NCBI GenBank assembly: GCA_964106915.2
Contig: OZ066924.1
From: Podarcis gaigeae
Lineage: Eukaryota
DNA length: 64,000 nucleotides
Strand: one strand, 5' to 3'
In this document: piece by piece, positions 1 to 64,000 of the stretch
Numbering within the stretch: position 1 is the first letter of the stretch
Layout: each line of letters begins with the position of its first letter
Translations under genes and position numbers: made by a program
Notes under the pieces: generated by a model
Told to the model about the DNA's origin: nothing
The model's input: only the letters and a program-made list of their open reading frames with translations
Database searches by the model: none

Positions 1-2140
1 AGCACCTGCTCATTTGAAAGGAATAAACTAAACTACCAGGCGTAATTGATTGTGTGAATCCTTTGTTTCTCTGCCCTTGTGGTTAATGCTCAACATAATG
101 TCAATGGACCTTGCATTCTTTACTCTGTCCTGGTTTACCCCACCTTAGCATCCACAAAACAAAATGGGGAAAAAATATTAAATAGGTATGATGCCAGTTG
201 CTAAATGGCATTTATGGATAATAATGGATTTAGAGAACAATTTCCATACGAGGTTTTCACCACTACCAATCTCTTTCATTGACTTGAGAGAATGGAAAAT
301 AGTTATTTTTGCAAGCTAGGAACTCTCTTACAGCATGTGCACATAATATATAGTTTTTAATAATAACCTCTGCCATATAGCATAGACTGGTTTTGGAGCG
401 AAGACAACCAGATGAAACTTGGCTTTGGCTGGAGCAGAATCAGCCAATTTCAAGGCAGATTAGTGTCAGTACAGTGTAACTGGCTAAGGGGGGAAAATGA
501 ATATTTAAGGAGAAGCTGAACAGATCAAGAACAGGGGAATCTGCATGAGGTCACTTTTATACTGGACACAAAATATTTTATTTGGCTACTAACTTTTCTG
601 ATTCTTCCATAATTCTAAGCCGTCTTCATGTGCTGAAGACCTATCTGATTTGTTTTGAATTCTGACAGCATAGATGTGATTCTGTGTCTTTTCTGACCAC
701 ATAAGCAGCAAGCGAGTTTTCTTCCTAAGAGTCTTCTCAGATGATTATTTCAATTTGCTTGTCCGCTTTGTAGCTAAGACTTTTTTTTTTAAAGAAGTGA
801 GAGGTGGAGGGCCATTGTGTGTTGTTTCCCTTCATTTTGCTCAAATATGTAAAATTACCTAGTCCTCCGAATTTGTTTGGTTTTGATTAATGTCTTATTT
901 GTTCAGTGGTTTGCCTGCTGGTGTTTGCCATCACACAGCTGGCTGCTGTTAACTTTAGACTGTCTTGGATCTGACCCATCTTTTCCTCTGTCACAGATTT
1001 GACAAAGCCGGCAAATCTCAAAAGAAACCAACTGGTCAATTCTTGTGAAGGATGGGGAACTTGCTCCCACTGCTGTCACCCAACTGTAGATGTTGGTATC
1101 TTCATATACCACCAAACCTTCTGAAATGTGCAAGGGTGCCTACAAGATTTTCTAGACCTGATGTGCTGCATGACTCAGACTTTACGAATTGGCTAAAAAC
1201 ACTGAAAGGTGATAGCAGGCTTTTTTTCCCCTCCCCAGGCAGTTTATTGGAATGGTGCCTACATTTTTATTTTGTTGTATTATGACGTATTGTGACTCTT
1301 GTTCTATCACAGCAAATGACGAAAGTTCCTACTTCCTGTATCCACTGATGGCAATGCAAATGTGGAAGAGCTGCCTTGCCAGTTTTTAAGAAACGATGGC
1401 AGGTTATTGAGCTATAGGACGGGGATGGCTAAATCCACAATTCAGGGGGGGTCATATTCCTCCCCTGCAAATTTTCTCCTCCCTCATCAAAGACCCACCA
1501 ATTTTAGTGGAAGGTGCAATTTCTTTTTTAAAAAAATAAAATAAAAATAAATTAGAAACAGTACTCCCTGACTAACTGATTATCTTGTTGATCAGATACA
1601 GGGTTATAACCATCTCTGCTCTGCCGACCTGCCCATTTTGGCATATAAACCATATATACATAAATAATAAGAGGGCACGTTTGTGCCTGTTTGTGTTTAT
1701 ATACTAGCATACAGTATATTATGTACTAATGTACAGTGTATATTAATGGTAATATATAAAACTAGATATTATCAATATCCTTCACTAGGTACCTACTTAA
1801 ATTTGTACTTTCTAAGGCAGCTGTTATATCCTTATCTAAGTTCACTTCCCAAATTAGAAACGCAGATGCCAATTACTCTCTAATTCCACCTCCGTTAGTT
1901 TTCCCAGAATGACTCAAACTTCAAGATTTTATGTACTCCCTCTGGTCAGGGACTCACTGGACGGTACAACCCACGCCTGTTTAAATATCTTGCCTAGGAA
2001 GGAATATTAGTAACCAGAATACAGTTCTTATAATATTCTGGGTACAAGTGAATTTAAAAAACAACAACACTTTTTCACAACTTTGTGAAAGGACAGCTGG
2101 GATGGCTCCATAATTTCCTCCTCCCAAGCCCATCTGGTCA

Positions 2141-4158
2141 GTTTAGTTTAGTGTGATTTATTACGGCCATTGGCCCATATCTAAAACAATACATCAAAAT
2201 TTATCCATAAACAATACAATTTAAACAGTTCCAAGTTAAAACACCCATATAAAACCAATTTTACTTCAATTAAGTAAACACTATACACAATAGGCTCCCT
2301 CTATGTCAACCGCAATTCAAATCCCTCATATTTTGGGGGATATGCGTCTTAGTTCTGGCACTTATTGATGGTTCTTAAGTTTGGCTAAGCTGTCAGAGTC
2401 ATACAGTGATCCATTTCTCCTCTTATGAAATAAGACATTAATCAGGTATCTAGCGACTGCAAGGGATCTACTTGAGTCTTCGTCGTTTAATAAGTATATT
2501 ATTTGGGCTTCCTGAGGTCTGTCAGCAATTCTCGATAAATATGGGGCCAGAAACTTGGACCGTGAAGCCGAATGTAAAGGACAACAGAAGATTATATGAT
2601 ATAATGATTCTATACATCTGTCCGTTGGAGAGTCTGTTACCCAACACATTTGATGGGAAAACATTGAATCTAGCCTTTATAAGGGCATACCTGTGCATCA
2701 CCACAGATAAGGTAGTTAAATAAGATGGAAGTTTCGTTGGTGGTGTTAAGCCAAGGTTTATCGGCGAACTGGTGCCACCACCTGTCGCAATTTTAAATTG
2801 TAAATCCATCTCCTCTAATTTGTGAGTTATAATTCTCTTGGCAGAAATTAAATCCAATTTTAGTAGTTCAGATGGAGCTAGTCCTAAGGACACAAGTTTC
2901 CCATGTATTATTTTTGCCCAAGGGCTAGGGAAGTCGTCTCTCCAGAGACACTGTATCAAGTGGAGATTTGGAAGTTTATGCCATAATGCCAACCAGTAAC
3001 AGAGGATGCATTTCCATAATGTGGTTTCTAGAGATGTAACATTTAGTTCGAACCGTATAGCAGTATTGCCTACACACCTGGGTAATTTTAGCAACCTTCT
3101 TAGCAGCTGGTTTTGGATTACCTCCAATTGGGTTAGATTAACAAAGGACCCCCATGTTGGGATTGCATATGCTATTGTTGCAATCACCTTTGTCTTGAAA
3201 ACTTTTAACACTGATGGAATATGGAAAGCCCCATCTGAAAAGAAAAAACGCAGTAGCGCAAAGGAAAGGGCTTTAGCTCTATTTATTACATATGCAAGAT
3301 GGACCTTCCAGCCCATGTTGTAGAAGGACTCCCAAGTATTGAAATTTAAAGACTTGGTCAATGGCTTGGTCCAATTATAGGTTTTTCGACTTTGGACTTG
3401 GCATGATTAATTGTAAGAAAATTTGATTTGCAGTAAGCATCAAAATTTTTTAGTGCCCTCCTAAGGCCAACTCTTGAGAAAGATAGGATCACTGTGTCGT
3501 CTGCGTAGAGTAGAAGGGGGCAACGATATTGGGCAAGACGGGGGGCGTGGATCGTTTCTTGAGAATCTATCAGAGGCGCCCTCATATCACTTATAAATAG
3601 ATTAAAAAGGGTCGGAGCAAGGATACATCCTTGACGGACACCTCTATTGATGGTTACTGAATTTGAGAGGTCACCGGCCGGAGTGATTCTCACCCTAGCG
3701 GCCGATCCGTCATGCAATTTAGTTATTAGCCACAAAAGTCTTTTGTCTATTCCCATCGTGCTAATTTCCCCCAAAGTAATCCTCTGGGGATGCTGTCAAA
3801 AGCGGCCTTTAAATCAATAAAGGCCGCACAAAGTTGGCCTCTATTTGGGGCAGAATATTTCCGGGCAAGGTGGTATAAAACTAAGACATGATCAACCGCT
3901 GACTGATTCGGTCTAAAACCAGCCTGTTCAGGCCCAATCAGGTTGTTCTCTTCGGCCCACTTAGTAAGCTTAGTTAACAAGAACCGTGCATATATTTTCC
4001 CAATTATTGACAATAAACTGATATTCCTGTAATTTCCCGGATCATCTGTCGTGCCCTTTTTATGAATTGGAATAATAATCGCATCCTTCCATATTCTTGG
4101 AACCTTCCCACTGTTGTTTACGGCATCAAAAGTAACGGCCAGGATTTTCGCCCACCAA
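2141..4158 (-). mobile_element. 5'-truncated non-LTR retrotransposon, RTE-X-like LINE, with 12-bp TSD
   Basis: TSD CCCATCTGGTCA at 2129-2140 and 4159-4170. The minus-strand 3' end reads ...GGCCAATGGCCGTAATAAATCACACTAAACTAAAC (polyA signal plus short repeat tail). RT motifs lie in ORFs 3747-4211, 3358-3774 and 2522-3361. Clade assignment is from motif style only. Confidence 0.85.
2362..4158 (-). pseudogene. Frameshifted reverse transcriptase and C-terminal domain of the RTE-X-like LINE
   Basis: Motifs PIHKKG..PGNYRNISLLS, EQAGFR, FIDLKAAFDS, GVRQGCILAPTLFNLF and YADD; FQYLG in a shifted frame; C-terminal ESLYHIIFCCPLH zinc-knuckle remnant. Split over four ORFs by frameshifts or deletions. Confidence 0.9.
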
Positions 4159-4842
4159 CCCATCTGGTCAATCTCTCTGCTTAGGAGCCAAGTTGAACAT
4201 AGGTTGAACAATCCAGTTGGTAGGGTTGGAGAATGCCCTGAACCATTTGGATCAGCTCCACTAAAGGCGCTCTGTGTAACCAGTGAGGAATTTCTTTGCT
4301 GCCACCACCACCACGCAGAGTAGGGCTTGATAATGAAGTTCTAACTGCGTTTTCTGACAGTCATATTCACAGAAAGGGTTTTGCCGCTTACATGGAAGGT
4401 ATATACTGGAAGATTCTGATGTAAGCAACAAGTTCATAGTGACAGCTGCCAGTGAGCACTCTTACAGCCGGCACACAATTTTATAGCTTTATAAATCCCA
4501 CTGATGTCAGCTGAGCTCACATTGGTTCTCTAAGAAAGAGGCTGCTGTTTAGATTTGCTACTTTCTTTCGCACTGGCGGAGAAGGTGGCGGCAGTGGCAG
4601 AAAGAGCTATGAAGCTCCCCGTAATCTTTTTCATTTGGCAAGTCTGGTTTTGGATACCAGAAAAACCAATCTCCCTCACCTGTCCCTCATGTGAAAATGT
4701 TTGGTAATTAGGATTGATCTATACCTGACAGTGGTTAACTTTTACTTCTTAGGAATATTTACTATTACTTATTTCTAAGTAATTGGAACTAAAGGCTGTA
4801 CACTTCCTCTCATATGCGTCTTGTTCGTATCCAAAGATAAGC

Positions 4843-4932
4843 GCTCTCTCTGTCTCTGTCTCTGTCTCTGTGTTTGTGTGTGTGTTCTCTCTCTCTCTCA
4901 CTCTCACTCTCTCTCTCACACACACACACACA
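4843..4932. repeat. Compound microsatellite (CTCTGT)n/(GT)n/(CT)n/(CA)n
   Basis: Directly visible. Confidence 0.9.
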
Positions 4933-6649
4933 AATGAAAATGGCGAGTGGGGAGAGAATTATTTATGATCTCTTTAATTGCTTTGGATAATCTCTGGAGC
5001 AATTCTTTGTATCCTCACAAGAAATAAATATTAAGTTTACATTTATTATGTGATAGCAACGTTACTGAGAAAAGTTCAGATAAGCTAGTAGGGTGTTCAA
5101 CTATCCTCAAAAAGTATTTTCATTTTAATCTATAAATCTGTGGCTCACAGATTCTGAAATCTAACTTTACAGATTTGTTTAACAGCCCATAGCACTACAG
5201 GATTTTAAATAGACTATCTATATTCAATAACCTTTTTTAAAAAAAAAAAATATGAAGGGGTGGATCATCTGCATTGTCATAATGAGAGGAGAAAAGATAC
5301 CAACGGTTTTCAAGGAAATTCTGCTTCAGAAGTGAAATTCTTTGCTGTCACATGTTATAACCAATGTTGCTTTAGAACAGAGTGTGCTTGCTTACATGAA
5401 AAATGCCTTGATTATTTTTCTGAGCTTGCAGGATAACAAGAAAGGCATTCAGTTTGAGAACTGAGCTGTGTTCTTAGAAGGCACAATGGGTATGATCCTG
5501 CTTCTGTTGACATCTGTAATATTATTCCTATTGACTAGTGGAACTATGATTTTTTTTATTATTATTATTTTCTTACAACTTGTTTTGAAGCTGCCTGATT
5601 TGCAGCTTTGAGGTCTCTGGCAGGACTTCAAAAGAGCAAATATCTCTTCAAGTTAAGCAGTGGCTTGTGAAATGTATCCATTTGCATTCTTAGTATATTT
5701 GATAATTTTCTCTATGTATTCTTGGCAAATTGTTGCTTTTTTTGTTCTGCATTTTCTGTTTCCGAATTTGAAGCACTTTTCTTTTGCCAGGTACACAAAC
5801 TTTGTTGACCTAGTAATTACAGCAGCCATCAACCAGTGCAGAACAATTTATGGTATAAAACAGTATTAACTTGCATATTGTGTGCCTGATAACTTTTTTA
5901 TCTTTTTGCAGTTCTCAGGTATTGTTATGAAGCAGAGAATATTATGATTACTTTGCAGTGTAAAATTTAAGGCTTGACACTGTCTATGAGAAGGTTGAAG
6001 GAACAAACAGGATTACTTTGGGGACATCGGAAATGGAAATAAGCTAATCTTGGTAAAAAAAGTTTTGCTTGGAAGTGGTGGCAAAGTTGTGTGATGCTTG
6101 TTACTTAGTGAACCATCTTGCAAGTGTCTGTGAGGACTGGCTTAATATTTTTAGCATGCTGACTTCCACTTGCTTATTGGTCATTTCTGATGCAGCATTT
6201 TAAAGGAGTGGAGCAGTTTATATTGTCTGCCACTATACCAGAGCGTCTACCTTCCCTGTTTAATCAAATACCAAGTGACAAGTATAACTTCAATGTCTAA
6301 GAAGGAGGCTGAGGTTATTTAGAGCTCCTGGCCAAGAAGATTGCATAATGTTCTTGGGAAGGAGAAATCGAGCACCACTTCTACAGATGTAGTCTGACAT
6401 AATTTCACCACTGGCAAGTCACAAATCTTTGATGGTAAAAGAGGAACTGTGTGTCTTAAACTATTGGTAGACAAAAATTTGCATGTCTGTTGCACTGAAT
6501 TGAGTTCTCTAGATTTCCCAAAGAAGTAACTGCAGCATTAACAGTGAAAAATCACAAACAGAAAAATGACTGTTTAAAAATAACGAATAGTCATTCATCA
6601 TGAAGATTTATCTGATTCAGTTTTGGAGAGGTGTATGAAATCCTTGGGG

Positions 6650-6815
6650 AATGACCATAGTTCAGGGTCCCAGGTTCAAGCCCTGGTGTCTTCAGGTAGA
6701 ATAGGGAAAAGCTCCTGACTAAAATCTTGGAGAGCTTTTTCCGGACAGAGTAGAAACAGTACTGAACTAGATGGACCAATGATGTGTTTCAAGATAAGGC
6801 AGTTTGCCGAGTTTA
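6650..6815 (+). mobile_element. Squam3-like tRNA-derived SINE, degraded
   Basis: GTCCCAGGTTCAAGCCCTGG B-box region and ...ACTGAACTAGATGGACCAATG...ATAAGGCAG tail, matching the copies at 49653 and 56404. Confidence 0.75.
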
Positions 6816-8861
6816 ATCTAAAAGTTAGGTACATCATAAAGAGTTGACTTTATGAATTTTCTTTTGCTCATAGAAATCCTGAAAACATGTTTGCGCAATT
6901 TGCCTCCTGCCAGGCCGGAAACACCTCACCCGCACTACATATTCCATCGTGCTGGGTGTTCAGTAAAACGAATGTCATGCAGGGTGGGTTAAGCACCTGT
7001 TCTTATTTTGTAAGCACATAAGTGTTCGTACACCCCTCTTAATTTGCTTATTCTCATGCCATACATCTGGCAGATGAAGCTGTTTACAGAGTGGATTATC
7101 TCCCTGGGTTGTTTTACGCACACAAATATGCATTTCCTTAAGGCCTTAACTCTGTAGCCTAATTTATACAGATAGCCTGCCTTCTGCATTGACACTTGAA
7201 ACACAATGGTGCGAAACACACAATTGATGTGAAGTGGCATTATACTGTTTCAGTATTTCAAAGTATGTGAATTCAGATGATGAAAACAATGAGCACATTT
7301 GTTCCTGTTTCTCAGACAGGGACTTGCACCTGACACCTTTTACACCAGATTTTTTTTTTAGAACTACAATGCCTATTCATTGAAATGAAGAAACTGTTTG
7401 ACAAGGCCAGACTGGTACTCAGGAGATGCCTGAGACCCAGAAGAAAAAGTGACAAAATATTGTGTGTTGTTGTTTACAGCTCCCAGCCAAAGCCACTTCA
7501 ATGTATCATCAATGTTCTACAGTCCTAGATAATATTTTTCTCTCATATGTCAGGCCTTTCGTGGCTTACACCTAACTACATCATCTAATATAGATACTTA
7601 GCTATGGATCACCCAAGACAGATACAGACACATTGACTAGGTTAGGTTAGTCTCTACACAAAAAGTCAAATGAAAAGATAGCAACATTCAAAATGAATAG
7701 AATATAATTTCAGTCACTCACAAGACTCTGTTCCTGACCTCATTCGTCATACTCCCAACAAAGGGAGGCTCCAGTGTGAAATTGCTGAGCTGGGATTTGT
7801 CAGGAAATTGTTCTATTCAAGCTTAATTGGGTCTCTGCATTTCTTTCTCATTACAGCTGTAAAATTAAAACAGTATAACTAGAAAGATGGTATTATTGCA
7901 GATATTACGGTTGTGAATGTTCACCGTTTCTTCATGTATACATGTGGGATCTGCATAGAAATGTCAAACTGCTAACTAGTGCCTTTCATGTCTTCTGGTA
8001 TCCACTATTTTTATTTTATTGTATGCATTCATTTTAGGGGAACAGACCTACAGGGGGGCTAAACAGGGAGAGGCTGGTTGGCCCTGTCTTGGGCCCTGCC
8101 TGGCCTGCTCTCCCAGACAGAAATGAGTGTTTGTGTTTTGTCTGCATCAATTGGAGAGTTGGGCTGATTGCATTGTGTGGTATTGTTTGGTTTCTGGCTG
8201 AGTGGTTACAGCTGGGATGTGGGTGTGGTCCAGAGCCTGCCTAAGGACAGGGTCTGCAGTAGGCAACCCTTTTGGGACATGATTTTGGTGAGGTGCAAGG
8301 GTGCCCTCCCTGTCAGCGAGGATACAGAATTGTAGCCTAGGCACTGTGGACCTCAGGCCTGTGATTCTTACCCAGGGTGAGAACCTGGGAGGGTGGAGGT
8401 TTGGATTGGTAAGCATTTATTCTGAGTAAGGGACACTGAGAGGAGTGGTGGCATTAAAATCTTCTGCCTGACAGTGTGCGATGTGCCTACTACTGGGCCT
8501 TAGTTTATTATCTATGGCCCAAATTTCTCAGTTGTATTTGGCAATGCCAGATAACAGTGCTCGAATAGGTCTGTGTGGGCAGGTAGCAGGGACTTATAAA
8601 GATTTTGTTCTAATATTGACCATTCTAATTACAAATGGGATCTGGAACATAGCTGGCAGGGGAAGGGATCTCTGGCATGGTTGGAGAACCCCAGGACGGT
8701 AATTCTGGGTAAATTAAGTATCCATGCAGAGGCTGAAAACTGGGTAGCGTATACAATCATGCCTACCTTGTGGCAGGGTGAACTGTGAAGCAGGCTCATT
8801 TTGCAGCTTGCATTGCATCTTCTAGTAGCTGGCCAGCAAAGTTGTTTTGGAAGGTCCAAAG

Positions 8862-9047
8862 CATGGGTAGGCAAACTAAGGCCAGGGGCTGGATCTGGCC
8901 CAATTGCCGCCTAAATCCGGCCCGTGGATGGTCTGGGAATCAGTGTGTTTTCACATGAGTAGAATGTGTCCTTTTATTTAAAATGCATCTCTGGGTTATT
9001 TGTGGGGCCTGCCTGGTGTTTCTACATGAGTAGAATGTGTGCTTTTA
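8862..9047 (-). mobile_element. Truncated hAT (Charlie-like) MITE, same family as 22188-22420
   Basis: CATGGGTAGGCAAAC end; internal GGGAATCAGTGTGTTTT..CATGAGTAGAATGTGT..AAAATGCATCTCTGGGTTATTTGTGGGGC is the reverse complement of the 22188 copy. Confidence 0.8.
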
Positions 9048-9079
9048 TGAAGACAGGAGTGCCTGGCGTGCTCTGGTCC
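9048..9079 (+). mobile_element. Short RTE/BovB 3'-region fragment
   Basis: GAAGACAGGAGTGCCTGGCGTGCTCTGGTCC resembles the squamate BovB 3' region. Confidence 0.6.
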
Positions 9080-11521
9080 TGTACTTCTCAGCCATAGAAC
9101 ATTTCATCGTGAAGGAAAACCCACTCTTCGTTATATTGCTTCCTCTGAAATTCTATTGAGGACATTGCTTCTCTTATCTAATGTGTATTAAACAATAATT
9201 GGAATGGTATCCTTTCCTCTTCCTCTTATTGCACGTATTTACAGATAGTTGAAGAAACATTAGGATGCTTATTTTGCTGTTGCAGTATATCTTTCCCACT
9301 CTGCACTTAAAAATAGTTATTCATAAGTGTAAACAGATAAAGGTATCTTCAACCCTGGAGACGGTTATGATGATAAAAGTCAGTTTTTAGTTTATGTAAT
9401 CAGCCATGACAGTTGGATGGAGAGTGAAGGCTCATTTTGTGAACTGCTATCACTGCAATCTAAGAGGGTGGTTTTTTTGGTTAAAGTCTTTGTTCATGGC
9501 AGAAGAAGAAAATCCATAGCAATAAATCACTGAATACCAGGTGCTCTGTTGGTAGGGGAAATGATTTTCTCCACTTGATCAAAGAGATCAGCTTTATATT
9601 GCGGGAAAGTACAAACAAGGGCGTAAGTTGCATTAGAGCTACTACTGGACCCGGTTCAAGGTATTAGTGCTACGTTCACACGCTATTTAGGGTTTGTCCT
9701 TAAGCCTGCATCTGCCAAGATCAACCATCTCTGACCCTTTGGTTGGCAGGGGAGGCTTTTATTGGTGGTGTCACTGCTGGGTGTTGTCCGGCAAGTGCTG
9801 ACCCATGACTAGGCTGCCTTGGTACTGTTCCATATATATACTGCTGTGCTTGTGAGGTGCACTGAGAAACCAGAGGGTGGTATCAATGTGCAAGTGTAAA
9901 GTGGGATTGAGTTGAGTGGAGGGGAGTAGAATGTTGTATCCTGGAAGACAACATGGTGGGTTGGCTGGAGCACTGAACAAAACCATTCCACATGGCAAGA
10001 TTTTTTTCAGGTATCACTTAACAGAAATAACAAAGGAACGCCGCCCCCCCCTGACATGGATTTTGTAAAAAGTGTTATTGGATTCCTAACTGGGTTACCC
10101 CCAGATATTTAGTGTACCTCTAAATTAATTTGATGAATAAAGCTGCAGGTTTTGATTGTTAAAAAAGTGATCACTTGACAAAAAAGCACACTGTATCAAT
10201 TAAAGGGAAGTCTGGTACTGTGATGTTCTAGTGTTCATTTCCTTAAACAATTTTCTAAACTGGTTATCTGATTGCCATAACCCTATCAGTTATTAGGTTT
10301 TAGAAGAGCACATTTATTGTGTAGGGATTTAGAGTACGCTTATCTTTCGTTTTATAAAGCTGGGAATGAAAAATTATCTTTATCTGGAAAGGTTGTTCCA
10401 AAGGGTGGGGGTGTATTAAAAGAAGGTAAAATTGACAGTTGTTCTGTTCTTACAGCCAGCTAAATATAGCTAATTTTTGGCTTTCATTCAAGTTACTTAA
10501 GGTTGAGTAACTTGTTTGATTAATATTTCAAGATGGTCCTATAATGGCTGGGTCAGTGTGCATTTAGTGGGTGATTTTTATTATGAGTATTAAGGGACAA
10601 ATGTCTCCATGCATTAGAAGTCACAAAATGCGCAATCAACTGTAGAGGTCTTCTGCAAAATTCATATTTGAACATTCTTGCATCTTACGCAGTTGCAATT
10701 AATTTCACTGAAGATCCCAATAGAAGGGAGAAATTGCTCTCACTGCGTGTAGGAACTTGGCATGCAGAATTCCCTGTAGATGTCTGGGATTCAGTAATTT
10801 TGCTTCCCCTTCTATTGCCATGGTGAAACAGGAGTCAAGCTTTGGAGAACAAGATAAATCTAATGCCTCCTCTGAGCCTGGAGCTGAAGAGGAGACGGAA
10901 CAAAACTTTCTGCCCCCACAGTCCAACAGGTTGGCTGAAATGTGGGATTTGTGTTTTGTGGTTTTTTTTTTTTTTTTGTAGAGCCATGACAAACCTCTGA
11001 CCTCCAACTGGAAGCCAGAAAAGGAAGGTAGAGATTTGCGCACCTGTCAGATGCACAATGTCAATTGAGTGTCAATTGGCTTGCTTTGCGTTTGCATCCA
11101 GTGGACATTGGGTCGAAGGAAGAAGCAGAATTATGTAGCTTTGCCTGTGCTCACAACAGACACTCAGGGTGCATGTTACTCACAAAGGCAGTTCTGAGCT
11201 AGATTGGGAAGGTGAAACTGCCTGGGTTCACTCCATACCCAGTGGTTACTCCAGATTGTAAGTGCCGACTGTGTGCAAAGTCAGAGCAGGCTCTGGCCTT
11301 CTCTAGCTGCTGTTGGGGGGCAGGGACTTGTTTTCTGCCCTCTTTCCTCCAAGATTTAGTTTTCATTCTGGAGAAAAGAGTAGGAAATTTTCTCCTTAAC
11401 TTGTGCTTCTTTTCAGACACTAACTACAAGGTCAGGGACAAGACCATGTAACTTGGTGATGAGAATTTGTTTGCTTGGCTCTGCAGCTGTTTTTGCATAG
11501 TGATGTGGTAAGGATAAATGT

Positions 11522-11525
<4 letters not shown>

Positions 11526-11560
<35 letters not shown>
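11526..11560. repeat. (GT)n microsatellite
   Basis: Directly visible. Confidence 0.95.
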
Positions 11561-11562
<2 letters not shown>

Positions 11563-13896
11563 TCTGATTAGATGTACTAGTTATGAGTTTTTGTATGCAA
11601 GAGGTAAGTTATCTGAGAGATGTTTTCTCTTTGATTAACTACCCATGTCTTCCACTGGACAGACCAATGAAAGACTCTAGTTTCCCATTTTACTGTATTT
11701 AAGGATTAATGGGACATGGTGTCATGCTTTGTCAATGGACAATTTTTCATATTAACATTTTCAAAGAAGAGAAAGTGTCCTGTGCTGTGGCTCTTTACCA
11801 TTTTAAACAGGAATGTCCTTCAAAGTCTTTTCTAGTGATGCTTATAAATCAAAGTGAGAGAAATGGTACATACTGAATTTAAAATTAATGCATTTTTAAT
11901 ATGCAAGTAGGCTTAACTTTTCTCTGCCTTAAGCCCATCAAGATCAAACTCAAGCAGGCGTTCACATCCACAATTGAAACTCACCAACCTTTTTCTTTAA
12001 GTTAACATTGGTCCAAACTCTCCCCACTGCTTTTGTCAATAGATCTTTTAAAGGCAGGCATTAAAGTGGAGTTTGCATTAGTCTTTTTCTCCCAACAGCT
12101 TCAGGCCCAAGGGCTTCTTTTAATAGGCATTAGTAAGGGACCAGAATTGAGTAGACGTTTGTGAAGGAGACTTGAAGTTTGGAACAGAATTGTCCTTTAT
12201 AGTTTTTCCATGGGGGGAAAATCTTCTTATGAGAATAAAGGCTTTAGACTAATCTCCTTCCATCTGGAAAATGGAGAAGCCAGAGGTTGTTGGCACCAGG
12301 TCACATCCCTTATGTAAACTGTCAAATTCTTTTCATATTAATGGCGTATTAGCTTAAACCCAATGAAGGTGGTTTTCATTTATCAGTCTTATTTTGTGTT
12401 TCTTGCAAAATTGGATGATACTGACTGATGATATGTGTTTCGCGGTCTAGTTTGCAAAACAATTTCTCTTGTTTTATAAATTTGTTGACTAGAAGTCACA
12501 TTATCTTGGAGGTTCCCCCCCCTTCTCCCCCCTAACTGACTATTATAGCTAATTAACTTGAAAGGAAGCTTTAGACTGCTATTCCATGCAATGAAATGGT
12601 CTGTGACATATGTAATCTTGGCACTGCAAAGTCCTGGAAGTATGCCAGCATTAAAATATGGAAGATGTGAGGAAATTAGGCGACATAGAAACTTAAGCAA
12701 TCCAATTGATTTAGTAGCATTCCACTCCACACACCCCCTTGCTAATTTTGTCTTGCTAGAAGTTTGGTTGTGGAAGTAAGGAGTCGACATTTTCTTGTAA
12801 TTGACCATATAAAGAGATAGTAATTGTTGATGCCTTGAGTTAGACCTTTTGATAGATAATGTAAGGTTCAGATAGTACAAGGTATACTAAAGCTTACTTA
12901 GTCTTGTTCAAATGTGTGCTCTGCAACAACATTTAATGGTGATAGTGGTCAAATGTGCATGGAATACTTTGTAAGCATAGGGCACAGTTGAACCTCTTTG
13001 GCTTCCTTTTTGCTCTCTTTCATTATTCATTCTTTAGTGAGAATAAACAATTGAGACTGCTGGCATTTTCAGCTTACATACTGCTCAGTAATCACTAGAA
13101 GCCGGTATAGCATAAGCCTGTCTTTTTGCAGTCTTCTCCCCTTGCTCAGGAAACTGTAGCAAGAATCCTAAGGCCAGAAGTTTGTTAGTTTTTGCCCACT
13201 CACTTCTTCTCTGCTCGTTCCTAGGTTGGATGGAAACCAGTATAGTTTTAGGGAGGTTTGTTCAGCTTAAGCTTCACTGGTTTGTTTTGCCTCACTGTGA
13301 CTAACAGGCGGAGAGTTTGCTCAGGAAACTATGGGATGGTTTATCAGTCAATGAGAAGGAAGAATGAATGGTCCTGAAAGATGATCAAAGCTCCTGCCAT
13401 CAGGTTAAGCGACACATATTTTTACACTGGGTTTTTGTCATCTTAGGGGCATTGCTGACTGGAACATATTAGCGGCAGTTTTCCTTAAGTAAGCGTTTCC
13501 AATTGATGATGGTGGGAATGTGCTTTCAAACAATCTCGCTGCTTGTGCTACACCAGATTTTCTGTTAGAGCCCTGAGATACTACGGCAGTGGTGATGAAA
13601 AGGGGGAAATGTAGTGGTGGGCCAGAAAGATGTTGTTATGCAGTATCAATGAAAGTTGTGAAACAGTAGGTTGCTCTCAAATTTTTTGGCAGCTGATGAC
13701 TAAGCTACGTGAATACGGATGTGAACTGAACTTAAAGTTGCCCTTGTCTTAATACCCCCTCCCAAACACTGATAGACACTGTACCATTTGAACTTTTATT
13801 CTCTGATCCTAAACAAGTGTTCTTAGAAGGCAGTCCCTCTGATTTCAGCAGGTTTTAGTTTTGTGTATGTGTCCTTAGGATTTCACTTCTAGCATT

Positions 13897-13943
13897 TCAT
13901 AGAATTATAGAATTGGCAAGGATCCCGAGGGTAATCTAGTCCA
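13897..13943 (-). mobile_element. CR1-type 3' tail fragment
   Basis: TCATAGAATTATAGAATTGGCAAGGATCCCGAGGGTAATCTAGTCCA is the reverse complement of the CR1 tail seen elsewhere in the window. Confidence 0.65.
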
Positions 13944-15480
13944 GAGTTCTGGATGTGGAAAGTGTAAAGGAAGTACAGAGTTCTGTACATTGGAAAGCTC
14001 TGAGATCTCTGTGATGAGTGCTTTTAAAAAAGAAAAGAAAATCCAGCTTCCTGCCTACTCAACGTCAGTGCCAGAATACATTTTGCTGATTTTTATTAGA
14101 CATTTTGTACTTAATAAAAAATGCATCTATATTAGCAATAAGAAATACTGGAGTCAGGCGCTGTGTATATTACAGAGAAACTGTGTTTCAAACTTGCTTA
14201 CATCCCTTTATATTTTTTTAAAACTTAGGTTTCAGAATACAAAATCCTATGTGAGAAGCAGCTCTCTCACTGTGAATCTGGTTCCATTTCTCCACAGCCC
14301 TTGTGACTTAAAAACACACACAAATTAGTTGGGTCAAAACTTGAGTCCCCTTTGTGCTTTGTTGGAAATCTCTAAATCTGTACTCTTGGACGAATGTTTT
14401 TGTCATTGTGGTTTTCTATTACCCCATGGGTTAGATACTGTACTTGTGTCGGAAATTCAGTTTACTCTTGTGCCTGTGGTGAGTGCGGATATTTTGTTTC
14501 ATATGCATGTTGTAGAAAGCACCATTTTTTGTTGGCAAGAGTGGTTTCCAACAAACTGTCACATATGATGCTGTGAATGCTGAGTGCACAGGATTGATAG
14601 GATGCCTGGGAGTTTGGGCTTCGGTGAAGTAGCTTTTGATGAAGATTTGATGCAAACAATGATTTGTGACCTGGTAGCTTTGATTCGGCTCGGGCTGTAT
14701 CAGATGCTTGTGGAGTCAGAAACAAAGTGAGGAAGTTCAGAGTGGAAGCCAGCAGGGGGTGCCATTGCTAGTTAAAGCCAGGTATTGTATGAATATAATA
14801 CCATGAAAGAACAAGAAACCTCTTACAGTCAATTTGTACTCGTCTACCCTTTTTTGTTAGATCAAACAGCTGCTGGTGAAACATTTTCAGTTACGCTTTC
14901 CATCTCCAAAAGAAGCAGGTACAGCCCTATTGTTTAATAATCTGTGGCTGTGCAGCAATCGGTGGAGAATGCAGCCCAAATGTGGCAACGCCAGTCAGTC
15001 ATCTCTCTTTAAAATCCCTTTCAGTGCAGTTCTTTTTGTGACAGCCTCTCCCACAGAGGTTTCCCTTCTAGATGTTCCAGAGATGGGCAGAAAAGGAAAA
15101 AAAAATATTCTTCAGGGATCCAGAACAAGTTACCAGATGGGAGTATATCCGTTACATTATGTAGCTGCAAAAGAATGTCAGATCTTTCATCCCTTGGGAA
15201 TAAGGTAAACCTCTTACACTGTACGGGAGGAATGCTCTGAGTCCTCTCTCTATGCTTGAGCTCCACACTATCTCCCTGTGGATGTGAGGTTACGAAAGGT
15301 GTTAGCAATTTGATCAGGAAAGTTCCACTGAATGATTACTCAAGCTTATTTTTGTAGCCTGGGGGATACTGTCTGGTTTATACGCTATTTGTTTAGGTAG
15401 CAGATAACTTGACCATTTTTTTTTAAACCATCAAAATGAACAAAGCCTTCTTTCATTCCATTTCTCAGAGACTATGCACT

Positions 15481-15526
15481 CTTCTTCTTCTTCTTCTTCT
15501 TCTTCTTCTTCTTCTTCTTCTTCTTC
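15481..15526. repeat. (CTT)n microsatellite
   Basis: Directly visible; it explains the poly-K ORF 15472-15729. Confidence 0.95.
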
Positions 15527-16848
15527 CTTCTTCCTTTTGGTAAATGATGTGGGTGTGGGAGGAAATGTTTTACTCTACCAAGACAGCAAGTTATCAGCAC
15601 AGTGAAAAGTTCACTGGTTATGTGATCAGAGCTTGAAATCACAGTGAGGATTATCAGCAAGAGCCTTGGCTTGAAAGCTTGACCCAGTGAGTTCCAGTGC
15701 TCTTTGCCCCTTTGCTGGATTAAGAGCAAAGTGAAGGTTGCAGAATTTCACACTCTTGCAGATGTAAACAGAAGCAACTCTGCAGGCTGTAGGTTTTTTT
15801 TTAATGGAACTTCATGCAGAACTCAACTTGCCATTACATGGCAGCAGCGTTTGGTAAGAGCTGCTGCTGCTGCTTTCTTAATTTCTCCTCCTTGGGTGAT
15901 TACAGAGGTCCAAGAAGGAAATTTGTGGAGAGCTGCATGCAGAAAGAGAAGAGAATTTATTGAATTATTCCTCACACACATCTGTGGAACACTTACACAG
16001 ACTTTTAATTGTAGACATATGGTTTGTCAATAGCTTGCTGTTGAAAAAAAATAGTTTGCCACTGTTTATTATGTTTGGATTAATATGTTTATTACACATA
16101 CTTTTGTGAATTCTGCTGCTTTTGCAATAGACACAAAACAGAGCCTAACCTCAAAAGAGTTCCTCATTTTCCTACTCCTGTTGAATTAAATTATTGCATT
16201 TGTACTATTTTAATACTGCTTTTAATGTACTGATAAAATGCATAAATTTGGAAAGCCTAATTATTTTAATATTGCCTTGAGTCAAGGAAAAAGGAAGCTG
16301 TCTTAATACCAGGTCAGGCCAGTGGCTCAACTTTCTCAGTACTGTTGATGCTGATCGGCAAGAGACTTTTCTAGTCATACCTGGAGAAAGCAGGGTTAAA
16401 CCTGGGATCTTTTTGCATGCCACTATTTTCATTTCCCTATTTGAGCACAGCCAAGGGATGACTTTTAATGGATCAGAAACAAGTAAATGTTTCCTTGTAA
16501 TACAGCCAACAAAAGAAACCACAAGCCCTGATTTCTATGCAGCACTAAACCTTGGGACTTGGTTTTGTTTCTTCTGCATGCTAGTGGGGAAGAGCAAAGT
16601 GTGCAAGTTGGCCCATTCAAATTATACTACTAACTTGCTTACTGTGACAGCCATAGTGAATTGCCAGCCTTTTAAGGAAGTGAAAAGCATACAGCATCTC
16701 TGTAAACTGAGAGGTCACCTTATTGCAAGAAGTACATTTTGCAGCCCTGTTTTGTGTCCATTTTAAACACCACAGTTTAGCAGCCTAAACTGTGGTGGTA
16801 CCTGAACTTCCTCACTTTGTTTCTGACTCCACAAGCATCTGATACATA

Positions 16849-17085
16849 CAGTGGTACCTCGGGCTACAGACGCGTCAGGTTACAGACTCCACTAACCCAG
16901 AAGTAGTACCTCGGGTTAAGAACTTTGCTTCAGGATGAGAACAGAAATTGTGCGGCGGCGGCACGGCGCGGCGGTAGCAGCAGTGGGAGGCCCCATTAGC
17001 TAAAGTGGTACCTCAGGTTAAGAACAGTTTCAGGTTAAGAATGGACCTCCAGAACGAATTAAGTTCTTAACCTGATGTACCACTG
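16849..17085 (+). mobile_element. Tc1/mariner (Tigger-like) MITE
   Basis: TA|CAGTGGTACC...GTACCACTG|TA: terminal inverted repeats (TIRs) with TA TSD. Confidence 0.9.
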
Positions 17086-17334
17086 TATTCAGTGAGTAAA
17101 TCTGTAAATTTAATAAATCTGTAAATTTAATAAAATAACCCATTTCCGTACCATTCATCTGCCTTAAAAAAACAATAATACTAATGCAGTTTTGCTACTG
17201 CAGCAGCAGCAAAAATAGATAACTTTGGTATTACAGACCATCAGCAATTAAATACTCTTTCTGTTGGTAGAATTCTAGAATCTATTGTTTTACAGTTTGG
17301 GCTAAGTGCTTTATTCTAATGCTTTTGTATATAA

Positions 17335-17463
17335 CAGCTCTGGGGAACCTGTGGCTGTCCAGGTTTTAAAATAAAATCCCCATCATTCCTGAGCTTTGCT
17401 GCCTGGAGCTGATGAGAGTTGTAGTTTAACAGGATATTGAGAACCACAGATCACCTATCCCTA
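17335..17463. mobile_element. Palindromic hAT MITE, degraded
   Basis: GGGGAACCTGTGG...CCCATCATTCCTG...GCTGATGAGAGTTGTAGT...CCACAG; 8-bp TSD GTATATAA/GTATATAG at 17327-17334 and 17464-17471. Confidence 0.75.
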
Positions 17464-17861
17464 GTATATAGGACAGCTGTTTAAAGAGCACTTTCTTCAG
17501 GGCCCAGCTTTTGCAGATTCAAAACCTACAGGATGTGTAACATTTTTGCTAGGGCAGTAACTGAAATAAAAAATGTTGGAGAGAAGATTAGATTTAATCT
17601 TGGACTTTCTGTGATCTTGGTTTATCGGGGGCAAACAAGTTCATTACAGAATTGCTCACAACTGTTTATTCATAGCCACAGATTATATATACTGACGCAT
17701 AATAATTCAGTTAATATTTTTAATGCATAAATAACAATAATTAAAGCAAGGAAGGAGGTAGGAACTATAATAAGTAATATTATTTTTAACAGCTTTCCCC
17801 CCTTTAATATTGCTTTGCCAATAGTCTGCTTGGCTTATTGTAAGTAATGCAAGTCATTATA

Positions 17862-18106
17862 TAATGGTACCTCTGGTTACGTATTTAATTCATTCCGGAG
17901 GTCCGTTCTTAACCTGAAACTATTCTTAACCTGAAGCACCACTTTAGCTTATGGGGCCTCCTGCTGCTGCTGCACTGCCGCCGGAGTACGATTTCTGTTC
18001 TCATCCTGAAGCAAAGTTCCTAAACCGAGGTACTATTTATGGGTTAGCGGAGTCTGTAACCTGAAGCATATGTACCCTGAAGCGTATGTAACCCGAGGTA
18101 GCACTG
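17862..18106 (-). mobile_element. Tigger-like MITE, inverted copy of 16849-17085
   Basis: Internal sequence is the reverse complement of the first copy; ends GAGGTAGCACTG|TA. Confidence 0.9.
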
Positions 18107-18408
18107 TATATTCTTCGGTGATATATTTAGGGGAAATTTAAAAAAATAACAAACCAGCTCACATCAAAGTGACTTACTCTGTATATTGCAACAGTGTGGA
18201 AGCAGATTGCCTGACCTCCATTAGGGTGCCATGGCATTGCCTCACACAGTTCAGTCGATGAAAGTTGGTAGATCACAGTGAATCCAAATAACTTGGGCTA
18301 TTGTTGCATCTGGGATATTCCCATGACATGTTCCACAACAGCATCCTAGGCCTATGAAAGACTTTCAGAAGACAATTGGTAAGGGGTATGTATGCTTATT
18401 TGCCTAGG

Positions 18409-18772
18409 TAAAGGTAAAGGTACCCCTGCCCGTACGGACCAGTCTTGACAGACTCTAGGGTTGTGTGCTCATCTCACTCTAGAGGCCGGGAGCCAGCGCC
18501 GGCCGCAGACACTTCCGGGTTACATGGCCAGTGTGACATCGCTGCTCTGCGAGCCTGCACCAGCGCAGCACACGGAACGCCGTTTACCTTCCCGCTATAA
18601 AGCGGTACCTATTTATCTACTTGCACTTTTAAGGGTGCTTTCGAACTGCTAGGTGGGCAGGAGCTGGGACCGAAGGACGGGAGCTCACCCCGCCGCGGGG
18701 ATTTGAACCGCCAACCATATGATCAGCAAGTCCTAGGCACTGTGGTTTTACCCACAGCACCACCCGCGTCCC
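18409..18772 (-). mobile_element. Sauria SINE (Squam1), full length
   Basis: (ACCTTT)n tail and tRNA-like head GGGACGCGGGTGGTGCTGTGGG on the minus strand; 13-bp TSD TTATTTGCCTAGG at 18396-18408 and 18773-18785. Confidence 0.95.
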
Positions 18773-20139
18773 TTATTTGCCTAGGCCTGGCCTATTTCAT
18801 AAGTAAGCCTTGCCCATTTTGTGTGCTGTGAACATGACATGCTGAGCTCTTCATTGGAGTAAAAGTTTCTCTGTACATCCCCATTTAAGGTTTGATTGTT
18901 CTGCTGTATGTTTTTAAAATAGTTCCACGTGATAATGCAGCTAGTTATTTATGTGTTTTAGTAATAATGAATGATTAAAAAATAAAGTAGGTGCCTCTTT
19001 TTAGTAATAGTGTTAAAAAAAAATAGGTCCCTCTTTTTTATTTCCTGTGTTTCCTGATTTTTCCCATAAGCTAGAAATTGCTCTGAAAACCCCCTGTTCT
19101 CCTTTAGATCTAAATGTCTCTAGCATAAATTGCTTGTAGATGGAGTTGAAACCAGTCTATTTCCATTGTCTGAATAGAAATAGGCACATGAATGCCACAA
19201 ATTAATCAAATCCACAGCAAGAATAGAAAGCTCGCACCCACTTACACGTCTCTGAGAGCAGCTTTGAATTTGAAGGAAAGAACCTATCAAACGTACTTGA
19301 AAAATGGTGAGTTTATGAAGGCAAGTGAATTGAACGGCTTGACTGGACCGGTATGCCACCATGTGTCTGGGAATGGAAGGATAGCTGTGTGGGTAGAAGA
19401 CAAACAGTCTGTGAGATTTTCTCCTGAATGATCTCATTTAATTGATTGATTTCTACTAAGGTCATAAATGAGCTCCTTGCTGAGTCAGGGTTGGAGGTCA
19501 AAGTGTTGTGCCAGCTGCCTAGCTAGCCAGAAAACAATAGCAGCTTCCTTCTGTATGTAAAAAAGAAGCATTCCAGTGCAATGTTTCATTAGACTTCAGC
19601 GTAACCTTTCTTTTTACATGCCTCGGGATTCTCTTCAATAGAAATTATACAGTGTCACTTATAATTAACCTCTCCCTATCCATTTGCACATGAGAGTTTC
19701 TAAAAATTGTCTGTGAATATTTCACAGCAATCACTTCCAGCATTTCGTTCCCTCTTTATCTTTTGCTAGTGCATCACTCCTCATTTATTCTTGGAGCTCT
19801 GAAAGAAACAAGATGTGTAATAGCCAAAGCAAGACATAGCATTCCTCTTGGCTGCATTGTTTTGCTTGAAGTGTTGATGGTGGTTAACATACACAAACTA
19901 TTTCAAACTTTCAGCCCAGCTCATGGCTTTAGTAGATTTGAGCATGCAGTTTGCATATAAAGCGAAAGCAGGATATATAATCAAATAAGACAGCACATGT
20001 GTAAAATTTCTGTCTCTCAGTGGCCCAAATGACTATTTTTAAATGGATGGACAAGCCTGCTTACTTGGGGGCTATAGTAAATGAAACTCGAGATCAGATT
20101 TTTGGGGAGAGGAAATGGAAGTTCGATTTAGGATACAAT

Positions 20140-20440
20140 CCCATTCTTTACCGGGAAGAAAAGCCTTGTGTGGTGCCCTGGTCATCTGAGGTGAGGTTGA
20201 AGGCTACGAGATCAGCTTTGGTGGTAGGACCACAGTTCTAGAATGCTCTTTCCAATGTGGTTTGTCTGACGCCTACTTTATTGTGCTTTTGGTGCCAATG
20301 AAAACATTTTTATTTTCCAGAGCTTTTTAGATGCAACGTTAATGTTGCTTTTCTTGTTATGTGGAATTTTTTTGGTATTATGCATTACGTTGTTTTTGTA
20401 AACTGTCCTGGAAGTATAATATAAAAGTATTTAGAATAAG
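20140..20440 (+). mobile_element. Old L2 3' fragment
   Basis: GCTTTGGTGGTAGGACCACAGTTCTAGAATGCTCT resembles the L2 AFSVVAPxLWNAL region, followed by a T-rich UTR; heavily decayed. Confidence 0.55.
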
Positions 20441-22187
20441 TTAATAGATAGCATCCTGCTTACTGACCTGTTACAATATATCCTATGCAGACTTTGCAAC
20501 TATGTCTTGGGGCTGCTGATACACTGCTATTGGCCTCAAAATCTGCTGGAACAGCTTTGCCTTCTAACCTCAAGCTCCAAGTCATGTCAAAGGTCATATT
20601 GCAACAAACCCAAGAGGGTAAACCACAAAGCAAGGAGTGTACAGTTTCTCAAAGACGTGACCTTCTTCTGTTTGGGCTCCTGGAGACTCTGATATAATGA
20701 TGGAGCTTAACAGCTTGTAAAAGCACAAACAGCTTGGGGTTAGCTATGTTAAACAAATGGCTGGCTCACATTACTTTGTCCCGATCATATTTATAACTTG
20801 ATATCCAAGAGAGAACTGGGGTGGAGAGTGTTGGGGAAGGGTTCATGAACATATAAGAGCTTCTGCAGGAACAGTTAGAAGATCATTACTCTTGAAATGT
20901 TTAGAATAAAGTCTAGTTATTGTGCCTGAACAGATTCATAGGGGCATAGAAAACTAATGTGTCAGAATTAAAAAAGCAACTCAAAATGGACCTACTGATC
21001 CCCTGAAAATTGTTAACTTTCTTAATTCAACCCTTAATAGAAGCTTACCTGGTGTTAAAAGCACATACCTCAACTTACTAGCTTTTTGTATGCAGAAAGC
21101 TCTTTGAATTTTTTTAAAAAGCCCCTGACTTATGAGGAAGCCTTGTCCTAGATCTTTTTATTTTGTACCCACAGGTTCCACATATGAGGAGGGTTAATTT
21201 ATTTGCTTGTCACCTACTACCTGAACTTAATAACTATCTTCTGAAGTGTCTATAGATTAGTCAGTGTTCCTAAATAGGACCAGATCTCACTCAGTCATTA
21301 ATGTTCACTCCATTTCATTTGCTACAACTGCCAGTGAACAGGTGTGGTCTTGGTTTGAACCCAAGGAGGAAATCAGTAATTTTAAATGAGCAGAAATATT
21401 GTGTTAAAAGCCTTCAGTTTCTAATATATGTGATAATGTTTGAATAAGTTAGTTTTATAAAGTGGCTTCAGACCTAGAATTTATAGATAGGTTTCTGTAT
21501 CAGCATTTATACAATTGTGTGTTTTTTTAAGAAAAACTTTGGTGTGTTTCCATGGTATTAGTTATTTTCTAATTCTTTCAATAAGTTGCTTTTTCTGTTT
21601 TTAGCTGAATTATTTGGAAAGTGGGAGGTTGTGTGGGAGAGCTTGGTGGTGACTAAGGGTCAGGTATGGTGATGCATGTTTTTCGTTGTGTGTGTTAAAT
21701 TATTTCCGAGTATACTTCTGTTGCAAAAAGGCAATGTGTTGAGAGACTTCTGGAACATGTATCCAAAGGAAATACAGTCAGTCTTCATTTTGAAAAATAA
21801 CAATGATAGATCATGTTTGAGATTGTGAGAGAGATTGCCAACGTTTATGATGATATTTTGTTTTTACAGACATTTGGCATACTGTATCTCCTGTTCTTTA
21901 TGTGGGAACAAAACATGAAACCTTGACCCCTCTCTGTCCTGCCTTAGTTCCACCTATAAAATGCTTATATGGCAAAGTTCTTTTGAAATCTTATTTCTCA
22001 GTACAAAATAATAGTTGGAAAAACAGCAGGCACATATTGATGCCTTAGATCAACATGATAATTTCTATTGGTCATCTTCTAATAGTTTCATTGTCTGAAT
22101 TTACCAAGATTTATTAGATAATAAGTTTGTAATAAATATACAGTCACGGTACTTGTACCTATTAATTGCTTTTGCATAGTATTAGAA

Positions 22188-22420
22188 CAGGGGTCAGCAA
22201 ACTTTTTCAGCAGGGGGTCAGTTCACTGTCCCTCAGACCTTGTGGGGGGCCAGACTATATTTTGGAAAAAAATATGAACAAATTCCTATGCCCCACAAAT
22301 AACCCAGAGATGCATTTTAAATAAAAACACACATTCTACTCATGTAAAAACACACTGATTCCCAGACTGTCTGCAGGCCAGATTTAGAAGGTGATAGGGC
22401 CGGATCTGGCCCTACCCATG
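22188..22420 (+). mobile_element. hAT (Charlie-like) MITE
   Basis: CAGGGGTCAGCAAAC...CCTACCCATG; perfect 8-bp TSD TATTAGAA at 22180-22187 and 22421-22428. Confidence 0.9.
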
Positions 22421-22573
22421 TATTAGAATAACATATTAATACACACACACACAAACTGCACTTACAACAAGGATAGTTCCAGTTACAGATAGGTAGCCGT
22501 GTTGGTCTGCCATAGTCAAAACAAAAAAAATTCCTTCCAGTAGCACCTTAAAGACCAACTAAGTCAGTTCTTG

Positions 22574-22611
22574 GTATGAGCTTTCGTGTGCATGCACACT
22601 TCTTCAGATAC
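22574..22611 (-). ncRNA. Minimal type I hammerhead ribozyme motif (inverted pseudo-LTR copy)
   Basis: Exact reverse complement of 23450-23487. Confidence 0.8.
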
Positions 22612-22672
22612 ACTGAAACAGAAGTTTCCAGACCCTTCTATATAGTGAGAAGGTGGGGAGGGGTATTACTCA

Positions 22673-23269
22673 GTACAATGCATCATCAGAGATCTACAAC
22701 CTCTCCTGGACAATGACAGTTCTCTTTCTCAAGCTCTGGGAGGAAGACCTTTCATTGCCTACAGACAGCCACCCAGTCTTAAACAACTCCTAACCCACAA
22801 TAATACTACAACCAGACCTAACACGGACACTGGCACCAGAGCCTGCAGTAAACCCAGATGCCAACTTTGCTGCCACATACACCCGGACAACACCATTACT
22901 GGCCCCAACAACATCACACATACCATCTCGGGACTATTTAATTGCTCATCGTCTAACATTGTGTATGCCATCAAATGCCAACAGTGTCCTTCAGCTCTCT
23001 ATATTGGACAAACAGGCCAGACCTTACGCCAAAGAATAAACGGACATAAATCGGACATCAGGAATCACAAGACAGAGAAACCAGTAGGAGAACACTTCAA
23101 TCTCCCAGGACATTCTATACAAGATCTCAAAGTAGCTGCTTTACTACAAAGGAATTTCAGAAATAGACTGGAAAGAGAAGCTGCTGAATTACAACTTATC
23201 ACCAAACTTAAAACCATGGAGAAACCTGGCCTGAACAAAGACCTTGGATTCTTATCTCATTATACATGA
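22673..23269 (+). CDS. Penelope ORF 3' part: Cys-rich linker plus GIY-YIG endonuclease (no start codon, 5'-truncated)
   Basis: Uninterrupted frame VQCIIRDLQP...AYRQPPSLKQLL...CSKPRCQLCCH...FNCSSSNIVYAIKCQQCPSALYIGQTGQTLRQRINGH...PVGEHF...LEREAAELQLITKLKT..PGLNKD. Confidence 0.85.
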   Translation, partial: VQCIIRDLQPLLDNDSSLSQALGGRPFIAYRQPPSLKQLLTHNNTTTRPNTDTGTRACSKPRCQLCCHIHPDNTITGPNNITHTISGLFNCSSSNIVYAIKCQQCPSALYIGQTGQTLRQRINGHKSDIRNHKTEKPVGEHFNLPGHSIQDLKVAALLQRNFRNRLEREAAELQLITKLKTMEKPGLNKDLGFLSHYT

Positions 23270-23449
23270 CAAAGCCATTTTTCACCTTTTCACCCCTTGC
23301 TTCTTCCTGTAAGACCTATTGCAGTCGTTAAGAGTCGTCAACAGGCTCATCACAGCTATCTGCCAATCACCCATTCCCACCAGCCTCCTGAGTAATACCC
23401 CTCCCCACCTTCTCACTATATAGAAGGGTCTGGAAACTTCTGTTTCAGT

Positions 23450-23487
23450 GTATCTGAAGAAGTGTGCATGCACACGAAAGCTCATAC
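23450..23487 (+). ncRNA. Minimal type I hammerhead ribozyme motif in the Penelope pseudo-LTR
   Basis: GUAU-CUGAAGA-A-GUGUG(CAUG)CACAC-GAAA-GC-UC-AUAC: stem I GUAU/AUAC, stem II, intact core, and palindromic AGCU in place of stem III. Predicted cleavage after C23483. Confidence 0.8.
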
Positions 23488-24948
23488 CAAGAACTGACTT
23501 AGTTGGTCTTTAAGGTGCTACTGGAAGGAATTTTCTTTGTTTTGAACAAGGATAGTGTAAGTGTTTAGACATACTCGTTTCACATACAAAAGATCTTTGT
23601 GCTCCACATTAATCTTTGGGATTAGAGCTACTGCTTTATTCAAAGGTGCATACTGAAATTAAGTCTTCTTGATTAACTGGGCAATGCTATACATTGACTC
23701 ATGTACACATGTCTACTTAGAAGTAAGTCTCACTGACTGGTATGAGGCTTGCACCACAAGGACCTGAATTCTAGTCTGCCTGAAACACATTTTCCTGAAT
23801 GCAATGATTTGGTAACTGAGTTGCACTGAGCCATGCCCATTATTTTCTTTGTGCTGCAAAGCTGAAGAGTGCCGAACAGCTGCTTGTGGCTGTCAATGCA
23901 GTAAAGAAACTGTTTAGCAGTTAAACAGCAGGTTAGCACTTTAGCAGGAAAAGTGGTGGCTGGCTACTCATCCAACACTTGGCGTATCTGACAGATCCAA
24001 GTGTGTCTTAAGCCTAACTAATAGATGATGCTTGACATAGCAGCTCTATAAATAATTATTGGACTGTGGAAGACACACCCTTTATCCGAATACATTGCAA
24101 GAGGTAGTAATTTATTATGAATATATTGTCTGGATAGATTAGCAGTGCGTAAATTTGTAATAGTACTATAATACTTTAAAAATATTTATTTTTCTTTTTT
24201 TAAAAAAAATAAGACTTTAAAAACAGCTCTGCATTTTTCTCAGCTGGTGATCAGTTAAAATAGCCATTACACTTGGCTGGAAATATGGAGAACAGATTAA
24301 GCTGTTACTACAATATATAGGTTTTCCTTTTGTAACAAGTTGCTAAACACAAGTTATGACCAGTTTCCATAAAAAATTCAGTGCTTCGTCCAAAAAAGGA
24401 TAAAAAGTATATAAAATGCAAAAAACACCTTTTTTTGAAACTCAACTTGATCAAAAACATCACATTAAGATTGCAAGATTAATTTTATTTGCAGAAAAAC
24501 ACATTATTGCTACTTACCATTTTCACCTATAGTGAAAGCAGCTGAAAACTAATGGCAGACGATTCTCTGCTTCAGTGGCTGTACTGTTTTTTTCATATGA
24601 CATCCAACTGGATGATAAGAAAGAGAATAGCTGTCCTAAGGCTTTATCAAGGAAATGTAATGGCGGTGCCTGTTTGACAAGCAAATCAGTCTTGAAATTT
24701 CCAGACAGCTATGAACCAGTGTCAACTAATAAGTCAATGGTATGCTAAGCTTTATAATTAATATATTTTATTTTAACTAACTTGAGGCAATGTAGGAGAC
24801 CTCTGTTTATATTGTCATTTCTGCCGCTTAGATTTGTAATGCTTTTAAAAACGTTGTCCTTATTTCTGAATCATTTAGTTCCTTACCAATAACAAATCTG
24901 CCAGTATAACCATTGCTTCCTTTTTCAAATATGCCTGTGCTGTAAGAT

Positions 24949-25087
24949 TAGGGATTGCAAACCTGTGATCTGCCAGAGGTTGTTGCACTCAAGCTTCTAT
25001 GAGCTGCAGCGAGAATGGCCACTGGTCAAGGATGGGGGGAAGTTGGGTCTCACCACATCTGGAGGTTCACAGGTTAGCCACCTTTGA
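24949..25087. mobile_element. Palindromic hAT MITE, degraded
   Basis: AACCTGTG..CCAGAGGTTGTTG ... CACATCTGGAGG..CACAGGTT self-complementary arms; same family as 17335, 30112 and 49726. Confidence 0.65.
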
Positions 25088-25249
25088 GGTGGATTGAGAC
25101 TACTTACATTAAAAGCCTATTTGAACAATGTTGTGCTTATTCGCATCACACAGACCTTGAACGTCAATTGCAGAAAATTACTATTACAGAAGTCAGGTTC
25201 TTGCCTCTCTCTCTGCTGAACAGTAACAAGAGCCCATGGTGGTCGTAGG

Positions 25250-25495
25250 TATTATGCACTGAAGTTCCCACCCTGGGCCAGCAGGGGGATACTGTAGATA
25301 GTTATGCAAATAAGGGATCGAAAGTGACATTCAGTGATTGGATAGTTTTAGAAAGTTGTTACAATTATGTGTACTGGAGCTCTATATAAGCAGGCTGACT
25401 GAGCTCTTCAGCTCAGTTCTGTTCTGGCCTCTGAATAAACAAGAGCTGTTTGAAGAATCGCTGTGTCGTCTGATATGTTCACTCACAACTTAACA
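25250..25495 (+). mobile_element. Solo LTR (probably Gypsy-type), copy 1
   Basis: TATTAT (decayed TGTTAT)...TTAACA ends; 5-bp TSD GTAGG at 25245-25249 and 25496-25500; TATATAA 25383-25389; AATAAA 25434-25439; homologous to 56755-57018. Confidence 0.88.
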
Positions 25496-26170
25496 GTAGG
25501 CACCCACACTGGGTCTGTGCTCCTTTGGAGAACTGAAGGCGTAGCGCAGATTATAATTGCTTTAAGAAATATGGTTGATTTCCCTATTCACACCTTCTGC
25601 TTATATGGAGGGAGTCTAGATCTTACAGCACAGTCCTTTCAAGAGGGGTTTGTACCCCACAGCAGTGTAGCCCTGGCTCTGGAGGCATCTCTGCAGCCAG
25701 CCTGCCCTAGATGTATCTCAGCTGCTCTTCTTACTCCTCCTTCCTCCCAGCCACCCTTGCTCCCAGAACAGTTAGCCTGGCAACCTTCCAAACCCCCAGT
25801 CTCTGTTCACACCTCGGGGCAAGGGGCAAGGAGTTTTGTTGTATTGTTAACGTACCTCAATTGTTCTCTTGTTCCTCTGTAGGAACAAGAATTCCAATGC
25901 AGCTTGCATTGTCATGTCACAAATAATCAAAATCCTTGCATTTATTAATTTCTAAGGTTTAGGGGGTTCCCCCCTTAAATCTACAACAGTACTGTTCATC
26001 AATAGGCTTTTAATGGCTACAGCATATTTGGTAGCCATTGCAGGGATACTGTAAAATATTTGCGGCAGTAACTGTTCTGTGACCACAACTTACAGAATTT
26101 GCTCAGTATGGCAAACCTTGTCCACGGCTTGAGCTTAGTGTGGAGAGAGTTTAACCACAAGTCTCAGTTT

Positions 26171-26332
26171 GGCTGACATGCTAAGCCAAGGCTTGTCTTG
26201 GCTTAGATTAGTGTGGCATGGGAATAGAAAGGACCAAGGAAGAACAATTCAGTTGCAAGCTCCCTTCTGGGAACTCACATGTTTTCACAATCTTGCCTAA
26301 GGCAAGGTTTGGCTTAGCATGTTGTTGTGAGC
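26171..26332. mobile_element. Old MITE with inverted arms
   Basis: ACATGCTAAGCCAA ... TTGGCTTAGCATGT inverted arms. Confidence 0.5.
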
Positions 26333-27581
26333 CATCTCTTTGTGTGAAAAGCCTTTTCAGCTGTTGCTGCGAGGTAGAGGAAGATATTTTTTTCATGAGA
26401 GTGTCATGTGGTAAGCTGCTTACATGCATGGCATTTTTTTTATTCTACAGTTCTCTGCCTACTTCTACTGTATATGAAGTGGAGCTGAACTTCAAATACT
26501 GTTTTGGCTATATTTGGATTGTGGATGTGTACCATAAAATCACTGCGTTCCTGTTTTGCATGTGAATCCTAAATGTGTAGGCAAGCAGAGTTGTTACGTT
26601 TTTGGGTTAGTTTGTTCATGATATGCCAAGAAACCAGAATCATTTGTTTATGCTAGAACTTTTACATTAGGAGTAAAGAAAGGGAAGAATGTGTATCTCC
26701 CCCCTTTTCTTCTCTTCTCTTTGGCTGCCAGCCCCTAGTGTGGAATCAGGCACTAGATAGGAAAGGAATAGAAGTGGGTGCTAATAGCAGTTTTAAGTGC
26801 TCTCCATAGCATGAAAAGTGTTATCAAATCTATAGTTGCAGCAGGCAGCATAGCCAAATGAAAAGATTTTGCATAATTGCTTTGAAAGGCTGTATGGTTG
26901 ACTGGATGAGATTTGCTTTAGTCATATTAGAAAGCTGAATTCTATTTTCAATTCTGCCTGAAACGATATGGAGTTATTTTTTCATTATTGGTGTGTGTGT
27001 GTGTTCTTGCAGAAACAATGTAAAAGTCCTTGTTTGATAAGCAGTGCTTTGTGCAAGAAATGGAACTAGGGTTATTGACTCTTAGCCCGGTGACCTAATA
27101 GAAGTAAAAAAATGCAAACCCTCCTTCTCCTCCTTCTATTCTAATTCTTTCCTTTCTTTTTAATTTCAGTTTGATAGTCCCTGCTTAAATAACTTTGCAA
27201 GTTAAAAAGTGCTTTAAATAATTGGGCTGCTTGGTGAAGGGAAAGTGGTTCCGATTTAAATAAACTGGACTTAGGTTTATTTATTTATTACAATTCTATA
27301 CAGCCCTTCTTCTGAAGATCACAGGGAGGTTTAGAAAAAGCGGGAGTAAGGTCTGATTGAGAAAAAGTGTCGGGGGAACAGGTGTGTCCACCCCATATTT
27401 GAGTGCTGCAATAGCTCAGCTTGGTAGAGCGTGATACTCTTAGGGTCAGGGTCATCGCTTTGAGCCCCATGCTGGAAAAAAATATTATTTCATTGCAGTG
27501 GGTTGGCCTAGATCAGTGTTTCCCAACCTTTTTCTGACTGTGGCCTCCTTTTGACCTTGTTTCCTTGCTGTGCCCCCCCCC

Positions 27582-27712
27582 CATGGGCGTAGCTAAGGGG
27601 GAGCAGGGGGGCAGTTGCCTCCTCCCCAAATAAGTAAAAATCAATACAAATTTGAGGTTCTTCCCTCCCTAACAAAAGCTTGCCCCCCCCCCAAATCCTG
27701 GCTATGCCCATG
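27582..27712. mobile_element. Small hAT-type MITE nested in the larger hAT
   Basis: TIRs CATGGGCGTAGC / GCTATGCCCATG; TSD not clear. Confidence 0.75.
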
Positions 27713-27859
27713 CTTCCTCTCCTACCGGTAGAAAGATAGCTATTAAAATGGTTTTGTTTGTAAACAGAACATGTTTTATTTATAATTTTATGATTCGTAC
27801 AAAATACAATTACATAAAATGATAGGAACATAATTAAATATTGTTGAAGCAGAACAACG

Positions 27860-28028
27860 TAGAATCACAGAGCTGGAAGGAACCCCAAGGGTCATCCTTG
27901 TGGTGGTGCAACTCCCTGCAATGTAGGAAACTCAGCTAAAGCATCCATGACAGATGGCCATCCAACCTCTGTGTAGAAATCTCTAAGGAAGGAGAGTCCA
28001 GAACCTCCTGAGGGAGATCCGTCTTCCA
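27860..28028 (-). mobile_element. CR1 LINE 3' fragment nested in the hAT
   Basis: AGAATCACAGAGCTGGAAGG...CTGCAATGTAGGAAACTCAGCTAAAGCATCCATGACAGATGGCCATCCAACCTC, homologous to 48929-49226. Confidence 0.85.
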
Positions 28029-28220
28029 TGTATTATAAAAAGGAAACAATACTTATTTGACCCCGGTTAATTTGACACAGAGGGAGAAACCTACAGATAC
28101 AGTCCAAAAGGCACACAGGGAGTTCTGTATATATGGGAGAATTTTTAAAAGCAAGTGGCCCTCACTGACCTTGTGCAAAAAGATCTTGCCATCTGGAGGA
28201 ACCCTGACTGCCTAGATAAA

Positions 28221-28263
28221 ACACTATAGCCCCAAACACTATAGCCCCCCACACTATAGCCCC
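28221..28263. repeat. Tandem repeat ACACTATAGCCCC x3 (15-bp period)
   Basis: Copies start at 28221, 28236 and 28251. Confidence 0.9.
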
Positions 28264-28674
28264 CTGGGAGTAAGGTCCACTGAACTCAGTGCGGCTTTCT
28301 CCTAAGTAGACACTTAGTTATTTACTACATGCAAGTTAGCACCATACAACCTTGTTCGGCTAGACGCTTGGGTGGATTGCACCCTGCACTTTGCAGAGTC
28401 AGGCCCAGGCTGCCACTGGGCCCAGATCTGGTGGCAGCAACAAGCAGCTCCGGCTCACCCAGCTCTACCCATTGCCACCCCACCACCTCACTCAGCTAAC
28501 ATGGGGATTTGGGATTGCGGGCCCTACTGGTCAAAATGGGAGCCTCAGTGATTGCCCTCTCCAACCGGAAACAATCCAGGACTGCTCCAAGAAAACACAC
28601 GTGGCAAAAAGGAGTTCTAGGTTCTGGTGTGCTGCTCACTTACCCACTTGTGATTGGCCAAGTGGATAGCCAGT

Positions 28675-29377
28675 TGAAAAAACACGTAAACGTAACAATT
28701 GCAAAGTTATTTACTAGAAACTACTTCTCAAAAATTAGATACAGTTTCTCATAGTGTCAAAATCAACATTGTGACATAATATATTAAAATGTAGCTTATA
28801 CAGCAGACCACCAAGTTCAGTATGTACAAAATACAAATCCTATTTTGTCAGTGCTGTAATACATTCATTTCTAATTTCTTCATCTTCTCTTGTATTTTTC
28901 TGTCTGATGTATTCCTTAGAAGAGTGACATGAAATAATCTTCTAAATGTCTAATGAAGATGATAAAGTTGGTAGACAAAAGAAACTGGTACTGGTAGATG
29001 CTGGCACAGGGAGACAAGACAAGGATTCCTGGATATTCCCCTGTTTCACCCAAAGGGGCTTCGTCAGCTGTGCATAGTTCTAAATCATATAAACATAGAC
29101 GCTCTGTAATATAATAGCTACACAAATTCCAAAGAAACATACAAGGATATAATAAATGCACATACTGGTACTGTATATAACAGCTACATGGAACTTATTC
29201 ATAATAGGTTCTCAGTCGAGGTAAACCATACAACAAGCCATAAGTGCTGTGGCACACGTGGCAAATGATTGTATAGTAAAGTTAAAGCCTTCACTATTAA
29301 AGAATTCTTTTGCTTGTAATGCAAACCTACACGTGGTGCAGTGTCCACACTTGAAAAGACCTTGTGGTTTTGACTTT
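28675..29377 (-). mobile_element. Internally deleted Neptune-type Penelope-like element (second family), nested in the hAT
   Basis: 16-bp TSD CAAGTGGATAGCCAGT at 28659-28674 and 29378-29393. Minus frame 29376-29242 reads KSKPQGLFKCGHCTTCRFALQAKEFFNSEGFNFTIQSFATCATAL (Neptune-type Cys linker, not in the ORF track). A hammerhead motif lies downstream. Confidence 0.8.
29014..29071 (-). ncRNA. Type I hammerhead ribozyme motif with full stem III
   Basis: ACAG-CUGACGA-A-GCCC(CUUU)GGGU-GAAA-CAGGG...CCUUG-UC-UUGU: core present, stem III ACAGGG/CCUUGU, GUC triplet, stem I ACAG/UUGU. Confidence 0.7.
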
Positions 29378-30111
29378 CAAGTGGATAGCCAGTCAAATCA
29401 GGATTATTAAAAAAAAAAAAATTCCCCCCCCTTCACTTCTCACATCCCTCTGTGGCCTCCTAGCCTCATGCTATGGCCTCCCCATTTACGTAATTTTCAC
29501 CTATTTTCCCCTTGGAATATCCTGGGGGCCCCAGTTGGGAAACACTGGACTAGATGATCCTCATGGTCCCTTCCAACTCTATAATTCCATGATTCTATGA
29601 ACACTCTCCCCTCCAGTGGTTTCCAGCAACTGGTACCCAAGATTTCTCCAATAGCATAGGGTACTGCTCAGTATGTTTTGCTATTTAAAAAAGTGAAGTT
29701 CACTTGACATAAGTAGGGCATATTTTTCTGTTTTTCTCCATATTGTAGGTCCCTGCTGTTTCATAATCCAGGAATGCTTTTTTCTCTCTCCCCCCCCCCC
29801 CGACTTCAAAATTTCCAGGAACTTTACACATCTGTTTTAATTGGGTATCAAGAACAAGTTAATTCTGGACTGTATAGAATATACACTCCTGGAAGTTTCT
29901 GAACAACTGTATGAAAGGTTGACTGTTTTTGAAGCAGGAGACTTGACTAAGTCTCATTTGAATGCTGTGACTTGGAATGCATTCTGTTTTTTCTTTGGAA
30001 GGGGGAAATTGTATAATCCATTGGGAAATCTGTTACTTGCTTACTGAATCAGTTTTGTGATAAACATATTTCTTTAGTAAGAAATCCACATATGTCTTGA
30101 TTTTAAGACAG

Positions 30112-30245
30112 CTGGGATGGGGAAATCCTCCAGATGTTGCTATGCCACAACTCCCATTATCCTTGGTCATTGGTCATGCTTGTTGGGGCTTATGGGAGTT
30201 GGAGTCCAGCAACATCTGGAGCCCCACAGGTTATCACCATTTTTT
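30112..30245. mobile_element. Palindromic hAT MITE
   Basis: CTCCAGATGTTGCT..ACAACTCCCAT ... ATGGGAGTTGGAGTCCAGCAACATCTGGAG. Confidence 0.8.
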
Positions 30246-30361
30246 GCTTAGACAAATGTAGAAAATACTGTGAACATAAAAAATGCACACTTATTTGAAG
30301 CAACTATATCAGAAACTGATACTTGGATAGGGCTTTTTGGTTCCTTTCCAGCTCTGTGATA

Positions 30362-30725
30362 AAGGTAAAGGTAAAGGTACCCCTGCCCGTACGGGCCAGT
30401 CTTGACAGACTCTGGGGTTGTGCGCCCATCTCACTCAAGAGGCCAGGGGCCAGCGCTGTCCGGAGACACTTCCGGGTCACGTGGCCAGCGTGACAAAGCT
30501 GCATCTGGCGAGCCAGAGCTGCACACGGAAACGCCGTTTACCTTTCCGCTGGTAAGCGGTCCCTATTTATCTACTTGCACCCGGAGGTGCTTTCGAACTG
30601 CTAGGTTGGCAGGCGCTGGGACCGAGCAGCGGGAGCGCACCCCGCCACAGGGATTCGAACCGCCGACCTTTCGATCGGCAAGTCCTAGGCGCTGAGGCTT
30701 TAACCCACAGCGCCACCTGCGTCCC
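30362..30725 (-). mobile_element. Sauria SINE (Squam1), full length, young
   Basis: (ACCTTT)n tail; intact B-box GGTTCGAATCCC; CpG-rich; 14-bp TSD CCAGCTCTGTGATA at 30348-30361 and 30726-30739. Confidence 0.95.
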
Positions 30726-32861
30726 CCAGCTCTGTGATACTACACATTAAATCTACATGACTCTTCAAGTTGCTTGTTATCCTTAATTCTGTATTGTGAT
30801 GCCTGTCATCTTTGTGGTTTATCAACAGAAACTCCCTGGACACATTCACCCTTGACACCCAGGCAGAGAGAGAGACTTGGAAGGGCACAAGAGTAACTAG
30901 TTTTTTGTTATGGCAGTTGAGGTTCCTGCTGGTCACAGGGTCCACATCTAATTATCAGGAATGCTGGAGTTGGCTTGAAATCTTGTAGTTGAAGGCAGAC
31001 AGATGACAATATGATGAATTACCTGCTTGGATAGCATTTTTGTGTTTTGTTTTTTGAAGGGGAACCATGCAGATTTCCTGTCCCTGGCCACTTCTTCCAG
31101 GCAAATGTACACACAGTGAGATATAAAATGTGCATGACCATCACATGTGCATACAAGCTGTATGTTTTATTCTCTGTAAAAGTACATTCCATAGAATCTG
31201 CAGGAAACGTGAAACATTGGAAGCATTCCTGATTCAAGCAGAAAATTCCTCAAAGCTGCTTGTTTTTCAGGTTCTTCCTAGTCATCTATTGAGGTCCTCT
31301 ACTGGACACTGATTTCCAGAAAGCTGAAAGATCTTGGTTCCCAGTTAAGATATCATTGCCATTGGGTGATCTGTGGTATCTGCATTGCTGATTTGAGATG
31401 GATGACTGTGCTCAGTTATTCATTTGAAGTTATGTCTAATGTTTCCCTCCCTGATTCTATTTTTTTGCTTGGAGCATCACTGAAGGAATTCAACTGCTGC
31501 TAGGTGCTGTTAAGACATTGGGTGCCTACCAGACTAAAATTTAAGAGGCTTATGATTAAACTGGTAGACTATTGCAATCCAGGCATCTCCTGGTCTAAGG
31601 AAAATCTCATGACCAAAAAGAATTTCAAAATACCATCTAGCAGTGTTTTTGTTTTAAAATAGCATTGGGGTAAGAAGAGGGCACATGAAACCTTTTGTTA
31701 AATTATTGCTGTGTTTCATAACTCATACTTAGTTTTTCGGTCTGAAAGAATTGTTCAGAGTAAGAAGCACCAATAAATCCTAAGAACCATTGGTAAGCTG
31801 CTTTCCATATAAACAGTCCCTTATTTCAAAAGTGTGCCACTGAATCTTAGGTAACTCTGAGTTGAATAAGCTAATCAAAGCAACCGGATGGCTCAAATCC
31901 CTCTTAATGTACTGCTTCGGACACAGTGCATATGCTTTGCAAATAAATACCGAATTAGTGAGCTCCTGCTGGAAGCATTCAGTAAGAACAAGTGATTTGT
32001 CTTGCTTATGAAAGGCACATATATTTTCCCCTTGTAGTTGTTTGTCAGCTTGCACGTTACTTTATTTATGAATTCAGAGAGGGCAATTGCCATTTTTCAG
32101 CTCCTGAGCAGATGTGCTAGAGGCGGTCAAATTGATCAGCAGAAATAGATGCAGCACCATCACCAGGGTTGGGAGGAAGAATGGCTATTGTATTATCTTC
32201 CTCCTCCCCATTTCCTATTAATGACTGCCTTCTGTAAGGCTTTCTCCAGGTTGCAGGATGAAGAAAAGCTGCAAGTTTTCAATTGCTTTGAGGCAGGTAG
32301 TTCCTGCACTAACAGGAGAAGGGCAAAGGCAGCTTTCTGAGAGACACCTCTTTGTTGTAAACTTTTAAAGAGCTATTTAGAAAAGTAGTATTTAATTCTC
32401 TGTGTTAGCTGAAAGCCCACAAGTGCAAAACTATTGTTAATTACAATTATCATACCTCTTGGTAGGTACTTGTTAACTTGTTTTCTGTATGAACAGAGGT
32501 AACGGGGGGGGGGGGGCGGGAGGAGAGAAACGCTTAAGTTGTCAAAATGACAGATTTTGTCAAAATTTTGGATTTGAAGAAAAACAAGATTGGAGGAATA
32601 TTGATTGCGTAAACATTAGTGTTATCCTCTATAGTGCAAGCCCCAGGGAAGTCAGTGAATGTGATTCTCAGGTAAGTTGTTGCCTATAAGGTCTATTCTT
32701 GCAGAAATTATATATGTGGTTCATTTCATTATTGTTTGAAAATTATAGCTTAATTCCAGGGGAATCTCTGGAAAGCTACATGTTAATTTATTTATACAGA
32801 ATTAATATGCAGAATTTCCCCCCTTGCAGGTTTATAATCTGGAAGACATGCTACAAAAATT

Positions 32862-33141
32862 AACATATTCCTTAACTTCTTCAAATGGTCTCATTTTCCA
32901 TTTACCTATTTTCCTTATTAACTTCTCATATGTCACCCATCCCCCTTTCATATTGATTTTTTTCACACTCGTCGCCTCCAATGGCGATAACCAATATGGA
33001 GTTTTTGATTCCAACAGATTTTTATATCTTTCCCACACCTCAATCAATGATCTTCTTATAATGTGGTTTTCGAAACCTTTATGTACACACTTCTTGTCAT
33101 ACCACAAATATGCATGCCACCCAAATCTATTATCAAAACCT
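32862..33141 (-). mobile_element. L1 ORF2 internal fragment
   Basis: GFDNRFGWHAYLWYDK..HKGFENHIIRRSLIEVWERYKNLLESKTPYWLSPLEA is typical of squamate L1 ORF2 downstream of the RT. Confidence 0.8.
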
Positions 33142-33842
33142 AAGCTAAAGTTATTTTTTAAAGCCAGCTTGAATGGAGAGAGTGTTGAAGGGGAGGTATA
33201 GCCCAATGGACCTATTCTCTCAACAGGGTAGAGAGGCCTTGCAGTTCCATTCCTCCCTTTGTTATAGCCTGATAGAATAGCTTCAGCTAGATGACAATTG
33301 AAAGAGAAGTCTGATGGAGGGGTGGTATTTTGGTAAAGCTGTAGATACTCTGCGACCCCATGTAATGTAGACACTCTGTAATGTCTCTATTCCAGATCTT
33401 ACTGTCATACTCCATTTCAATTATCACTGCTTTGTAGCTGTTAGGTATTAAAATGACCTAACCACAGTTCACAAAAATCTGAGTCAACAAAAACATATTC
33501 GACTGATGTTTAAACAGGTAAAATGAGGGGGGGCAAGTGAATCTCCAAGGTGAGAGTATTTCAAGGGTAGGGTGCCACCAGAGAGAAGACCCTGTTTTGT
33601 GTCTTCAAACTGTGAATCTTCAGTGGGACTAGAGGACATGTGAGTGATTTTATCCTCAGGGCTTGTCACCTTTGGGCTAGCGGGCACATTTGGAATTTTG
33701 AAAACTGCTGAGAGTGTAAATTACAAAACATCTGCTGAGAGCAAATTGGCTGTCACATCCAAAAGAGCAGAAAAAGGGAGGACCACAAATGACGATGATG
33801 ATATAAAACAGCAACAGCAATATAAAATAACAGCACTACCAT

Positions 33843-33900
33843 ATTTCTTATACCTGACCTATCTTACTGGGTTACCCTAGCCACTCAGGGCAGCTTCTAG
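33843..33900 (-). mobile_element. L2 3' tail fragment
   Basis: TTATACC..CC.ATCT..CTGGGTTACCCTAGCCACTCAGGGCAGCTTC; reverse-complement match to 48090-48200. Confidence 0.6.
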
Positions 33901-35748
33901 AAATTGATACAGATATGCCTCCCCATCATTGGGAAATAGACACTTATGTAAGCCACTGTCTCACCTGCTTGAAGACAAAAGCTCTTTGCTCCTCTGCTTT
34001 TTTCAGAACAGTTTGGAGGATGGATGTCCATGCTAGTGGAATGTGGGCATGTTCAAGAGTGGGTGGGTGGGTGTGTTTATTGTATGACAGACAGAGGGTG
34101 GTTCTTGACACAGGGGAAAACTCCCCACTATAAATAAGTCAGAAAACAGATCGTTATAGCAAAAGAAAAAGAAAAAGCTCTATGGAAATCACATTTTAGT
34201 TTTTTTCTGCTCTCTGGAGCCATCTGGTGTTGCATGTTTATAGCACATTCAAATTGCCGTTTCTTTACTAATGTAGCTGAGTCCTGACTCCTGAGTCAGT
34301 AAAATTGGGAGCTGAGCAGGAAGAGAAAGCAGTCCCTACTACATTGTGCATTTTTGCATTGAGATAGCTATAGATGTCTCTCTCTCTCTCTTCCTATTTG
34401 CTTTTATGCTGGAATTCCACCCCCCGCCCATAAGTGTAGTTTGGGGAGGAACATAGCATATTTGTGGGTGAATTTCCCCCCTTGTACGTTATTTTTTCTT
34501 CTTCATTTTAGCTAACAGACAAAGCAAACAATTAACACACTTCATATCAGCAGTTTGGAATTGTACAGCTACAAGGCTTCTGAAATTGTAGTTGATGGAT
34601 TAAGCATGTTTGGCTTGCAGCCAAGATCACAAAATCAACATACCCCTCTCCTGCATGCCAAGACCTGCTATCTCGACAAACAGGTAATACTTGTGAAAAA
34701 TGTGGATTTGATGCATTAGGTAACATGAGCAGCTCAATGAGTAGCTTTTATTTCCCTGTTTACTGAAGACTGAAAGCAAGGCATTAGCAGGCAATCAAGA
34801 CTGTATGTTCAAAGCTGCTACCTGGAGATGTTAGTTAAGCATGGCAATGTAGCTTAGGAAGGCATGATCGATAAATGCCCTGATGTGTGATCACAAAGAC
34901 ATAATAGTTATTAGGGTGCATAGGATTATTGAAAATTGGAGGAAATCATAATAAATGGGGCTCTGGATAATTGAGTTCACATTTTCAACTGATTGCTTCT
35001 GCCACTTAATTTCTGTATTTTGAATGAATGAAATAGTAGCAGAAACCATTCTTCAGAACATAAGGCAAGTTGGGGATAAGTTTATTGCATATGCAGGTGT
35101 GATATATGTTTTTACATTTAATTTTAAATTGCTAAAATGGTTTTGCATTTGAAAACCCTTACTTTCTTCATATCTTGGAGGCTTAAGTCATAGTTTCAGC
35201 ATGTTTAGGTGGAGATAAATATTCACTCTTCCCAACTGATGCTGTTCTGTGATGCAAACATTTACAAGAGAGCCTGTCTCCTAGGGAATAACTTGTCACT
35301 CGGCTGCGTGGGAGTTGTGGTTTGGTACTTAGAGGTATATTCTCCTTGTTCAGATTGGCTGTCAGGTGTTTAGGGTTCCCATGGATGTTGTATTTCAAGA
35401 GTTTTGCTCTGCTCAATGTAGTTCTCATAGGAAACACAAAGGCTTAAGTACAGGTACTCAACACTCTTTGTTTTTCTTTTGCAAATTCTAGACTTCCTCT
35501 GCTTTGTTGAACTGTGTTGATTGAATGCTAGTTAGTCCTCTTCTCTGCTTCCTTTCTAGTAAGCACTTGTCTTAGAAGCAGAAGCATTTGTTTTTCAGTC
35601 TAGCATAAAAAACGAGGTGAATACTGGGTGCTGCAGTGGTGCTTCTGTGTGGCCTGAATAGCCAGTCCTGGCACAGATTATAGTCTGTAGCATCTATTTT
35701 TCACTACCTGCATTTGACTTCATATCATTTTAACAGAATGAAGAACCA

Positions 35749-35751
<3 letters not shown>

Positions 35752-35813
<62 letters not shown>

Positions 35814-35814
35814 T
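35752..35814. repeat. (CT)n(GT)n microsatellite
   Basis: Directly visible. Confidence 0.95.
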
Positions 35815-37118
35815 TAGTTCAATGAAACACTTTTCCATGGCAATGAGTTCTGTAATTTCACCTCTCAATTTTCATAGGCTTCTCAGTTCAGTCTCTTCCA
35901 TGGACCACAATTAACTACCCACAAAGATATTTTATTAGCCCACCATTTCTATATAAGTTTATTGTAATTTATGGCATGATGACAGACTGAAGTGGGGAGG
36001 GATGGAAAAGGATACAATCTGAGATTGTTTCTTCATCCTGGAACTGGAAAAGAGGATTGCAGCTAGGCACAAAGTTAGAATTGGTGTAGACATTTAATTG
36101 GCTTCTGAATGGAATGTTCTCGTAAGTGCCTGAAAGTTCACTTACATTTCATCTCATCCTCCCTTCTTTATATGAGTTCATATTTATTTGGAAATTGTGC
36201 AATGAATTGTTGCAATCTTCTTCTTTTTTGGTTGTGCAAATTCTTTTAACTCAGCCCTTTGAAGGCCAGTGAGAAAAAGATGTGTGGCTGAAAGATCTGA
36301 TGCTACAAACGAACACTTAGTTCTTTATCATGTTCTCCCCCTAGTTCCGCATAATGACATTGTGAAATAAGCGTTGCCAGGAAATCCTAGCCAAGTTGGC
36401 AGATGCATTGGAACGCCTGTAACAACATGGACATAGCAAGTGCATTCCATGGCCTCTCCCTTTTTGTGCACTCCCTTTCCTCTTGCCAGCTCTGCACTGC
36501 CTCTCCTCCATCAAAGAGTGATACATTTCCCTGTGATGTTTTCTTGCTTCTCTGAATTTCACCATGCAGATTGATAACTACTGTTCTCTGTTTCCAGCTG
36601 TTTTTGGCTCAAGCCAGCAGTGCCATCCTTTTGTAATTAAATAAGCATTCATAGAACGGTGCTAATTTTCAGCATTGGGTCTTCCATTCACTCAGAATTA
36701 TGTGGTGTTTTCTCTAGTCCACCATTCTTTTTTTCATGATGTTAAACCAGATACTTCAGGATAGCACAGGATAAAGATAGCAAACAAAGGATAAAGCTAA
36801 TAGTCTTCCCCTGTTGCCCCCCGCCCCGCCAGTAACTAGTATTCGTATTCAAAGGCATAAGGTCTCTAAACCTGGAGATTCCATTGAGACTGTGGCCAAT
36901 AGCCATTTATATACCTCCAAACACTTGTACAGTCCCCTTTTAATGCTATCTAACCTTGTAGCCATCACTGCTGAGAATTACACATGATATGCATTGTATG
37001 TCTGTCTTAAACTGTCATATTAAGGGAGACACTTTGTTTTTTCTGTTTCCTTGCCTAGTATAATTTGAGAAAACCTTTATTATGTGCCCTCTTAGTTCTC
37101 CTAGGTATTTAGCCTCTT

Positions 37119-37446
37119 GGGTATGTTTAGCCTGAAGAAGAGGAGACTGAGAGAAGATATGATAGCCATCTTCAAATACCCAAAGGGCTGTCAAATGAAA
37201 GATGGAGGGTAGGACTTGAACTAATGGCTTCAAGGTACAAGAAAGGAGATTCCAACTAAACATCAGGAAGAGCCTTTGGATGGTAAGAGCTGTTCAGCAG
37301 TGGAATGGACTCCCATGAGAGGTGATGAACTCTCCTTCCTTGGAGATTTTTAAGCGGAGGTTGGATACTCATCAGTCATGGATGCTTTAGTTGAGATTCC
37401 TGCATGGCAGGGGTTGGACTCCCTCTCAACTCTACAATTCTATGAT
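37119..37446 (+). mobile_element. CR1 LINE 3' fragment
   Basis: GGTATGTTTAGCCTGAAGAAGAGGAGACTGAGAG (GMFSLKKRRLR) through the CR1 tail CAACTCTACAATTCTATGAT. Confidence 0.88.
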
Positions 37447-40380
37447 GCTTTAATCTTCCGCTTTCGCCTTTATTCATAGAGAAGACTCTCCAAGCCTTTG
37501 CTATTGATGTTGGTCGCTTCTGTTGTATTTGTGTGGGTTCGCCAGAACTTTGAACAGCATTCCAAACATAGTTGCATCATAAAAGGTGGTAATGGTAATA
37601 AGTGTGGGGTGGATTAATTAAAAGATTCCAGTTTTATTCACAGTAAGCCTGCAGTCTTTCACATACTTGGGGCCAAGTCCCATTAAATACATTGGGATTT
37701 ATCTCCAAGAAATTAGTACAGTAATCTGATTTGGCTGTACAGTTGCAATCCTACACAGTGATTTTAGTGGAGCATACTGCCAAGTTAGCCAGCCAGTTAA
37801 GGTTGTCCCTGAATTTTGCTTTTGTTTACTGCTGCCATTTTAACTTTATGCCAGGTACTAAACCATACATCATTTCATTGTTTGGCTTTACCCAGAAACC
37901 TTTGAATAGTGTGCCAGCCTCTGCTGCTTTTTCCCATATGGAGAAAAGAATATGCCTTTCAATGTAGTAGAAAATCAAAATCTTACATAGTCAGTGTTTA
38001 ATATTTTCTCAGTGGTATCTTTATATAATAAGCTTCTTCCTGCAATAGCTGTTCTAGTACTGTTTTAGGCTTTGTATAAGATGTGATCAACACTTCTACT
38101 TTAAATTCTTTTTCTAGCTCTTATCATTTGAAATCTTTTGTTTTTTGACACCTGTCTTCAGATGTAGGCCTGATGGATCTCAATTTTCCCACCCCCCTTT
38201 AGCCTTTAAACATGTGGGTTAATTTAATGCTGATGAAAGTTGGAGCCTGAGAGCACGTTTTGTGAATGAAACATATTAACAGCAGGTTTTCAACAGATTT
38301 CCTCAAGCGTGTCTATCCATACAGTCAAGTTTTGATCCGAGTCACCTCAGCTTGTCTGGTCCTGTGTTTCACTTGGGCAGATGCTGCTGGTTGTAATTAA
38401 TCAGCTTGTAGTGAAACAGAAGCTAGGATTTGACTGATAATGTATAATTTGTAAATATCTAAGACGTAGACCCCTCAAATGCTTATTAGATCATAATTTT
38501 TATTTTTGGTAAACTGTCAAATGCTCCTCTTAGATATAGATAGTTATCCTTATTCAAATGCTGCCTGCATGTTTGTTTTGCAGTGTTTATAGACTGCTTT
38601 TCAAACAACGTTTCCTAAAGCAGTTTGCAAAAATGTACACAGATAACAATGACTATCCCGTATGTGCTTCTGTCTAACTATTATTGGGACTATGGTGGCT
38701 ACATTCAAATACTATGAGTACTCTGTGAACATGTAGGACAAAGTAGTAAGGTAAAGAGGTAAGGACAATGGCTCATTATTTTGGTTGCATGTTTATGGAG
38801 AGTGCACACCACATAAACGAGAACAAGAGAACCATTTCTCTCAGGTGATCTCAGTAGTAGTAATGTATTGAGTTTCCTTTCCATCTCACCTATTTTAGTG
38901 AACAATCAAGTTCTATGCTTATTTTAAGGAGCAATATTATATATCACTTTTGCCACAGTGCATTTAACTCTGTTTAGATTTGTGTTACACAGGAGGCTGG
39001 GGAAATAAAAATGAGTGATAGCTGCCAATGCCAGTCCCTGGCTAACCGGACATAAAACCCCATAGCTTATCAGCTATGAATATAGCAATAGTGGCTTTAA
39101 GTAGCATAACACCTGCTTTAAAATGTTTCCTGCCCTCCCCCCAGTTAGAAATAGTTGTTCAGTGCTTCAGGAGAAACTTTGGTAAACCTCTTTAGGAAGA
39201 TAATTCTATGGTTCTTCTGCAGGCTTTGTGTGTCATGTGGCCTAACCTATGCCCTTTAAGAGAGCTTTCTTATTTCAGTTGCGATGGAGGGCAGTCTGGT
39301 TGGCTTTTATACATGGAATGGGGGGAGGTGCCATTTTGTTCACTGCAGACAGCAAGATGTCTCTCAGCCCCCACCCACCCCACATTTCTGGCCACTGCCA
39401 TCACCATTTTCGCTCCATCTTGAACCACTCCAAAGTCAAAATCAGAGGATAGCATTAAAACCTCTATTTTTGTACCTGTCCATTTTTCCCCCTTTTGTCT
39501 CCTTTCCCTTATGTCTCATTACCTTACTGACGCTAATTACCTCAGTCTTGTCTGGGTTTTGCTTCAGGCTGCTTGCCAATATCAACTTCTGTACCATAGC
39601 CAGGCAGATATAATTAAACCATGTTGAAGAACTAGACCAACAAAAGTTTAATTGTACAAAGTTTGTGACAAAGAACATCTTGGATGCATTCCAATACACT
39701 ACCCTTTTTTCTAAATCTTGTACAGTTTTACATTGAATCTGCTGCCTACGATTTGAATTTTTTTTTAAAAAAGTTTTAATTTCACAAACTTTGCAATAAA
39801 CAACACGCTGGATGTATTGCAAGACACCATTCTGATTTCCTAGATCCTCTATGTGTTTACAAGATTGAATTAGCTGCTGTGGTTGCTGCTTTGACCTCAC
39901 ACATGTTGTTTCTGATTTCTGGCAGTAGACATGGCACTTTATCTCTCTCTCAACAGTGGGTGGGACAAGCAGCTCAGCAGGCAAGCTTCTCACCAAGTCC
40001 TAGAGTTCATCATTCCCGCCTTCATTCAGACACATCCATGAATCTGTCTCTTACCTCTGACACCGAGATTTCCTTTGTTTTTGAACAGTGGGCTCTCATC
40101 AAACCAATAGCCAAGCATCAAAAAAGAAGTTTTTCCTTCGCTGCTGCTAGCACATCTTACGCCCAGTTTTTCTTTTCTTTTTCCAGTGCTCTTACAACCT
40201 TATGCAGTATTCAAAACAGCAAACATAAAATAAAAATGGCAAAATGTACACAAGGAGGAGAGAGGGGGAAGCTCTTAGCTATGGAATTTCTCTTGCACAG
40301 CCACTTTCATATAATAACTGACAGTTACCATGTCGGGTAATAACAAATGCCAGAATCCATTTTAGGGCAATAGGCTGGAG

Positions 40381-40516
40381 CAGGCTTCCTCAAACTCGGC
40401 CCTCCAGATGTTTTGAGACTACAATTCCCATCTTCCCTGACCACTGGTCCTGATAGCTAGGGATCATGGGAACTGTAGGCCAAAAACATCTGGAAGGCCA
40501 AGTCTGAGGAAGCCTG
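40381..40516. mobile_element. hAT MITE (URR1/Charlie-like)
   Basis: TIRs CAGGCTTCCTCA / TGAGGAAGCCTG; palindromic body; degenerate TSD GGCTGGAG/GGTTAGAG. Confidence 0.88.
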
Positions 40517-40730
40517 GGTTAGAGTGTCAGACTAGAACCTAAGAGATCAGGGTTCAAATCCCCACTGGGCCATGAAGCTCACTGGGTGACCTTGGGCCAG
40601 TCACTGTCTTTTTTCAGGCTAACCTACCTCACAGGCTTGTTGTGAGGATTAAACCAGGAGGAGGAGAATCGTGTACACTACCTTGAGCTCTTTGGAGAAG
40701 AAGGTGGGTGTAAATGCAGTTTGTAAGTAA
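40517..40730 (+). mobile_element. MIR/CORE-like SINE interrupted at its 5' end by the MITE
   Basis: GGTTAGAGTG..GACTAG..CAGGGTTCAAATCCCC B-box; GGGTGACCTTGGGCCAGTCAC and CTACCTCACAGG.TTGTTGTGAGGAT core. Confidence 0.82.
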
Positions 40731-40744
40731 GTAAAAAAATTAAA

Positions 40745-40868
40745 AATACCTTCATTAAGCCATCACAACATAGCTTGTAGACTTTCACTTTCAATAGGGT
40801 GTAGGCTTTCAGTAACTCTGAAGCTTGCACACTGTTTTGTGATTCGGTTGGTCTAATAAAGATATTTA
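40745..40868. mobile_element. Possible decayed head-to-head Penelope terminal remnant
   Basis: GAAGCTTGCACACTGTTTTGTGATTCGGTTGGTCTAATAAAGATATT with a loosely complementary upstream half (AATACCTTCATTAAGCC..CACAACATAG..GTGTAGGCTTTC). Confidence 0.4.
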
Positions 40869-42909
40869 CACATAGTTCTTAAAAATCCAATATAACCTCT
40901 GTTTATTTTGTTGTTCAGCGTACTGTGGTTCCTCCAGCAATAAGCTATGTGAATGGAAAATGTCAGTAGGCTGGACGCCGAAAGCTTAGTAATGAAGGAC
41001 TGAAAGTTGTATCACTGGTTTAATATTTTGTGAGGTTTTTATGATAGAAGTGCATTTAGTGGTGAGTTCTAAGGCTTAAACATGCCTTGAGAACAGTTTT
41101 AAAGAGTGAATGTGTAAGCAGGAAATGAGCTACTTTAATTATAGAGCAATGGGGTGAAGATAGAGAATGTTTACACCTGGTAATTTTATTGCAAAATAAA
41201 GCTGCAACTGTTCCTCAGTTGTTGCGTGGGAACCTTCCCCTTCCCCCTTTTAAACAGGCTGCTGCCTCTCTGCTGCAACAATAAATTTATCCTAGAGCCC
41301 AAGAGCAGTTTTTCATGCTAGAAATCTGTTGGTTTGTTTGTTTTACTTTCCTCCCTCTCCTCTCCTTGACTTCACCTCCACAATCTACCCTGGAGATTCT
41401 TCTAACCCTCCAGAACACATTTGGTGAGGGTACAGGGCATGCAGAGGAAAGGAGGGGGGAAGTCCCATTTTGTGCTATTAAAATTGTTGTTGTTTCCCTG
41501 ATCCTGGTGTGCAGCACTCAAGCAACCCACAATTGGTTCGGTCAAGTTTAATATCAATCAAACAGAACACACTTGGGGACCAGGGAAGAAGGGAGACTTG
41601 TTCTTGTAATGCGTTGCCAAGTCATTACACCCTGACACATCCTCTAAAATGATCTGGTGAAAAAAGTAACCCTAACTGAGTAGAGAAATAAAAGAAAGCT
41701 AACCTGACAGTCTCCCCTTCCCCGATTAGTGGTGCTAGTCTATACTTACATTAACGTTTGAACATACAGGTGTCTCATGACTGCTCTCCCTGACTCTTCC
41801 CATTATACTAGCACTGTGTGTGTAATGAAGGAAAAAGTCAATAAGAACACGATGAAAAAATTTCCATCCATTGCATTGTGCGAATGTAATTTGCAATATT
41901 AAAATTTTCTACACTTTCAACATCCTTTCTACCTGGTACTTTTAGAGGCAGGATTATTTTTTTTAATGGCTGGAAAGCACAGAGAATGGAAATGTTCTTG
42001 CTGAGCAAACAATAAATGCAAGTACCTTCCTACTCCCCCAAAAAATCATGAATGCAGACTTGCTGCTTGAAAAGAATTATCATTATGGTGTTTAAATTAA
42101 CTTCTGTACCTAAAGGGGATTTAACCTAAAGGAGAGACTTGTTCCTTCCCCCAAAAAAACTCCCCATCTGTATATATGATATGCCTATGGAGCAAGTTCA
42201 CTGTAATAGCACATGCACTCAGACTTCCAGCTTCCCTCCTTCCCTCTTTCTGAATTTCCTCTGTTTCCATTATTTCATCTCTTTCCCCCAGCATATCTTG
42301 TCAAGCCATCTGTATGAGGCCACATAATTTCCTAACCATCCTGCATAGCTTTGGAGCAAAACATTACAGAGCTAAAAGGAAGCTGATGAATGCTTTAGTG
42401 TGAAAAGCCAAATAGCATAGGTTAGTCCTTGAACTAAACAGACTGAGTAACTCTAGTTAAGCCATGACTGTAAAAACAATACATAGTGGTATCCTTGTGC
42501 TTTGAATTCAGGACTTTTCTGTAGAAGTACAGAATTGTGCATTCTTTTTTTACCATAAACGTTCTCAGTATAAAGTCATCTAAATTTTATACTATATGTG
42601 GATTGAATCATCACAGAAAACACAGCCCAGGTGATTATTTTTTTCTTGAAGGAGGTGGTGGTAAATATTTTCCATTTTTTAGTCATGTGAAGGGTTAAAA
42701 AAAGGCTAAACATTCATACATTTTCAACAAAAACCTGGTTAAAATAGGGTGTGCATAAAGCAGCTATATTCATTGCACATACTAGTCTTCTCATGCTTGT
42801 TCAATTAACACATGGAGAGTAGTGTGAGGATACTTACTGTCCTTGGCTCCATCCTCTGCCCATGGGGTGAAACATAAGAAATGGAACGTGTGTAGACGAG
42901 GGCAACTGA

Positions 42910-43006
42910 GATAAGCAAGGGTCTGGAAACCAAGCCTTATGAGCAGTGGTTGATGGATGGGTATGTTTAGCTGGTAAAGAGGAGACTCTACAGTTCTGTG
43001 ATTCTA
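42910..43006 (+). mobile_element. Internally deleted CR1 fragment
   Basis: CAAGGGTCTGGAAACCAAGCCTTATGAG..GGTATGTTTAGC joined directly to the tail CTCTACAGTTCTGTGATTCTA. Confidence 0.7.
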
Positions 43007-43267
43007 TAATGTTCCATCAAGTGTGCAGAGGTTAGAGGACAGGGCTGGTTTGAACACGTGGAGGGATCCATGAAAAGAGGGCTTCTGTTGAATGGATGTG
43101 TTCAAACATGACTGTGGGGTTTACTCTTTACAGTGTGAAAAGGATTTGTATTTGATATTTTCTTCAAGTGTTCTTTCTATAATCCAATCACTTCCTACTC
43201 TCATTTCAATCTCTAAATTTCCTCCCTTAGCGAGTTCCACTAGCATTTAAAGTATCTATTTAATATC

Positions 43268-43270
<3 letters not shown>

Positions 43271-43326
<56 letters not shown>
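43271..43326. repeat. (CT)n microsatellite
   Basis: Directly visible. Confidence 0.95.
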
Positions 43327-43329
<3 letters not shown>

Positions 43330-46302
43330 TTGCTTTTGTATTAAGCCTTTGGGAAAGAGGTGCCTTTCTTGAAATCCTATGGAAATACGGTACTGATCTT
43401 ACCCGCGCAGACCACTGAATTCAGGTTGACTCCGAATGAAAAATAAGTTATCAGGTGTGCACTTCATGTAAAACCTGCACTAGGTCTCAAATCTGAATCT
43501 AAATCAAACCATTGCTGCGCGTTTATGTTACTACGTCTTTAAACCTTACTGTGGGAAGAAACATCTTGCAGCATTTGCTGTTTCCAAGTTTAATTGGTTT
43601 TATCTGTTTCTATCATCACCACCTTATCTCCACAGACAGTTGCACAGATAACATTTGGAGATGAGAATTCAAGTCCAGCCACACAATGTCACCTGACAAT
43701 TAAATGTTATTTGATAGTTCTGTCTGCATCTCAGGAGCTGCGGCATTTCCATCTCTGGTTGATAGTCTTTATAGCATCATAAAAGTGTTCTCAAGGGAAA
43801 TCTGGATTTGGATGACTTTCCGAATGGAAATAGGTAGAAAAATCCTGAGTAAAATGCAGGTCAGACTCCAGTAGCAAGTATAATAATTGGCTATTGGCTG
43901 ATGACTATGCAGTTCAGGTCTGAAAGAAGTTTGTTTATTTCATTGCATTGAATCTTATATCTTTCTGACATGGAAGGTTATATTTAATATTGTGGGAGGG
44001 ATATTAAATGTTTCAATATTGCTTTTCTTGTGGCTAATTAAATTTTCCATGGAAAGGCTATATAGAAAGGTACAGTGTGTTTGAAATCGTTGGCTGCTAC
44101 TATCTCAAGACATAGACCAAATTAATTGCATTTAGTCCTCCCTAAGTGATTTACTAGCTGATTAGGCAGTTCTTCTGTTTTCATGGATGTTTTGGCTTTT
44201 TTCCTAATGTAGCACTTGATTGAAGAAAAGCAAGGCATTATTCAAATCTGCGGAGAAAGAATTATGTGACATTTGACTCTCTCTGCTCCCCCCTCCATGT
44301 GTGTATAAGTGTAAGCTGCTGTATGCATTTTAGGATTGGCTTGTTTCAGAATTTCACCCAGTTCTGACAGTAGGTTTTCCTAAAGGTTTTTTTGTTTGTT
44401 TTAAAACGAAATGTGGAACCATCATACTGCATTCTGTTATGCTGTGTCCTTTAAAATTACACAAAGTTCAGTTGTGCTTTGTACATAGATTAAATTAGCC
44501 AATAAATTCTCATTTTTTGTTTTATGCAAATCTGGGCAGAAACAATAGGATGACAAATGGGATTGCTAAGTGAAGCAGTGATCAATACAGAGTGCTGTCC
44601 ATTTGGGTAATGGACATCTCTGTCATATTGGCTGCTAAAGGATTCCTCTGAGAGAGTGCCATACTACAAAGTATAAACTATAAAGAACTCTAAGTATAAG
44701 TTTCATAAATACAAAGCTCCAGAGGCCAGTTTTTCAGATGCTAGGTTTAAATGCTACCTCCAAATTTATTGATGGTTTCCACAAATGTCGCCAAAGGAAA
44801 AGAGCAAGGTTTAGGATCTTACCTTGCTAGCATTTCCTTCTCAAATCAAGGTTTTCTTTGCATGATAGCAGACTAATATATTTCCTAAGATATATTTCCT
44901 CACGTTGTGACCAGATTTTGTAGTATTTCACAATAAGTTATTACCAAGGCACATGGCTGCATTCAGATAATCCTCCAGTTTTTATTTGACTCTGTGTTAC
45001 AGTTCCCCCTACTTGCAGCAAACCACAGGTTGCTGTTACATTTGAACTGACATTAGAATGAAACCCTGATAAATTCTGTAAATCAAACGGTAGAAGTGAT
45101 TTGCCAAGTGACCAACCTTCTCTTTTAAAATTAGTAGCCAAAATGTTATTTATTACATACAAGTGCTTAGTTCTAGAATTATTGATTGGATGCAAAGCAT
45201 AATGTGACATTTTTAGAGTGCTACAGTTTTCTGAAGTGTGGTTTTCCAAAAATGTTTTCAGATTCCTTACATAAAGAAGTCAACCATTCATTGACACTAA
45301 ATTTATTTCATCAGTAGCCACCCACTGATTTCTGATACTCTCGTTTTCCCAACAATCCTTGTCTCATCACTTACTGCTTTCAGACAATTATCCAAGTTTC
45401 CTAATAAACTTCAAACTTATTACAGCTATCTCAAAACTACACACTGGAATCCCACATCATTCCATTATCCCCCCACAACCCTCTTCCAGTAATTTGAACA
45501 AAAGGAGGAAAAGCTGTGACTCAGGTGTGGTGAGTGGGGAGGGACACATCTGTCAGCAAGCATATTAGGTAAAGCTTCTTCCTGTGTAGTAAACAGAAGT
45601 TTTGATTTCAGAGGTAACAAAACAATGCCTTATAAATTAAAGCTCACACCATTGATATATTTAGGAGTGAATGTTTGAGGGCAGGACCTATTGTTTAACA
45701 TGTTTCAGCTTAAACATTGATGCATTTATTGGCTAAAAAAATAATTTGATGTTGTATACTACAATATTTAAAGTGTCTATGCTTGGTTATGTTTAGTAGA
45801 AATGCACAGATACATTTCACCATGCTCTTCTTGTTTGCAATTATAATGTGTGTGTGCATGCGTGCATGCTTGCACGTGTAATTGTACATTCTGGATAGTT
45901 TGAAGAGCAGGAATTTGGGGAAAAATACTTATCTCTGAAAGAAAGATTATTATTAATTTATTAAATTTGTACCTTTTGATTTTGAACTAAGTTATTTCCT
46001 TCCCTGTTCCCTTCAATGAATCTCCCCACCCACCCCATTCACCTTTATTCCACACTTTGTGTGCAGTATCTATTGTTATGTGAGCACTTTCATGTTACAT
46101 GGGATATATTTGAACTTTGGTGGTTGAACTGAGCTAAAAGAAAATCCTCACACAAGCACAGGGGGAGACCTTGTCAGTAGGGACACAGGGCTGATGCAGA
46201 CATAGATCAGCTCATACCTTAACTATAATTCAGAGATTAAGGACAGGTGGGGGAGCCTAAATTTGTACACAGTTCCTCTATTGGAAACTTAACTGTATTT
46301 AT

Positions 46303-46631
46303 GTACGGGTGGTGCTGTGGGTTAAACCACAGAGCCTAGGGCTTGCCAATCAGAAGGTCGGTGAGCTGCCATTGCTCGGTCCCTGCTCCTGCCAACCTAG
46401 CAGTTCAAAAGCACCTCAAAGTGCAAGTAGATAAATTGGTACTGCTCTAGCAGGAAGGTAAACGGCATTTCCGTGCGCTGCTCTGGTTCGCCAGAAGCGT
46501 CTTAGTCATGCTGGCCACATGACCCGGAAGCTGTACGCTGGCTCCCTCGGCCAGTAAAGCGAGATGAGCGCCGCAACCCCAGAGTCATCCATGACTGGAC
46601 CTCATGGTTAGAGGTCCTTTACCTTTACCTA
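46303..46631 (+). mobile_element. Sauria SINE (Squam1), B-box region deleted
   Basis: GGGTGGTGCTGTGGGTTAAACCACAGAGCCTAGGGCTTGCC head; GTGCAAGTAGATAAAT core; (ACCTTT)n tail. Confidence 0.92.
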
Positions 46632-48089
46632 TTCCTCCTTTTAACTTGTTAATGAAATGTCTAAAGCAATTAACCCAATACTTTTTTTAAAAAAATGACA
46701 ATATAACAATTTGAAAACAGAAAAACACAACAAGTTTTTAAAAAGTTATTGGGAGGAAAAACCAAACTGCATAAAGGGAGGTCAAAGGGTTGCTGAAACA
46801 AGAAAACAAGTACTGTATAACAAAAACAACTAAAGAGAGAGCATATTTCTGATGGTGATGGTAAACATTGAATGGCCTTTCCTGCTAAATGTAGCAGATG
46901 GAATTTGCCAGAGCAGTTCAGCTTTGAAGGTGATACCCGGCACTTTGACTTGATCCCAGAAATGTTCTAGCAGCCACAGCAGCTGGTATAAAAGAAGAGT
47001 TGTGCCAGCACCCTTTAAGGAGTTTTGCTGCTGTGTTTTGAACCAGCAGAAGTTCGTGAACAGTCTTCTAAGGCAGGCCTATGTACAGCATGTTACAGTC
47101 ATCCCATAAGTTTTGGTTTGTTAGTCTCATCTAGCCCATCACCAGTTTTGGACAGTGGTTCAGAATCCCCACTGCTTCTGCACGGAGTTAGATGTAAAGC
47201 GTAAGTAGATCTGCATATTGTCAGCATATTGACGACAGAAGATTCCAGGTGATTCCCTCTATTTGTTTCCTGTATATATTGAACAGCAAGATGGAATCCT
47301 GCTAGCAGCCCAGAAGGATACTGTGACAGACAGTATTGAAAGCTGCTATGACATCCAGCAGAACCAATTGGGGCACACTCTCTCTGTCTCATTCCTGGCA
47401 TAGCTAACCTGCCAAGGCAACCAATTCTATCTCAGCAATCTGAAACTAGACGAAAAAACAAATAAAAAAATGCACCCATGTTATCTATTTAATTCAGAAA
47501 AAAATAATAACTGGGTTTCTACATTCCATGCAACACTTTATGCAAAAATGGAGTGTTATAATCTGTCTGGAAATTATCCACTATGATGGTCCAGTAAGGA
47601 TTTTTACCACAGCTGCTTTAAAATGTGTTAGTATTTTCCCTTCTCTCAAGTAAACAGATATCACCACCCCCCACTTCCCACTCAGCTACTGACCTCTGTC
47701 TGCCTTCAGCAAGGGAGGGTCAAGGGTCAAGCACACAAGTGTTGACCTCATCCTCTAAGAATTCTGTTCACATTCTTAGGCTGTTCAAATGGAACGGTAT
47801 CCCTAGATACAAGTTAAAGTAACCTTAAGGCATATTTTGAATAACTGTATTTAATGCAGTATTCGAGTTGCAGTGGACTTGCCTTGCTATAGATAAGAAA
47901 TAGGCATTTATATTACTTTGTTTCGTTTAACAAAATTTATATAGCACTTCATGGTTTGCAACCCACCACCCCCAGCATTAAAATTATCAATAAAAGATGT
48001 TACTCTGTCCTGTAGCAGTATTGACCATGCTGCCTTATCAGGAGGAAGATAGAAAGACTGACTTATTGTGACTTTATATATTGGATCAG

Positions 48090-48200
48090 ATTAATGTTTG
48101 ATGTTTTTTTATTATTTATATATGTGTTGGAAGCTGCCCAGATTGGCTGAGGCAACCCATCCAGAAGGGCGGGGTGGGGTATAAATAATTTATTATTATA
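48090..48200 (+). mobile_element. L2 3' tail fragment
   Basis: GGAAGCTGCCCAGATTGGCTGAGGCAACCC..AGAAGGGCGGGG..TATAAATAA followed by (TTA)n. Confidence 0.7.
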
Positions 48201-48928
48201 AATTCCCAAAATTATTGAGACTTTTAAAAATATATAGGAAACCACTGAAATTGAGCTTTTTTGTTTACAAAAATGCCCAAAAAATTCCAGCAGTTTTTCA
48301 GTTGCTTTTTGAAATCCTCCCCGCCGGATGTCTGTTCCAAATTTGAAATCCTGGTAATGTCTGGGGAAATCCGATGTATGATTTATTTTTTATTTATTTT
48401 TATTTTTATTTTTAGGCATAGAATCCACTTACTTACCAGCTAGTCTGGCAGTAAGGTTTATTTATTTATTTTTGTAATCCAGACAGTGCATTTAGATTGA
48501 AAATAATGTATCTTCTGCCCAACATTTTATTCCATACTACTTCGTTTTATACACAGCTTTGAAATGCACCTTTTGTTCTTTTCATAGTACAAATTTATCT
48601 GCATATCGGTGTCTTCCCTTCTAAACTTGTAGAAAAGCTTTTCTGTTTCACATGAATGGAGTGAGATGCATTGGTAGATTACCAGTAGACTCTTTCTCAC
48701 ACAAACCCTATTGAAATGAATTGAGAACACAGAAAACCAGTGTCTGATGAATTCTATCCAAAATATGCAGTGGAAAATAAGTGGAAGGGGGAATAAAACA
48801 TGCATAACATGCATATACAGTGTGATCAAGAGAATGTATGTTGTTTTATGTTCCAGCATTTAATTTGACCACAACCTATTGTTCTTGATTTTTTCCTCCT
48901 TTAAAAAAAATAAATAATTCTTAGATTT

Positions 48929-49549
48929 ATCACAGAATTGTAGAGGTGGAAGAGACACTGAGGGTCATCTAGTCCAACCCTGTGCAATGCAGGAATCTCA
49001 GCTAAAGCATTAATGACAGATGGCCATCCAAACTCTGATTAAAAACCTCCAAGAAAGAAGAGCCCACCATTTTATGAGGGAGTCTGTTCCACGGTCATAC
49101 AGTTCTTACCATCTGAAAGTTCTTATTGTTTAGTTGGAATCTCCTTTCTTGTAACTTGAAGCCATTACTTCAGATCCTAACCTCCGGAACAGAAAAAAAC
49201 AACAATCCATCCTCCATGTGACAGCTCTCTTAATTTCAGGTTCTTGGGTTCAAGCCCCACAGTGGGCAAAAGATTCCTTCATTGCAAGGGGTTGGACTAG
49301 ACGATCCTTGCGGTCCCTTCTAACTCTATGATTCTATATCTCCTCTCAGTGTCCTCTGGACCAGGCTAAACATATCCAGGTCCCTCAACGGTTTCTCTTA
49401 AGTCTTTGTTTCCAGACCCTGGATCCATCTCAGTTGCCCTCCTCTACGCATATTCCAGCTTGTAAATATCCTCCTTCAATTGTGGTGCATAGAAATGGAC
49501 ACAGTACTCCAGCTGTGGTCTGACAGCTAGAATAGAATAGAGCAGTACT
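48929..49549 (-). mobile_element. CR1 LINE 3' fragment interrupted by a SINE
   Basis: CR1 tail at 48929-49226; continuation TCTCCTCTCAGT..CCAGGCTAAACATA..TTCCAGACCC..TGGACACAGTACTCCAGCTGTGGTCTGAC at 49337-49549. Confidence 0.88.
49227..49336 (+). mobile_element. tRNA-Lys-headed, CR1-tailed SINE, 5'-truncated
   Basis: CTCTTAATTTCAGG..GGGTTCAAGCCCCACAGTGGGCA plus ATTCC..CATTGCAAGGGGTTGGACTAGA tail. Confidence 0.8.
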
Positions 49550-49652
49550 TGCTTGGCAAAAGCTTTTCCAGTTCCATACATTTTCTAAGTCAAACTATAT
49601 AATTTCTTAAAATAATACTTCAAAATTGTTTTCGTAGGGGAGGGTGGTGATT

Positions 49653-50003
49653 TTAGGAACATAAGAAGCTACCATATATGAGATAATAACTTGAATTCAT
49701 CTAGCTTAGCATTTATTGTCTTGAGCAGGGATGAGGAACTGGCATGGGGAGCCTACGGCTCTCCAGATGTTGTTGAACTCCAACTCCCATCAGCCCATCC
49801 AGTATGGCCAATGGCCAAGTATGTTTTGAGTTGTAGTCCAATAACATTTAGAAGACCACACATTTTGCATCCCTGATCAACTCTGGTCAATAGTGGATCT
49901 GCAGGGTTTCAGACTGAAATAGTTCCCAACCCTACTTAAAAATTCCAGGGATTGAACCTGTGGTCTTTTGTATGCAAAAGCTTGAGGTCTATTGCTGAGC
50001 TAC
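49653..50003 (-). mobile_element. Squam3-like SINE split by a hAT MITE
   Basis: TAGGAACATAAGAAGCT tail; CCAGGGATTGAACCTG..TTGTATGCAAA..CTGAGCTAC head, both on the reverse strand. Confidence 0.72.
49726..49875. mobile_element. Palindromic hAT MITE
   Basis: CAGGGATG...CATCCCTG termini; CTCCAGATGTTGTTGAACTCCAACTCCCATCAG body. Confidence 0.8.
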
Positions 50004-50599
50004 TGAGTGATTTAAATAGAGCTTTGCTCTATATATACCATTTGTGTACTGTGCAAAGTGAGTTGAATGTAGAAATCTCAGATATTCCGCTTACATATCT
50101 GCATGTATACTGTACCTATTTCATTAAAACAGCTGGGCTGAGTAACATGCCGAGCTACTCATTTATAAGCCTTTGGATTTACTCTGCTACTGTTCCCTTC
50201 TAAATGCAGAATGTAATCTTTGCTAATTTGTTTTCATTGTTTCCTCTTAATGGGACTGACTGCATGTGATCAGCTATTACAGCTAGCTGTCGGATAGATA
50301 GTTGAATGCTAATGTTAAGGATATAGTTTGACCAGACAGTTCAGGTAGATATTATTAATCTTCAGAACTGCAGTTCCAATATTAATAAGGTTGTAGCTTA
50401 GGGGCAAACTGGACTTGACTTCTTGTGAGGTTTGGGTCTGACTGACTTAACTTAAATCTCAAATATAATATTTTATGAATTATACAAATTTAGTGTGTCC
50501 AATATAACTGTGGCAGATGGAAAGTACAGGTTTCTGTTTTAGTGAACAAATGAGATAAGAAAGAATGAGAGTGCAGCTCACGGTTATCTTTGTGTACAC

Positions 50600-50808
50600 A
50601 AAGCTTAGGCAGGTGACGTTTACCAGATCAGTCTATCTATCACAGAAGATATCTATTGGTAGATATTCATCTACCACAGTATTGTATGTTTTGAGTGGGA
50701 TGTGTCTTTCCAGGTCTCAGACACTGACAAGCCTTTCCACTGCTACCTTTTTTTAAAAAAAAAAATTGGTAATGTTGAAGATTGAGCCTGAGACCTTTAG
50801 TATGCAAT
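50600..50808 (-). mobile_element. Degraded Squam3-like SINE
   Basis: TCCAGGTCTCAGACA..GATTGAGCCTGAGACCTTTAGTATGCAA; weak similarity to 49653-50003. Confidence 0.5.
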
Positions 50809-52519
50809 ACAACTTAATACAACTTGCATAGTTTTAGAAGTTCCACACCCATCTTTGTCACATTTTGCAACCTAATTTGCAACAAATTATTTTTATACCT
50901 AACACCAACAACATTCTTAACACCATTCACTTTTGCCATCTGCCTTGTTCTCCTCTATTCACTTGTTGACCAATTTTCAGTCTATCTAGTAAAATGAATA
51001 AGGTAATTCCCAGCTTTCAGCGACTCTTGTCAATATTGACGCTGCCAGTGAAATTCAATAATCTAGACGGGCTCCCTGCTGTTTCATGTTTTGTATAGTT
51101 AAGGTAGGGTACCCAACTGCTTGCTTATTACATTTTGTAAACTGGTTTCGCTCAGACTGGTCTGGAATACTGATATTGTGGTGAATGTATCCATATTCTG
51201 CACTATGGGCCTTTGTGCCTGACACCTCAGGTCAGACAGCTCAGAATTAATGATAAGATTTAAAAACTAATAGGGTGTTATTTATTACACTGGCCCTGCT
51301 TGAGTGAATTCGCTTCCAGTGAACTAATGTGATCAGTAGAGATGTATGATAAATTCTCTCTAGCCAATTCACCCCCACCCCACCAGTTTTGGGGAAGTAG
51401 GTTCAGAATTGCATGCCCTTGTTTGTGGAGTTACACCACTGCATTAGCAACTTGCCATTCTTCTGTTGTTTTTTTTAATTTGATGCTATCTTCAGACTAT
51501 TGCCCACTTTGCCCAGGTTACCTGTGTACAGCAGCACTTATGTATATTTATTAAAATGATGACAAAAGGGAGTCTTGATATGACCAAGATTCCCTTTTAC
51601 ATGTTTTCAGTCAATATATACATATATTGAGGGACTTCGGGACAAGAGGAGGAAGTAACTATATCCTGAAAACTATGGCAAACTGTGCTTCTGCCAGTTA
51701 TAAAATTAATTTTAAAATTCTCGAGAAATAATATCAAAGTGAGGGACATCCAGTCTTCTTTCATCATTCACAATTGATTGCCATCTGGTTTTTGGTTTAT
51801 TTTTGTGCATCTTTTGCATTAAACTCTGCAAATTAGTGCTTTATACTATGTAAGCTCTCTTATCTTCACTTCAGTCTCCTGCCAAAGAAGTTGGGGAAAG
51901 CGCAGCTAGGCTCATTTGGTGTTTTTGATCTAACAGGCAGGTCTCTTTTTTCCTCTTCTTTAGAATACTCTGCATTTATCTTTGACTTCTGGTGATTTCT
52001 TTCTTGCTCAAATTGGTATTGTATCAAAATGTGAGTGAATGGCAGCCAGAACGTACATTACGGGCTGTGGGCAACTAACGTTAATTTCAGCACTCTAAAA
52101 TCTTTTGGCAAGAGATTTCAAAGGAGTAATATTGTTGCTGTAACAATGCTGTACCATCTTTATCCTATTACAGAACTGAGAGGGACCCCATGCAGTTGAG
52201 CAAAGGATACACAGGAGGCATTGTTTTGAAAAGCAACCTTTCTGGCAGCTTGTAGAAAAATACATTTCGGATTGGAGGGAAAGGATGATATAACTCCAAA
52301 GATTTGCACACAACTGCAGGAGCAGCTGAATGAAAACTCAGCTGGAAAGAACAAAGAGTGAGAAGAATCGAGCAACAAGGCTTGTTTCACCATAGAATCA
52401 ATCTCCCCCCAAAGTGAATATCTGTAGCCGTAAAAATAGTTAGGCTGCTATCTTAGCCCCACTTAACCCGGAAGAAGCCCGTACAGAATTCAGTAGACAT
52501 GGTTAGTATTGTAGCCTTA

Positions 52520-52677
52520 GTCATTGACTCAGTGGGTCACTGCATCTGACTGTTAACCAGAAGGTTGTTGGTTTGACCCCACCCAGGGATGGCTGTGGGC
52601 AGGATTCCTGCATTGTAAGGTGTTGGACTAGATGGGGCTCAGGGTGCTCTTCCAACTCTACAATTCCATAATTCCAT
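52520..52677 (+). mobile_element. tRNA-Asn-headed, CR1-tailed SINE
   Basis: CTGTTAACCAGAAGGTTGTTGGTTTGACCCCACCCAGGGATG matches tRNA-Asn(GTT); tail GATTCCTGCATTG..GTTGGACTAGATG..CTTCCAACTCTACAATTC. Confidence 0.82.
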
Positions 52678-55600
52678 CTGAGCAACCCAACTTTTCATGC
52701 AAAACTACGAAGAATGCTAGTGAGCCTTCTGTGATGGTCACATTTCCTGCACATACCTCCTTGTATTCATGGAAACCGGTGGGTTGCTTGTTCTCTGGAT
52801 CACATAGTTATGTTTTGCAGATGTTGAATTGCTTTCATGTTAACTGGGAATCAATAAAAACATAGGGTTGTAACTAAGTAAATCTTTGTGAATGTGGAAC
52901 AACACCTGCAAGGACACGCCCTCGCAGATTTGCTCTGACGGTTCCAAACCAGGTCCGAGAGATATATTAGCACAACCCAAATCTATGGATGAAATAAATA
53001 TTCCAGACCGTCCAGAAGGATGCAATGGCAGATACAAAGGGAAGCTTGTTAACGTTGTCCAGTTGTAATGCTCAGCTGGAATAGTTTGGACAATAACTTA
53101 CTGTAGTTGCCACCCATCTTAGAGACCAGGTGCCTCATTGCTAGAATTGTAGGAAAGATGATACATGTGTTGATGGAGATAAAGAGGAAGGCTCTGCATA
53201 TCTGTGACAGCTACATACTCATCAAGTCTGCACAGCACTGCCTTAGTGATGAATGGCTTTCCCAGATGTTGTGCTTGGGCTCCAGTTTGACCTGTGTGAT
53301 TCATTCATTTCCACAAGGTAGCTGTCGTATGTTGCTATTTTATGTCGTAGCTTTTAAGGACCTTTGTGCTGTGCCCAGAGAATGGAATGAAAGGAACAGA
53401 TGAAAGGTCTGAGGGGAAAGGACACATTTGGGACCTCTGACTTTGGTGGAGGTCAATGTGTTTGCGTTAAGACAAGTAAGAGAAAAAAAAAGAGAGCAAA
53501 TTATTCACCGTATGTTGTTTTCCAATCCAGACTAATCACTACTACAAAAAATATATCTATCTATCTATCTTGTGATATGCTTGCTTGGTGCCATCTGTCC
53601 CTCTCTGTGGGGAAGGCACAGACTAAGCTGGAAAAATAAGTGGCTGAGGGGATACTGGGGGTTTGTGACCTAGAATCTACAGCTTACAAACCGATTTCTC
53701 TGCAGATCCTCAGTCTTCATAGGATTAGGTGGTATATACCTTCTGTCCCTCCGTGTGGCTTTAAAAACCAAGAAAAAGTATATCTGGAAGAACTCCCTTT
53801 GGCTAGAGATGTGCCTAGTTTTACGTCTCTTGCTACAGTCCTATATATAGTTGAGCTCAATGCAACTCACTTCTGAGTGAGCATGAATAGCATCACACTA
53901 TAATAACAAAAGTTAATAGCAATACATTAACTCTCATAGCTATGTTTTTTAAATGCAATTCTTTTACAGAAAAGCTTTGTAATGTTTAATTGGAAGAGTG
54001 CTACCAGTTCTTATTTTCAGGTAATTCAACTGTTTATTTCCATTCAATAGGATCTGAATAACATGCTCCTAGCTAGAACTGAGGGTACTGTGATTCAAGG
54101 CCACAGTCATTCTGTCATTTTTTAAAAAATATATATTTTAAAGGAGGACGTGTTACTATAGGGTGATGTTTACCCTGCTCCTCTCCATAGCTATGTGGTA
54201 GAGTTGTCACTTAAACAGGTAGATAAAATGCTAAATGAGAGTCCTAAATAATGTGAGGGTGGGAGTATTTAAGTACCATCCTGTTTGACATTCCATTTAC
54301 ATTCCTTAGTGTGGGAACTTCTGAAATGCATATTGTAGCTTAACAATACTTATTCTTTCACCAGGCTGATAGTAAAGTGTAGAACTGAGGAATGCAAATT
54401 AATTTATTAAGTAGGTAATTTCTTGCACCGTTAAAAATTTGATTACAGACAATAAATAAGCCTCATTCTTCTTCTTGTAGGACTAATATAATGATTTTAT
54501 AATTTTAGCCTTACGCTCTTTGTTTATGTTGTTGGAAATATGTTCATCGACTGCTGATTTGAATTTGCGGAGAAGTGTAGGAATGTTATTCAATTATGTG
54601 CTTTGAACAGTCTCTAGATAGCATTTTCGAAAAGTCATGTCAGCACACTGAAATGCTATGGTAGCATGAAGGGTATATTGAAATAATGTATATAAATAGA
54701 CATATTGTAGAAGCATGACTACTCAGGTCTTTCATGCCCAAAATTCTTCTCATCCTTATGAATGTAGAGGTCAGTCCTCAGCCCCCCCCTTTAGCACTGA
54801 AGAATTCTGCTTTTCGGTAGGAAGGATCGGGGTTTCAGCCATGTCTTCAAAACAGTTTTTACTTTTGTCCTGAACAGCTCCCACCCTAAACTCAGGCAGC
54901 ACCATTTAAGTGCAAGGCCTTCACATTACAGATAGGTGGAAGGGGGATATTCCTTTGGCTTAGATAATGCATAGTGCAGGCAGCCCAAAGATGCATGCAG
55001 TCATGACTTCTCACAACAAACCGTTACAGTTAAGTAAATGCAATGGTCAGTGCTAAATCTGCCAAAGGAAATTCACAGTTATGACTGAAAATCTAGGTTG
55101 ATGCAGCAGCCTTAAGTTAAATACACTTAACACATATCATTTTAATAACTGTGATAAAATAGGCTTGCTAATATCAAATTATCAAATTTTCTTTAAAAGG
55201 GAAAAATGTTTTAGCCATTTTTTGGTTTAATTTCCCATAATATTAAGCGGCAGGGGCATGCAGCTTCTGTTTTCCCAAGCCAGGTTTCCCAGGTTAGCCC
55301 ATCTCTGAATCATTCCAAGCCAAACTGTGCTGTTTTCCCAAGCGCTGAATTAGGGTTTGAACTGGACCTTGTTGCCTGTGCGCACCTCTGATTCATGACT
55401 ATCTGCAATTTCTCCTGGAAGGTTTGGGCCACTTTAGTCCTATTCACGACAGCAAAAGAACTTGTGAGGGCTTAAATCGTGGAGCAAGGAGCATTCATGT
55501 ACACATAGCCACTGCCTCCAATGTTTCTGCATGCAGTGGGCATACATGCTTCACATAGAGCTGGAAGATATGGAAGGGACTTGTAAGCACGTTCAATTAA

Positions 55601-56068
55601 ATGCACTTCAAACTCTGAAGGTCAGGATACTCCCCCTCCTCGATTTAAGTCCTTATATTCTTTGGAATGCATGAATAAGGCTTTTGTGTGGCCTTTCTCC
55701 ATCTATGGCACTTAGTGAAAAGCCCACAGTGCTATATGCAGACCTTATCACACCTAGCTGGTGTGAAGAAATATAGTTTCAGAACACTGTGAAAACACTT
55801 TCTGTTTACTTCAGCATAGCCTTGTGATTTATGAAGCATCAAAGTAACTTGGCTCAGAAGAAACCTGGTATTTACATGTGTGTTTTGTTACGGCTGGGTC
55901 ATTGCTGACGTTGAAATGGTTTGGCAGTCCCTCTGTGACTAAACCTTAAAAAGGGTTCCCAAGTTTAAGCATTTGTGTTGTGTCATAGCTGCACTCTTCA
56001 TCTAGCTTGGTACTGGCAGCAGAACAGCATTTATGGTTCAAAGCAGGGTAGGAAGAAACACACTGTAG

Positions 56069-56214
56069 CAGTGGCGTAGCGTGGGTTGTCAGCACCCAGG
56101 GCAAGGCAAGTAATTTGCGCCCCCTAACCTGTGGATTTGCGCCCCCTAACCCTAACCCCCAGTTGTTGCGCCCGGTGCGGCCGGCCCCTCCTGCACCCCC
56201 ACGCTACGCCACTG
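56069..56214. mobile_element. Young hAT MITE
   Basis: Perfect 17-bp TIRs CAGTGGCGTAGCGTGGG; perfect 8-bp TSD CACTGTAG at 56061-56068 and 56215-56222. Confidence 0.93.
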
Positions 56215-56403
56215 CACTGTAGGTTTTCTTCCCTTCATTAGTTTAGATTTTAGCGCTGCTGAACTGAACACGCTTCTAAAGTGTCTTCTCTGCTTTGTAA
56301 ATACCTAAGTGAAACTACTTTTTCAACCATCTACTCATGATTTGTTTATAAAGTAACTGACCCTTAAATATATTGGTTGGTTTTTGATACCTATAAATGA
56401 AAT

Positions 56404-56586
56404 GTTAGTTCAGCAGCAGAGCATCTTCTTTGCATGTAAAATAACTTAGGTTCAGTTCTCAGCATCACCAGGTAGGGATGGAAATGTCCCATCTCAGACC
56501 CTGGATACCCTTGCCAGTTAGTGCAAGCCACACTGAATGTGATGGACCAGTTGCCTGGCTCAGTATAAGACAGCTTCCTATGTGCT
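56404..56586 (+). mobile_element. Squam3-like SINE
   Basis: AGAGCATC..TTTGCATG head; CAGGTAGGG..ACCCTGGA..TGCCAGTTAGTG..GATGGACCA..CTCAGTATAAGACAGCTTCCTATG tail. Confidence 0.8.
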
Positions 56587-56754
56587 GTCTGTAACAGCGG
56601 TTGTTACTTTTTAAATGTAGAATCATGCTATTTGTATTTCACAGTAGTGTCTTTTGTATAAGGTTTTTCTTGGCGAAGGTATCCCCAAAACATTTTGAAG
56701 TAATTAATGTATTCTAGAAAACACTGAGCACTCTGATTGTTTGAATATGACTGG

Positions 56755-57018
56755 TGTTATGTACTGAAGTTCTCACCCTGGACCAGCAGGGGGATACTGT
56801 AGATAGTTTTCACTCAGGTCCACATATGCAAATAAGGGATCGAAAGTGACGTTCAGTGATTTGCTAGTTACAAAAAATGGTTACTGTTGCGTTCTAGTGG
56901 AGCTCTATATAAGCAGGCTGGCTGAAGCCTTCCGTTCAGTTCTGTTCTGGCCTGTGAATAAACAAGAGCTGTTTTAAGAATTGCTGTGTCGTCTGATATG
57001 TTCACCCACAACTTAACA
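56755..57018 (+). mobile_element. Solo LTR (probably Gypsy-type), copy 2
   Basis: TGTTA...TAACA ends; 5-bp TSD ACTGG at 56750-56754 and 57019-57023; TATATAA and AATAAA present. Confidence 0.92.
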
Positions 57019-59707
57019 ACTGGTGTGAAGTCATTTTGGCTGATAGAAAAGGCAGTGCTTGTGGTATGTGGTTGGTCAAACAGCTTTTCACTTTATGATG
57101 AAGAAAAGGATACTTGCATCTTTCATGGATGCCTGATGTGCCTATGGCTGCACATGCCAGTCCTGAGATAAATGCATGGACAACTGTTGCCTAGACATGT
57201 CATATTGTCTAAGCAAGCCTCCCCGGAACAGGGGAAACCTTAAAATATGTGTAGCGCCCACGTGGGCAGAGTGTGTTTATGTCTCATTTTGAGAACCATT
57301 GTGGTAAGTGTTGCATAACATGAAGTTACATTTCTGTATTTATTTATTTCAGACATTTTTATACCTCTTATCACCATAGTTTCTAAGTGATACAAAACGG
57401 ATACTGATTTGCTAAAAAAAATCAGAAAATCAGAAAAGCTTACTTAAAATGCCTGCTGATTTTTTTTTTTACAAGTCTTCGTCAGGCACTTGAGATTTAA
57501 CATGGCAGTTGATGCTGCTACTTGTCTCCAGTTGTGTGTGGGAGTTAAGGATGAAAAAATAGTCTGAAGTCAGTAGGAACTGATGCTTAACACTTCAGTG
57601 CAATGAGAGTACTTATTTTGGTGCAAAATGAAAAGCACAGCCTCTAAGCTAATGTAACGACACACCAACGGAGGTAATATTTTCTTCAATAAATGTAAAG
57701 TCTGCTTAATACAATAGTTTGATTTATTAGTCAGAAAGACAGAGAAGGAAAGCATGCTCAGATTCTATGAGAGGAACAAAACTTGCTCTTGTGATTGCAT
57801 CCTATTAACTTGGAAAGAAAAACTAGTGCCTACCAATCCATATGAAGGGAATGTAACCCAGATATTGCAAAATCCAGAGTGTTAGTGCTAGAAATAGCAT
57901 GCCACCCCATCGCTCTTCGTAGCTATCCTGTTCAAAAGATTGCCTGCTAGGACCGTTGTGCGCTCACAGCATGGGGTTCTGTTGACAATGCTGCTTCTCA
58001 TTTTATTTAAACTGTGGTTTTCTCTCAGTTGCACTTTATGAAATCCCAGTCTGAGCGCTCGGGCTGCCATAGGTTATTGAAAGTGAAGCCTTTGCACCCA
58101 GCTGCAATTGCCTTTTTAAAGGAACTTTACTGGTGTAGTGACATGTACAACACATTTTCTCTCAGGGGAGCCGAGGCAAGTATTCTTGGCCAGTTAAGAG
58201 ATGCATTCTAGAAAGTGGTTACCAAAGCAGCTCTGTGAGAGCCAGAGAGCGAGTTAGGGGAGGCACTTGTTGCTGTCTGCAAGGTTTACAGTACCCTCTT
58301 GCTTTTCTAATTGGAACTAATTGGCTGAGGAAGCTATTTGTAATCTTTGAGTCATCCTGCTCGCTGCATTGTTCCAACCACTGCCTCTCCTTCCCCTATT
58401 AAATATGGTGAGTAGCACTCAGAGCTCTTGTGTCTCAAGAGATGGTATGTGCATTATCTGCAGTCCCTCAGCTACCAAAGACTTGTCAGTCACTCCGACC
58501 TCCAAGGACCTCTGTCAAAGCCAGCAAACAAGGCACTGGGGTCTGAAATGGCTTTTTTATTTTCCATTCTGGGTTCCTACCCTTCTTTTTTTGTTGTAGG
58601 GAAAGAAGGGGGTGTAAGATTCCCTAATTATTTGGAAGTGTACGCAAACACTAAGAAGCATTAGGAACATCAAGTGGGGCTCTGCTTTTATTAACAAACC
58701 CTTTCTTCCCTAAATAGATGTCAAACATATTATTCTCTCTCAGACAGTTAACCTTTCATCTCTCCTGTAAGAAAAAAAAAATCCACTCTGTGCCAGGCTT
58801 ATTTGCTATTTAAAATAGTTTAAAGTAAGTTGGGGGTGGGGGAATGTCATTTACAGTGACACTCACTTTTCTTTCCTTTCTTTTTTTAAAAGTACCTTTC
58901 AGCATTGCGATTTGTGTTCTGGGTTTTTTAGAGGTACATTTCATAAATGTCACTCCCAATAGTGGCCTCTACCTTCCACAAAATACCACAAGAAAATCCA
59001 AAGGGAGCCAGCAAGGCTGAGCAGGACCTCCATCCTTTTCCCATGCTCACATGAACTGCACATAGATGTAAAGATCTTTCTGTTTCAATGCATAAGTCGT
59101 TTCCCCAGTTCTGTTGAAGGCAGAGCACCTCCATTTATCTCTTTTCTCCCTGTGCAAAATATCTAATGTGACTTAATTATTAACCCCCCCAAAAAATTAT
59201 TTTACAGAGCTGTGGGGAGGGACTTGGGGAAGCATTAAAATTACTTCTTCAACACAGACCGCTATTTCGTATCAGTTTCCCTTATCTTTTTCCTCCTGCC
59301 TTTCCCCAGTATTTCTGTTGTCTCTTTTCTGCTGTTTGAGAGCTATCAGTGATGCGGTATTAATGGCTGCATTGATATCAGTGAGGATAGGATCTGAACC
59401 AGTAGGTTCGAACTACAATAAAAAGATTTAGACTATACATTAGGAAGCAATTCCTGAAGTTACAAGTTCAACCGTGGATGAGACTACTTCAGAAGGTGGT
59501 GGGCTCTTCTTTAAGTAAGGTCTGGGTGACTGTGTTTCAGGCTTGTTGTAGGAGTAGATTTCTAGCATCCAGAGGTTGGTCACAGACTGGATGACTTCTG
59601 AAGGCGCTTCTAAATTTGATTCTCTAACACCGATCATGGTAGCACAACCACATTTCTAACCATGCATGAAACTGCTGTTTGATACTAGTTGTGTTAATAA
59701 TAATAAT

Positions 59708-60467
59708 TGTCAGGACTGCCGCTAGGTCCCAGCTCACAGAGGACCAACGCCCAGTGGATATTATATACAAAAGTCTTTATTGAAGTTTAGTTTCCATTTC
59801 CAAGCTCTGGGCGCGCAGGCCCACGTCTTAACGCTAGACCGGCTAAGTCCCCTCTGACTCACTGCTCCACCCACACCAGTTTAAGATTCTAGCCCGGCTC
59901 CACCTCTTGCGCTGCTCTTTCCTGCGTTGGGTCCTTCTGCCCTCTGGGGTTCCCTCCTTCCTGGACTCCTCTGACGCGGAGCCTCCTGAGTCTTGCCCCT
60001 CCCTCCGGCGGGCTTTAGGACCTGGCTCCCTTCCCGGGCTCCCCGCTGTGCCGCGCTCCTGTACATTTGAACTTGGCGCGCGCGCCCAGCCGGTGACTTT
60101 CCTTCTGACCGTTTCCCCGCTTCCTGATGTGGGTGTTGCCAAACCTGACTCCTCTCCTCCCTCTGGTGGTGAGGACACTGGTCCCGACTCCTGGGACTCC
60201 CCCTCCCCACTGCGCTCTGGTGGAGACGCTGGCCCTGATCTCCAGCTGCTGTTCAGAGACTCCCCGCTGGCCCCTCCCTCTTGAGGTTTCTCCCTTGGAA
60301 TCTCCCTTGCTCTGGCCACCGGCGCTCCCTTCTGTGAGTCCTCCGATTCGCTAGAGAGGCTTGTGGAATAACTCTGGCCACTGTCACTGCCTGCGCCCCC
60401 CTCGTACTCCTCCTCCTCACTCTCCATTTGCTCCCCCTCCTGTGTCTCTCCTTCTGAACCCCTGACA
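59708..60467 (-). mobile_element. 760-bp solo LTR, GC/CpG-rich (young)
   Basis: TGTCAGG...CCTGACA inverted termini; 5-bp TSD ATAAT at 59703-59707 and 60468-60472; minus-strand TATA-like CTTAAA at 59885-59880 and AATAAA at 59781-59776. Confidence 0.92.
59843..60427 (-). CDS. Putative LTR (U3)-encoded 194-aa protein: acidic N-terminus, Ser/Pro/Gly-rich middle, Arg-rich C-terminus
   Basis: ATG at 60427 (MESEEEEY...); the frame is open from the LTR's 5' edge to the stop at 59843; contains RRTQRRKEQRKRWSRAR. Coding status is unproven. Confidence 0.4.
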   Translation of the reverse strand: MESEEEEYEGGAGSDSGQSYSTSLSSESEDSQKGAPVARAREIPREKPQEGGASGESLNSSWRSGPASPPERSGEGESQESGPVSSPPEGGEESGLATPTSGSGETVRRKVTGWARAPSSNVQERGTAGSPGREPGPKARRREGQDSGGSASEESRKEGTPEGRRTQRRKEQRKRWSRARILNWCGWSSESEGT

Positions 60468-61479
60468 ATAATAATTATTATTATTCCACTGAATATTAAA
60501 AACAATACAGCATCAGACATTAAAAACTTCCCGAAACAAGGCCGCCTTCAGTTGTCTTTTAAAAGTAAAATAGTTGTTTATTGCCCTGACATCTGCTGGG
60601 AGGGCGTTCCACAGGGCAGGTGCCACTACCGAGAAGGCCCTCTGCCTGGTTCCCTGTAACCTCACTTCTCGCAGTGAGGAAACTGCCAGAAGGCCCTCAG
60701 CGCTGGACCTCAGTGTCCGGGCTGGATGATGGAGGTGGAGACGCTCCTTCAGGTATACAGGACCAAGGCCATTTAGGGCTTTAAAGGTCAGCACCAACAC
60801 TTTGAATTGGGCTCGGAAACGTACTGGAAGCCAATGAAGATCTGGTGTTATATGGTCTTGGCAGCCTCTCCCAGTCACCAGTCTAGCTGCCGCATTCTGG
60901 ATTAATTGCAGTTTCCGAGTCACCTTCAAAGGTAGCCCCACGTAGAGCGCATTGCAGTAGTCCAAGAGGGAGATTTTGTGTTAATATCTGCAAGCACAAC
61001 ACTGCACCATAGTTTCCTCTAAAATTGAAAGGGGGGTGCAAGTCTCTGTGCTTCATGCAGACAATGTGGGGGGAAGCTTCAGGTTACTTTTGATTGGGAT
61101 TGGAACTGTTATGGTGGCTGCTCTGGCATGCAATAGTAGAAAAATTGAAATTGATTTGAGTGAAACAGTAGATCAAAAAATATGGCAAAAATTGATCACT
61201 TTAAGCCAAAGGACATTACGGTCCATAAAATAAACAGCACCCTGCTTGAATGTATGCATGTAGAAATACAAAAAATACATGTAGCAGTCACTTTTAGCAC
61301 CTTGGTTTTAAAAAGCGTGAGCGTGGTCATCAGGAAATAACAGTACAGGCATTTTAAATCAAAATAATAAATTAAATATCACTTGAGTCATCCAATTATT
61401 TTGTACACTAAGCTTGGATTTTCTTAGCTTCTAGGCAAATTTTGCATCTCCCAAGCACATCATTGCTTGCAATGAAAAT

Positions 61480-62820
61480 ACATATTTATTTTATTCAAAT
61501 TTATTTTTAAAATTTCTATCCTGACTATTTTGACAGACTCAAGGTGACTAACAAACAGTAATAAAACAAGTTTTTTTTTAAATCCCTAAAACAAAACTCT
61601 CAATAGACATTCAATGAATAATTATAAAAACATATCCAATCTGTATATCAAATTTCAGCAGCAGAAAAAAATAGCACAGATCTGAGGCAGCAAGACTACA
61701 TGATTAAGCAAAGGTCTTTTTTAAAAAGCAGGTCTGCACCAACCTCCTGAAGCAGTGTGGCTGCTTTGTGGGGAACCTTGCTTGGGAAGGGAGATATAAA
61801 TTTATTATGAATTCGTTAAAAAGTGAAGGGGCCACTTGATAGAATTTTCCATAGGGTAGATGGCACAAGAGAAAAGGGGCTGTACCCCTATTTTACACCA
61901 GTCACATCTCCTGACATTGAGGGACTTAGAACAGAGTCTCAGATGATAATCTGAGCATATGGAGAGGAACATCTGGGAAAGGTAGTTCCTAAAGTAGACA
62001 AGTGCCAAGCCAACAAGGGCTTTGAAGATTTAAGACCAGCACCTTGAATTGACCTGGGAACTAATCAGCAGCCAGTGCAAGACATAAAGAAATGGCACGA
62101 TAAATCAGACCACCTATCTCTTGCCAGCATTCTGGTGACAGCATTCTGCACTAATTGAGGTTTCTGAACATTTTCCAAGGGTAGCCCTGTATAGAACATG
62201 TTACAGCAGCCTAATCTGGAAGTCATTAAAGCAAGAACGCCCATGCCAAGGTCCACCTTCGTCAGCAAAGGCCATAGCTGGCGTACCATTTTAAACTAGG
62301 GAAAGCTGTAAATGGTTCATCTACTGACGGTTACTTGTTTGGACTGATTTTCAGATTGTTGTACCACACCTAGTCTTTCAGAACTGTCAAGCAGTGCTTC
62401 AGCATTTCAACTGCCTCCCTTCATATAAAAATGAAAGGTAAACATGGGTACCTGATGACTTCAGGAACCAAATTTCCATTTGACCTTCCCCAGCAGGTTC
62501 AGTGTTAAATAGCTCAGTGGGATAAGGTGGAACCTAATGAAACTCCCTTGGTGACATGCCATAGGGAAGAAGAGCAGTCTCCCAATACTACCTTCTGTGT
62601 GGTAAGAAATCCCTGGAATTCATCCCTGGAATCCATCACTTCAAGGTGACTCCAAAGGCCAATGGTGTCAAACCCTGCCAGGAGCCTACACACCCTCTTA
62701 TTGATTTTGTAGATCATCCACTAGGATGACCAAGGCAGTTTCCATGCTGAAACTAGGCTGAAGTCCAGTGTAGAAGGGATTTCAATCATTACTTTCATCC
62801 AAAGCTCTGGAGCTACATTA
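61480..62820 (-). mobile_element. Old, fragmented L2 LINE
   Basis: SRLGCCNMFYTGLPLENVQKPQLVQNAVTRML (62065-62289) and GVSLGSTLS (decayed GVPQGS, 62514-62717); L2-type tail near 61480-61560. Confidence 0.8.
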
Positions 62821-64000
62821 CTAGAACTTATGCACATACCCAATGAGAATATTAAAAACCAAAGTGATCACTACCCAAGTAGATTTCCATTTCCACAACC
62901 AGGCACTATATCGCTGCCTCTTTCCAGATTAAAGGCATGAAAACCTTGGTAAAGGAGGTGTTTATTACTGCCACACCCATTGGGCCTGTGCTACTGCATC
63001 ACCAAATATGTCTGTTGGTAGAGCAGACATGTTGAGAAGAGACTGTAGAACAGTAGAAAGAAATCCACTCATAGGATGGTTTGTATAAAGAACAAGTTTA
63101 TACCTCATGAATCTCGAATTCACCAGACCCACAAATGCAAAGGCTTATTTAACAAGTGGGTTTTTAAAAATCTACTTAAAATAGTCAAACCCCCTTTTCT
63201 ATTAAAAATAATTGCCAGAGTAGATTACCATAAAATTACAATATATCACAATACAGCAATGCACTGTAATACAATAACATTATTGCATTAAATTATCAAA
63301 ACAGTAAACAACAATAATTAAAAAAACAAAAGCCAGTAATAGTAGAACTTCATCGGTGACATCATAAAACAGCAGGTGAGTTAATGAATTTCCCTTCCAA
63401 AAAGAGACTAATGTGAGCCCGGAGCTGTAAAGCCCTTAAAGAAGAGCTGTAAGATATTATTTCCAAACCAAACCACTTTTTATACAATGGATACCATTGA
63501 GAGTAAGAACAAGCCATATTGGCAACATGACACACACACCCCATTGCTTGTATTGAAGTTGTTTTTCTTTTTCTTTTTCTTTGAGCAGCTGTTTCACTCT
63601 ACCAGGGGAGAAAGAAAATAGTTCTCAACATTAATTCCATAAGCATGAAAAATAGCTCTGATGGCTTTCCATCAGGATTGCCTAAGAGTGGTTTTTATTA
63701 AGTCTAGAACCATCCAAATGCTAAAGCCTGAGCTAACAGGAAGTTAATGTCTTTTTGGCAAAAGTTTCAATGACTGTAATTTAAATTTCTGCCTTTTAAT
63801 GGCACCTTTAGGCACAGCTGACTGGATGTCAAAGAATTCTGCAAGCTCCCAAACTAGATGTGTCAGAACGCCATCAGATTAAAACAAAACACAACAACCA
63901 AGCAGAAGCATCTAGCTAAAGCCTGCTTTAGTTTTTGCATGTTTCTTCTGATTAATAGGAGATGAGTAAAGGTGATAAACGTTTACAGCTTGTTAATATT

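Follow-up and report, generated by a model that had tools for sequence, protein, structure and literature searches.

Neptune-clade Penelope-like elements (PLEs), such as Neptune-1_Ac of Anolis carolinensis, DrerioNep1 and Penelope1_XT, carry an RT, a Zn-finger-like CX2-5CxxC linker, a C-terminally placed GIY-YIG endonuclease with a CCHH motif, a hammerhead ribozyme downstream on the sense strand, and tandem or inverted pseudo-LTRs (PMC8557442; statements drawn from this and the other papers cited refer to the parts of them available to us). The published Nematis rows have no linker spacer, and Naiads, in which the endonuclease comes first, are described there as devoid of hammerheads (PMC8557442). 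The target-site duplication (TSD) varies in length among PLEs (Craig preprint), and the majority of PLE insertions are truncated at the 5' side and have a single terminal repeat (bioRxiv 10.64898/2026.07.22.740005).

The hammerheads of metazoan PLEs compiled by Cervera and De la Pena (2014, PMC4209133) are minimal. They have type I topology, a CUGANGA core with one extra nucleotide, G at position 10.1, a short stem I, a GUC site, and a helix III of at most 3 bp in 56 of 56 motifs, a set that under-samples long stems because it was found with a minimal-motif descriptor. The original prediction's premise that typical PLE hammerheads are minimal holds for this minimal-biased set, in which 0/56 motifs exceed 3 bp in helix III, and reviews give the same short-stem rule (PMC6765202, PMC6155905). 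The minimal motifs have no loop 1-loop 2 contact, and they cleave poorly and as dimers (PMC4209133). The hammerhead of the Anolis Poseidon element (PAc) cleaves only upon addition of its protein, and insertion in vitro does not require this hammerhead (PMC11167929). A large helix III is found in the endonuclease-less, telomere-associated PLE clades of fungi and protists, which lie outside animals (e.g. Serpula lacrymans), and for one hammerhead of this architecture, monomer cleavage proceeded at 1.97 per min in 10 mM and 0.16 per min in 1 mM Mg2+ (PMC4209133). Animal non-LTR retrozymes are multi-copy families that lack coding capacity and consist of tandem repeats with a type I hammerhead of short helix III in each unit; their RNA occurs as linear and circular monomers (PMC7229834; bioRxiv 10.64898/2026.07.22.740005).

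The insert described here shares with Neptune-clade PLEs the CX2CxxC linker, its spacing to the Cys before GIY, a downstream sense-strand hammerhead and a TSD of the variable kind found in PLEs (PMC8557442). However, it has no RT sequence, no GIY-YIG core and no tandem or inverted pseudo-LTR; no internal repeat is present, the only candidate being 9 bp near the 5' junction that match in inverted orientation. The absence of the endonuclease makes it a Neptune derivative rather than an intact member of the clade. Its ribozyme has the type I topology, the CUGANGA core with one extra nucleotide, the G at 10.1, the short stem I and the GUC site of the minimal metazoan motifs, but differs from them in a 7-bp stem III closed by a 12-nt non-palindromic loop and in a short stem II of 4 bp (PMC4209133). 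The large helix III and the lack of a recognizable loop 1-loop 2 contact recall the fungal and protist hammerheads, to which we liken it by architecture alone (PMC4209133). Animal retrozymes resemble the insert in their relation to PLE pseudo-LTRs, their type I hammerhead, their low GC content, a TSD longer than 4 bp and a reported length of 51-972 bp (PMC7229834; bioRxiv 10.64898/2026.07.22.740005). In contrast to them, the insert is solitary, has one hammerhead and retains a 43-codon PLE coding remnant. The literature surveyed, with few subscription papers among it, describes neither a long stem III in any vertebrate PLE hammerhead nor this motif; no matching long-stem case occurs in the available parts of PMC3088659, PMC6515669 and the Craig preprint.

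Boundaries and composition of the insert

The 703-bp insert lies on the minus strand (28675..29377) and is bracketed by CAAGTGGATAGCCAGT, identical at 16 of 16 positions in its two copies. Within the window, by which we mean the whole 64-kb stretch of DNA analyzed, this 16-mer is the sole exact two-copy, non-low-complexity direct repeat of at least 16 nt with a spacing of 100-5000 nt. The exact repeat at both ends bears out the 703-bp insertion with a 16-bp TSD that the original prediction had described. Coordinates of the insert and of a second, textbook Neptune-type fragment in the window, which served as a control, are listed in Table 1.

Table 1. Features of the insert, in element order, and of the control element
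Feature	Position	Strand	Basis or remark
TSD copy, element 5' side	29378..29393	.	all 16 bp identical to 28659-28674
Neptune-type RT-EN Cys linker truncated on its 5' side, 43 codons, G-x3-C-x2-C-x2-C ... FATCxT	29248..29376	-	open frame, by-eye collinearity, motif
Inferred deletion junction	29243..29247	-	homology ends just 5' of GIY motif; alignment and spacing
Candidate endonuclease remnant, second frame (YGLLYG...RLRT..E*)	29195..29242	-	relic of YIG, or the PxGLN end of the C terminus
AT-rich spacer, presumed 3' UTR / pseudo-LTR	29074..29194	-	identity inferred from position
Type I hammerhead, register A	29014..29071	-	predicted cut after C29018
Register A stem I	29071-29068/29017-29014	-	4 bp, one G-U
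Register A core	CUGACGA 29067-29061, extra A 29060, GAAA 29047-29044	-	
Register A stem II	29059-29056/29051-29048	-	4 bp, G-U at base
Register A stem III	29044-29038/29025-29019	-	7 bp including A15.1-U16.1 and two G-U, 12-nt loop
Competing strand	29004..29011	-	perfect 6-bp partner of stem I 5' arm 29073-29068 and of stem III 5' arm
AT-rich 3' part, 329 nt, presumed remaining pseudo-LTR / start of next tandem unit	28675..29003	-	
TSD copy, element 3' side	28659..28674	.	exact 16-bp repeat
Control: second Neptune-type PLE fragment, textbook	22466-23556		
Control: CX4CxxC linker and intact GIY-YIG	22649-23269	+	Pfam PF01541
Control: inverted pseudo-LTR arms	22673-22516 and 23388-23545		
Control: minimal hammerheads	23454 and 22607	+ and -	descriptor scan
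Control: tail on left arm; 12-bp TSD	22466 and 23545		

The GC content of the insert is 0.35, compared with 0.50 and 0.40 in the 700-bp flanks. It is lowest in the spacer (0.31 across 29068-29194) and in the 3' part (0.30), which has no recognizable ORF, gave no match in a Pfam scan and shows no similarity to the control element. By eye the 3' part had been likened to the tail of the control and to a Neptune N-terminus, a likeness that comparison did not support and that was dropped. As a whole, the insert shows no DNA similarity to the control element with any of six scoring schemes (between 59 and 195 of 200 shuffles scored at least as high) and no match among plasmids and phages. No second copy is found in the 64-kb window, where the best other match is 15 nt long (E 0.13).

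The 9-bp inverted match pairs the 5' junction (29375-29383) with sequence 18 nt inside the element (29348-29356) and arose in 14/20,000 shuffles; it would be expected if the second target strand had annealed to the element RNA in a twin-priming-like manner. The target site 28659-28674 also resembles the tail/TSD junction of the control (22461-22490), with ACTGG, CTATCC and CTTG common to both. A score at least as good occurs in 11/8507 30-nt windows. This likeness, between two sites and noticed post hoc, may hint at a Neptune target preference common to both elements.

The linker remnant and the missing endonuclease

At the element's 5' end, the minus-strand frame 29376-29215 is open over 54 codons and reads KSKPQGLFKCGHCTTC...QSFATCATALMACCMVYLD. 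Codons 1-43 are collinear, with one gap, with the Neptune rows of the published alignment, with 13/40 residues identical to Neptune-1_Ac and 14/40 to DrerioNep1 as counted by eye on that alignment (Craig et al. 2021 Fig S2, PMC8557442); FATCxT is also present in Neptune-1_Ac. Identity of ~32-35% over 40 residues indicates a separate family. A spacing motif, which was derived post hoc from three published rows together with the insert itself, matches once across the six frames of the window, in the insert, and in 0/200 shuffled windows. The claim of about 45 codons of Neptune-type Cys linker thus stands, as 43 collinear codons and a motif unique in the window.

Searches with the linker peptide gave no candidate among the longer proteins searched, nothing above 0.76 in an Atlas search and no match in PDB or Pfam; its pattern had 574 matches in GTDB genomes, 0 of them confirmed. 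Pairwise alignment with the Neptune protein in the window is not significant (224/500 shuffles were as good). The assignment as a Neptune linker is therefore a putative one, resting on the motif and on the position of the hammerhead where PLEs have one.

Pfam detects no GIY-YIG domain in the nine frames of the insert that were scanned, whereas the control element matched PF01541 at 8e-6. There is also too little room for a C-terminal GIY-YIG with its CCHH motif: the distance from the last linker Cys to C3 of the hammerhead is 189 nt in the insert and 511 nt in the control copy. In Neptune-1_Ac, 97 residues (291 nt by hand count, PMC8557442) separate the linker Cys from GLNE. Both Pfam and this spacing confirm that a recognizable GIY-YIG is absent. 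From the spacing, at least 100 nt would be missing, and probably 270-320 nt. The proposed deletion junction near 29242 is likewise supported, at about 29247-29243, with the endonuclease core lost.

The 48 nt past the junction read YGLLYGLPRLRTYYE* in another frame. A YIG-like motif arises in this stretch in 14/5000 shuffles (a post hoc figure); its reading as the C-terminal PxGLN end of the endonuclease was rejected as not significant (567/2000 shuffles). One clean deletion and several deletions are both possible given this second-frame remnant. On the sense strand the last linker-homologous bases, 29249-29247, finish with CAG, as exons typically do, and the endonuclease could therefore have been lost by splicing instead of deletion.

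A hammerhead motif with a long stem III

The hammerhead core (29067-29044) is on the sense strand of the element, 189 nt past the linker, as in Neptune-clade PLEs. The conserved core positions C3-A9, G12-A15.1, U16.1 and H17 are all present in register A (CUGACGA, GAAA, GUC), and three helices can be drawn as 4/4/7 bp. The original prediction of a CUGACGA/GAAA/GUC hammerhead with a 6-7 bp stem III at 29071-29014 is upheld, at 7 bp and beyond shuffle chance. A second GUC at 29015-29013 was rejected as the cleavage site: it would allow 6 bp of stem III but a stem I of 1 bp. Type III topology was also rejected, as inspection found no upstream partner for stem III. A tertiary contact between loops 1 and 2 is a feature of canonical hammerheads; on inspection loop 2 here is CUUU, with no purine, and no such contact is apparent.

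Shuffling shows that the two outer stems are jointly rare, at thresholds set after seeing the sequence. With the core fixed, a 7-bp stem III and a 4-bp stem I in register at the GUC appeared in 2/20,000 sequences obtained by shuffling the 60 nt downstream. When the 5' arm was fixed as well, stems III and I in register appeared in 25/20,000, and looser limits gave 78 to 192/20,000. A 7-bp stem III with a perfect partner within 10 nt appeared in 23/30,000. A 7-bp stem III alone is far more common, at 336/20,000 shuffles, or 2230/20,000 with the 5' arm fixed (1.7-11%). The two stems are not independent because both 5' arms start with ACAG and the 3' side carries a 5-nt tandem duplication (CTTGT CTTGT). 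Once stem III exists, one 5-nt slippage would therefore yield stem I free.

Two pairings overlooked by the original prediction involve the strand just downstream. The 5' arm of stem I, GCACAG, has a perfect 6-bp partner at 29009-29004, and the 5' arm of stem III can form a perfect 6-bp helix 29044-29039/29011-29006; together they outcompete the active fold. The competing strand may once have been the 3' strand of stem I in the ancestor, since shifted by ~8 nt. Depending on the register, A15.1 is 26 or 34 nt from stem I.

A descriptor scan of the 64-kb window found five cores with a 4-bp stem II, compared with a mean of 0.8 in 60 shuffles. These are the hammerhead of the insert, two minimal ones in the control element, whose helix III is at most 3 bp, and two CUGANGA-stem II-GAAA cores at 10708 and 42383 that have no supporting stems I and III and are probably chance occurrences. 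Rfam gave no hammerhead match in the insert; because it also missed the textbook minimal hammerhead of the control, this negative is uninformative.

Predicted folding

As the 58-nt core alone, the active fold lies 5.0 kcal/mol above the ensemble. In the other six of the seven folding windows, all longer, it costs 13.5-15.3 kcal/mol and stem I has a probability of 0.00, as one of its arms, or else that of stem III, is taken up by pairing with 29011-29004. The pair probabilities of this competing strand are 0.72-0.79 in windows of 81-91 nt and 0.89-0.99 in longer ones. Extending the 3' end from 29014 to 29004 raises the penalty from 5.0 to 12.9 kcal/mol, and a rise within 10 nt of transcription suggests that the interval would be too short for co-transcriptional cleavage.

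Cleavage as a monomer, which the original prediction considered possible, is thus not supported in the native flanks: the 29085-28995 construct proposed with it has a penalty of 14.4 kcal/mol and stem I pair probabilities of 0.00. Nor does the U-to-C revertant of stem II act as a rescue in our calculations, as it lowers the penalty only to 14.0 kcal/mol (about 0.5 recovered), and the stem II G-U is therefore not the limiting lesion. Without 29017-29010, the 8 displaced nucleotides, the fold is well formed, with a penalty of 3.3 instead of 14.4 kcal/mol, or 2.4 when the revertant is added. By-eye counting finds G10.1-U11.1 at the base of stem II in 8/56 published PLE hammerheads (PMC4209133). 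An origin of this G-U from CpG decay, also proposed originally, is no more than plausible from one copy.

The ribozyme of this copy is probably silent, as it is predicted to misfold instead of cutting. Neither the catalytic core nor stabilization by protein is credited in nearest-neighbour energies, and the Anolis Poseidon hammerhead needs its protein; for both reasons predicted misfolding does not amount to proof of inactivity.

Origin of the insert

We favor, with a probability of about one half, the reading that the insert is a single, dead-on-arrival TPRT product, 5'-truncated, internally deleted and since decayed, and that the hammerhead of the Neptune family it came from possessed a true stem III. 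The parent protein would have made a nick at the target and started reverse transcription of the RNA within the pseudo-LTR, which would place the 3' end at 28675. About 270-320 nt of endonuclease sequence would have been skipped through a template jump or a spliced template, or lost by later genomic deletion. Reverse transcription would have halted in the linker, leaving the 5' truncation, and staggered nicks would have produced the 16-bp TSD. In the parent family, stem III of the hammerhead was most likely genuine and self-contained, and the ribozyme would then have needed no dimer partner, unlike the minimal metazoan motifs. The long stem III is present in either register and is rare jointly with stem I in shuffles, which argues for its presumed inheritance. 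Also in favor of this reading are the TSD, the linker collinearity, the spacing deficit, the well-formed fold without the 8 displaced nucleotides, the penalty that grows with transcript length, and the lack of a second copy in the window. Silencing would follow from the perfect partner of stem I, which is out of register by 8 nt and would trap both arms, from the G-U that starts stem II and from a loop 2 without obvious loop-loop contact. The insert behaves as a truncated PLE insertion, and its ribozyme has the build of the fungal large-helix-III type.

The stem could instead be an accident of decay, in which a minimal parent with the 6-bp stem I 29073-29068/29009-29004 had ~30 nt inserted or slipped into helix III. 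All 56 published metazoan motifs (PMC4209133), and the control element as well, have a helix III of at most 3 bp, the extra A after A9 is a signature of the minimal type (PMC4209133), short duplications occur in the region (CTTGT twice, GGAAT twice), and a 7-bp stem III alone is not rare in shuffles. However, at least two insertions and a chance 7-bp helix ending exactly at the GUC would be required, with a joint shuffle frequency of ~0.001, and the adjoining linker, free of indels over 43 codons, and the perfect TSD argue against heavy decay. We regard this account as improbable. Another reading, in line with the original prediction, is a non-autonomous, endonuclease-less Neptune derivative amplified in trans as a family, with the junction near 29245 in all copies. 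The clean TSD around the deleted form suggests that the deletion may predate insertion, non-autonomous PLE derivatives are known (MRC1 in Chlamys, PMC8557442), animal retrozymes derive from pseudo-LTRs (bioRxiv 10.64898/2026.07.22.740005), and the retained 3' part would hold cis signals. Those of PAc are within the initial 172 nt of its ORF, beyond the hammerhead (PMC11167929). Yet the 5' end, mid-codon in the linker, resembles an ordinary truncation, a one-off deletion accounts for everything seen, the insert has one hammerhead and no tandem array, and the window holds no second copy, the latter weak evidence from a small sample. Such a family therefore strikes us as unlikely. The retrozyme-like label in particular fits poorly: the definition demands a hammerhead in at least two consecutive tandem units, and because the insert has a single ribozyme, is not part of a tandem array and is not repeated within the 64 kb, we do not file it as a retrozyme; one ribozyme could not be expected to excise a monomer RNA.

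We give similarly little credence to the proposal that register A, with its cut after C29018 and 4-bp stem I, is the true family ribozyme and that the downstream strand is a conserved off-switch for regulated monomer cleavage, removed by the element's protein or by flanking RNA. Register A is complete and rare in shuffles, a stem I of 4-5 bp is typical for PLE hammerheads (PMC4209133), the PAc hammerhead is assisted by protein (PMC11167929), and a single 8-nt strand can block both arms at once. On the other hand, this dual pairing needs no design, because ACAG is common to both arms, and the blocker costs ~9 kcal/mol relative to the truncated RNA. The boldest version is the least likely of all: in a vertebrate Neptune lineage, the minimal hammerhead that depends on dimers would have given way to one that has a full stem III and is competent as a monomer, with the downstream blocking strand as its gate, and an endonuclease-less 0.7-kb derivative would move in trans as solitary, TSD-flanked copies. 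If true, this would add a third way for non-autonomous PLE derivatives to arise, different from that of tandem retrozymes.

With its long stem III the insert is a modest variant of the well-known PLE hammerhead arrangement. A family of animal PLEs in which stem III is self-contained would offer a simple monomer substrate for testing whether cleavage sets the ends of the element, and would mean that descriptor and Rfam searches are missing a class of vertebrate hammerheads. The only pointer to such a family is this single, probably misfolded fragment.

Other features of the window

The window looks like repeat-rich vertebrate DNA. None of the 149 open frames of at least 68 codons has a host-gene domain in Pfam; the only matches among them are two RT fragments and the GIY-YIG of the control element. 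LINE RT fragments occupy 2525-4340 on the minus strand in three frames, two of which match RVT_1. A GC-rich, low-complexity open frame of 234 codons (59843-60547) adjoins an RT fragment at 60513-60980, which we take to be a CR1/L2-like C-terminal fragment; neither has a Pfam match. The segment near 30375-30695 resembles a Sauria SINE, which would suggest a squamate source.

Follow-up and report, generated by a model that had tools for sequence, protein, structure and literature searches.

A lizard solo LTR whose U3 region carries the probable C-terminal end of a Ty3/gypsy pol, from a family enriched at chromosome ends

The 64,000-nt stretch of Podarcis gaigeae DNA analysed here (the window) holds, at 59708-60467, a solo LTR that its sequence assigns to a young Tf1/sushi-type Ty3/gypsy family. 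The long open frame in its U3 region is, with high probability, the last 207 codons of that family's pol, translated as a pol tail. Copies of the six subfamilies distinguished here, A-F, are enriched 30- to 200-fold at chromosome ends. We lean towards reading the tail as a flexible integrase arm that would serve nuclear import and chromatin tethering and contribute to the end bias or site choice.

The LTR, its U3 frame and the parent element

The LTR runs from TGTCAGG to CCTGACA between two copies of ATAAT, as the first-pass annotation of this DNA had described (Table 1). Because the LTR is embedded in an (AAT)n run, the ATAAT duplication is consistent rather than unique; ATAAT is the target at 3 of the 42 solo-LTR sites in the target profile. 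The AAT microsatellite surrounds the LTR at 59695-59707 and 60468-60485, and adjoining it on the minus strand is a 155-codon frame (60513-60980) without a Pfam match, which we take to resemble the end of a LINE ORF2.

Table 1. Features of the solo LTR and its borders in the window
Feature	Coordinates	Strand	Remarks
Solo LTR, 760 bp, subfamily A	59708..60467	minus	TG...CA ends
Target-site duplication, left, ATAAT	59703..59707	plus	
Target-site duplication, right, ATAAT	60468..60472	plus	
Last 207 codons of pol, encoded in U3 (probable C-terminal tail of integrase), and stop	59843..60466	minus	In frame with pol in full-length copies
Internal ATG, start not conserved	60425..60427	minus	Met in 3/6 and Thr in 3/6 subfamilies
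Basic segment, predicted helix, bipartite-NLS pattern match, most constrained part of the tail	59888..59941	minus	From dN/dS, structure model and pattern
TATA-like box over invariant Leu-Asn codons, dual-coding	59879..59885	minus	Leu codon TTA in 6/6 subfamilies
Start of R (predicted 5' end of the transcript), able to pair with the primer-binding site	59845..59855	minus	Self-priming pairing
Polyadenylation signal AATAAA	59776..59781	minus	LTR nt 687

The long minus-strand frame reported in the first-pass annotation is present: it is open from the second base of the LTR (60466), with 207 sense codons followed by TAG at 59845-59843, and measures 194 aa from the ATG at 60427. Its product has the acidic, Ser/Pro-rich and basic parts in the order claimed there, with Gly enriched in the middle as well. 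That description carried the caution that biased DNA yields long frames by chance. Dinucleotide shuffles attain 207 codons in 3.2%, 4.9% and 8.0% of 2000 trials under three schemes, and frame length alone is barely beyond chance for purine-rich DNA. Neither the U3 peptide nor a 145-codon antisense frame matches a Pfam family, and a search of the ESM Atlas gave no usable match, a result that speaks neither for novelty nor for absence.

A DNA search of the lizard's own genome returned 811 candidates, and all 40 that were scored are 100% identical over 760 bp; a 39-nt U3 probe has 2253 exact matches in the genome. Many LTR matches are paired 5826 bp apart, and eight LTR pairs were taken as full-length parents of subfamily A. 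All eight copies are 6.6 kb long, with a 5-bp target duplication, TG...CA LTRs and a polypurine tract that directly abuts the 3' LTR. The gag frame (370 codons) is open in seven of them and the pol frame (1566 codons, ending in U3) in six; the remaining two pol frames are interrupted, upstream or within, by a stop in one copy and a frameshift in the other. Pfam identifies Retrotrans_gag and a zinc knuckle in gag, and in pol, in this order, protease, reverse transcriptase, RNase H, integrase zinc finger and core, and a Tf2-like SH3 domain. The best solved relative is the Ty3 Gag-Pol (E 4e-134). The full-length copies hold no env and no further long sense frame.

Pol does not end with integrase: a chromodomain-derived segment comes next, then some 150 acidic residues, then the polypurine tract and finally all of U3. 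The stretch after the chromodomain has about 360 residues, of which U3 encodes 207-232, and the whole tail is without a Pfam match. The suggestion that the frame might start upstream of the 3' LTR was thus correct, and the proposed look beyond the polypurine tract finds it extending into pol. The first-pass annotation had further proposed that the frame encodes an accessory or RNA-export protein. Its coding function is upheld by a dN/dS of 0.33, whereas a separate gene is made improbable by the position of the frame at the C-terminus of a 1566-codon pol in an element without env. The internal ATG is no conserved start: subfamilies C, E and F have Thr at this position, and only A, B and D have Met. 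Recombination has left the solo LTR behind in the window, and its frame is a passenger separated from the parent gene.

A single-sequence AlphaFold model of the 426-aa tail has a mean pLDDT of 47.8 and is disordered except for the last helix of the chromodomain and residues 393-416 (pLDDT about 70-74), which are the basic segment. A bipartite-NLS pattern matches in all six subfamily tails. No leucine-rich export-signal pattern occurs in any of the six, contrary to the supposed likeness to RNA-export proteins, and the tails searched hold no PxVxL pattern. The only [FYH]xLxP match falls in the last helix of the chromodomain, outside the tail. The chromodomain that precedes the tail is, by its sequence, degenerate in A-F, where the aromatic-cage residues are missing. 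The segment of subfamily A has no Pfam match of its own and has lost the cage Trp; it aligns with relatives that score 43 and 31 bits against Pfam Chromo, among them a further family, G, at 43 bits.

Homologue searches returned mainly lacertid proteins, the named ones from Podarcis, and one fish chromodomain that lacks such a tail. P0011 and P0012, two distant proteins, have a like plan and end in a basic run and Leu-Leu-Cys-Trp; the P0012 tail, used as query against longer proteins, had no match, and this counts as weak evidence. Family G is the P0011 family, present in this genome with LTRs of 412 bp. Its pol enters the 3' LTR in the same phase, with a stop at LTR nt 310 shortly beyond the self-priming site of G, and its U3 tail of 103 codons ends in a basic run and Leu-Leu-x-Trp. 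Copies of G are somewhat older and keep more of the chromodomain. One contig (C32), with 2% of the genome, carries 37 of the 75 G copies plus many other elements, from which we infer a W-like, non-recombining chromosome.

The sequence evidence places the family among the Tf1/sushi (V-clade) chromoviruses of the Metaviridae by domain order, priming and LTR ends. Shared with that group are a gag with zinc knuckle, the PR-RT-RH-IN order, the lack of env, the SH3 domain and chromodomain-derived segment, and the 5-bp target duplication. The LTR ends fit the Sushi motif TGTYANR...CNTNACA as given in the accessible text of PMC3601003. Self-priming in place of a tRNA site is shared as well (PMC4600332, PMC6317226, in the portions available), with the start predicted here, and holds for family G too. 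The present family differs from the group in its roughly 360 post-chromodomain residues, in the loss of the cage residues in A-F and in its strong end bias.

Selection on the frame, priming and promoter

Each of the six subfamilies was represented by one natural copy, with LTR identities of 69-90%. The representatives of C, D and E came from a protein search, which favours open frames, B from a DNA search, and F as a bystander. Pol passes through U3 in one phase in all six. All 15 pairwise comparisons of U3 give a dN/dS between 0.21 and 0.40, at a dS near the value for the integrase core, and the maximum-likelihood codon model gives the U3 frame an omega of 0.33 across the six subfamilies (2dL 98.8 versus 1). 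The other sense frames give 2.4 and 1.1, and the antisense frames 2.2, 1.5 and, for the one with shared third positions, 0.48. By segment, omega is 0.15 over the last 42 codons, 0.34 in the pre-LTR tail and 0.067 in the integrase core. Variable sites number 63, 86 and 131 of 180 at the three codon positions, and 48 of the 66 invariant residues (Met and Trp excluded) vary synonymously, with such variation found at the invariant Arg and Ser of the basic segment. The frame is open to its end in 25 of the 27 B copies found by DNA search.

The first-pass annotation had proposed that indels in a coding frame should come in multiples of three. The distances from LTR start to TATA-like box (583, 583, 607, 583, 646 and 649 nt) all differ by such multiples. 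Raw DNA gaps do not help: multiples of three make up 47 of 150 gaps in U3 and 11 of 48 beyond the stop codon, but alignments of diverged pairs break into fragments, which leaves these counts uninformative. Three further checks set out there, for stops or frameshifts, for a dN/dS of about 1 and for a basic motif lacking conservation, left the frame standing; the motif proved conserved across subfamilies, within the strongly constrained last 42 codons. It is conservation rather than length that marks the U3 frame, as read from the sequences, as a real, selected coding region. The invariant Leu-Asn-Trp uses a single codon for each residue over the TATA-like box and is therefore dual-coding, and part of the Leu-x-Trp conservation may be promoter constraint.

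The sequence that follows the 5' LTR is not a tRNA site and is complementary to an 11-nt stretch of the LTR that lies exactly 30 nt after the CTTAAAC box in six of six subfamilies. The pairing holds at 10-11 of 11 positions in each subfamily; a substitution on one side comes with a matching one opposite, and no site pairs better with a foreign partner than with its own. The folded leader includes this helix (z -2.6). Self-priming is described as a signature of the Tf1/sushi group in the accessible text of PMC4600332 and PMC6317226. The self-priming site places the predicted transcription start at about LTR nt 613, which is 13-22 nt before the end of the pol stop. With the start at the end of the frame, U3 would therefore enter transcripts only at the 3' end of the genomic RNA, and the frame in a solo LTR is predicted to lie out of reach of that LTR's own promoter, which could not transcribe it.

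Directly after the 5' LTR, all A-F elements carry GTAAG (961-966 in L033), which is splice-donor-like and lies within the primer-binding site. Its first two bases are dispensable for pairing in most subfamilies, and family G does not have it. The sense strand of the LTR holds no canonical G-quadruplex pattern.

Distribution at chromosome ends

The end survey compared both terminal 10 kb of 20 large contigs (40 segments) with 32 interior segments at fixed round coordinates. Copies of A-F are present in 32 of the 40 terminal segments versus 1 of the 32 interior ones, in 21 of the 28 ends of the later, systematic batches, and, among the 29 ends with telomeric repeats, in 28. They cover 42% of the terminal bases versus 0.24% of the interior, and at 20 ends an element is joined directly to (TTAGGG)n. 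A probe for subfamily A has 18 matches in the 40 ends against 0.59 expected. The complete genome-wide lists place 12 of 68 E insertions and 11 of 34 C insertions within 100 kb of an end, an enrichment of 66- and 122-fold respectively, which reaches 133- and 221-fold within 25 kb. About 70-80% of the C and E copies and more of those of A, the window copy included, lie in chromosome arms. Family G occurs in none of the 40 terminal segments and has 0 of 75 insertions within 100 kb of an end (Fisher p 1.2e-6); it is 4-fold enriched within 1 Mb of ends, and may owe its absence from the ends to its age.

One junction pattern matches 33 times; 32 of the matches are on large contigs, and 27 of these fall no more than 100 kb from an end. 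The outer junctions in telomeric flanks, 27 in all, share the CTAAC/GTTAG phase, the pentamer favoured in the target profile of the 42 solo-LTR sites, and are therefore marked as integrase products. Averaged over the telomeric repeat, the profile gives only a 1- to 2-fold advantage, and local sequence preference was rejected as a sufficient cause of the end bias. The LTR 5' ends at telomere junctions differ in sequence in 18 of 18 cases, several being closest to non-telomeric copies, and the junctions involve four subfamilies and elements in either orientation; copying of one and the same insertion therefore fails to explain them. One A-in-E junction is common to two ends (of C1 and C23), so duplication inflates the end counts somewhat, and some subtelomeric copies have common flanks (L101-L103).

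At several ends (L215, L216, L238, L231, L233, L214), young A elements are nested in older E or C elements beside the telomere, in stacked arrays, and the last 70 kb of contig C31 hold seven telomere-repeat junctions. Five element-telomere-repeat junctions lie 0.3-3.3 Mb from contig ends (C1:138137873, C16:88790133, C19:2406492, C24:59385479 and C31:13872559) and are possibly former ends or interstitial telomeric repeats.

A predicted role for the tail and competing readings

If the tail is an integrase arm, genomic RNA with U3 only at its 3' end would allow its translation only from the 3' LTR, as part of a Gag-Pol that would be made by frameshifting. The tail would stay on integrase after protease cleavage, and its basic end helix would act as an NLS that brings the integration complex into the nucleus and would also tether the complex to chromatin. 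As a targeting arm, the tail would take over from the decayed chromodomain, a part that the LTR-encoded CR motif plays in plant CRM elements. It probably contributes to the family's strong preference for chromosome ends, and as a cause of that bias its role is a predicted one that may hold. A stronger claim, that a vertebrate LTR element actively homes to telomeres by docking an LTR-encoded arm on telomeric chromatin in place of the decayed chromodomain, is tentative and rather unlikely. Were homing true, lacertid chromosome ends would be mosaics of telomerase repeats and nested gypsy elements, the telomere counterpart of CRM. If the tail is a targeting arm, a vertebrate element would offer a telomere-homing peptide that is short and can be tested, along with a natural system in which to study telomerase-maintained ends that tolerate 6.5-kb interruptions. 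Against a targeting arm stands family G, which also has a U3-coded basic tail yet no telomere bias; a basic tail alone is therefore insufficient.

The analogous tail of G argues at the same time for the possible, though doubtful, reading that the pol/integrase tail is a linker and NLS only and that the end bias comes from elsewhere, a reading also favoured by the bipartite-NLS pattern in all six tails. The bias would then have its source, with like doubt, in the integrase core, the SH3 or chromodomain remnant, open access to terminal chromatin, or retention and copying among ends, and the junction common to two ends and the common subtelomeric flanks fit the last of these. The merely 1- to 2-fold mean preference for telomeric repeats, the 18 differing LTR 5' ends with several closest to non-telomeric copies, and the mix of orientations and of four subfamilies at the junctions weigh against copying alone rather than for the tail as the cause. 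At the other extreme, a chance open frame in purine-rich U3, conserved merely as promoter, is scarcely credible: shuffles do reach its length in 3-8% of trials, but the omega of 0.33, the excess of third-position changes, the free synonymous sites (48 of 66 invariant residues) and the 25 of 27 open B copies speak against it, and the pairwise dN/dS and codon-model omega refute it.

The stand-alone Rev/Rex-like protein, binding or exporting RNA and made from the internal ATG or from a leader-to-tail spliced RNA, is improbable. HIV Rev and HTLV Rex contain an Arg-rich helix, and nef, sag and bel overlap U3 in their coding. The tail resembles these in its Arg-rich predicted helix, which is strongly constrained, and in its coding overlap with U3, and the splice-donor-like GTAAG after the 5' LTR in six of six subfamilies would suit such a spliced RNA. 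It differs from them in lacking an env, a separate gene, a conserved start and an export-signal pattern, and in being fused to pol. The frame joins pol without a break, the promoter is located beyond its downstream end, and the GTAAG is part of the primer-binding site and missing from family G. Arg-rich helices are commonly RNA-binding, and the one found here sits beside long acidic, disordered tracts, features that would suit a tail acting on Pol within the particle, where it would bind element RNA for packaging or as a self-priming chaperone rather than chromatin. That role is distinctly improbable: Gag already carries a zinc knuckle, and the integrase C-terminal extensions of characterised elements serve import and targeting in the accessible text of PMC4700185 and PMC3059260.

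Several known systems bear on the integrase-arm reading. Plant CRM group A is alike in that its polyprotein frame runs into the 3' LTR, and it differs in its plant host, tRNA-Met priming, CR motif and centromeric location, against an animal host, self-priming and telomeric bias here. No sequence link of the tail to plant CRM was detected by Pfam, which has no match for the tail, and the likeness is one of convergent layout, not of membership. The targeting domain of yeast Ty5 is not known to be LTR-encoded. Ty5 is likewise an LTR element biased to telomeric chromatin, but it belongs to another superfamily (Ty1/copia), and about 90% of its insertions follow Sir4 targeting, against 18-32% (E, C) within 100 kb of ends here. 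Its integrase C-terminal domain binds Sir4 and so targets telomeric silent chromatin (PMC4700185, accessible text). For an integrase tail encoded in an LTR, the precedent lies in the CRM elements, in the available portions of PMC3059260 and PMC3605345.

In the literature searched, which is short of most subscription papers, no U3-encoded integrase tail and no telomeric insertion was found for a vertebrate LTR element; the U3-tail layout of a vertebrate element may already be on record in element databases or older papers. SART/TRAS, MoTeR, Zepp and Tx1-1_ACar, which are classed as non-LTR or Penelope-like, use target-primed reverse transcription, whereas the present family is an integrase-using LTR element that is also found genome-wide. 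They are alike in placing full-length copies in canonical telomeric repeats at a fixed phase (PMC10088271, accessible text). The telomere-inserting elements covered in that part of the review are SART/TRAS, GilM/GilT, Zepp, MoTeR, Athena and the anole Tx1-1_ACar, and such elements are of non-LTR types there, yeast Ty5 apart (PMC10088271). In the family described here the LTR is dual-coding, with a whole promoter region that also encodes about 210 selected integrase residues, a layout otherwise found described, in the literature searched, for plant chromoviruses only.

For annotation, thousands of solo LTRs with this open frame give rise to spurious 'hypothetical proteins'. P0013, P0014 and P0008 in the Podarcis lilfordi annotation are such entries, predicted from these LTRs and in some cases partly out of frame. 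Copies of A and B on different contigs (L013, L028, L044, L045 and L053) have one common target site in a 16-bp tandem unit, which suggests a hot spot in a host repeat; the unit is also present in the window, at 18055-18093. The window further holds a broken LINE reverse transcriptase on the minus strand (2522-4340) and, on the plus strand, a GIY-YIG frame of a Penelope-like element (22649-23269).
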